A stretch of 40,694 bases of DNA from an archaeon (GTDB lineage: Archaea; B1Sed10-29; JAJSAI01), in the NCBI GenBank assembly GCA_024274695.1, contig JAJSAI010000012.1, forward strand, positions 1 through 40,694, given 5' to 3'. The notes below the pieces were generated by a model. The model did no database searches. It was not told the DNA's origin and was given only the letters and a program-made list of their open reading frames with translations. Shown piece after piece: positions 1 through 40,694 of the stretch (the first letter of the stretch is position 1; each line of letters opens with the position of its first letter). The position numbers and the translations under genes were made by a program.

Positions 1-339
1 CGGGTTGTTAACCTTGTCTACCACCTGAGAGAGGGTCTCTATTATGGGTTTGTCCCCTTGTATTACTGTTCCGTTTCGCCAGTCCCCGCTGAAAACAAGG
101 ACCGTCGGAACTCCCGCGCCCACACGATAGTATTCAACCACCTGCAAGAACTTTTCTTGGTTTTGGGAGTTAAAGTCTAGCATGTATTTTTCAACACTCG
201 CATTTACACTATCCAGCACTCCTGAAGAAAGCACTGCGTGACAGTGAGGGCAGCTGCTCGAGTAAAAGAACCAGACCTGCGCTGAAGACAGGGCTGGCGC
301 CAGCAGTATGGCAAGTGCAAGCAAGGTCCTGATACTCAT
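1..339 (-). CDS. Exported thioredoxin/glutaredoxin-like protein (3' end runs off the window)
   Basis: Not in the ORF track. Manual translation MSIRTLLALAILLAPALSSAQVWFFYSSSCPHCHAV...GVPTVLVF shows a signal peptide, a CPHC active site and the VP cis-Pro loop. GGTGA SD-like motif upstream. Confidence 0.8.
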   Translation of the reverse strand, partial: MSIRTLLALAILLAPALSSAQVWFFYSSSCPHCHAVLSSGVLDSVNASVEKYMLDFNSQNQEKFLQVVEYYRVGAGVPTVLVFSGDWRNGTVIQGDKPIIETLSQVVDKVNNP

Positions 340-364
340 CCGGTTCACCGTGAGAGAGTACAGG

Positions 365-402
365 TGAAACCATTTATAAAAGTTGGTTTCATAAACTGAA
401 AC
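365..402. promoter_or_regulatory. Divergent promoter (TTTATAAA) with inverted-repeat operator candidates
   Basis: TGAAACCA (365-372) and TGGTTTCA (384-391) flank the TATA box. GTTTCA-N5-TGAAAC palindrome at 386-402. Confidence 0.55.
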
Positions 403-403
403 T

Positions 404-880
404 ATGGGATTTTATGCCAGAAATCTTTTGCTGGGACTCTCTCTTTTCGCAGGATTCGTGTTCGTAACCTCTTTCTTAGCTCTTTTGCTGCAGTCCAGCC
501 TGCCGCCGGAGTTGTGCTCCTGCAGCCCATGGGCCTGGTTACCTTACCTGATCCCCATACTCTCCTCACTGGGAATTTTTGTTGGAGGAATGGTGTTTTA
601 TCTTACTGACACGTGGGTTAAACAGAGAAAGTGCCGGATCGAAAGGAGGTTAGCAGTGGACAAAATTTTATCCTGTTTACCAGAGAATGAAAGGAGTGTT
701 ATAAGAGCACTGCAAACAGGTCCAATGTCTCAGGCGCAGCTGGGCAGAGCAACAGGGTTGGGAAAGGTAAGGGTCCACAGGATAGTGAAGAGGCTTGAGG
801 ATAAGGGGGTTGTCCGAACTGAGACTGCTGGAAGGACTAAGAAGGTGTTCTTGACCGTACTTTCAGAAAAAGAAGAGTAA
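404..880 (+). CDS. Membrane-anchored winged-HTH (MarR-like) transcriptional regulator
   Basis: Two TM helices with a CSC loop between them; C-terminal LPENERSVIRAL...SQAQLGRATGLGKVRVHRIVKRLEDKGVV wHTH. Confidence 0.8.
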   Translation: MGFYARNLLLGLSLFAGFVFVTSFLALLLQSSLPPELCSCSPWAWLPYLIPILSSLGIFVGGMVFYLTDTWVKQRKCRIERRLAVDKILSCLPENERSVIRALQTGPMSQAQLGRATGLGKVRVHRIVKRLEDKGVVRTETAGRTKKVFLTVLSEKEE

Positions 881-890
881 GTAGGGGTTT

Positions 891-1199
891 TTACTTTGCC
901 AGCTTGTTAAGCTCTGACTGTATTAGGTACTGTGCTACTGGGAAGATCACTATCCACAGCAGGAAGTACAGGATAGGGCTTTCGTCCTTCTTGACGTGCT
1001 TGGTGAACTCCTCACAGTACCTCCACATGAAGTAGATATTCACCAGGGGGATTATTGCTAGGATAAACGAGGGGATGGTCCCTCCCAGACTATTTATTTC
1101 TTCTTTTGTTTTGTAGATCCAGTAAAGCCCGTACAGACCTAAGGTGACTAGGGACAATACCACAACAACAAGTGGGTTCCTTTTTTCTACCTTTGCCAT
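891..1199 (-). CDS. DUF4234-like small membrane protein
   Basis: RNPLVVVVLSLVTLGLYGLYWIYK motif and C-terminal IQSELN; GGAGG SD upstream. Confidence 0.75.
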   Translation of the reverse strand: MAKVEKRNPLVVVVLSLVTLGLYGLYWIYKTKEEINSLGGTIPSFILAIIPLVNIYFMWRYCEEFTKHVKKDESPILYFLLWIVIFPVAQYLIQSELNKLAK

Positions 1200-1283
1200 A
1201 ATCTCACTCCTCCTTTCCGCGCTCTTGCATCCTATGACGTCTATGAAAGAAAGGATTGTTTAAAAAAGGTGCGGGCCGAAAGA

Positions 1284-1329
1284 TTTAAATACCCTTTTGA
1301 ATACTTATTCATTGAATAAATATTCAAAA
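1284..1329 (+). promoter_or_regulatory. TATA box followed by a tandem palindromic operator
   Basis: TTTAAATA at 1284-1291, then TGAATA-CT-TATTCA (1298-1311) and TGAATA-AA-TATTCA (1313-1326). Confidence 0.7.
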
Positions 1330-1348
1330 GATTTGGAGGTGAAAGAGA

Positions 1349-1663
1349 ATGCCGTTTGGAGACAGAACAGGCCCTCTTGGACAGGGTCCGAGGACAGGAA
1401 GAGGTTTGGGGTACTGTGCAGGATATGATACCCCTGGATATACCAAACCCGGCCCTGGCTTCGGCAGAGGGCTCGGCAGAGGAAGGAGGAGGTTCTGGGC
1501 AGGACCTAGGCGAGCGTGGCAGGCACTCCCAGAATATCCTACACGGGCAGTAGAACTAACACCAGAAGACGAGAAAAGGATACTAAAATCAGAACTTGAA
1601 ACTCTGGAAGCAGAGAAGAAAGCGATAGAGAAAAGATTAAAAGACATGGAGGACAAGGGATAG
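1349..1663 (+). CDS. DUF5320-like Gly/Arg-rich protein
   Basis: [24 protein letters not shown]-terminal signature with C-terminal coiled coil; GGAGGTGA SD. Confidence 0.85.
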
Positions 1664-1667
1664 ACTG

Positions 1668-1973
1668 ATGCCGAGACCAAGAGTATTCCGCAGGATAAGA
1701 TGCGTGCCTGAAGTAACGTACTTTAAGCCTGCGGGCGTGAGGATGAGGGAACTGCAGGAAGTGGTGCTAGGATACGATGAGTTCGAGGCAGTGAGGCTAA
1801 AGGACCTGCTTGGGCTTGACCAACAGACTGCTGCCAAGAAAATGGGAGTATCCCAGCCCACCTTCCACAGGCTCCTGACTTCAGGAAGAAAAAAACTGGC
1901 AGACGCCATAGTAAACGGCAAGGCCCTAAGAATAGAGGGCGGGCACGTGAAGATAGTCCGGTCAAACTCTTGA
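1668..1973 (+). CDS. DUF134 (UPF0251) predicted DNA-binding protein
   Basis: [39 protein letters not shown] motifs. Confidence 0.9.
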
Positions 1974-2507
1974 GAATCGTTTTATCACTTCTTTGTTCCT
2001 GACCTCGGGATGGAAAAGGAAACCGTAAATTGGGAGTTCTTTGTGCATTATTCCATGGACGCATTTTCCGCTCTCGGCTATTTTCAAAAAACTTTCTGGA
2101 ACGGTCACGGAAAGGTTATGGAGAGCGTACGCCTTAAGCTTTCCCGCGGAAACCAGGGGAGTGTCTCTTGTCACGGTAACATCTGTCATTCCTATCTCAG
2201 GCTTTTCTGGCACAAGCTTCCCTCCAAAAGCCAGGGAGATTACCTGCATTCCCGCACATATCCCCAACAAGGGCGTCGTGTTCCCCCTGACCCAAGAAAA
2301 CTTGTTCACGTGCTCTAGGTATTCGTTGTCCCGTAGCTGGGTGCCGCAGATTATTATTTTGTCCGCATCAGCCAGGTCTCCTCGTGATAGGCGGGAGTAG
2401 TGAGTCACACGGTACTCCTGACCCTCATCCTTTAGTATATCAGTCACGGGCCTGACGAACTCGTGCTCTGCAAGCCTGTTTTTGCATACGCTCACCACGA
2501 GGATCAT
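1962..2507 (-). CDS. Class I glutamine amidotransferase (stand-alone glutaminase subunit)
   Basis: [10 protein letters not shown] nucleophile Cys and FHPE His-Glu complete the triad. Confidence 0.85.
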
Positions 2508-3178
2508 TCCAGAACAGCCTCCTTTACAACATACCTTCCAACATTATTCTTGTACTCTATCTCATAGTCCTTCACTACGAGTCTTTTCCTGAACATGGGG
2601 CCGTCAAGCACAAGCGTCTCAAACTCTCCTCCCTCGCCAGCAGGGTTTATTCCGTAACTTTCCTCAAGCTTGATGAGCTGCTTTACTGTCTCAGGATCTA
2701 TTTTCTTCCCAAGCCATACCCTATCAAAAGGATATGCGAAAACTCCTGAAATGATTACCTCAAAGCCTGACGCGAGCAGTTCCCGCAACACCCTGTGTGG
2801 TTTCATCTGCCACAGAGGATTGAAACACCATACACCCAGCTCGTTACAGATCCTTTGTATCCTGCTGGCCTGGTAAACAGAGTTTATGGCCCCACTCACG
2901 ACCCCCTCAATGCCCTGCTCCTCCATGGCCCGTGAGATTGCCCTTTTTAGGTCCGCGAGTTCATCCTCTTTCTCTCCTTTTGTCCTCACAGTCACCAATG
3001 GCAGTCCCAGGGCCTCTGCCTGCAATCTGGTCAAGTGTATATTCGGGGTGTGGAACATGTAGCTCTCGGGATTCTCAGACTCCAGGGTTATCAGGCACGC
3101 GACTTCGTCTGTCTGCATTGCCTTGTGCATTGCAAGACAGGAGTCCTTTCCTCCCGAGAAAAGAATCCCAAGCCTCAT
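2504..3178 (-). CDS. dph6: Diphthine-ammonia ligase family PP-loop ATPase
   Basis: SGGKDS PP-loop, SYMFH, SVYQ, PLW, GEGGEFETLVLDGP motifs. Confidence 0.85.
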   Translation of the reverse strand: MRLGILFSGGKDSCLAMHKAMQTDEVACLITLESENPESYMFHTPNIHLTRLQAEALGLPLVTVRTKGEKEDELADLKRAISRAMEEQGIEGVVSGAINSVYQASRIQRICNELGVWCFNPLWQMKPHRVLRELLASGFEVIISGVFAYPFDRVWLGKKIDPETVKQLIKLEESYGINPAGEGGEFETLVLDGPMFRKRLVVKDYEIEYKNNVGRYVVKEAVLE

Positions 3179-3216
3179 TGTTTTCTTTTTCCAGAAGAAG
3201 AGTATAAAAAAGGGTT

Positions 3217-4443
3217 TCAGGAGACTCTCACGAGCCTGAGACCCTGGTTTCCTGAAGGAAAGCGTTCTCTTCTTCTGCTTTCCCTGAAACCTCCTCTGTG
3301 CACTGGCCTTCTCTGGTCCGAAGTTCTGAACCTTACTCTTCGGAAATTGACTTCTTCAGCCTTTCTTATCTTGAACCCGTGCCTGGATTTTATCCTCGCG
3401 AACTTGTCGTAGTCATCTCTGGTAATGATGTTGAGAACCTTGCCCTTGCTGCCCATTCTCGCTGTCCTGCCTATCCTGTGAACGTATTCTTTAGGGTCTC
3501 TTGGTATCCCGTAGTTGAAAACGTGAGTAAGCTTGTCAATGTCTATACCCCTGGCGGCCACGTCTGTAGCAACCAGCACACGGGTTCTTCCTTTTCTGAA
3601 GTTGTCAAGGGTCTTGTTCCTCCTGGACTGGGAAAGGCCCCCGTGCAGGGGTTCTGCCTTGATACCCTGAGCGCGCAGGTTGTCTGCCACAAGATCAACG
3701 TCCCTGCGCGTGTTACAGAATACGATCGTTTTCTCATACTCTTCTGACTTGAGCAGGTGCGCGAGCAGGGAAAACCGTTCGTTCTTCTGTGCGTCATAGT
3801 ACACCTGAGTAAGAAGGGTGTGGTCAACGTACTGTCTGGTGTTCACTTCCTCAGGATCATTCATGTGTCTTGAAACGAGCTTGTACAGTCCTCTTGACAG
3901 CGTGGCGCTGAACAAAAGAGTCTGCTTATGGGCTGGGAGTAGGTCAAGGATTCTGTTAATGTCTTGTATGAATCCCATGTCAAGCATCCTGTCAGCCTCG
4001 TCCAGGACAACTGTTTGCACTCTTGAAAGGTCAATTGTCTTTCTTCCCGCATGGTCTAGCAGTCTCCCAGGAGTGCCGACCACGATGTCTGCTTTCCTGA
4101 GGGCTCGTTCTTGGGGCTCGAGAGCAACTCCCCCATACACTGCGGTGATTTTCGCTCTCGTTCCTTTTGCCAGTTTGTTCAGGTGCGAGGATATCTGTTC
4201 CGCGAGCTCCCGCGTGGGAGCAACCACAAGAGCCTGGATTCCTTTGCCGGGAATCGTTTTCTCTATTATAGGTATTCCGAAAGCGGCTGTCTTTCCAGAC
4301 CCTGTTTCTGACTGGACCATCACGTCCTTTCCCTCCCTAATTAGAGGGATTGATTTTTCCTGAACTCGTGTTGGCTCTTTGAATCGCATTTCTTCCAGAG
4401 CATTGAGTATTCTCTCGTCTGAGACTATCTGTTCAAACCTCAT
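3217..4443 (-). CDS. DEAD-box RNA helicase
   Basis: Q-motif, SETGSGKT, PTRELA, TPGR, DEAD, SAT, ARGID, HRIGRTAR. Confidence 0.95.
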   Translation of the reverse strand: MRFEQIVSDERILNALEEMRFKEPTRVQEKSIPLIREGKDVMVQSETGSGKTAAFGIPIIEKTIPGKGIQALVVAPTRELAEQISSHLNKLAKGTRAKITAVYGGVALEPQERALRKADIVVGTPGRLLDHAGRKTIDLSRVQTVVLDEADRMLDMGFIQDINRILDLLPAHKQTLLFSATLSRGLYKLVSRHMNDPEEVNTRQYVDHTLLTQVYYDAQKNERFSLLAHLLKSEEYEKTIVFCNTRRDVDLVADNLRAQGIKAEPLHGGLSQSRRNKTLDNFRKGRTRVLVATDVAARGIDIDKLTHVFNYGIPRDPKEYVHRIGRTARMGSKGKVLNIITRDDYDKFARIKSRHGFKIRKAEEVNFRRVRFRTSDQRRPVHRGGFRESRRRERFPSGNQGLRLVRVS

Positions 4444-4481
4444 CTTGTATCTTACCTCTTTCTTTTTGTGTCCCGCGGAAG

Positions 4482-5249
4482 CTAGTTCCCAAAAAGAGCG
4501 CGAAACACAACACTGGTTTCAAGCGCCTTGAGAAGTAGCCTGCGCTTGGAGCATGATAAGAACAGGGAGTATATAAAACAGTCAGTCCAGGTCACAGGAA
4601 CTTCTCCAACGAAATAAACTGTTAGGGTCCTGTCTCGTACTATTGTTTTGAACTTTACTGCCCTTATCTCAGCCCCTGCCTCCGCCGCTGTTCTCACAGC
4701 AGTGCAGAAGTCAGGGTCTGTCCCGCAGTTAAACTTGAGCTCTCTCGCGGTCGGGTGGAAAACCAGGAACAAAAGAGATCCCTTGTGCCTCGCGATCTCG
4801 AGCGCGTGCCTTGCCCCCCGGGTAGTGGGAGCGTCCGGGAAAAATGCTATTCTATCCCTGAGCAGGGTGCAGCCCTTTACTTCCAAGGGACGGTCATCCT
4901 CAAGCAGGAAGTCTATCCTGCTCCCCCCTATCTTGACTTCCCTGGCAGCAATGCCTTGTCCGAAAACGCTCGGGATCACTGCCTCCGCTACCTCGGAGTG
5001 GTACCCTGAGTTAAGGAAAACCCAGTATTTCCCGTGCTTTACGGCAAGAACATCGTGACACGTTTTCCGCTTCTTCCCACAGTTTTCAACTATGATCATT
5101 TCGGCTCCAGGAACGAGAAGCTCTTTGAGTCTTCCTGGATCATGCAAGTGCGCTCTCCTCCCGTCAGCCAGCCTCACGGTGAACCTGTTCTCCCGCTGCT
5201 GAAAAACCGCCTTTTCAACACCCCTGAATTCCAACACCTTTTTATTCAT
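4482..5249 (-). CDS. sfsA: SfsA family nuclease
   Basis: RENRF, HLHDPGRLKELL, SRIDFLL, EVKGCTL, FPDAPTTRGARH. Start reassigned to ATG 5249 (MNKKVLEF). Confidence 0.88.
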   Translation of the reverse strand: MNKKVLEFRGVEKAVFQQRENRFTVRLADGRRAHLHDPGRLKELLVPGAEMIIVENCGKKRKTCHDVLAVKHGKYWVFLNSGYHSEVAEAVIPSVFGQGIAAREVKIGGSRIDFLLEDDRPLEVKGCTLLRDRIAFFPDAPTTRGARHALEIARHKGSLLFLVFHPTARELKFNCGTDPDFCTAVRTAAEAGAEIRAVKFKTIVRDRTLTVYFVGEVPVTWTDCFIYSLFLSCSKRRLLLKALETSVVFRALFGN

Positions 5250-5292
5250 GTTATCACTAAAAGGGATCGAAGTTACGGGTAAAATGAGGGGA

Positions 5293-5306
5293 GAAACCTT
5301 TAAATA
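5293..5306 (+). promoter_or_regulatory. BRE-TATA promoter of the rRNA operon
   Basis: GAAACCTTTAAATA about 220 nt upstream of the mature 16S. Confidence 0.6.
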
Positions 5307-5474
5307 CCCGTTGTTGAACAAATAGTATCTGCAGGTGAGGTGCGGATTTCTCGGGAAGCACTGATGCTTTTTGCCTGTCAAAAAAACGAGGGACGGGAAC
5401 AAGTTTTTTGACCGTCCTGATGATGGTTATGAGGTCCTGAGCAAGAGGTGTTATTGCACCTTCTCAGGCCTGAT

Positions 5475-5506
5475 GTGAGCTCGACCCGGACAGGAAAGAC
5501 CCTGCC
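5475..5506 (+). other. 5' strand of the 16S processing stem with BHB motif (pairs with 7045-7077)
   Basis: GACCCTGCC/GGCAGGGTC, central ACAG/CTGT helix with GAA and AGA bulges, CCCGG/CCGGG. Confidence 0.85.
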
Positions 5507-5526
5507 AATTCAAAAACAGCAGGTCA

Positions 5527-7026
<1,500 letters not shown>

Positions 7027-7044
7027 TCCGTACAAAAAACTAAC

Positions 7045-7077
7045 GGCAGGGTCGCTGTAGACCGGGATCGGGCTCGC
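7045..7077 (+). other. 3' strand of the 16S processing stem (BHB)
   Basis: Complementary to 5475-5506. Confidence 0.85.
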
Positions 7078-7163
7078 GCAAAACCAGAACATGAGGATGC
7101 CAAGGCAACCCCTTGGTGTCTGAAGCGTAGCCGGTGAGCATTTTCATGCTCCTGCTGGCGATG

Positions 7164-7224
7164 ACGCGCTGTAGGACCCGTCGCTGGAGAACAGGCTAGT
7201 GTCACGCGCCTGGCCTTACGGCGA

Positions 7225-7230
<6 letters not shown>
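7164..7230 (+). other. 5' strand of the 23S processing stem with BHB motif (pairs with 10211-10281)
   Basis: Perfect 18-bp ACGCGCTGTAGGACCCGT/ACGGGTCCTACAGCGCGT; central AGGC/GCCT helix with TAG (7197-7199) and AAA (10244-10246) bulges. Confidence 0.9.
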
Positions 7231-10210
<2,980 letters not shown>

Positions 10211-10216
<6 letters not shown>

Positions 10217-10281
10217 TCGCTCACGCCGGGCGCGTGGCAGCCTAAAGTTCTTCCAGCACCAAAACGGGTCCTACAGCGCGT
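10211..10281 (+). other. 3' strand of the 23S processing stem (BHB)
   Basis: Complementary to 7164-7230. Confidence 0.9.
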
Positions 10282-10334
10282 TCCAGATCTTGTTCTAAAA
10301 AGATTAAAAAAAGAGTCAGGCGTAGTTCTTAAGC

Positions 10335-10976
10335 ATGACAAAGGAAATTAAAGCAATCATTTTTGACCTGGACGGTGTTCTTTCTGACACGAACCAGGAC
10401 CACTTCCAGGTAGAGCACGAGATCCTGTTAGAACACGGGATAAGCGTTAGCAGAGAGGAGATCTCAAGAAGGTTCAAGGGCACTCTTGCAAGAGACCTGT
10501 TCGGAACCCTGTTCAGGGAACACGGAGTTAACGCGAGCGTGGAACAAGCGGTCAACACCAAGTGGGAACGGTTGAAAAAAAGGATTGAGGAGAAGGGTGT
10601 TAAAGAGATTCCTGGAGCAACGGAACTCGTGAAAGAACTAAAAAGAAAAGGATTCAAGCTAGCAGTGGCAAGCAGTTCTCCCAAAGATTTTGTGGAACTG
10701 GTGCTGGAAAAACTGGGGATAAGAGAGCACTTTGACGTGATAGTTTCAGGAACGGAAGTAGGGAAAGGAAAAAGGGAGCCTGACGTGTTCTTGAAAGCAG
10801 CAGAAGAACTTGGCCTGCAACCCTCAGAATGCGTGGTCATAGAGGACAGTGTTGACGGGATGAAGTCAGCCAAGGACACTGGGTTTACTGTAATAGGCCT
10901 CGTGAAAGACCCTTCGGGCGAAACGCCTGCGGACTTCAACGTAACGTCATTAGAACAACTGCTGAACATGTTGTAA
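10335..10976 (+). CDS. HAD-family phosphatase (beta-phosphoglucomutase-like)
   Basis: FDLDGVL, VASSS, GKREPDVF, VIEDS motifs. Confidence 0.92.
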   Translation: MTKEIKAIIFDLDGVLSDTNQDHFQVEHEILLEHGISVSREEISRRFKGTLARDLFGTLFREHGVNASVEQAVNTKWERLKKRIEEKGVKEIPGATELVKELKRKGFKLAVASSSPKDFVELVLEKLGIREHFDVIVSGTEVGKGKREPDVFLKAAEELGLQPSECVVIEDSVDGMKSAKDTGFTVIGLVKDPSGETPADFNVTSLEQLLNML

Positions 10977-10990
10977 AGAAGTGATCTGAC

Positions 10991-12295
10991 ATGGCGCGCG
11001 TTAAGCAAACTGACAGGAACCTGGGGTTCTGGAGCGCGGTCTCCATAGGCGTGGGAGGGATGATAGGAGCGGGGATATTCTCTATCCTCGGACCGGCCGT
11101 AGAGATCAGCGGCCCCATGGTTCTCGTCGCGTTCCTGATCGCTGGGATCGTCGCGCTTATCAACGCCTACAACTATTCCAGACTGAGTGCCGCGTTCCCC
11201 TCAGCAGGAGGAGCCGTAGAATTCCTGATAAGAGGCCTTGGAGACAACATCGCCACCGGAGGTCTGAACATCCTCTTGTGGGCAGGGTACATTATAGCCA
11301 TGTCCCTTTACGTCCGCGCGTTCGCCGCGTACTCTGCCGCGCTCTTCCCCGCATTATCCGGATCCCAGCATGCCATCATGATCGGGGTCATGATGTTCTT
11401 CACTTTCCTGAACTTCAAAGGGTCTAAAACAGTGGGCCGGAGCGAACTCGCAATAGTCTCCGTGAAACTGGCGCTCCTGCTGTTCTTTGGAGTGATAGGC
11501 CTGTTCTTCATAAAACCAGAACTCCTGGCTCCTGGAGAAAACGCGTCTTCCCTGAACATTGTCTTCGCCTCCGCGTTCGTGTTCCTCGCGTACGAAGGGT
11601 TCGGGCTTATAGCAAACACTGCAGAGGATATACGCGATCCTAAAAAGAACCTTTCAAGAGCGTTCTACACCAGCATTCTTATCGTGGCGGCAGTGTACCT
11701 GCTGGTGTCAGCATCAGTTGTCGGAAACCTTCCTCCAGAAGAAGTGAAAAAGGCGAGCGACTACGCGCTTGCAGAAGCAGCGAAACCTTTCCTCGGGAGC
11801 ATTGGTTTCGCCCTGATGTCCCTGGCCGCCCTCTTCAGCACGTCAAGTGCCATAAACGCAACGCTTTACGGGGGCGCCAACGTGAGTTATATCCTCGCAA
11901 AGTACGGGGAACTTCCCCGGAACTTTGAAAGGCGCCTGTGGCGCAGGGGCACGGAGGGACTGGTGATAACATCACTGCTCGTTCTCCTCCTAGCCCTTTT
12001 CCTGGACCTGAGCAGCATAGCTGTCATAGGAAGCGCGTCCTTTCTGATCATATACGCAGGAGTGGGAACAGCCCACTACATCTCCAGAAAAAGAACAGGA
12101 GGGAATGGGAGTGTGATCCTCGCCAGCATTATCGCGGACGTGCTCCTGTTCGCATTCCTGGTAGCATACCTTGGCATATCCCGGCCTTGGGTGGCCGTGC
12201 TCGTGATACTGGTAATATTCTTGAGCATGGTAATGGAGGGAGTGTACAGGGCGTTATCCGGAAGGAGGATGACGCCAAGGAAGATCAGCTTATAA
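10991..12295 (+). CDS. APC-family amino acid permease
   Basis: GGMIGAGIF, FLAYEGFG, about 12 TM segments. Confidence 0.92.
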   Translation: MARVKQTDRNLGFWSAVSIGVGGMIGAGIFSILGPAVEISGPMVLVAFLIAGIVALINAYNYSRLSAAFPSAGGAVEFLIRGLGDNIATGGLNILLWAGYIIAMSLYVRAFAAYSAALFPALSGSQHAIMIGVMMFFTFLNFKGSKTVGRSELAIVSVKLALLLFFGVIGLFFIKPELLAPGENASSLNIVFASAFVFLAYEGFGLIANTAEDIRDPKKNLSRAFYTSILIVAAVYLLVSASVVGNLPPEEVKKASDYALAEAAKPFLGSIGFALMSLAALFSTSSAINATLYGGANVSYILAKYGELPRNFERRLWRRGTEGLVITSLLVLLLALFLDLSSIAVIGSASFLIIYAGVGTAHYISRKRTGGNGSVILASIIADVLLFAFLVAYLGISRPWVAVLVILVIFLSMVMEGVYRALSGRRMTPRKISL

Positions 12296-12866
12296 CCTCC
12301 CGGGGGACTGCCTGGAGGTACAATGCTGCCCCGAAGCAGAGGACCGCAATGACGAGGAAGAGCACGGCAAAGCTCGTTAGGGACACGATAATCCCTCCAA
12401 GGATCGCGCCGAAAAAGTACAGCAGGTATTCCATGGAGTTCCACACGGCCCATTCCAGACCCTGAACCTTTTCGTCCAAGTGCCGGGAGTATACTGCCTG
12501 GAATGCGGTGTACATCACAGAGTTTCCTGCACCAATAACGGCCTGCACGATGAAAAGCCAGGTCACAGAGTCCACGCCCATCATGGCAAGAAACCCTGCT
12601 CCTGAGACCGCGTAGGAGAGCGACAGCACTTCTCTCCTCTTCTCAGTCTTGTCAAGAATGAGTCCTGCAGCAAGAGCTGCCACGACGCCGGAAAAGGCAA
12701 AAACTCCTGCTGTAAAGCTCGCGTCCAGGAGGCCTCCCCCAAGTTGTTCCACGAACAACGCGTATATAGGGGCAAACATGTAACCTGACAAGAGGACCAG
12801 CGCGTTGGTGCCCAGCAGCACCCGCAGGGCAGGGTTTTTGAGGAACATTGCCTGCATGACAACCAC
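12285..12866 (-). CDS. Half-size (about 6 TM) MFS-fold transporter
   Basis: PIYALFV..LGG, motif-A-like GLILDKTEKRR, six hydrophobic segments, 193 aa. Confidence 0.75.
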   Translation of the reverse strand: MVVMQAMFLKNPALRVLLGTNALVLLSGYMFAPIYALFVEQLGGGLLDASFTAGVFAFSGVVAALAAGLILDKTEKRREVLSLSYAVSGAGFLAMMGVDSVTWLFIVQAVIGAGNSVMYTAFQAVYSRHLDEKVQGLEWAVWNSMEYLLYFFGAILGGIIVSLTSFAVLFLVIAVLCFGAALYLQAVPREVIS

Positions 12867-13343
12867 CTACGGGAACAGGCTCTTGATCCAGCGCCCGAGG
12901 TAGTAGGAAGACATAACTATCGCGAGCGTGAGAACAAGGTGCTCAAGCACTACCCTGTGCACCTTCTCGCTCCGGTCAAACGAGATCTTAACGCTCAAAA
13001 TGACTATAAGGAGCAGCCCCCAAGCGACACTGGTCCATAGTGCTGCGTTCAGGTCAAAGAGCAGCACGGGCCACAAGAAACTCAGCGCGAAAACACATTT
13101 TGATCCCGCGGTGGAGAGCGTTGACTCCCAAACCTGTTTCAGGGTGCTCTCCTCTTCGGATTCTTTGGACATGTGCATGGCAAGCGCGTCAGAGAGCGAG
13201 TCCACCACTGCTATTATTAGTATACCTCCAACAACGGCTGCCTTGGACCCTATCCCCTCTGCCAGGCCTATGACCAGACCGAGAGTGGTTATGACCGAGG
13301 ATGTCAGACCAAAGCTCACTCCAGCCTTCACTGAACCGTCCAT
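12867..13343 (-). CDS. VIT1/CCC1-like metal transporter (minimal form)
   Basis: SFGLTSSVITTLGLVIG and DSLSDALAMHMSKESE motifs. Start reassigned to ATG 13343 because the longer ORF overlaps rnpB. Confidence 0.75.
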   Translation of the reverse strand: MDGSVKAGVSFGLTSSVITTLGLVIGLAEGIGSKAAVVGGILIIAVVDSLSDALAMHMSKESEEESTLKQVWESTLSTAGSKCVFALSFLWPVLLFDLNAALWTSVAWGLLLIVILSVKISFDRSEKVHRVVLEHLVLTLAIVMSSYYLGRWIKSLFP

Positions 13344-13390
13344 CAGACGTACGAAGCACAAAGGAGAATAAAAAAGTTCACGGGAACCCC

Positions 13391-13404
13391 CGAAACCATT
13401 AAAT
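13391..13404 (+). promoter_or_regulatory. BRE-TATA promoter of RNase P RNA
   Basis: CGAAACCATTAAAT ending about 27 nt upstream of the RNA 5' end. Confidence 0.5.
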
Positions 13405-13430
13405 TGTTCCTGCAACAAAATTTTATTAAT

Positions 13431-13706
13431 GGGGATAGCGGGTGAGCGGCTCACGCGCCCCTTGACGGCGTGAGGAAGTTCCTCCCACTCCGTTAACGGC
13501 GTTCCCTTTCGGGAATGTTCCGAGAGGAACAGCGGCAGGAGCAGAAACGACACCCTGGCAGGAACCGCTAAAAAGGATGACCGCACAGCGTGACAAGGCC
13601 ATGCCGGGGATGAAACGGCCTGCCGCCGCCGGGAGTGCAAGGCAGTAATTGCCGCTTAGTAGAATGCCGCTTTAAAACAGAAGGAGGACTACAGCCCGCT
13701 GTCCCC
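13431..13706 (+). ncRNA. rnpB: RNase P RNA (type M-like)
   Basis: P1 GGGGATAGCGGG/CCCGCTGTCCCC, P4 GAGGAAGTTCCTCC and ACAGAAGGAGGACTA, GCAGAAAC, GATGAAAC, GTGCAAG, GCTTAG..GAATG. Confidence 0.93.
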
Positions 13707-13754
13707 TCTGGCGTGATACTACATCAAGAGAGTTGAGAGGAGAGATCCATTTTC

Positions 13755-14183
13755 ATGATAAGACAAGGTTCTGCCGAGGACATTCCCAAGATAGAAGAGA
13801 TTAACAAGGTCGTGTTCGGCGAGCCCTGTGGGATTGCCGGAAGAGCAGGGTCCCGGAAGGACTTCAGGGTCTCTGTCGCGGAAGAAAACGGCAGGATCCT
13901 AGGATACGTCTGCGGGCACGAGAGGAAAGGAAAGTACTACTTGTGGATGGGATGCGTCCTGCCGGAAGCGCGCAACAAGGGTATAGGAACCGCTCTTTTG
14001 AAGCACCAGATGAACGTTGCCGTAAAAGCAGGCTACACGAGGGTGTTCGCGAAGTCCAGCAACAAGTGGAAGCCGATGATGAGGCTCCTGCTCAAGATGG
14101 GTTTTGATGTCATAGGATACAAGGCGAGAGAATGGGGCGATGAGGCAGCAGTGTGGTTCGAGAAAGTGCTTCAGGAGGGTTAG
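13755..14183 (+). CDS. GNAT acetyltransferase
   Basis: VLPEARNKGIGTALL acetyl-CoA binding motif; LLLKMGF. Confidence 0.88.
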   Translation: MIRQGSAEDIPKIEEINKVVFGEPCGIAGRAGSRKDFRVSVAEENGRILGYVCGHERKGKYYLWMGCVLPEARNKGIGTALLKHQMNVAVKAGYTRVFAKSSNKWKPMMRLLLKMGFDVIGYKAREWGDEAAVWFEKVLQEG

Positions 14184-14611
14184 TAGCCCTCCCTCTTGAT
14201 TCTGTCAACTATCTTCTGCGTGTTATCTATTAGGCGCTTGACCTCTTCCTTAAGCCTGGTGAGTTCTTCCCGCACGGCTTCCGCTTCCTGTGGACTGATC
14301 AGGTTCCTCTTTTTGAGTATGACCTCTTCCCTGACCTTCCTGGACAACTCGGAAATGAGCAGATCCAGAGAATGTTTGGACAGAGCGACTCTATCACAGT
14401 CCAGTATCAGGGAGACTACCTTCTCCTGGATCCCTTCCTTTGGAGGGAAGTTGTCAAGATAGTAGTGCAGGACCTCGTTGCACGCGGCTATCGCGTTCTC
14501 CACAGCATTAAGTTCTTCTTGGGTTATCCCAACTTCCTTCAAAAAGATCCTCTCTATCTTTTCCTCGCTTGTCTCTTCCGCCTTCTTTTTTCTTTTCTTG
14601 TCACCTGTCAC
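14180..14611 (-). CDS. Hypothetical helical/coiled-coil protein
   Basis: 143-aa ORF coupled by a 4-bp overlap to the HIT gene. Confidence 0.65.
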   Translation of the reverse strand: MTGDKKRKKKAEETSEEKIERIFLKEVGITQEELNAVENAIAACNEVLHYYLDNFPPKEGIQEKVVSLILDCDRVALSKHSLDLLISELSRKVREEVILKKRNLISPQEAEAVREELTRLKEEVKRLIDNTQKIVDRIKREGY

Positions 14612-15009
14612 TCAATCTCCTCCAGAGCGCTCACTATCTTCTGCCTGACCTCCTCAAGCTCGGCGTCAGACGGCTTCGGGAGGGGCTTGAACTCAAGCCG
14701 AGGTTCCTTGGTCGGGTGCAGTCTCACGTGCACGTGAGGGACCAGGAACCCTTCTACCACCACGCATGTCCTGACAGGGTTCAGGGCCCTGTCTATCGCT
14801 CTCGCGACCTTCTTGGACGCTTTGAAGAGCTTGCAGAGTTCCCCGTCAGGCATGTCAAAAACATAGTCATAATGTTTTTTAGGGATCACCAGGGTCTGGC
14901 CCTCGTGCATCGGGTTAATATCAAGAAACGCGAGAACATCCTCGTCCTCGTACACCTTTTTAGAAGGGATTTCTCCTTTCACGATCTTGCAGAATATGCA
15001 TTCATCCAC
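14608..15009 (-). CDS. HIT family nucleotide hydrolase
   Basis: CIFCKI, AFLDINP, VPHVHVRL (third His replaced by Arg). Confidence 0.9.
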   Translation of the reverse strand: MDECIFCKIVKGEIPSKKVYEDEDVLAFLDINPMHEGQTLVIPKKHYDYVFDMPDGELCKLFKASKKVARAIDRALNPVRTCVVVEGFLVPHVHVRLHPTKEPRLEFKPLPKPSDAELEEVRQKIVSALEEIE

Positions 15010-15061
15010 AGGTCCTCACCCCCTGCACTGAGTTTTTGGAGGAATGGGAAATAAAAAGGTT

Positions 15062-15226
15062 TCAGGCCTCCAGCCTCTGGATTATTTCGTCAATGAGCCC
15101 TGGAGAACGGCTGAACAGAGGGTGTTTTTTCAGGCTGACAAACTCCTTTCGTTCCACGCAGTAGTCCCCTCCAGAGGACAGGGCCTGCCTCACGAGAAGG
15201 ATTGCGGGCATCTGGTGCGCGTTCAT
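15062..15226 (-). CDS. Small hypothetical protein (54 aa)
   Basis: Below the track cutoff. MNAHQMPAILLVRQALSSGGDYCVERKEFVSLKKHPLFSRSPGLIDEIIQRLEA with GAGGTGG SD. Confidence 0.45.
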   Translation of the reverse strand: MNAHQMPAILLVRQALSSGGDYCVERKEFVSLKKHPLFSRSPGLIDEIIQRLEA

Positions 15227-15353
15227 GATCAACCACCTCTTGAAGGATTAGGGTCTTCTGGACAAGACTGTTTTCGGACGGGAAGAGCGCGAGTGTCGAG
15301 TAATAGGGCGGTGCCCCTTCTTTATATTCCCCTGAGAGGATAAAGTAAAACGG

Positions 15354-16229
15354 ATGCCGCGCAGGAAAAGGCCTGACATGGAAAAAATAAGGAACATGAT
15401 GAAGATAATCACCCCAGGGTTGTCAGGAATGTGGGCGAAAGAGCCCGCAGCGCACAGCCTGGAGCAGAGGCACAGGGTGAAATTGATTCTGAACGGTCTG
15501 GAAGAGCTCAGGAAGGTGCTTTCTCATGATAAAGAAGCGGTTCAGAGGATAGACGCGCTTGTTGAAAGAATCAGGAAAGAGGGCTGGAATGCCCTGGCAG
15601 ACCACGGCCGTAGGACCGTGTTTGAGATAAAAGAGCTTGAGTCAAGAGCAAGGTACTCTGCATCTGATCTTCCCCCAGATCTAAAAAAAGAGGAGGAGTA
15701 CGGCGTGGGAGTCAGCGACGTGGGAGGAAAGGCAGTGTCCGACACATCCAAGGAGCTGGGACCTCTTGCAACAGATACTGAAAGGGCCGAGGCAAAAAGG
15801 CTCTCAAGCGAGGGAAAAAAGAAGGCTGTGCTGGTAAAGCCCACGGGACAGTTGTACGCGTACTTTGCTCCTGACGGGAGCGTGGTCCTCAGAAGGGCGT
15901 CCGCGCAGGAGATCGCGGAACACGAAAAAGCACACTTACGGTATCCCGCTGAAGACTCAAGGTTCTCTGAAGCGTTTGCATACCTTGAAACCTATCCTCC
16001 TGAAATCCTGTCCAGCCACGAGAAGTTCAGCGAGGTCGCGGGTCCAGAGCCTCATAAAGTGGGCTGGAGGATAGCGGGCGTGTGCGCCAGCCTGGGGATA
16101 ACAGCAGAAGAACTATTCCAAGCGTACCAAAAGCTGGGACCGAAAGAATTGTACGCGCGGATAAAAAAGGCAGGGGAACTTAAGGGAAAGGAGGACAAGA
16201 AAAAACTCAAAAAGATGGTGGTGGGATAG
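15354..16229 (+). CDS. Hypothetical protein
   Basis: 291-aa ORF with GAGG SD and typical composition; no recognisable family. Confidence 0.7.
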   Translation: MPRRKRPDMEKIRNMMKIITPGLSGMWAKEPAAHSLEQRHRVKLILNGLEELRKVLSHDKEAVQRIDALVERIRKEGWNALADHGRRTVFEIKELESRARYSASDLPPDLKKEEEYGVGVSDVGGKAVSDTSKELGPLATDTERAEAKRLSSEGKKKAVLVKPTGQLYAYFAPDGSVVLRRASAQEIAEHEKAHLRYPAEDSRFSEAFAYLETYPPEILSSHEKFSEVAGPEPHKVGWRIAGVCASLGITAEELFQAYQKLGPKELYARIKKAGELKGKEDKKKLKKMVVG

Positions 16230-16296
16230 GCCGGATTTGAACCGGCGACCTCCCGGTTATCAGCCGGGTGCTCCAACCAGGCTAAGCTACTATCCC
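16219..16296 (-). tRNA. tRNA-Ile (GAU), CCA encoded
   Basis: GGGATAGTAGCTTAGCCTGGTTGGAGCACCCGGCT-GAT-AACCGGGAGGTCGCCGGTTCAAATCCGGCCTATCCCACCA cloverleaf, no intron. Confidence 0.96.
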
Positions 16297-16392
16297 GCAC
16301 GCGAGTAGTAGAACAGCACTTACTGCTAATCTTTTTTCTCTTTCGCGTTTAAAAAGGTTAGGTTTAAATTCTTCCGAAGCCCTCCTTAGATC

Positions 16393-16938
16393 ATGCTAGC
16401 AGCGAAAAAGACGAAAAGGAGGGGGACAAGAAAACCGGTAAGAGAAGCCATCCGAAACAAGCTTTTTAAGAGAGCAGAGAAAGAAGCGTGGAACGCCGTA
16501 TCAAACTGGAGGGCTCTCGGCGGGACTGACGAAATGCTGCAGTCCATCCTTGAGAGCGCGGGAGCCAAGGAGGACTTGATAAGAAAAGTGATGGACCGTA
16601 AGGCAAAGGGGACGCTTACGGACGAGTTCCTAGCGGGCATACTAGCAGGGCTGAAGTTCCAGCGCATGGAAGCAGAGAGCAAGCTGTTAGCAAAAAGCGA
16701 GGCCACTGCCAAGAAAATGGAGGAGATTATTGAAAAGGGCAGGGCAAAAAAGAAGGAAGTGAAGGAAACAGTAAGCAAAAAACTGGAGGAGATTGAGAAA
16801 AAAGCAACAGAGAAGGGAGCTGCGGAAGTGAAGGTTGAAGGCCCTTCCCCCATGTTCATCGGGTACCACAAAAAGCTTGCGATCCTGATCGTGGTACTTG
16901 TCCTCCTGGCCTTGATAGTAAGTCTCCTGAGAGGATGA
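16393..16938 (+). CDS. Tail-anchored coiled-coil membrane protein
   Basis: K/E-rich helical body with a single C-terminal TM. Confidence 0.7.
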   Translation: MLAAKKTKRRGTRKPVREAIRNKLFKRAEKEAWNAVSNWRALGGTDEMLQSILESAGAKEDLIRKVMDRKAKGTLTDEFLAGILAGLKFQRMEAESKLLAKSEATAKKMEEIIEKGRAKKKEVKETVSKKLEEIEKKATEKGAAEVKVEGPSPMFIGYHKKLAILIVVLVLLALIVSLLRG

Positions 16939-16941
16939 CTG

Positions 16942-17376
16942 ATGAGAGTAAGGCAGCTTAGATCAAAGGAGATAAAAGAGCTTCGTAAAAAATTTTCTTG
17001 GCTGCCTGCAAAAGGGCTTGTAGAGGAGGAACTGCAGGGGGACCTGCTGGTTATAACGGACGGCAGCACACCCCTTCTCGCTAGGAAAAAGGGTGTGCTC
17101 TTCCCTACACTGTTCTCTGGAGCGGACCTTCCTGAAGTCACGATAGACATGGGCGCCGTGAAGTTCGTGGCCAACGGGGCTGACGTGATGGCCCCCGGAG
17201 TCGTTGAGAAACCGCCATTCAAGGAGGGGGATTTACTGTACGCGGTTGACGAAAGGAACAGAAAAAAGATCGCAGTGGTGATGGCGCTCGTGGATTCCGA
17301 CTCTTTCCCTGAAAAAGGGAGGGCTTTCAAGAACCTCCATCACGTGGGAGACAGGATCTGGCAGTCAAAAGAATGA
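16942..17376 (+). CDS. PUA-domain RNA-binding protein (archaeal MCT-1-like)
   Basis: FPTL, VTIDMGAVKFVANGADVMAPGV, NLHHVGDRIW. Confidence 0.9.
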   Translation: MRVRQLRSKEIKELRKKFSWLPAKGLVEEELQGDLLVITDGSTPLLARKKGVLFPTLFSGADLPEVTIDMGAVKFVANGADVMAPGVVEKPPFKEGDLLYAVDERNRKKIAVVMALVDSDSFPEKGRAFKNLHHVGDRIWQSKE

Positions 17377-17401
17377 ACTCTAAAAAACAGGAGGGAGAAT
17401 C

Positions 17402-18112
17402 GTGACAGAACTATTGTACATGGACGACGCTTACCTAAGGGAGTGGACCGCAAAGGTTTTGGAATCTGTTGGAGAGAAAGTCGTGCTTGACAGGACCGCG
17501 TTCTATCCTCGGGGAGGAGGACAGCCCAGTGATACAGGGAAGATTAACGAGGACGGGGAAGAGTATAACGTCCTTGAGGTTAAGAAGGAAAACGGGAGAA
17601 TAGTCCACATCCTGGACAGAACAGGCCCAAGCAGGGGAGAAGAGGTCAGGTGCACTCTTGACTGGGACAGAAGGTATACTCTCATGAGAATGCATACTGC
17701 CGCGCACCTTCTTTCAGCACTCATCAACAAAAGAACAGGAGCCATGATAACTGGCAATCAGCTGGGAACAGAAAAATCCCGCATAGACTTCAGCCTTGAA
17801 GAATACTCTCCTGAACTGCTCGCTAGTATCGTGAAAGAAGCCAACGAACTAATCAGCAAAGGCGCGGAGGTAAAGGTATACTACCTGCCGAGAGAGGAAG
17901 CACTCCGTATCCCCGGCATAGTGAAACTGGCTGACAAGCTCCCCCCAAACGTCAGCAGGCTCAGGATAGTGGAAATAGAAGGGATAGACACTCAGGCCGA
18001 TGGCGGAACTCACGTAAAGAACATTAGAGAAATAGGGAACATAGTCGTCCTGAAGACAGAAAACAAGGGTAAGAACAACAGAAGACTCTACTTTGGCCTG
18101 GAAAAGGCCTGA
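17402..18112 (+). CDS. alaXM: AlaX-M Ser/Gly-tRNA(Ala) trans-editing protein
   Basis: FYPRGGGQPSDTG, MRMHTAAH, ADGGTHV, KGKNNRRLY. Confidence 0.92.
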   Translation: MTELLYMDDAYLREWTAKVLESVGEKVVLDRTAFYPRGGGQPSDTGKINEDGEEYNVLEVKKENGRIVHILDRTGPSRGEEVRCTLDWDRRYTLMRMHTAAHLLSALINKRTGAMITGNQLGTEKSRIDFSLEEYSPELLASIVKEANELISKGAEVKVYYLPREEALRIPGIVKLADKLPPNVSRLRIVEIEGIDTQADGGTHVKNIREIGNIVVLKTENKGKNNRRLYFGLEKA

Positions 18113-18195
18113 GACCGCAAGAGAATCTTTGTTTTATAAATCCCGAAAGGTATAAAAACCAGAAGCAACCCTATTGTTACCACTGGTGAGTTGTT

Positions 18196-19185
18196 ATGAG
18201 GCTTGGGTTGGTGTTGTTTGGGCTCCTCGTGCTATTGGGAGCAGCCCTTGCAAGCACGGCGGTAGTGTATTCTCCCGACAAGGATTTTGGTTCTGCGAAG
18301 ATGCTTGAAGAAAACGGGTATAGTGTGAAAACCTTCAGCCAAAAGTTCGGGCTGGAGGAACTCAGGGATGCGGAAGTGCTCTTCGTAGACGCGGGAATAA
18401 ACGATATACCCCCGGAAATGTATGTGATATTCAGGGAATACGCGGTGCAAGGGGGAAAGGTGATTATCGCGCTTGACCCTGTGTCCGTAAAAAGCTACTC
18501 CACGTTTGATGAGATCAGCAGAATAGACCCGAGCCTCTGCTATTCAGAACCTTCTCCCACAAAAAAATTCCAGTACTGTACAGAAACAAAAATCTTCGGG
18601 CAGGACCTCGTGACCGGAAAAGCGTATTCCCCAATATCAGAATACATCGGGAAAATAGAGGCAGTGCCCCTGGAAAGCAGTGGAGCACCCCTCGCGTACG
18701 TGGATGGCCAGGAAACCGCCGTGAGAAACTACGTCGGACAAGGGGAGATGATAGTGGCGGGATTCAGGTACTCTCCAGAAACAGAAAAGTTCTTTGAGCA
18801 GCTCATGTTCCCGGGAAAAGCAACAGAACAGACTCCTGTACAGGCCCAGGCAGAAAACCAAGAAAACACGGGCATAATTGCAAGGCCAAAGCCTCCTGAA
18901 ACCGAGAAGAAGATAACCGGAGAAACAATAGCAGTACTGCCTGGAAAAACGCAGGAAGGAGGAAGCATAGTACCAACTGTCGTTGGGCTTGTGTGTCTTG
19001 CAGGAATCCTCGGCTACTTTATCATAACCAGACCGCCACAGCAAAAGCCAGGGCCTAAGAAGACCATCAAAGAACCGGCAAAAACCCCTCCCAGCCACGC
19101 GTCACAAACAACCCTAGTAGACCTCCAGGCACAACAACCTAGGATAACACTACCTCCAAAAGAAAAAGACGAGTTCATCTACTAG
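18196..19185 (+). CDS. Exported single-pass membrane protein (GATase-like/DUF4350-like ectodomain)
   Basis: Signal peptide, alpha/beta ectodomain (..REYAVQGGKVIIA..), TM near residue 260, Pro/Lys-rich tail. Confidence 0.7.
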   Translation: MRLGLVLFGLLVLLGAALASTAVVYSPDKDFGSAKMLEENGYSVKTFSQKFGLEELRDAEVLFVDAGINDIPPEMYVIFREYAVQGGKVIIALDPVSVKSYSTFDEISRIDPSLCYSEPSPTKKFQYCTETKIFGQDLVTGKAYSPISEYIGKIEAVPLESSGAPLAYVDGQETAVRNYVGQGEMIVAGFRYSPETEKFFEQLMFPGKATEQTPVQAQAENQENTGIIARPKPPETEKKITGETIAVLPGKTQEGGSIVPTVVGLVCLAGILGYFIITRPPQQKPGPKKTIKEPAKTPPSHASQTTLVDLQAQQPRITLPPKEKDEFIY

Positions 19186-19257
19186 TAAGGACGCCTTCCC
19201 CGCCCTTACGAACCCATCCGCTTCTCTTTTTAAGCAGTTTACCCATTAGAGGACTGC

Positions 19258-19482
19258 ATGTTTGACTGGGAATACTTTAACAAGGAAGTGGACTGGATAA
19301 TAGAGATCCCGAGCGGAAAAAAGATAAGGGACCTCGGGATCCTGCAGAACGTGGAGGTTAATGAGGAGGAGAAAAGAGTATACGTTACCCTCAAGCACCA
19401 CCGGATGGAGCAGTACTTTGAGGAAAGAATAAGGGATATAATCCGGAACATGGGCTACGATCCTGAGGTCGTGTTCGTGTAG
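19258..19482 (+). CDS. Small DUF59/SufT-like protein (degenerate)
   Basis: EIPSGKKIRDLGILQNVEV..VYVTL resembles DPE..IVDLGLV; GAGG SD. Confidence 0.55.
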   Translation: MFDWEYFNKEVDWIIEIPSGKKIRDLGILQNVEVNEEEKRVYVTLKHHRMEQYFEERIRDIIRNMGYDPEVVFV

Positions 19483-19985
19483 TTTCCAGGCCCAGGCGGG
19501 GGACTGAAAGACTCAGGAGGGTATTTAACAGGAGCTGGGCTCGCTCCCTCTGCTATCGTGCTTGCTTTTTCTGGGACAACCAGTTTTTCCCCAGCTTCTG
19601 GAACCTGTTGTCCTGGAACTCTTGTCATCTGAGCGCCTGGCTGCTGCAGGTACACGGTCAGAACGTACAAGAACGAAAGCGCAAACAGCGCGAGCAGTGC
19701 AAACGTGATCATTCTTCGCTTAACCCTTCCTCCGACCACCGTTTCTCCTTTTTCGGTAAGAGAGTAGTACACCCATTTTCTGCCAGTATCCTCCCTGGCC
19801 ACCAGTCCCGCATCAAGCAAGAGCCCCAAGTGTTCTGACACTGTACTCGGAGAAAGACCTGTCTCCCTAGCCAGCTCTGAGAGGGTCTTACGCCTTTCCC
19901 GCAGTGCCTTAAGAATGTTTATCCTGCTGGACACTGCCAAGGCGTTCAGTGCTTTTCTGTCAATAGTGATTTCCTCGCCCTCCAC
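19455..19985 (-). CDS. Membrane-anchored ArsR-family regulator
   Basis: ALAVSSRINILKAL, TLSELARETGLSPSTVSEHL, WVYYSLT, then one TM. Confidence 0.85.
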   Translation of the reverse strand: MEGEEITIDRKALNALAVSSRINILKALRERRKTLSELARETGLSPSTVSEHLGLLLDAGLVAREDTGRKWVYYSLTEKGETVVGGRVKRRMITFALLALFALSFLYVLTVYLQQPGAQMTRVPGQQVPEAGEKLVVPEKASTIAEGASPAPVKYPPESFSPPPGPGNYTNTTSGS

Positions 19986-20051
19986 GATAGCAGGTATTAC
20001 AACAGAAAATATAAATACCTACGCTTTTTCTTCGGTAGCGGTGAAAACAAG

Positions 20052-21215
20052 ATGAGGGACATTAGGGTATTCGCCGAAAGAGCCGAAAAAAGGCCTTTGG
20101 TGGAGATAGTGGAAAGAAAGGGCCTCGGGCACCCTGACACGATAATGGACAGTGTTTGCGAGGAGATAGCTGTAAAGTTTTCACAGGAGTACGTGAAGAG
20201 ATTCGGCAGGATATACCATTTTAATGCTGACAAGGGCCTTCTCGTGGCAGGAGACGCTGAGATAGAGTTCGGGGGAGGAAGAATAACAGAGCCAGTGAGA
20301 ATGATAATAGGGGACAGGGCTACTATGGAAGTGCACGGCGAGCCCTTCCCCGCAGCAGAAATCGCTGAAAAAACAGTGAAAGAATGGCTGCGTGAGAACA
20401 TACCTCTCCTCGCGGATCATGTTATTGTAGAACCCGCGTTCTCACCCGGGTCTCCTGAGCTCGTGAGCATATTCGAAAAAGAAGGTGTCCTGGGATCTAA
20501 CGACACCAGCGCGGCAGTGGGATACTATCCCCTAACCCCCCTGGAAGAACTGGTCATGAGCACAGAGAAGATGATTAACTCCAGAGAGTTCAAAAAAGAG
20601 TTTCCTGAGACGGGCACTGACGTTAAGGTCATGGGCGTGAGAAGAGGGGACGACATCAGCATCACCATAGCCCTCGCGTTCATCTCAGGAGAAATAGGCT
20701 CTGAAAAAGAGTACTTCAGGAGAAAAAAAGAGGTTGTCTCAAGAATCAGAGAGAACATCGGCGAGAACGTCCACCTGCAGGTTAACACCCTTGACGAGCC
20801 AGGAAGAGGAGTGAAGGGAGTATACCTAACGGTAACAGGAACCTCCGCAGAGTCAGGGGACAGCGGAGAAGTCGGCAGAGGAAACAAGGTGAACGGGCTC
20901 ATATGCCTGAACAGGCCCAGCGGGTCAGAAGCGGCTGCTGGAAAAAATCCTGTCTCGCACATAGGAAAGATATACAACGTCCTCTCTCACGTGATCGCCA
21001 AAGAGATCTGTAAAACCGTTCCAGGAGTGGAGTCCGCGCAGGTCTGGATGATAACCAGGATCGGGAACAGGATAGACGAGCCGCTTGTCTCGGTAAAGGT
21101 AGTGTCCGAGAAAGGGTTTGACCCAGGCGAGGTGGAAGAAGTTATTAACAGGAGGCTTGACAACATCACAGGATTCTGTTCAGAACTGGCCGCTGGAAAG
21201 TACAGAGTATGCTGA
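20052..21215 (+). CDS. mat: Archaeal-type S-adenosylmethionine synthetase
   Basis: VERKGLGHPDT, SNDTS, DVKVMG, TGTSAESGDSGEVGRGN, AGKNPVSHIGKIYN. Confidence 0.96.
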   Translation: MRDIRVFAERAEKRPLVEIVERKGLGHPDTIMDSVCEEIAVKFSQEYVKRFGRIYHFNADKGLLVAGDAEIEFGGGRITEPVRMIIGDRATMEVHGEPFPAAEIAEKTVKEWLRENIPLLADHVIVEPAFSPGSPELVSIFEKEGVLGSNDTSAAVGYYPLTPLEELVMSTEKMINSREFKKEFPETGTDVKVMGVRRGDDISITIALAFISGEIGSEKEYFRRKKEVVSRIRENIGENVHLQVNTLDEPGRGVKGVYLTVTGTSAESGDSGEVGRGNKVNGLICLNRPSGSEAAAGKNPVSHIGKIYNVLSHVIAKEICKTVPGVESAQVWMITRIGNRIDEPLVSVKVVSEKGFDPGEVEEVINRRLDNITGFCSELAAGKYRVC

Positions 21216-21228
21216 AGGAGTGTCGCGC

Positions 21229-21990
21229 ATGAGAGTGCTTTTCCTGGGAACAGGAGGGGGAAGGTACGTGACCTCCTCCCAGAAACGGGCTACTGGAGGT
21301 ATCGTCATAACTTCTGGAGAAATAAGCTTGATCATGGACCCCGGGCCCTGCTCTTTGTGCAGGATCCTTGAAAGAAGGGTCAACCCGAGGTTTGATGCCA
21401 TGCTCATCTCGCACGGTCACACGGACCATTCTGCGGGAGCAAACCCTGTGATAGAAGCAATGACTGATGGGACAAGGAACAAAAGGGGCGTACTCATCTG
21501 CCCTGAAGGAGTAGTGGGAGGAATGGTTACAGAGTACCACGCCAGCCTGCTGGAAGAGGTAGAGATCGTCTCCCCTGGGGACGTGGTGAAGGTGAAGGAC
21601 ACGACCGTAAGGACCGTGAAAGCAGTCCATTCTGACTCCATGAAGTGCGTGGGGTTCGTGATCAACGAAACAATAGGTTACACAGGAGACACAGGATACT
21701 ACCAGGGCATGGGAAAAGAGTACAAAGGCCTGGACACCCTGATAGTCAACGTGATAAACCCTACAGACAATATCTACGACACGATCATGTCGGTGAAGGG
21801 CGCAGAACTGCTGGCAGGAGAAGCAAGGCCCAAAAGGATGGTGATCACCCACTTTGGGAGGAACATGCTCAGGGCAGGTCCTGAGAACATTGCCGCAAGA
21901 ATCCAGGAGAGGACAGGGGTCAGAACTCTCGCGGCAAAGGATGGCCTGGAAGTAGACCTCTCCAAACGGAGCGTGCTGGAATGGTCCTGA
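21229..21990 (+). CDS. Metallo-beta-lactamase-fold hydrolase
   Basis: FLGTGGGR, DPGP, SHGHTDH, TGDT, ITHFG. Start reassigned to ATG 21229 after a GGAG SD. Confidence 0.88.
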   Translation: MRVLFLGTGGGRYVTSSQKRATGGIVITSGEISLIMDPGPCSLCRILERRVNPRFDAMLISHGHTDHSAGANPVIEAMTDGTRNKRGVLICPEGVVGGMVTEYHASLLEEVEIVSPGDVVKVKDTTVRTVKAVHSDSMKCVGFVINETIGYTGDTGYYQGMGKEYKGLDTLIVNVINPTDNIYDTIMSVKGAELLAGEARPKRMVITHFGRNMLRAGPENIAARIQERTGVRTLAAKDGLEVDLSKRSVLEWS

Positions 21991-22481
21991 GCCCGGAGCA
22001 AAAAAAGAAGTTCCTGAAAATCGCAAGACCAAGACTAAACAAATGCATTTCGTGCGACGAAGAGGTCAGGAACGAGATCAGGAGAGGGCTCAAGAACGGG
22101 CGTGTTGACGAGAAGGTGCTGTCACTCTTTCCAGACGCGTACCCTGGCGTGTTACGCAGAGTAAAACGAGGAGACCCTGAACCCGTGCTCTCCTATTTCC
22201 TAACAGAGCATAACCTGAAAAGACTTGTCCTCTACAAGCAGACAGGAAGAGAAGAGTACCGGAAGTGCCTCGTCGTCCCAGGAGAGGTGGTCGGAGAAAA
22301 GGACGGCATGCTGCTGATAAGGGCTCCCGACGGTGTTCACACTACCAGAAAGCGGAAGGGATTCAGCAAGGGATCCAAGGTCCTCATACACGACGGAGAA
22401 GTTGTGGACATTCTCACCGAGAAAGAGTACTCTAAGATCAAGAGGATGTACGAAAGAACCCTGAAGTCACTTGAGTCTTGA
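21981..22481 (+). CDS. Hypothetical protein with C-terminal HypC-like OB domain
   Basis: CLVVPGEVV...KGSKVLIHDGEVVDILTEKE resembles HypC CLAIPGKVV...GDYVLVHVG. Confidence 0.55.
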   Translation: MVLSPEQKKKFLKIARPRLNKCISCDEEVRNEIRRGLKNGRVDEKVLSLFPDAYPGVLRRVKRGDPEPVLSYFLTEHNLKRLVLYKQTGREEYRKCLVVPGEVVGEKDGMLLIRAPDGVHTTRKRKGFSKGSKVLIHDGEVVDILTEKEYSKIKRMYERTLKSLES

Positions 22482-22925
22482 CAGGATCTCGTCCCTGACT
22501 TTCTCAGGATCCTTAAGGCCCCTGAGCACAACAGCGGGCCGGGAGTAACTGGACCTGGAAAAGACCCTTATGCTCTTGATCCCCAGCATTCTCTCGAACG
22601 GGCCCTCCACCAGCACCACCTCTGTTATTTTACTGTACGGCACTGTCTTCTGTACTCTGAAGACTATACCCTGACTAACCTCAATCCCTCTCCCGGTAAG
22701 CTTGTAGGAGACTGTTTTCACGAAAAAGAAGGCCCAGAGGTACGCGGCAAAAGGAGGGATAGTAAAGCATGCTACGAACAAAAGCAGCGCGGTGCCAAGA
22801 TCAGCGTGCTCAAGCGCCAAAGCCATGACAAGAGGGAGGGAAAAGACTATGAGCACGAGACCGAGGTAAGATCCCAGCTGCTGGAACAGCAGGTCATGCC
22901 TTACAGGCACCTCTTTCTCCCTCAT
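22467..22925 (-). CDS. Membrane protein with bacterial PH domain (bPH_2/YdbS-like)
   Basis: Two TMs then SYKLTGRGIEVSQGIV..VPYSKI..EGPFERMLGI. Start reassigned to ATG 22925. Confidence 0.8.
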   Translation of the reverse strand: MREKEVPVRHDLLFQQLGSYLGLVLIVFSLPLVMALALEHADLGTALLLFVACFTIPPFAAYLWAFFFVKTVSYKLTGRGIEVSQGIVFRVQKTVPYSKITEVVLVEGPFERMLGIKSIRVFSRSSYSRPAVVLRGLKDPEKVRDEILSRLK

Positions 22926-22976
22926 GCATAACAGGAGGAGAGTAATCTTTTTAAGCATTGTCTTCCTTTGGTTTTT

Positions 22977-23146
22977 GTGAGCCGTAAAAAGGCAAAAGCG
23001 AAGGATCTTGACAGGATCCTGCAAAAAGACAAGCTCGGAAACTGCTGAAGTCACAACTGGAAAAGGAGCTTGAAGAGATTCTGGAAAGGGATCCTGACGC
23101 GCTCAAAAAACTGCTTGAAAAGATTAAGGAGGAGGAAAAGGAATGA
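22977..23146 (+). pseudogene. Frameshifted small basic/acidic helical ORF coupled to a histone gene
   Basis: GTG 22977 frame ends at TGA 23048. The -1 frame continues RKLLKSQLEKELEEILERDPDALKKLLEKIKEEEKE to a TGA overlapping ATG 23143. Confidence 0.5.
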
Positions 23147-23487
23147 CTGAAGAAAAGGAATCCAGGGAAAAAGAGGAAACCCTTGTGTTCCCAAATGCTG
23201 TTATCGTGAGGGAGCTCAGAAAGTACATAGACAGGGACAAGATAATAAAAAAAGAGGTCAAAATCGCCGTGAACAAGTTCCTTGAGGAAGTGCTTGCAGA
23301 CATCGCGAAGAAAATGAACGAGTTCCCGTACGCTACCGTGGACTACCGGATGTTTCAGGAAGCGATAAGACCGTACAAGAAAGTAGGAGAGCTGGACAAG
23401 GAAAAGGAAAGGCTAAAAGCACACCTTGACGTTATAATCAAGGACTGCCAGAGCATTCAAAGGGACTTGGACGAGAAGCTCTCGTGA
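23143..23487 (+). CDS. Histone-fold protein with C-terminal coiled coil
   Basis: FPNAVIVRELRK..IIKKEVKIAVNKFLEEVL..ATVDYRMFQEAI histone fold followed by a heptad helix. Confidence 0.75.
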   Translation: MTEEKESREKEETLVFPNAVIVRELRKYIDRDKIIKKEVKIAVNKFLEEVLADIAKKMNEFPYATVDYRMFQEAIRPYKKVGELDKEKERLKAHLDVIIKDCQSIQRDLDEKLS

Positions 23488-23501
23488 AAACCCTCTCTTT
23501 T

Positions 23502-23972
23502 TTACACCGTTTTCAGCATTGAGTCCAGACGCTCTAAAATTTTTTCTCCGGTACTGGCATCAAACTCAAGTATTATAACATCAAGGGAGGCTGTAAAACA
23601 CGCTACTCTCCAAACAGGACTCTCCTCCTGGTGAATTGATATTATTTCCTTGGTTATCCTCCTCTTGTATCCCCTGGCTATCCTCCTGGCCTCCTCCAAG
23701 ATCTTTGAAGAAGACGTTCTTACTTCGCTGACTTCCAGCCGTGTCCTGCTCGCGGAAGGGTTTTGAACACCTTCTCTGACCTTGACCTCGCCGGAGACAA
23801 ACACGTTGAGAACATCAAAGGATCTCGGCAGAGAGTAGATGAGCGTCCACGCGTCAGTGCGCTCCCCGTCTGAAGTAATGCACACCGCAGAGGAAAGGTA
23901 GTACCCCCTCTCAAGCCTTTCCCCCAGTTCTTCGTTCTTCTCCGCTTTTTCTAAGGCCTCTTGGAATTCCAT
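23502..23972 (-). CDS. Hypothetical protein (PepSY-like C-terminus)
   Basis: SSKILEEARRIA...PVWRV...LEFDASTGEKI pattern. Confidence 0.65.
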   Translation of the reverse strand: MEFQEALEKAEKNEELGERLERGYYLSSAVCITSDGERTDAWTLIYSLPRSFDVLNVFVSGEVKVREGVQNPSASRTRLEVSEVRTSSSKILEEARRIARGYKRRITKEIISIHQEESPVWRVACFTASLDVIILEFDASTGEKILERLDSMLKTV

Positions 23973-24027
23973 GGTATATGGAATAGCATGAAATCATTTT
24001 TATACTTACCCTGAATATACAACGATC

Positions 24028-25842
24028 ATGAGCCAGAAGACGCATGCGGACATAAAAGCAATGAAAGCCACACAGTACCTCAAAGAACTTCCCAGCACCA
24101 GGTTCTCTCTGGCCGGCACTGTTCTCGTTTCTCTTGCTGCCGGGGCTGCTGCCGGCTGGACGTCAGGACTCGGAGTATGGTGGGGAATCAAGGCCAGCGC
24201 CTGGATAGTAATGCTGCCCGCGCTCCTGTCCGCATTCTTTTCCAGCCAGGCTTCCAGGCTCGCCAGCAAAAGACTTAGGACAAAAAGATCCGCGTACCTC
24301 GCGTTCTTCTCGTCACTCATAATCTCCGCGTTTCTACTGCTCGGATCTGTGATCCTTCACCAGGATCCCTGGACAGGAACCAATGTTATACTTTACGGTT
24401 TCGTGTTCGTGCTCGCGTTCAGGGTATTCGTACTAAGGGTAACCCACCCTTACAACATATTCCAGATAATGGGCCTTTCCAGCATTCATTTTTGCCTGGG
24501 GATCCTGGCACTGTACACCTCCCCCCTTCTGGGGGTGATGGCGTGGAACATGCCCGCGCTGACGATACTGGTAAAGTCAGTGGTGTCCCTTCTGGTAATA
24601 TTCGGCGGCATGGTCTTCTTTTTCGCGCTGATAAACGCTCCGATGAAAAGGAACTTCGGAGTGACCTCAACCAGCCTCATAATGTCCTTCATAGAACACT
24701 GGTTTGACAAGACAGACCTGCTGGAAAAGAACCTCAAACCATTGTCAGAAAAAACAGACACTCTTGTGAGCGTTCTCCACTTCAAAACCCGCAGCGGAAG
24801 AGAGGCTGTCCTGCTGACCCCAATCTTGCACCCCGGCCCCTTCGGGTTCGTCGGCGGGGGCAAGCTCACGAAGCACCTGACGGAAAGAATAGAAAAGAGA
24901 ACAGGAGCGACTGTCATAATAGGCCACGGGACTGCAACACACGATCTCAACCCTGTGGACACAGAATCGCTGGACAAGGTGGTCAGGGAAACGTTACAGC
25001 GGCTGAAAAAACTAGAGTACTCCGCTAAAGCAACAGGGCCTGTAAGGGTAAAAGAGGGAGACTATAATCTTTTGGGAATAAAGTTTGACGGCATGATACT
25101 CGGGATTTCAACATTCTCCCCCAAACCCACGGAGGACATTGACACTTCCGTAGGACTCGCGCTAGCGTCCAACATAGGGGGGAACGCGCATAAGGTCATG
25201 TACATTGACGCGCACAACTGCTACAAGACAGGAAAGTACGCGATATTCTCCGGAAGCTCTAAAGTGTTTATGATGCTGAAGGGCGCGAAGAAACTGCGCG
25301 AGAAGATACTAAGAAAGAGACCTGGGAAACTGCGTGTCGGATGGCACGTGGACCCGCTGGAAGGATACACGCTGAAAGACGGTGTGGGGCCCACTGGCCT
25401 TAGGGCGATCGTGATAGAGTCGGGCGGAAAGAAGACCGCGCTGATCGTGTTCGACGCAAACAACATGAAAAAAGGGCTCAGGGAGAAAATCCTCTCCCGC
25501 TTGAAGGAGGAGGGGTTTGACGAGGCTGAAGTGATGACCACAGATTCCCACTGTGTTAACAACGTCCAGGGAGGGGAAAATCCTCTCGGGGAGAGAATAC
25601 CCGAAGAGGAGATCATTGAAAAGAGCGTGAACGCGGCCCTGAAAGCCGCAGAAAACCTTGAGGAAGCAGTAGTGGGAGGAGATGTTTTCAGGGTCAGGGG
25701 CGTGAACGTGTTCGGCCCTCAGAAGGCACCCCAGCTAACAGCCACGATAAACTCTGTTATCGCGATAGCGAAGGTGGCCGGACCTGTTATACTCACCCTC
25801 TCGCTTGCGGTGTCTCTCCTTGCGATAATACTCTTAGGGTGA
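24028..25842 (+). CDS. DUF2070 membrane protein (neutral-ceramidase-superfamily predicted lipid hydrolase)
   Basis: Multi-TM N-terminus; HPGPFG, HGTATHDLNP, DAHN, DANNM, TTDSH motifs. Confidence 0.85.
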   Translation: MSQKTHADIKAMKATQYLKELPSTRFSLAGTVLVSLAAGAAAGWTSGLGVWWGIKASAWIVMLPALLSAFFSSQASRLASKRLRTKRSAYLAFFSSLIISAFLLLGSVILHQDPWTGTNVILYGFVFVLAFRVFVLRVTHPYNIFQIMGLSSIHFCLGILALYTSPLLGVMAWNMPALTILVKSVVSLLVIFGGMVFFFALINAPMKRNFGVTSTSLIMSFIEHWFDKTDLLEKNLKPLSEKTDTLVSVLHFKTRSGREAVLLTPILHPGPFGFVGGGKLTKHLTERIEKRTGATVIIGHGTATHDLNPVDTESLDKVVRETLQRLKKLEYSAKATGPVRVKEGDYNLLGIKFDGMILGISTFSPKPTEDIDTSVGLALASNIGGNAHKVMYIDAHNCYKTGKYAIFSGSSKVFMMLKGAKKLREKILRKRPGKLRVGWHVDPLEGYTLKDGVGPTGLRAIVIESGGKKTALIVFDANNMKKGLREKILSRLKEEGFDEAEVMTTDSHCVNNVQGGENPLGERIPEEEIIEKSVNAALKAAENLEEAVVGGDVFRVRGVNVFGPQKAPQLTATINSVIAIAKVAGPVILTLSLAVSLLAIILLG

Positions 25843-26981
25843 AAAGAATGAGGATAGGCTTCTTCACCGAAACATTCTATCCTCAGTCCAACGGGGTTGT
25901 CACGAGCATAGAGTCTTTCGGAGGAGAGCTCGTAAGAAGAGGGCACAGAGTGCACGTGTTCTGCCCGTTCCAGGGGGATGGGGAGCGGCTGGGAATGAAG
26001 GTTCACGGGTTCCCTTCAGTCACCTTCAAGCCCTATCCTGAGTTCAAGGTCGCGCTCCCGGTGCTGAAAAGGATCCCTGAACTGGATATAGTGCACACCC
26101 ACGGGCCTTTCACGATGGGGTCCCTTGGGCTCGCTGTCGCCAAAAAGAGAAAAATCCACGCCATAAGCACCTTCCACACATTGCTGCCGGAGTACGTTGA
26201 CTACGTGACCAAAATAGACTACCTGAAAGGAGTGCTTGAGAAAGTCATGTGGTCGTACCTCAAGAGGCACTACAGATGGTACGATCTCGTGATCTCCCCG
26301 AGCAATGCGATAAAAAGAATACTGGAAGAGAAAACTGGCCTTGAGAGAATAGAGGTGCTGCCCACTGGGGTTGATGTGAAAAAACTTAAGCCGACGCCCA
26401 GGAAGAAGGCAAGAGAAAAACTGGGGATACCAGAGGAAGAGAACGTCCTGTTGTTCCTGGGAAGGCTCTCCTATGAGAAGAGCATAGATGACGTGATAAG
26501 GGCTGTCAGGGGACACGAGAGTATAACCCTGTACATTGCAGGAAGAGGGCCAGCAGAACCAGACCTTAAGACACTGGCCAGGAAGCTGAGGGTGAAGAAC
26601 GTGAAGTTCCTTGGCTTCGTCCCGGAAGAGGAGAAGGCGCTATACTATTCTGCCGCGGATGCCTTTGTAATGCCCAGCAGGACGGACACGCAGGGTCTTG
26701 TGGTGCTGGAGGCCATGGCGTGTGGTTGTCCTGTCATAGCTGCTGATGCCCTCGCCCTGCCTGAGTTCGTAGACCATGGGAAGAACGGGTACTTGTACGA
26801 TCCGGAAAAACCTGAGGAGATCGCTTCCCTCTTCCTGGAGAACATTACGATGCTCAGGAGGATGAGAAAAACGGCCAGGATGACCGCGGAGGAGTACTCG
26901 GTGGAAGCGCAGACGAGCAAGCTGGAAAAGGTGTATGAAGAGGTACTAGCCTCCCCTGTCAGAATAAGAGGTGGACGCTGA
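25839..26981 (+). CDS. GT4 glycosyltransferase (monoglycosyl-diacylglycerol-synthase-like)
   Basis: TETFYPQSNGVVTS, STFHT, GRLSYEK, DTQGLVVLEAMACG. Confidence 0.9.
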   Translation: MKRMRIGFFTETFYPQSNGVVTSIESFGGELVRRGHRVHVFCPFQGDGERLGMKVHGFPSVTFKPYPEFKVALPVLKRIPELDIVHTHGPFTMGSLGLAVAKKRKIHAISTFHTLLPEYVDYVTKIDYLKGVLEKVMWSYLKRHYRWYDLVISPSNAIKRILEEKTGLERIEVLPTGVDVKKLKPTPRKKAREKLGIPEEENVLLFLGRLSYEKSIDDVIRAVRGHESITLYIAGRGPAEPDLKTLARKLRVKNVKFLGFVPEEEKALYYSAADAFVMPSRTDTQGLVVLEAMACGCPVIAADALALPEFVDHGKNGYLYDPEKPEEIASLFLENITMLRRMRKTARMTAEEYSVEAQTSKLEKVYEEVLASPVRIRGGR

Positions 26982-27644
26982 CTTCAGAAGGTATACTTCA
27001 AGGTATGCCTTCCAGAACTTTAGGGTCATTCGGAGGTAGCCGTTCTTATTGAACCTCCGGGTGCTGGAGAACACGACAAGCTTCGGATCCCAGACCACTC
27101 TCCCGTACTTTCTCGCCCTGTTACCCAGCTCGTTGTCCTCAAGGGCCATAAGGCCTGGTCTGAATCCTCCCATTTTAAGGAACGTTCTTTTCCGGAAGAT
27201 CATGTTAGGCCCTTGGAACTGGTAGAACCCGAAAGCTGCGGTGATCCTCGGGAAAAGGTTCGCGGTCAGCAGGTACATGATCTCGTGCTTTAATCCGTCT
27301 TCCAGGGGGCGCAGGGGACCGCTGGCCGCCACGGTCTCAGGGTCAGAGAAGATTCTGCGGACCCTTTCAACCCATCCTTTTCCCAGCACCGCGTCAGCGT
27401 CAACAAAGCATAGGATGTCTCCTTTCGCTTTCTCCGCTCCCTTGTTCCTGGCAGGACCTGCTCCCCTCGGTTTTTGTAGTAGTACTCTTGCCCCGTACTC
27501 TCTCGCGATTTCCCTGGTGCGGTCCTTACTGTAGGCGTCAACGACTATGACCTCGGCGTCCGGCGCCTGAGCCCTTATTTCTTCCAGGCACGCGCTTACG
27601 TGCTCTTCCTCGTTCATGGTTGGTATTATAAAAGAGAGTTTCAC
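26946..27644 (-). CDS. GT2 glycosyltransferase
   Basis: SFIIPTMNEE, VVDAYSKDRT, ARNKG, FVDAD, LED. Confidence 0.92.
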   Translation of the reverse strand: MKLSFIIPTMNEEEHVSACLEEIRAQAPDAEVIVVDAYSKDRTREIAREYGARVLLQKPRGAGPARNKGAEKAKGDILCFVDADAVLGKGWVERVRRIFSDPETVAASGPLRPLEDGLKHEIMYLLTANLFPRITAAFGFYQFQGPNMIFRKRTFLKMGGFRPGLMALEDNELGNRARKYGRVVWDPKLVVFSSTRRFNKNGYLRMTLKFWKAYLEVYLLKSASTSYSDRGG

Positions 27645-28804
27645 CCGAGCACCTCTTTATAGAAGCTGAAGGTCTTGTCCGCGATTATGTTCCACTCAAA
27701 CTTTTCCTCCGCGATTCTCCTGCTCTCCGCGCCCATCCTCCTGCGGAGGCTCTTGTCTGACAAGAGGGTGTTAATGTAACGCACCATTGAGTCAACGTCC
27801 CTCATCCTGAACACGTACCCGTTCCTCTCGTGCTCCACGATTTCAGGGTTCCCTCCCGCGTTGCTGGCTACGAGGGGAACCCCACAGGCCAGTGCTTCAA
27901 GCAGGGATATTGGCAGAACCTCCCAGAGGGATGGGAGAACGTAAACGTCACTCGCAGAATAGAGCGCGGGAAGCCTTTCTTCCGGGACGAACCCTGTGAA
28001 CTTGACGTTCTCCTGCAGGCCAAGTTTTCTGACCATCTTCTCAAGGACGGGCTTTGATTTTCCTTTCCCTGTGATCAGAAGAACCGTGCTCGGATGCTCC
28101 TGAAGTATTTCAGGCATCCCCCGGAGCAGGTACTCTACTCCTTTCTGTTTTATGAGCCGTCCTAAGAAGAGTATCACGTTATCATAACCTGAAGCGAGTT
28201 CTTCCCTCATCCCATCATCAACTGGTCTGAAGAAGGAGGTGTCAACACCATTGTGTATCACGGTTATCTTGGACTCGTCCACCTCGGGGTAGTGGGTTAT
28301 GTCTTCCTTCACGGCGTGACTCACTGCTATTATGTTGTCAGCCTCCCCTAAGACCTTGGCCCCGTGAAGCCTATCAAACAGCGTGCCTATAACGCTTATG
28401 GCAGGGGAGATACCCAAAGGCCTCTGGTTGTGGAGGGTCATGAAAAACTTTTTCCCGTTCGCGTGAGCATGCTTTCGGCAGTACGAGAAGTCAGGGAACC
28501 ATCTCCCGTGCAAGTGGAACGCCTGAAAATCAAACTCCGCGTCTATTTCCTTTATTCTCTTCTTGGCTTCGGGTGCAAGTGTCAGAGGTGGAGGGTATAT
28601 GAGAGGCGCTTTTATGAACTTTGCCCGGACCCGGTGAACATGCATTCCTTCCACGTTTTCCTCCACATCAGTCCCGTCCAGGCGGGACGTGAGAACGTGC
28701 ACTTCCATTCTCTTAGCGAGCCTTCTTCCAAGCTCGTACATGTGCTTTTCTACGCCGCCCGTGTAGGGATAAAAAAAGGCGTTGACGAGACAGACCCTCA
28801 TCAT
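27641..28804 (-). CDS. GT4 glycosyltransferase
   Basis: YPYTGGVE, IHNGVD, GRLIKQKG, EVLPISLLEALACG. Confidence 0.92.
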   Translation of the reverse strand: MMRVCLVNAFFYPYTGGVEKHMYELGRRLAKRMEVHVLTSRLDGTDVEENVEGMHVHRVRAKFIKAPLIYPPPLTLAPEAKKRIKEIDAEFDFQAFHLHGRWFPDFSYCRKHAHANGKKFFMTLHNQRPLGISPAISVIGTLFDRLHGAKVLGEADNIIAVSHAVKEDITHYPEVDESKITVIHNGVDTSFFRPVDDGMREELASGYDNVILFLGRLIKQKGVEYLLRGMPEILQEHPSTVLLITGKGKSKPVLEKMVRKLGLQENVKFTGFVPEERLPALYSASDVYVLPSLWEVLPISLLEALACGVPLVASNAGGNPEIVEHERNGYVFRMRDVDSMVRYINTLLSDKSLRRRMGAESRRIAEEKFEWNIIADKTFSFYKEVLG

Positions 28805-28811
28805 AACCGGT

Positions 28812-29642
28812 TCACCATCCTAGAGCGTATCTTATTATGGAGTATATGAACGCGAGTATTATTAGTATGAACAGCAGCTTGAAGAAGAACTGGGGGACTT
28901 CAAGCGGCTGGTACTTCCTCACAACAGTTACCTTTCTACCGGAGGCCGCTGCAGCCCCGCTCCTTCCCCCACCCCCGTTATCGGGGCCTGGAGGTTCGGG
29001 TCCTGGGGGTTCAGGTTCTGGGCCTGGGCCGGGAGGTTCTGGCTCGGGCTTGTTCTTATCTTCGTCTCGCTTTTTCCGGGACTTTAAAGGCTTTGCTTCC
29101 ACCAGCCTGGCCAGCAGACCCTCTTGAGCCAGCCACTGGAGCGTGTTTTCAAGGGCCTTCCTCGCCTCCTCAGACCCTGCGGGTATCGGGATCCATGCCT
29201 TGACGATCTCGTACTTCCTCTCTTTTCTTTCGCCTTTTTCTGTCTCTCTCAACAGTTCAACAGAAGCGCCGCGAATGTTGAGCTCGTTAAACTTTTCCTT
29301 AATCCGCTCGAAAACAGACGGGGGCATTAAAACGACGTAATACTTCTGCCCTTCTCTCTTGACAGTGATCTTTTTCAGGAAAGTCTGCATTTCCTTGGAG
29401 TGTTTTTCAGGCAAGAATTCTGAAAAGCGCACGCCCGTGCTAAGGCCCTGCGAGTGATAGTATTCATAAACTCTTTTCCTGAATTCTTTTGACTCTGATT
29501 CAAGGTTCTCCAGTTCCACCCCAAACTGCTTCTTCCATTCCGCGAGCTTTTTCTCAAGAGTCTTCCTTCTCTCGTATCTTTTCCTGAGAGTTTCCCTCAC
29601 ATCAGCAGAGGGACCTTTGGAGATTGTTTTTTTCTTTACCAT
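28812..29642 (-). CDS. Tail-anchored protein with Pro/Gly-rich linker
   Basis: Basic cytoplasmic domain, PEPEPPGP repeats, C-terminal TM. Confidence 0.7.
   Translation of the reverse strand: MVKKKTISKGPSADVRETLRKRYERRKTLEKKLAEWKKQFGVELENLESESKEFRKRVYEYYHSQGLSTGVRFSEFLPEKHSKEMQTFLKKITVKREGQKYYVVLMPPSVFERIKEKFNELNIRGASVELLRETEKGERKERKYEIVKAWIPIPAGSEEARKALENTLQWLAQEGLLARLVEAKPLKSRKKRDEDKNKPEPEPPGPGPEPEPPGPEPPGPDNGGGGRSGAAAASGRKVTVVRKYQPLEVPQFFFKLLFILIILAFIYSIIRYALGW
28966..29049 (-). repeat. Coding low-complexity repeat (PEPEPPGP)x~3 plus poly-Gly
   Basis: Translates to PEPEPPGPGPEPEPPGPEPPGPDNGGGG. Confidence 0.7.
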
Positions 29643-29704
29643 CAGCTTTTAATACAAAGTTCGTCCTTTAAAACTCTTGGGGGAGACCCCTGGGAGATGG
29701 CAGC

Positions 29705-30028
29705 ATGAACGAACTGCAGGAGTTAACAAAGTCCCTGATGCACAGGTCAAGAGCGTGTTACCTTACCATAATGGGCAACCAGAGGATCCACGCTTATTCT
29801 ATGATAGCTGGCTTGGCCGACCTTGAGTCCAGACTCTACGCTTGGAACATGGGGTACCTGGCGAAGAATGTTGAAAAAGCGATAGATACGTGCGAGAGAT
29901 GCATTAAGACAACCCTTCTCACAGGAAGATGCTATAAGTGCTCAAGAGCACTAATAGAAGAGATAGACAGGGAAGTATCCCAGATTCCTCCGTCCAAGTG
30001 GGAACACATGAAAATGAGTGAAGAGTGA
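29705..30028 (+). CDS. Hypothetical protein with two CxxC motifs
   Basis: CERC and CYKC; abuts the next gene. Confidence 0.65.
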   Translation: MNELQELTKSLMHRSRACYLTIMGNQRIHAYSMIAGLADLESRLYAWNMGYLAKNVEKAIDTCERCIKTTLLTGRCYKCSRALIEEIDREVSQIPPSKWEHMKMSEE

Positions 30029-30985
30029 ATGCTGGGACACGCGGTCCTGTTTGCGCTGGGCGCGTTAGGTGTTTTCGCGTTCAGTAGCCTGGTCATACGC
30101 GAGGCATCAAAGGTTGCGGAGATGCTGGGCAGGAGTCTTGCGGCGGTCGGTTTTTTGCTCTTGGCCGTGAGCACTAGCCTGCCCGAGCTTCTCGTGAACG
30201 TGTTCACCGCGGCAGAAGGCCAGGTCATGGTCGGGATAGGTAATGTTATCGGCTCCAACATCGCTAACATCTGTTTAGTGTTCGGCATAGCGGCTGTCAT
30301 AGCCAGGGTCAGGGTGCCGTACGAGTCACTGGTGACCAACGCGGAGATCCTTCTTTTTATTTCCGTAGCCCCCTTGACATTACTGCCGGTGCAGTCAAGC
30401 GTGCTGGCTACCGGGATAGTCCTCTTATCCGCGTTCAACGTGTACGTGTACTACATACTCTCCAGGGAAAAGAAAACCGCAGTGTACTACCTTCACGTGC
30501 CGGAAGGGGACATGAGGGAAGTGCACGTGCGCGAGAGAGCAGAGCTCGCTCCAGTCGCATTATTCCTGGTAGGAGTGGCGGGCACAGTACTCTCCAGCAG
30601 GATTCTGGTAGACCACGGGCTCGCGATCGTGCAGGAGTTGGGCGTGCTGCCATCGTTTTTCGGGGCGACGGCCATCGCGGTAAGCACAAGCCTGCCTGAA
30701 ATAGTTATAGACACGCGGGCAATCAGAAGGGGAATGACAAGCCTTGCTGTCGGGGATATTCTCGGAAGCTGCGTGGTTAACATGAGTCTCGTTCTGGGCG
30801 TAAGCCTGCTAATCGGGAAGAGTGTTCAGGGAGCTATCCTCACTCCGCTGCTAGTAATGTCAATGGTGCCTCCAGTAATACTCTGGTATTCCCTGGTCAA
30901 GCACGAGGGCGTTCCAAGGAACGTTGGACTCGTGCTTCTCGGGTACTATGCCCTGTTCCTGGCGAGGCAGTTCTCCTGGGCTTGA
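30029..30985 (+). CDS. CaCA family Na+/Ca2+ antiporter
   Basis: Two alpha repeats STSLPE..GNVIGSN and STSLPE..GDILGS. Confidence 0.9.
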   Translation: MLGHAVLFALGALGVFAFSSLVIREASKVAEMLGRSLAAVGFLLLAVSTSLPELLVNVFTAAEGQVMVGIGNVIGSNIANICLVFGIAAVIARVRVPYESLVTNAEILLFISVAPLTLLPVQSSVLATGIVLLSAFNVYVYYILSREKKTAVYYLHVPEGDMREVHVRERAELAPVALFLVGVAGTVLSSRILVDHGLAIVQELGVLPSFFGATAIAVSTSLPEIVIDTRAIRRGMTSLAVGDILGSCVVNMSLVLGVSLLIGKSVQGAILTPLLVMSMVPPVILWYSLVKHEGVPRNVGLVLLGYYALFLARQFSWA

Positions 30986-31033
30986 GGCACGGCCGAGGTA
31001 ATGCTTTAAAACCCTAACGCTGTTGTTTATCCC

Positions 31034-31330
31034 ATGGAAAGTGATGTGATCCTGCTGGCGGCAGTCAACCTATTCCTTTTGATCATACTCCTGGTGACCG
31101 TCAGAAAGTACCTGGGCCTAAAGCCGACTGAACAACCGAAGGCAGTTCACACGAGCAAGCTGGAGAGGATAAAGAGAGTCATCTCAGAACCTGAAGAAGA
31201 AGACAACTTGAAAGCGTTCGTTCTCGGTATGATCGCCGCGGGCAAGACCGATGAGGAGATCGTCTCAGCCCTCCGGAACAAGGGGCTTAGGGAAAGGGAT
31301 ATTAGGAGCCTGCTGGAGGAGACCGAATGA
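31034..31330 (+). CDS. Small N-anchored membrane protein
   Basis: N-terminal TM and small helical C-domain; overlaps the next start. Confidence 0.65.
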   Translation: MESDVILLAAVNLFLLIILLVTVRKYLGLKPTEQPKAVHTSKLERIKRVISEPEEEDNLKAFVLGMIAAGKTDEEIVSALRNKGLRERDIRSLLEETE

Positions 31331-32649
31331 AGAAAAAGAGGAATGTTCTGATACTCGGGGCGGCTGGAAGAGATTTCCACAACTTCCTGGTGTTCTACAA
31401 GAACAACCCGAGGTACAGAGTAGTCTGTTTTACAGCAACCCAAATCCCTTTCATAGAAGACAGGATTTTTCCGAAGGAACTCGCTGGGAAAGGATACCCT
31501 CGAGGAATACCAATATACCCTGAGTCAGAGATGCCCCGGATAATAAAGGAAAAGAAAGTGGACGAGGTCGTGTTCTCTTACAGTGACGTGTCTCACGAGT
31601 ACGTCATGCACAAGGCGTCAGAAGCAGAAGCGGCTGGAGCGAGTTTTGTGCTGCTCGGCCCGAACGACACCATGCTGAAGAGCAGAAAACCCGTGATAGC
31701 CGTGACCGCTGCGCGCACGGGGAGTGGTAAGAGCCCTGTCACCAGGGCAGTGTGCACGATCCTGGAAAAGAAGGGCAAGAAACCGGTCATAATCAGGCAC
31801 CCGATGCCCTACGGTAACCTCAGCAGGCAGGCAGTGCAGAGGTTTGAAACAGAACAGGATCTGGAGCTGGCCAACGCAACTATAGAGGAAAGGGAGGAGT
31901 ACGAGCAACACCTTAACGAGGGAAGAGTAGTATACGCAGGGATAGACTACAAGAGGATCCTGAGGGCTGCTGAGAAAGAGGCTGACTTCATAGTATGGGA
32001 CGGTGGCAACAATGACTTTCCATTCGTGCGCCCGGACCTGATGATAACCGTCGTGGACCCGCTTAGGCCGGGCCACGAGCTAAAGTACCATCCTGGAGAA
32101 ACGTGCGTGAGAATGGCTGACGTGATAGTCATAAACAAGGAGAACACGGCCCCGAAACGGAATATCACAAGGGTAAGAAAAAACGTGAAAAAGATCAACC
32201 CGGACGCGATTATAATAGACGCGGAATCAAGGATATCCGTTGACAATCCTCAGGTAATAGCCGGAGGAAAAAGGGTGCTCGTGATAGAAGACGGGCCTTC
32301 AATAACTCATGGAGGAATGCCTTACGGGGCAGGGTACGTTGCCGCCAAAGAGTTCAGGTGCAAGATAGTGAACCCGAAGAAGAAGGTCAAGGGGAGCATA
32401 AAGAAAGCATACCAAAAGTACCCACACATCGGCCCAGTGCTCCCAGCCCTTGGGTACAGCCAACAGCAGCTGCTGGAACTGGAGCAGACGATAAACAGGA
32501 TAGACTGCGACGCAGTGATAATAGCCACTCCCGTGGACCTTAGGAAAATCATCTGGATAGACCAGCCTAGCGTGCACGTGTTCTACAGGATAAAAGAAAT
32601 AGGACGGCCTACACTAAAAGAGGTTATAGAAAAAAAGTTCAGACTCTGA
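31327..32649 (+). CDS. Cyclic 2,3-diphosphoglycerate synthetase-like P-loop protein
   Basis: GAAGRDFHNF, RTGSGKS, RHPMPYG, EEREEYE, WDGGNND, EDGP.ITHGGM. Confidence 0.85.
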   Translation: MKKKRNVLILGAAGRDFHNFLVFYKNNPRYRVVCFTATQIPFIEDRIFPKELAGKGYPRGIPIYPESEMPRIIKEKKVDEVVFSYSDVSHEYVMHKASEAEAAGASFVLLGPNDTMLKSRKPVIAVTAARTGSGKSPVTRAVCTILEKKGKKPVIIRHPMPYGNLSRQAVQRFETEQDLELANATIEEREEYEQHLNEGRVVYAGIDYKRILRAAEKEADFIVWDGGNNDFPFVRPDLMITVVDPLRPGHELKYHPGETCVRMADVIVINKENTAPKRNITRVRKNVKKINPDAIIIDAESRISVDNPQVIAGGKRVLVIEDGPSITHGGMPYGAGYVAAKEFRCKIVNPKKKVKGSIKKAYQKYPHIGPVLPALGYSQQQLLELEQTINRIDCDAVIIATPVDLRKIIWIDQPSVHVFYRIKEIGRPTLKEVIEKKFRL

Positions 32650-32676
32650 GCCTCCGGGCTGAGAGCCAGAAGAAGG

Positions 32677-32895
32677 TCAGAACAGTTTTTTCAGCCTGAC
32701 GTCAAGGTATGCTGCGATTTTCACAGCTTCCTCGTCAACCTCTTCTTTTCCTGAGTATTCTCTTATCTTTTCCGCGCCCTCAAGTATGTCCTGGCACAGA
32801 CTGTCCAGCGTGCTCGCCATAAGCCTGACCGCGTCCTCCGAGATTTTTATCCCCTTTTCTTCAGCATGCTTTCTGACCAGTTCCTCAGCGCGCAT
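32677..32895 (-). CDS. Divergent acidic histone-fold protein
   Basis: LVRK..KISEDAVRLMASTL..DILEGAEKI..SGKEEVDEEAVKIA. Start reassigned to ATG 32895. Confidence 0.7.
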   Translation of the reverse strand: MRAEELVRKHAEEKGIKISEDAVRLMASTLDSLCQDILEGAEKIREYSGKEEVDEEAVKIAAYLDVRLKKLF

Positions 32896-32902
32896 CTTCC
32901 AT

Positions 32903-33142
32903 TCACTCCTTTCCGACGATAACAATGTCCCTGACCGCTTTTACTCTCTTGTATAGGATGCTCTTCTGCTTAAGTATCTTGGGCAGTTCTTCCTTGGTCA
33001 GGCTTGCTCTCAAGGGCTCTGTGGTTATCCTGACGACCTCTCCTGTCTCAAGATTGAGTATAAGGTCATTAACCTTGCCCAGGTACTTGCCGCTGGCATC
33101 GTATATATCCAGCCCGTACATCTTAGAAGCGCGTATTGTCAT
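32903..33142 (-). CDS. PRC-barrel protein (CdpB-like)
   Basis: MYGLDIYDASGKYLGKVNDLILNLETGEV..ILYKRVKAVRDIVIV; GGGAGGT SD. Confidence 0.88.
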   Translation of the reverse strand: MTIRASKMYGLDIYDASGKYLGKVNDLILNLETGEVVRITTEPLRASLTKEELPKILKQKSILYKRVKAVRDIVIVGKE

Positions 33143-33239
33143 AATTTTGACCTCCCTTGAACGCTAAAAGAAAGAAGGTGGGGTATAAAAAAGTTACGCC
33201 GACAGGCTTTTATTACGAGCAAGCCTTTCATTCTCTCGG

Positions 33240-34163
33240 ATGAAGTTTGAGGAGTACTACGAGCTCCTGGAGCTCGGCTCGGGAGACAGGGTCCTGGTCA
33301 CTGGAGACAATTCCCTTTTCCTGGCGCTTTACATTGCGGGAAGGGCAAGAGAAGAGGGAAAAGAGGTCATCACCAGAGCACTCCTCGGCCCGGGCTCTAA
33401 GGCGATTTCAATAAGAGAGGCTCTTGAGCACGAGAAAGAGAGTTACTCAGAGTACTATCAGACGCTGAAGAAGGGTATTGTGAACACCTCTTTTGGGAGA
33501 CACGGGCTCTTGGAGCAGATTCCCACAACCCTGTTCTCAAGGGTCGTGCTCGAGTACGAGAAGTGGGATTTCACGGTCTTCGCTGACCACCTCAAAAAAT
33601 TGTACGAGCTCTGCTCTGACGACGCCGTCCTCGTTATCAAAGACGGGCTGGACGTGTTCAGGATGCTCAAGGAAAAAGAAAAAAAAGTGTTCAGAACAGT
33701 GGAGGCCCCCCTAAGCTTTAGGGAGTACCTGAACAAAATGGGCCTGGAAGTGCTATTACAAGACCTGAAAGAAGGAGATGGGATAATAAAAGCGAGGATA
33801 GGGCTGAAGCTCAAGCAGGCTCCCAAAAACTTTAGCATTATGCCCGAGAAGGAGTGGGCTGAGAACATTGTCGCAGGAGTGGGGCAAGTGGCCCTTGCGT
33901 GCACTCCCGCCAACTTCGTCATCAAGAAGGATGATTACTATCACGTGATAGTCATGTCCCCCAGGAGGGACAACAAGGCCGTATATCGGGTTAAGTTCCT
34001 TGACTGGGAACAGACCATAGTCAGAGAGGTTCCCGAACTGTTCGCCAAAAATATTTTAATAGTAGTGCTTCCAGTTATTCCCGAGTTTGATAAAGAAATA
34101 CAAGAAAAAGGGCTCATAATAGTAAGCCCTGAAAAAGCGCTGCAACTGTTCAGACAGAGGTGA
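33240..34163 (+). CDS. Hypothetical protein (possible degenerate methyltransferase-like plus nuclease-like domains)
   Basis: 307-aa ORF; LELGSGDRVLVTG N-terminus; alpha/beta C-domain. Confidence 0.6.
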   Translation: MKFEEYYELLELGSGDRVLVTGDNSLFLALYIAGRAREEGKEVITRALLGPGSKAISIREALEHEKESYSEYYQTLKKGIVNTSFGRHGLLEQIPTTLFSRVVLEYEKWDFTVFADHLKKLYELCSDDAVLVIKDGLDVFRMLKEKEKKVFRTVEAPLSFREYLNKMGLEVLLQDLKEGDGIIKARIGLKLKQAPKNFSIMPEKEWAENIVAGVGQVALACTPANFVIKKDDYYHVIVMSPRRDNKAVYRVKFLDWEQTIVREVPELFAKNILIVVLPVIPEFDKEIQEKGLIIVSPEKALQLFRQR

Positions 34164-34168
34164 ATTGA

Positions 34169-34714
34169 ATGGTCTTCAAGAAAAAAAGAAGGAAAGAGGA
34201 TGATGACGAGGACCTCTGGATAGAGGATGACCTGGAAGACTTTGACACCATGTTCACCCGGGACATGGAAGAGATGATGAGGAGGATGCAGGAAGAAATA
34301 GACAGACTCTTCCCAGGACTGCTTCGGACGCTGACCGCAGAACAGGACAAGATAATGAAGAGCATGAAAACAGGTCACGGGAAGCCCATAGTGTACGGCT
34401 TCTCCATACGAATGGGCCCTGAAGGAGTGAGAATAGACGACTTTGGGAACGTGAAACCTGAGGAGCAGAAGATCTCCAAGGAAAGAGAGCCCCTTGTGGA
34501 CGTGATACAGGAGAAAAAGGGCCTGAAGGTCGTCGCGGAACTTCCTGGGGTGGACAAGAAAAACATAAAGGTGAGCCTGAGGGGCAAGCAGGACCTGAGC
34601 ATACGCGTGGCCGGAAAATTCTACAAGAAAATAAGGCTCCCCAAGCCCGTGAAAAGGGATTACAAGATGAGGTACAAGAACGGCGTGCTAGAGCTTGACT
34701 TCAAGTACGCGTAG
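34169..34714 (+). CDS. hsp20: Archaeal small heat-shock protein
   Basis: PIVYGFSIRMGPEG, REPLVDV, AELPGV, YKNGVLE. Confidence 0.92.
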   Translation: MVFKKKRRKEDDDEDLWIEDDLEDFDTMFTRDMEEMMRRMQEEIDRLFPGLLRTLTAEQDKIMKSMKTGHGKPIVYGFSIRMGPEGVRIDDFGNVKPEEQKISKEREPLVDVIQEKKGLKVVAELPGVDKKNIKVSLRGKQDLSIRVAGKFYKKIRLPKPVKRDYKMRYKNGVLELDFKYA

Positions 34715-34728
34715 GAGGCTGACATGGA

Positions 34729-35190
34729 ATGCCTGACTGCGAGCTTTGCGGAAGAAGTGCCGATGACATGTACGTGGTGGAGGTTGACGGGGTCAAAATG
34801 CAGGTGTGCCGGGCCTGCACCCGCCACGGCAAGTTCATAGGAAAGGTGAGAAGAGAACAGCCCACCCCCATAAGGAAACCTCACAAGATGACAGAAGAAG
34901 AGGAAGAAGTTGAAATGCTCGTTCCTGATTATGGGGACAGGATAAGAAAGAAGAGGAACGAGCTTGGACTCAAGAGGGAGGAGCTCGCTAAAAAGCTTAA
35001 CGAGACAGAATCTGTCATCAGACGACTGGAGCACGGGGACATGGTTCCTGACGACAAGCTCGTCAGAAAACTCGAAAAAACTCTTGGTATAACACTCAGA
35101 GAAAAAGTGGAAGTCAAGAGGCCAGAGGCCAAACACGACACCCAAGAGGGTCTTACCTTAGGGGATGTCGTCAAGATAAAAAAGAAGTAG
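34729..35190 (+). CDS. mbf1: Archaeal multiprotein bridging factor 1
   Basis: CELCG and VCRAC Zn ribbon, HTH, TLGDVV C-terminal motif. Confidence 0.92.
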   Translation: MPDCELCGRSADDMYVVEVDGVKMQVCRACTRHGKFIGKVRREQPTPIRKPHKMTEEEEEVEMLVPDYGDRIRKKRNELGLKREELAKKLNETESVIRRLEHGDMVPDDKLVRKLEKTLGITLREKVEVKRPEAKHDTQEGLTLGDVVKIKKK

Positions 35191-35218
35191 AGCGTATCTG
35201 CGCTGATGGTGTATTCTG

Positions 35219-36505
35219 ATGGACGGTTTGATAACCCTGGTTTCTGGAGTAATCCTACTCGTCCTGCTCCCGGCCTGGTTTTTCAAGAGGAGAGGAGTGG
35301 AGGTTCAGGGAGTCCTTGTCCTCCTAAGGACCAAGAGGGGCCTTCGGTTTCTTGACGGTCTCGCGGTACGGCGCAGAGCGTGGATGTTCTTTTCTGACCT
35401 TGGGATCATGGTCTCTCTCGGGCTCGTTGGAGCAGTAGTATTAGGGAGGAGAACTGGAAAGTGGGCAAGGGTGCTGGCAGAGTATGCGTTAAGCACCTGC
35501 ATTTCATCTGTTCTCATCCTCCCGTTCGCGGGAAACCTACCACTGTCCCTAGCTGTCATGAGTTTTGGGGTTTCATTTTTTATTCTAGCGGCCCTCGCCC
35601 AGAACACTCTCCTGATAGTCCAGGGGTACTTTTCCGGCGCAAGACCTGCTCCAGGGGTCGTGCCGATAATTCCAGGCACGGGCAACGTACCCCTTTACGC
35701 TGTATTGTCCCTGGCGGTGCTCCTGGCAGTGCATGAAACAGCGCACGGGGTAGTGGCAAGAGCGGAGAGGATAAGGGTAAAATCTCTTGGGCTGCTGTTA
35801 CTCGGCATCGTGCCAGTAGGAGCGTTCACAGAACCTGACGAGGACCAGCTTAACAGAACCAGGAGGGAGAAGAGAATGAGGGTATATGCGGCGGGGTCCA
35901 TGGCCAATTTCGTGACCGCCGCGGTGTTCTTCCTGGTTCTCGCGGCAAGCGCGTCCGTAGTGCAGGGGTATCTTATTTACGGGGTGCCCGCGTTTGACGG
36001 GCAGAAGGGGGCCATGCTGCCCATGGTTATCTCCGCGGATCCCGCGAAGCAGGATTACTTGATCCAGTTTGTTGAGCAAGGCTCTCCGGCAGAAAAGGCG
36101 GGCCTCAGACCAGGGATGATCGTGGAGAACGCGGAGACACTTTTCAACAAAAGACCCGGCGAAACGATTACTCTGGTGGCTAACGGTACTAAGTTCACCG
36201 TGACCGCTGACGCGAAGGGGATGATAGGAGTCACAGGGAGCATAATCCCAGAGTATGACAAGTACTCCCCAGGAGACTGGGCCGGGGTTCTTTTCCTAGG
36301 ATTTTTGGCCTGGACCTTCCTCCTGAACTATCTCGTGGGAATGGTGAACCTGCTTCCTTTCGTGATGCTTGATGGGTACAAGCTCGCGGAGGATGCTGTA
36401 AGCGAGTTCGTTAAGAACAAGAAAACGCGTAAGCTGGTGACAAGAGCCCTGGCCGCAATAGTGGGTCTTCTGCTGATATTAAACGCTGTCCCATGGTTCT
36501 TCTGA
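35219..36505 (+). CDS. Site-2 (M50) intramembrane metalloprotease with PDZ domain
   Basis: HETAH, GAFTEPD, AAGSMANF, GSPAEKAGL, NLLPFVMLDG. Confidence 0.92.
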   Translation: MDGLITLVSGVILLVLLPAWFFKRRGVEVQGVLVLLRTKRGLRFLDGLAVRRRAWMFFSDLGIMVSLGLVGAVVLGRRTGKWARVLAEYALSTCISSVLILPFAGNLPLSLAVMSFGVSFFILAALAQNTLLIVQGYFSGARPAPGVVPIIPGTGNVPLYAVLSLAVLLAVHETAHGVVARAERIRVKSLGLLLLGIVPVGAFTEPDEDQLNRTRREKRMRVYAAGSMANFVTAAVFFLVLAASASVVQGYLIYGVPAFDGQKGAMLPMVISADPAKQDYLIQFVEQGSPAEKAGLRPGMIVENAETLFNKRPGETITLVANGTKFTVTADAKGMIGVTGSIIPEYDKYSPGDWAGVLFLGFLAWTFLLNYLVGMVNLLPFVMLDGYKLAEDAVSEFVKNKKTRKLVTRALAAIVGLLLILNAVPWFF

Positions 36506-36567
36506 AAAACTTTAAGAAAGAGAAAGGGAGGTAGGGTTTTTCCCAAGCGGGTTGGCCTCGGGCTTTT

Positions 36568-37641
36568 TCACTTGAGGTAGCTTATGCCCAGGCTGAGGTC
36601 GCTGACCTTCTCGTTCAGACCCTCTGCCACAGGACCCTTGATGTGGGAGGACTTCACTCCTGTCATGATGCAGATTACTTCTACTCTTCCCTCGTACTCT
36701 GGAACCACTCTTGCTCCCCAGATGACCATCGCCCTGGGGTCTATTGCTTCTGTCAGCTTTTCTCCTATGTCGTTGGCCTCTTTTATGCTGAAGTCAGGCC
36801 CTGCGGTTATGTGTATGAGTGCTCCTCTTGCTCCCTCGGTGTCAACGTCCAGGAGCGCGTTGTGAAGGGTGTCTTGCACGACCTCGTCCACCCTCTGGTG
36901 TCCTCTTGCTTCGCCAACGCTGATTACTGAGACTCCTCCCTGGGTCATTATTGACCTCACGTCGGCGAAGTCAAGGTTTATCAGTGACGGGGTCATGATA
37001 GTTTCTGTTATTCCCCTTACTGCTCTTGCGATTATCTCGTCAGCCACTGCAAACGCCTGGTCCATGGGCAGGTTTGGAACCAGTTCAACCAGCTTGTTGT
37101 TGTCAATGATTATGACCGTGTCAGCCACTTTCCTGAGCTTCTCGATCGCCTCGTCTGCTTTCAGGAGCCTGCTCCTCTCGAGCCTGAACGGGTAGGTTAC
37201 CATCGCGATTACTATGGCCCCGTTTTCCTTCGCAATATCAGCTATTATTGGGGCCGCTCCGCTTCCGGTTCCTCCTCCCATTCCTGCTGTCAGGAAGAGC
37301 AGGTCAACGCCTTCCAGGATTTTTGCGATCGAGGCTCTGGAAACTTCTGCTGCTTTTGCCGCGACTTCGGGGTATCCTCCGGCTCCCAGACCGCGAGTGA
37401 CGCTTTCTCCGATCAAGAGCTTCTTTACGGAGTCATGGATTATCCCGAGGTGCTGAACGTCAGTGTTTATGGCGACCAGTTCTGCTCCTGTTATGCCTAG
37501 CCTTGCTATCCTGTTAACAGAATTGTTTCCTGCTCCTCCAACTCCCACGACCATTATTTTTGGCCCGTTAGCAGCAGTTGCTGCTCCTGCAAGATCAGAC
37601 TCTTGCGCCCGAGAAAGTGCGTTCCTTACCACTGATTCCAC
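36568..37641 (-). CDS. ftsZ: Cell division protein FtsZ (FtsZ2-type)
   Basis: GVGGAGNN, AGMGGGTGSG, SLINLDFAD, VIWGAR. PFRLERSR and VPNLP resemble archaeal FtsZ2. Confidence 0.96.
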   Translation of the reverse strand: MESVVRNALSRAQESDLAGAATAANGPKIMVVGVGGAGNNSVNRIARLGITGAELVAINTDVQHLGIIHDSVKKLLIGESVTRGLGAGGYPEVAAKAAEVSRASIAKILEGVDLLFLTAGMGGGTGSGAAPIIADIAKENGAIVIAMVTYPFRLERSRLLKADEAIEKLRKVADTVIIIDNNKLVELVPNLPMDQAFAVADEIIARAVRGITETIMTPSLINLDFADVRSIMTQGGVSVISVGEARGHQRVDEVVQDTLHNALLDVDTEGARGALIHITAGPDFSIKEANDIGEKLTEAIDPRAMVIWGARVVPEYEGRVEVICIMTGVKSSHIKGPVAEGLNEKVSDLSLGISYLK

Positions 37642-37687
37642 AAGCGTTCACCTCAATACCTTATTTTGCTTGTATAAAAACACTTAC

Positions 37688-37698
37688 TTATATATATA
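37688..37698. promoter_or_regulatory. TATA element between divergent ftsZ and SRP RNA
   Basis: TTATATATATA about 22-30 nt upstream of the SRP RNA 5' end. Confidence 0.55.
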
Positions 37699-37719
37699 CT
37701 TATGCCCAAAAAGACACTT

Positions 37720-37992
37720 GGCGGGCTAGGCCGGGAGGGTAGCGGTCTCCTGTTACTGCAAAACCGCTTTACGGCAGGGCCGAAGCTCCAGGGGCGTTGG
37801 ATGCTGGCCTGCTGGAGCCTGGGGCCCAACGAGGAAGCCCTGTCTGGCAGGATCCTGGCCGCGGTGAACCTGGTCAGGCCCGGGAGGGAGCAGCCATAAG
37901 CCACGGTCAGGGTGTCTGCCAGGTAGCAGGGCAGAGGCAAGCTCCACAAGCTCCAGCTCGTCTGGCACCAGCCACCCTGGAGCGCGCCCGCC
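37720..37992 (+). ncRNA. ffs: SRP (7S) RNA, lacking helix 6
   Basis: Helix 1 GGCGGGC/GCCCGCC, Alu domain TAGGCCGGGAGG..CCTGTTAC, helix 8 GAACC-TGGT-CAGG-CCC-GGGA-GGG-AGCA-GCCA. Confidence 0.92.
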
Positions 37993-38013
37993 GCTACGAG
38001 ACGGTGATGTCGC

Positions 38014-38700
38014 TTGGAAAAGTTTTTCATTGGCTTGCTGTTGGCCGCATGTGTCACGTTCGCAGTCGCAGGCTATTTTTCCGCACCAGAAAAGGATGCT
38101 GGAGGATACGTAACAGTGGATATCTTGGGGGTTACTGAAGACGGTGAGGGCGTGGTAATGCCCCTCGGCATGAGCGTGAGGCCAGGGAACGGGAAAATAT
38201 TCGTGGACGTCAGCAGGCCGCTGTTCAGCCCGGATACTCAGGAAAACATGAGGACGGCGGTCAAGGCAGCGGCCGCTGCCGCAGGAAAAGATCCTGGAAA
38301 GTACGACTTCACGTTCTTCCTGGGATCAGAGGACACCACAGTACAAGGCCCTTCTGCAGGAGCGGCCATGGCGATCGGCGCGCTCGCCCTGCTCGAGAAC
38401 AAGCACATTAAGAGAGGCTACTACATCACAGGGAAGATCACTCCTGACGGGAGAATAGAGCCTGTGGGAAGCGTTCTGGAAAAAGCAGGCGCGCTGCCAG
38501 CAGGGTCTGTTCTCCTCGTGCCTGCCAACCAGTCTACTGACACCAAAAAAGTGGAGGAGTGCAGCGTTTCTACTGCGAGAGGATACTACAGGACGGACTG
38601 CAGGATAGAATACGTTCCAGTGGACGTGGAAGAAGAAACAGGGGTTAATATTATAGAAGTCAAGTCCCTTGAAGAGGCTGCTGAAATAATGCTGGAGTGA
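38014..38700 (+). CDS. Exported Lon-type (S16) protease domain, no ATPase
   Basis: N-terminal signal/TM, QGPSAG catalytic Ser, TGKI..DGRIEPVGSVLEK catalytic Lys; TTG start with GGTGA SD. Confidence 0.85.
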   Translation: MEKFFIGLLLAACVTFAVAGYFSAPEKDAGGYVTVDILGVTEDGEGVVMPLGMSVRPGNGKIFVDVSRPLFSPDTQENMRTAVKAAAAAAGKDPGKYDFTFFLGSEDTTVQGPSAGAAMAIGALALLENKHIKRGYYITGKITPDGRIEPVGSVLEKAGALPAGSVLLVPANQSTDTKKVEECSVSTARGYYRTDCRIEYVPVDVEEETGVNIIEVKSLEEAAEIMLE

Positions 38701-38706
38701 GCGCTC

Positions 38707-39384
38707 ATGGTACACTCAAAGAGGTTTCTTGCCCTGTTGCTCGGGACGGGCCTCGTCTTCCTTTTGCTCGGCATCATAGTGCCACTCCCGGTGCAGAGGG
38801 TAACCGTCCCAGAGGTGGTGTACCAGAAGACCCCCTGCCTGGGCACAGAGCCCGCGGAAAAGGTTGTAGTGAACGGGATAGGCCTCTTTGGTAACACCAG
38901 CCAGGGGGAGATAGTGAAAATAGTCATAGAATCAAAGAGAGGGACTGGCAGGCTGTTCGTGGACTTCTTGTCAGGAGCGTACGCAGGAACAGACCTGCAG
39001 GCGTCAGTAGTCCTGGCCGCTGAAGTGGCCTCGGAGTACACTGGAAGGTGGCCTGATGACCTGGACTATTTCCTGACGTTTGAGTCAAGCACGGCAGAAG
39101 TTTCAGGGTCCTCAGGGACCGCTGGAATTGCCGCGGGAATGGTGGCACTCATGCAGGGAAGAAAGGTCAGGCAGGATACTGCTGTTACAGGCTTCGTTAA
39201 CGAGAGCCTGCAAATCGGAGAAGTGCTAAAGGTTTGGGACAAGGTCAGGGTGGCCCAGGAGGCTGGAATGAAGAGAGTCATAATCCCCGCGGTGCAGTGT
39301 AATCAGACCATGATCGCCAACTACACGATACAGGTGATATGCGCCGAGAACTTCTCTGACGTGGTGAACGATCTGCTTGAATGA
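38707..39384 (+). CDS. Second exported Lon-type (S16) protease domain, no ATPase
   Basis: N-terminal TM, SGSSGT (GPSAG variant), TGFV..IGEVLKVWDKVRVA, RVIIP. Confidence 0.8.
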   Translation: MVHSKRFLALLLGTGLVFLLLGIIVPLPVQRVTVPEVVYQKTPCLGTEPAEKVVVNGIGLFGNTSQGEIVKIVIESKRGTGRLFVDFLSGAYAGTDLQASVVLAAEVASEYTGRWPDDLDYFLTFESSTAEVSGSSGTAGIAAGMVALMQGRKVRQDTAVTGFVNESLQIGEVLKVWDKVRVAQEAGMKRVIIPAVQCNQTMIANYTIQVICAENFSDVVNDLLE

Positions 39385-39420
39385 AAATCTTTTTATCCTG
39401 AAAACTCCTTCTGGCAATGC

Positions 39421-40446
39421 ATGGGAGTCCATATAGAGGATATCCTTGTCAAGAAAGAAATAGATCTCTCGGCCCTAAGAGGAAAAAGAATAGCCGTTGA
39501 CGCTTACAATGCAATATACCAGTTTCTCAGCATAATAAGACAGCCTGACGGAACTCCCCTCATGGACTCCCGGGGAAGAATAACATCTCACCTTAGCGGG
39601 CTCTTCTACCGGAACGTGAAACTGCTGGAGGCAGGGATCCTTCCCGCGTACGTTTTTGACGGCAGGCCGCCCGAAGTGAAGAGCAAGACCTTGGAAGAAA
39701 GAGAGAAAACCAGAGAAGCGGCTCGGGAAAAGTGGGAGGAGGCAGTGAAGGCAGGAGACCTGGAAGAGGCAAGAGTCCATGCCCAGGCGGCCGCGAGGAT
39801 AACTGACGAGGTGCTGGACAGTTCCAAAAGGCTCCTGAAGGCCATGGGCATCCCTGTAGTACAGGCTCCAGAAGAGGGAGAAGCCCAGGCCTCTTTCATG
39901 GCAAGCAAGGGAGACGTTTACGCTGTAGGATCCCAGGACTACGACTGCCTCTTGTTCGGCGCTCCAGTCCTAGTAAGAAACCTTAACCTCACAGGGAAAA
40001 GGAAACTTCCCAGGAAGAACGTGTACATCACTGTGCGCCCTGAGCTGATAACCTTGAAAGAAGTTCTTGAAAAAAACGGGATAAGCAGGGAACAACTGGT
40101 GGACATCGGCCTTTTAATCGGGACAGATTACACCCCCGGAATAAAAGGAATCGGGCCTAAGAAAGCACTTGCTCTTGTAAAAGAGGGGAAAACCGCGGGA
40201 GAGGTGTACGAAGAAAAGGGAATCCTGCCCAAAAAAGAAGTTGAGAAGATCAAGGGAATCTTCCTAAACCCTAACGTGACGGAAGAATACCATCTTGAAT
40301 GGAAGGATCCTGACGAGGAAGAGATTCTTGAGATCCTGGTCAAAGAGCATGACTTCTCAGAGGACAGGGTCACGAAAGCACTCAAGGACCTTGGAGAAAA
40401 AGTGGACACTGCCAGAGAACAGTCAAGCCTTTCGAGGTGGTTTTAA
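39421..40446 (+). CDS. fen: Flap endonuclease 1
   Basis: DAYNAIYQFL, FDG, EGEAQA, SQDYD, GTDY, GIGPK, C-terminal PIP box QSSLSRWF. Confidence 0.97.
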   Translation: MGVHIEDILVKKEIDLSALRGKRIAVDAYNAIYQFLSIIRQPDGTPLMDSRGRITSHLSGLFYRNVKLLEAGILPAYVFDGRPPEVKSKTLEEREKTREAAREKWEEAVKAGDLEEARVHAQAAARITDEVLDSSKRLLKAMGIPVVQAPEEGEAQASFMASKGDVYAVGSQDYDCLLFGAPVLVRNLNLTGKRKLPRKNVYITVRPELITLKEVLEKNGISREQLVDIGLLIGTDYTPGIKGIGPKKALALVKEGKTAGEVYEEKGILPKKEVEKIKGIFLNPNVTEEYHLEWKDPDEEEILEILVKEHDFSEDRVTKALKDLGEKVDTAREQSSLSRWF

Positions 40447-40694
40447 GTGGACAGCACCAAAGAAAAGGGAATAGAATACCTGGAAAAAGAGAATGCTAAA
40501 AAGCTGAGGGAACTCAGCGAGAGGATAATGGACGAGGCCGTGCTTGACCAGGACAAAGAAAAGGCGGAGCTCGCGGTACTCTACTACGCCCTGTCCAAGA
40601 TCATGTCAAAAGTGCATTTCACGAGAGAGGCCAAGTGGAAGGACTTCAAAGAGCACGTGATCTCAGACCTAACTTCAGGAAAGAAGGTGAGTGA
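40447..40694 (+). CDS. Hypothetical protein (truncated by the window end)
   Basis: Open frame from GTG immediately after the fen stop: MDSTKEKGIEYLEKENAKKLRELSERIMDEA...AVLYYALSKI. Confidence 0.65.
   Translation, partial: MDSTKEKGIEYLEKENAKKLRELSERIMDEAVLDQDKEKAELAVLYYALSKIMSKVHFTREAKWKDFKEHVISDLTSGKKVS

Follow-up and report, generated by a model that had tools for sequence, protein, structure and literature searches.

A conserved variant of archaeal signal recognition particle RNA that lacks helix 6

Introduction

In the standard account, the archaeal signal recognition particle (SRP) consists of a 7S RNA and the proteins SRP19 and SRP54, and SRP19 always occurs together with helix 6 of the RNA (PMC2905702, PMC4731332; both accounts as far as drawn on here). 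According to Plagens et al. 2015 (PMC4731332), SRP19 touches helices 6 and 8 at their tips, and mutation of the GNAR loop motif abolished its binding in Thermoproteus tenax (PMC4731332). The sections of that study used here also report that T. tenax SRP54 without SRP19 bound the S domain weakly (PMC4731332). Independence from SRP19 is therefore not general in archaea, and where it enters our reading below it is an assumption.

In the review by Zwieb and Bhuiyan (2010), every archaeal subgroup known at the time had SRP19, which coexists with helix 6 (PMC2905702). SRP19 and SRP54 are marked as present in those rows of its Table 2 that are drawn on here, which do not extend to the order-level rows of the Crenarchaeota (Thermoproteales included) (PMC2905702). 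The review makes no mention of Nanoarchaeum or of any DPANN group (PMC2905702). A departure from the common arrangement is described for T. tenax. Its srp19 and srp54 genes are standard, but its SRP RNA is permuted and circularised; this RNA has a GNAR motif that connects helix 6, and it binds SRP19 (PMC4731332). The original prediction for the RNA studied here had pointed to the Thermoproteales as a precedent for loss of helix 6 together with SRP19; this is contradicted by T. tenax, which keeps both (PMC4731332). Our literature search, which covered open-access article texts, found no paper that describes the absence of helix 6 from an archaeal SRP RNA or that discusses SRP19 loss in an archaeal lineage.

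The Pfam family PF01922 is the SRP19 family. As PF01922.12 it is among the CheckM archaeal markers, and one study lists it as missing, without exception, from the Jingweiarchaeales and Parvarchaeales genomes examined (PMC10134863). In a study of 152 Woesearchaeota genomes, PF01922 was among five CheckM markers left out because they were absent from the whole set (PMC8421398). In the portions of these two papers that concern the marker, the mentions are notes on completeness estimates, and SRP19 and the RNA are unnamed there. Papers on cultivated nanohaloarchaea and Woesearchaeota name, in the passages that deal with SRP parts, only FtsY, Ffh/SRP54 and SRP RNA, and for the Micrarchaeota isolate Mia14 the corresponding passage of its paper has "signal recognition particle subunits", plural and unnamed.

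Here we describe an SRP RNA gene in which helix 5 runs directly into helix 8, together with five relatives of the same architecture, and we discuss how an archaeal SRP of this kind may work and how it may have arisen.

Results

An Rfam scan of the window, by which we mean the whole stretch of 40,694 nt that was analysed, gave a match to Archaea_SRP (RF01857) at 37719-37993 on the plus strand, with 130.7 bits against a gathering threshold of 96.5, E = 1.1e-29 and coverage of model positions 1-317. The SRP (7S) RNA gene is thus 275 nt long by the Rfam match, against a model length of 317; the figure of about 273 nt given originally needs only this small adjustment. The same scan of the 40,694-nt window revealed no second SRP RNA. 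The G+C content of the gene is 68%, compared with 52% for the window. The minimum free energy (MFE) fold is one long rod with an unbranched S domain, the Alu domain and helix 8 forming its opposite ends, and its energy of -155.4 kcal/mol compares with -131.9 +/- 4.7 for 200 shuffled sequences (z = -5.0), none of which reached a value as low (0/200).

The terminal and Alu parts of the RNA are of the expected archaeal form. Helix 1 has its 5' strand at 37720-37726, which pairs in the MFE fold with 37986-37992, and the Alu (small) domain with helices 2, 3 and 4 occupies 37728-37782 in the cmscan alignment. The same alignment places the UGUNR motif, here UGUUA, at 37751-37755. A putative loop-loop complement within the Alu domain, GCGG at 37742-37745 with CCGC at 37764-37767, was noted by eye from the sequence.

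Helix 5 is long, its 5' strand extending from 37785 up to the junction at 37861 and its 3' strand from 37904 to 37984, as judged from the fold and the RNA alignment. In the cmscan alignment the 5' strand stops at 37860 and the base of helix 8 begins at 37861, so that the would-be branch point of helix 6 falls at 37860-37861, where about 38-40 model positions are aligned to 0 bases; in the alignment of the window RNA these are 38 Archaea_SRP model positions, among which helix 6 lies. The pairs that close the junction, 37844-37851 with 37915-37922 and 37853-37861 with 37904-37912, have pair probabilities of 0.81-1.0 and correspond exactly to those of helix 5 listed originally. The empty Rfam block and the unbranched MFE fold both bear out the central claim of the original prediction, that helix 6 is missing and helix 5 leads directly into helix 8. 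An alternative fold with a GNAR-capped helix 6 was also sought. The window RNA contains 17 GNAR tetranucleotides and none of them (0/17) is flanked by a stem of three or more pairs, and we therefore conclude that it holds no alternative GNAR-capped helix 6.

Helix 8, the predicted binding site of the SRP54 M domain, spans 37863-37902 according to the cmscan alignment, the fold and the scan of the S domain. Its basal stem pairs GGU at 37863-37865 with GCC at 37900-37902 and is followed by the asymmetric loop (37866-37870 opposite 37897-37899), the middle stem (37871-37874 with 37893-37896), the symmetric loop (CAGG at 37875-37878 opposite AGCA at 37889-37892) and the apical stem (37879-37881 with 37886-37888), which carries the tetraloop GGGA at 37882-37885. 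CAGG/AGCA and GGGA are aligned to Archaea_SRP with the posterior mark "*" by cmscan, and the loops of helix 8 are canonical in sequence. The GGGA tetraloop singled out originally is indeed present, and there is nothing unusual in it, as it falls within the GRRA consensus for helix 8 (PMC2905702). In the part of that review concerned with helix 8, GGGA is given for the Thermoproteales and Nitrosopumilales (PMC2905702), so GGGA alone is no mark of SRP19 loss.

Relatives of the RNA were looked for in a collection of species-representative genomes with an exact 30-nt helix 8 pattern (37867-37896, GGGA included). The pattern was present in 13 other SRP RNA loci, six of them archaeal, six from Thermotogaceae and one from Coriobacteriaceae; a sample collected in this way is biased and gives neither the prevalence of helix 6 absence in DPANN archaea nor its boundary. 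The Thermotogaceae loci (L005, L006, L008, L009, L010 and L012) are large SRP RNAs at about 1908-2174 on the minus strand, and the Coriobacteriaceae locus (L007, 1972-2067) is a small SRP RNA, each with the exact 30-mer, in L007 likewise with GGGA. The archaeal loci are labelled Candidatus Iainarchaeum (L001), Candidatus Micrarchaeota (L011), Candidatus Altiarchaeota (L013) and "uncultured archaeon" (L003, and L002/L004), the labels of these metagenome-assembled genomes (MAGs) being the depositors' own. L002 and L004 are two contigs of one MAG, which leaves five distinct relatives and, with the window, six distinct RNAs. Over 4030 nt, SRP RNA included, positions 1-4030 of L002 and 1-4030 of L004 are 100% identical in reverse complement, which may reflect redundancy in the assembly or a true duplication.

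In each of the six archaeal loci the Archaea_SRP match is full-length, with 272-280 nt and 126-150 bits. The helix 6 block is as empty in the relatives as in the window, 40 model positions being aligned to 0 bases in L001, L003, L004 and L011 and to 1 base in L013, and each of the five distinct relatives has an unbranched S domain when folded singly. A GNAR-capped hairpin is found in none of L011, L001, L013 and L003, nor in the window RNA; the only candidate, a GGAA hairpin of 3 pairs in L004, lies on the 3' side of helix 5 and is not conserved. Outside the 30-mer the RNAs are 43-59% identical, except for window and L011 (77%) and for L013 and L003 (81%).

We take the kingdom Nanobdellati to be the DPANN archaea. 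Micrarchaeota (now Microcaldota) and Iainarchaeota are placed within this kingdom by the NCBI taxonomy. The window and L011 are collinear, with 74.6% nucleotide identity over 2153 nt, and FtsZ of the window has 93.6% amino-acid identity to that of L011, 74.7% to that of L001 and about 58% to those of L013 and L003. The window is accordingly taken to come from a DPANN archaeon, probably close to L011 with its Micrarchaeota label, which is the nearest relative among the loci fetched. The absence of helix 6 is common to at least four divergent DPANN-labelled groups and not private to one genome, and it is therefore treated here as a lineage trait. The independent origin that had been proposed for this RNA is, by the same token, not established.

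The consensus structure was analysed in an alignment of the six distinct archaeal RNAs (window and five relatives; alignment A1), which are few sequences for this purpose. RNAalifold returned an unbranched consensus with 86 pairs, 50 of which (50/86) show at least one compensatory double change. Standard pairs fill 86.4% of the cells, compared with 71.0% when columns are shuffled, and covariation scores 0.534, compared with 0.251; 0/500 shuffles reached the observed value in either case. With the partners slid by 1-3 columns the covariation score fell to 0.09-0.19, a comparison in which the consensus structure is favoured over the slid controls since it was derived from the same six RNAs. Helix 1 is represented by 7 pairs, 3 of them with both sides changed, and in the helix that passes through the would-be helix 6 branch (columns 128-150 with 185-209) both sides are changed in 16/21 pairs. 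The U, G, U and A of UGUUA (T33, G34, T35 and A37 in A1) are invariant in 6/6 RNAs. Double changes between RNAs as divergent as these are hard to explain without selection on the unbranched fold.

Taking together the features of the Archaea_SRP family that were tested, the window RNA shows helix 1, an Alu domain with UGUNR, the helix 8 loops with a GRRA tetraloop and a match over the full model with a score above gathering, and it lacks helix 6. It is a real conserved variant of archaeal SRP RNA in which helix 6 is deleted and the other family features tested are kept.

The two halves of the RNA behave differently when they are scored apart. The Alu half alone (37719-37800) has Archaea_SRP as its best family, with 46 bits over model positions 1-82. 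For the S half, the segment 37826-37940 was scanned, and within it 37837-37935 has Bacteria_small_SRP as best family, with 52.9 bits against a gathering threshold of 40 and the full model 1-97 aligned, a result that applies to the excised S domain only. When the whole RNA is submitted to clan competition, Archaea_SRP is kept over Bacteria_large_SRP in the window and in 6/6 archaeal loci. By blastn, 38 nt comprising helix 8 with GGGA and AUAAG on its 3' side are identical to the six Thermotogaceae large SRP RNAs, and the identity between the window and the bacterial loci ends with these 38 nt, which belong to the core of helix 8 that is conserved universally. At the site of AUAAG the Bacteria_large_SRP consensus reads ..guAag.., while the Archaea_SRP consensus is paired there. 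The characterisation of the RNA in the original prediction as an Alu domain joined to a bacterial-like S domain is thus a fair one.

An SRP19 gene was looked for in the window by matching PF01922 to 125 frames, and the 40.7-kb window, which was the scope of this search, gave no match in any of them. The frames were 33 long open reading frames (ORFs) and 92 further ones, the latter selected in steps. Of 276 frames running from stop to stop with a minimum of 65 aa, 254 did not exceed 260 aa; 216 of these remained when 38 frames of the rRNA region were set aside, and 124 were dropped for an overlap of at least 60% with confident genes.

The surroundings of the gene are archaeal. Divergent from the SRP RNA and 77 nt away from it lies a canonical ftsZ (36568-37641, minus strand; Pfam Tubulin, 3.3e-44, and FtsZ_C, 8.2e-29), which is given here as context only. 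In L011 the two genes are likewise divergent, with the same 77-nt gap, and an FtsZ gene adjoins the SRP RNA in four of the five distinct relatives (L011, L001, L013 and L003). An AT-rich, TATA-like box at 37688-37699 on the plus strand, found by eye some 20-31 nt upstream of the 5' end of the RNA, is a putative promoter, and a TATA-like stretch upstream of the SRP RNA is common to the window and L011. Directly after the SRP RNA, two tandem proteins are encoded on the plus strand (38014-38700 and 38707-39384), each with a weak Lon_C (S16 protease) domain; the first has, as seen by eye, a hydrophobic N-terminus and a counterpart of 46% identity at the same place in L011.

Elsewhere in the window lie a 16S-23S rRNA operon and an RNase P RNA, both archaeal, and a single tRNA. 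The 16S and 23S rRNA genes (5527-10220) are joined by a 194-nt spacer without tRNA, several helices of the 23S rRNA are shorter than in the archaeal model, and no 5S rRNA occurs in the window. The RNase P RNA (13434-13703, plus strand, 148.8 bits) has a short internal region, with 35 model positions against 3 bases. It is overlapped by an ORF of 257 aa on the minus strand (12867-13640) with no Pfam match, which is probably no gene. An ORF of 193 aa at 12285-12866 (minus strand) matches the transporter family MFS_1 over positions 3-171 of a profile of 347. Being half-size and abutting an amino-acid permease gene, it may be truncated.

Discussion

The data presented here describe an archaeal SRP RNA whose S domain is unbranched, and the question is how a particle built on such an RNA might work. 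We consider it likely that the gene encodes a functional SRP RNA, that in its DPANN host SRP54 binds helix 8 alone and SRP19 is absent or without a role, and that the missing helix is an old lineage trait that arose most likely by loss accompanying genome reduction. In the RNA, helix 5 stacks directly on the short helix 8, and no remnant of helix 6 is left. The M domain of SRP54 would bind the symmetric and asymmetric loops of helix 8 directly, without a helper, in the manner of Ffh on the 4.5S or large SRP RNAs of bacteria. Roles of the tetraloop and of a distal site in the SRP GTPase cycle are described in the bacterial literature. By analogy, the GGGA (GRRA) tetraloop may provide the contact with the receptor FtsY and, along with the distal portion of helix 5, may serve the GTPase cycle of SRP54 and FtsY, while the Alu domain would reach the ribosomal factor site. 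SRP19, whose main dock is the helix 6 tetraloop, would be absent from such a particle or have no role in it.

That SRP19 is absent or idle in this lineage is what we would expect, because SRP19 docks mainly on the tetraloop of helix 6 and coexists with that helix. It may instead be kept and bound elsewhere, to the helix 8 tetraloop only or to SRP54, and the particle would then not be SRP19-free in spite of the missing helix. In favour of this, SRP19 contacts the tip of helix 8 as well as that of helix 6 (PMC4731332), and the Mia14 paper, in the passage referred to above, has SRP "subunits" in the plural. The part of the review that treats SRP19, however, has it coexisting with helix 6 (PMC2905702), its binding in T. 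tenax was abolished when the GNAR loop was mutated (PMC4731332, in the section on binding), the PF01922 marker is missing throughout two other DPANN groups in the completeness notes cited above (PMC10134863, PMC8421398), and none of the 125 window frames matches PF01922. Retention of SRP19 thus keeps a minor chance in our estimate. A second question concerns history, since the ancestral archaeal SRP RNA might itself have consisted of Alu domain, helix 5 and helix 8, of the type seen in Thermotoga and Bacillus, with helix 6 and SRP19 arising after the split of DPANN. The domain architecture is identical to that of Rfam Bacteria_large_SRP, a remnant of helix 6 is found in 0/6 distinct RNAs, and the trait is spread over divergent DPANN-labelled genomes, all of which would fit a primitive absence. 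Against this, a clean deletion of a hairpin would likewise leave no remnant, reduced genomes usually lose dispensable parts, and the position and monophyly of DPANN are disputed, as the relevant portion of PMC7414124 sets out; the chance that the absence is primitive appears small to us. Loss is the preferred reading, given the reduced genomes and a dispensable partner, and the absence of helix 6 agrees with the known dispensability of SRP19.

The bacterial look of the S domain raises the further question of whether the RNA, or its S domain alone, came by horizontal transfer from a bacterial source and took the place of the native 7S RNA of the archaeon. The 38 nt of helix 8 shared with Thermotogaceae large SRP RNAs and the best score of the isolated S domain as a bacterial 4.5S type could be read in this way, but the bacterial similarity is confined to that universally conserved core, and Archaea_SRP wins for the whole RNA in the window and in 6/6 archaeal loci despite a deletion of about 40 nt. 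The Alu part alone also has Archaea_SRP as its best family, and the neighbourhood is a conserved archaeal one, with ftsZ adjoining in four of five distinct relatives. Horizontal acquisition from bacteria is therefore unlikely, and for a replacement of the native RNA we see very little chance. An assembly artefact or a decaying pseudogene has nothing in its favour except the low coverage of some MAG records; six distinct genomes with one architecture and compensatory changes speak against it, as do the full-length Rfam match, the strong fold and the absence of a second SRP RNA from the window, and it is effectively excluded.

A conserved natural archaeal SRP RNA without helix 6 means that the rule coupling SRP19 and helix 6 fails in DPANN archaea. 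The notes on a missing PF01922 in DPANN papers would then have their reason in the lost docking site on the RNA and not in incomplete genomes. The particle, in which an Alu domain of archaeal type is combined with a 4.5S-like S domain, would also be a minimal SRP found in nature among archaea, and so a system for asking what SRP19 and helix 6 contribute. The presence or absence of helix 6 is in addition a simple character that can be mapped on the archaeal tree. Should the absence prove to be primitive after all, helix 6 and SRP19 would have been invented later and would set apart the eukaryotes and all remaining archaea, and a discrete RNA-protein character would bear on the root of the Archaea and on the placement of DPANN.

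It remains to compare the RNA with described systems. The canonical archaeal 7S RNA (RF01857), as in Methanocaldococcus jannaschii and Archaeoglobus fulgidus, is similar in helix 1, the Alu helices 2-4, UGUNR and the long helix 5, and equally in the symmetric and asymmetric loops of helix 8 and the GRRA tetraloop, and RF01857 is the best-scoring family for the window RNA. In contrast to the canonical form, the window RNA is without helix 6 and its GNAR tetraloop, the adenosine clamp between helix 6 and helix 8 and the primary SRP19 site; its 275 nt stand against a model of 317 positions, and the proximal stem of helix 8 is shorter. The bacterial large SRP RNA (RF01854), of which we take the scRNA of Bacillus subtilis to be an example, has the same set of helices, 1-5 and 8 with no helix 6, and in Thermotogaceae the same 38 nt of helix 8. 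The window RNA differs from it in having an archaeal host and an archaeal-type Alu domain and overall score, and there is no sequence similarity outside helix 8. To bacterial 4.5S RNA (RF00169) the likeness lies in the S domain, 37837-37935 aligning to the full 97-position model, and SRP54/Ffh is predicted to bind in the same way, whereas 4.5S RNA is without the Alu domain and the long helix 5 that the window RNA has. The SRP RNA of T. tenax (PMC4731332) is, like the window RNA, a non-canonical archaeal one, and the GGGA tetraloop is common to the window RNA and the Thermoproteales in the helix 8 data of PMC2905702. T. tenax, however, keeps the GNAR motif of helix 6 and SRP19, and its oddity, as described in the parts of PMC4731332 used here, is a permutation of the gene, while that of the RNA reported here is the loss of a helix.
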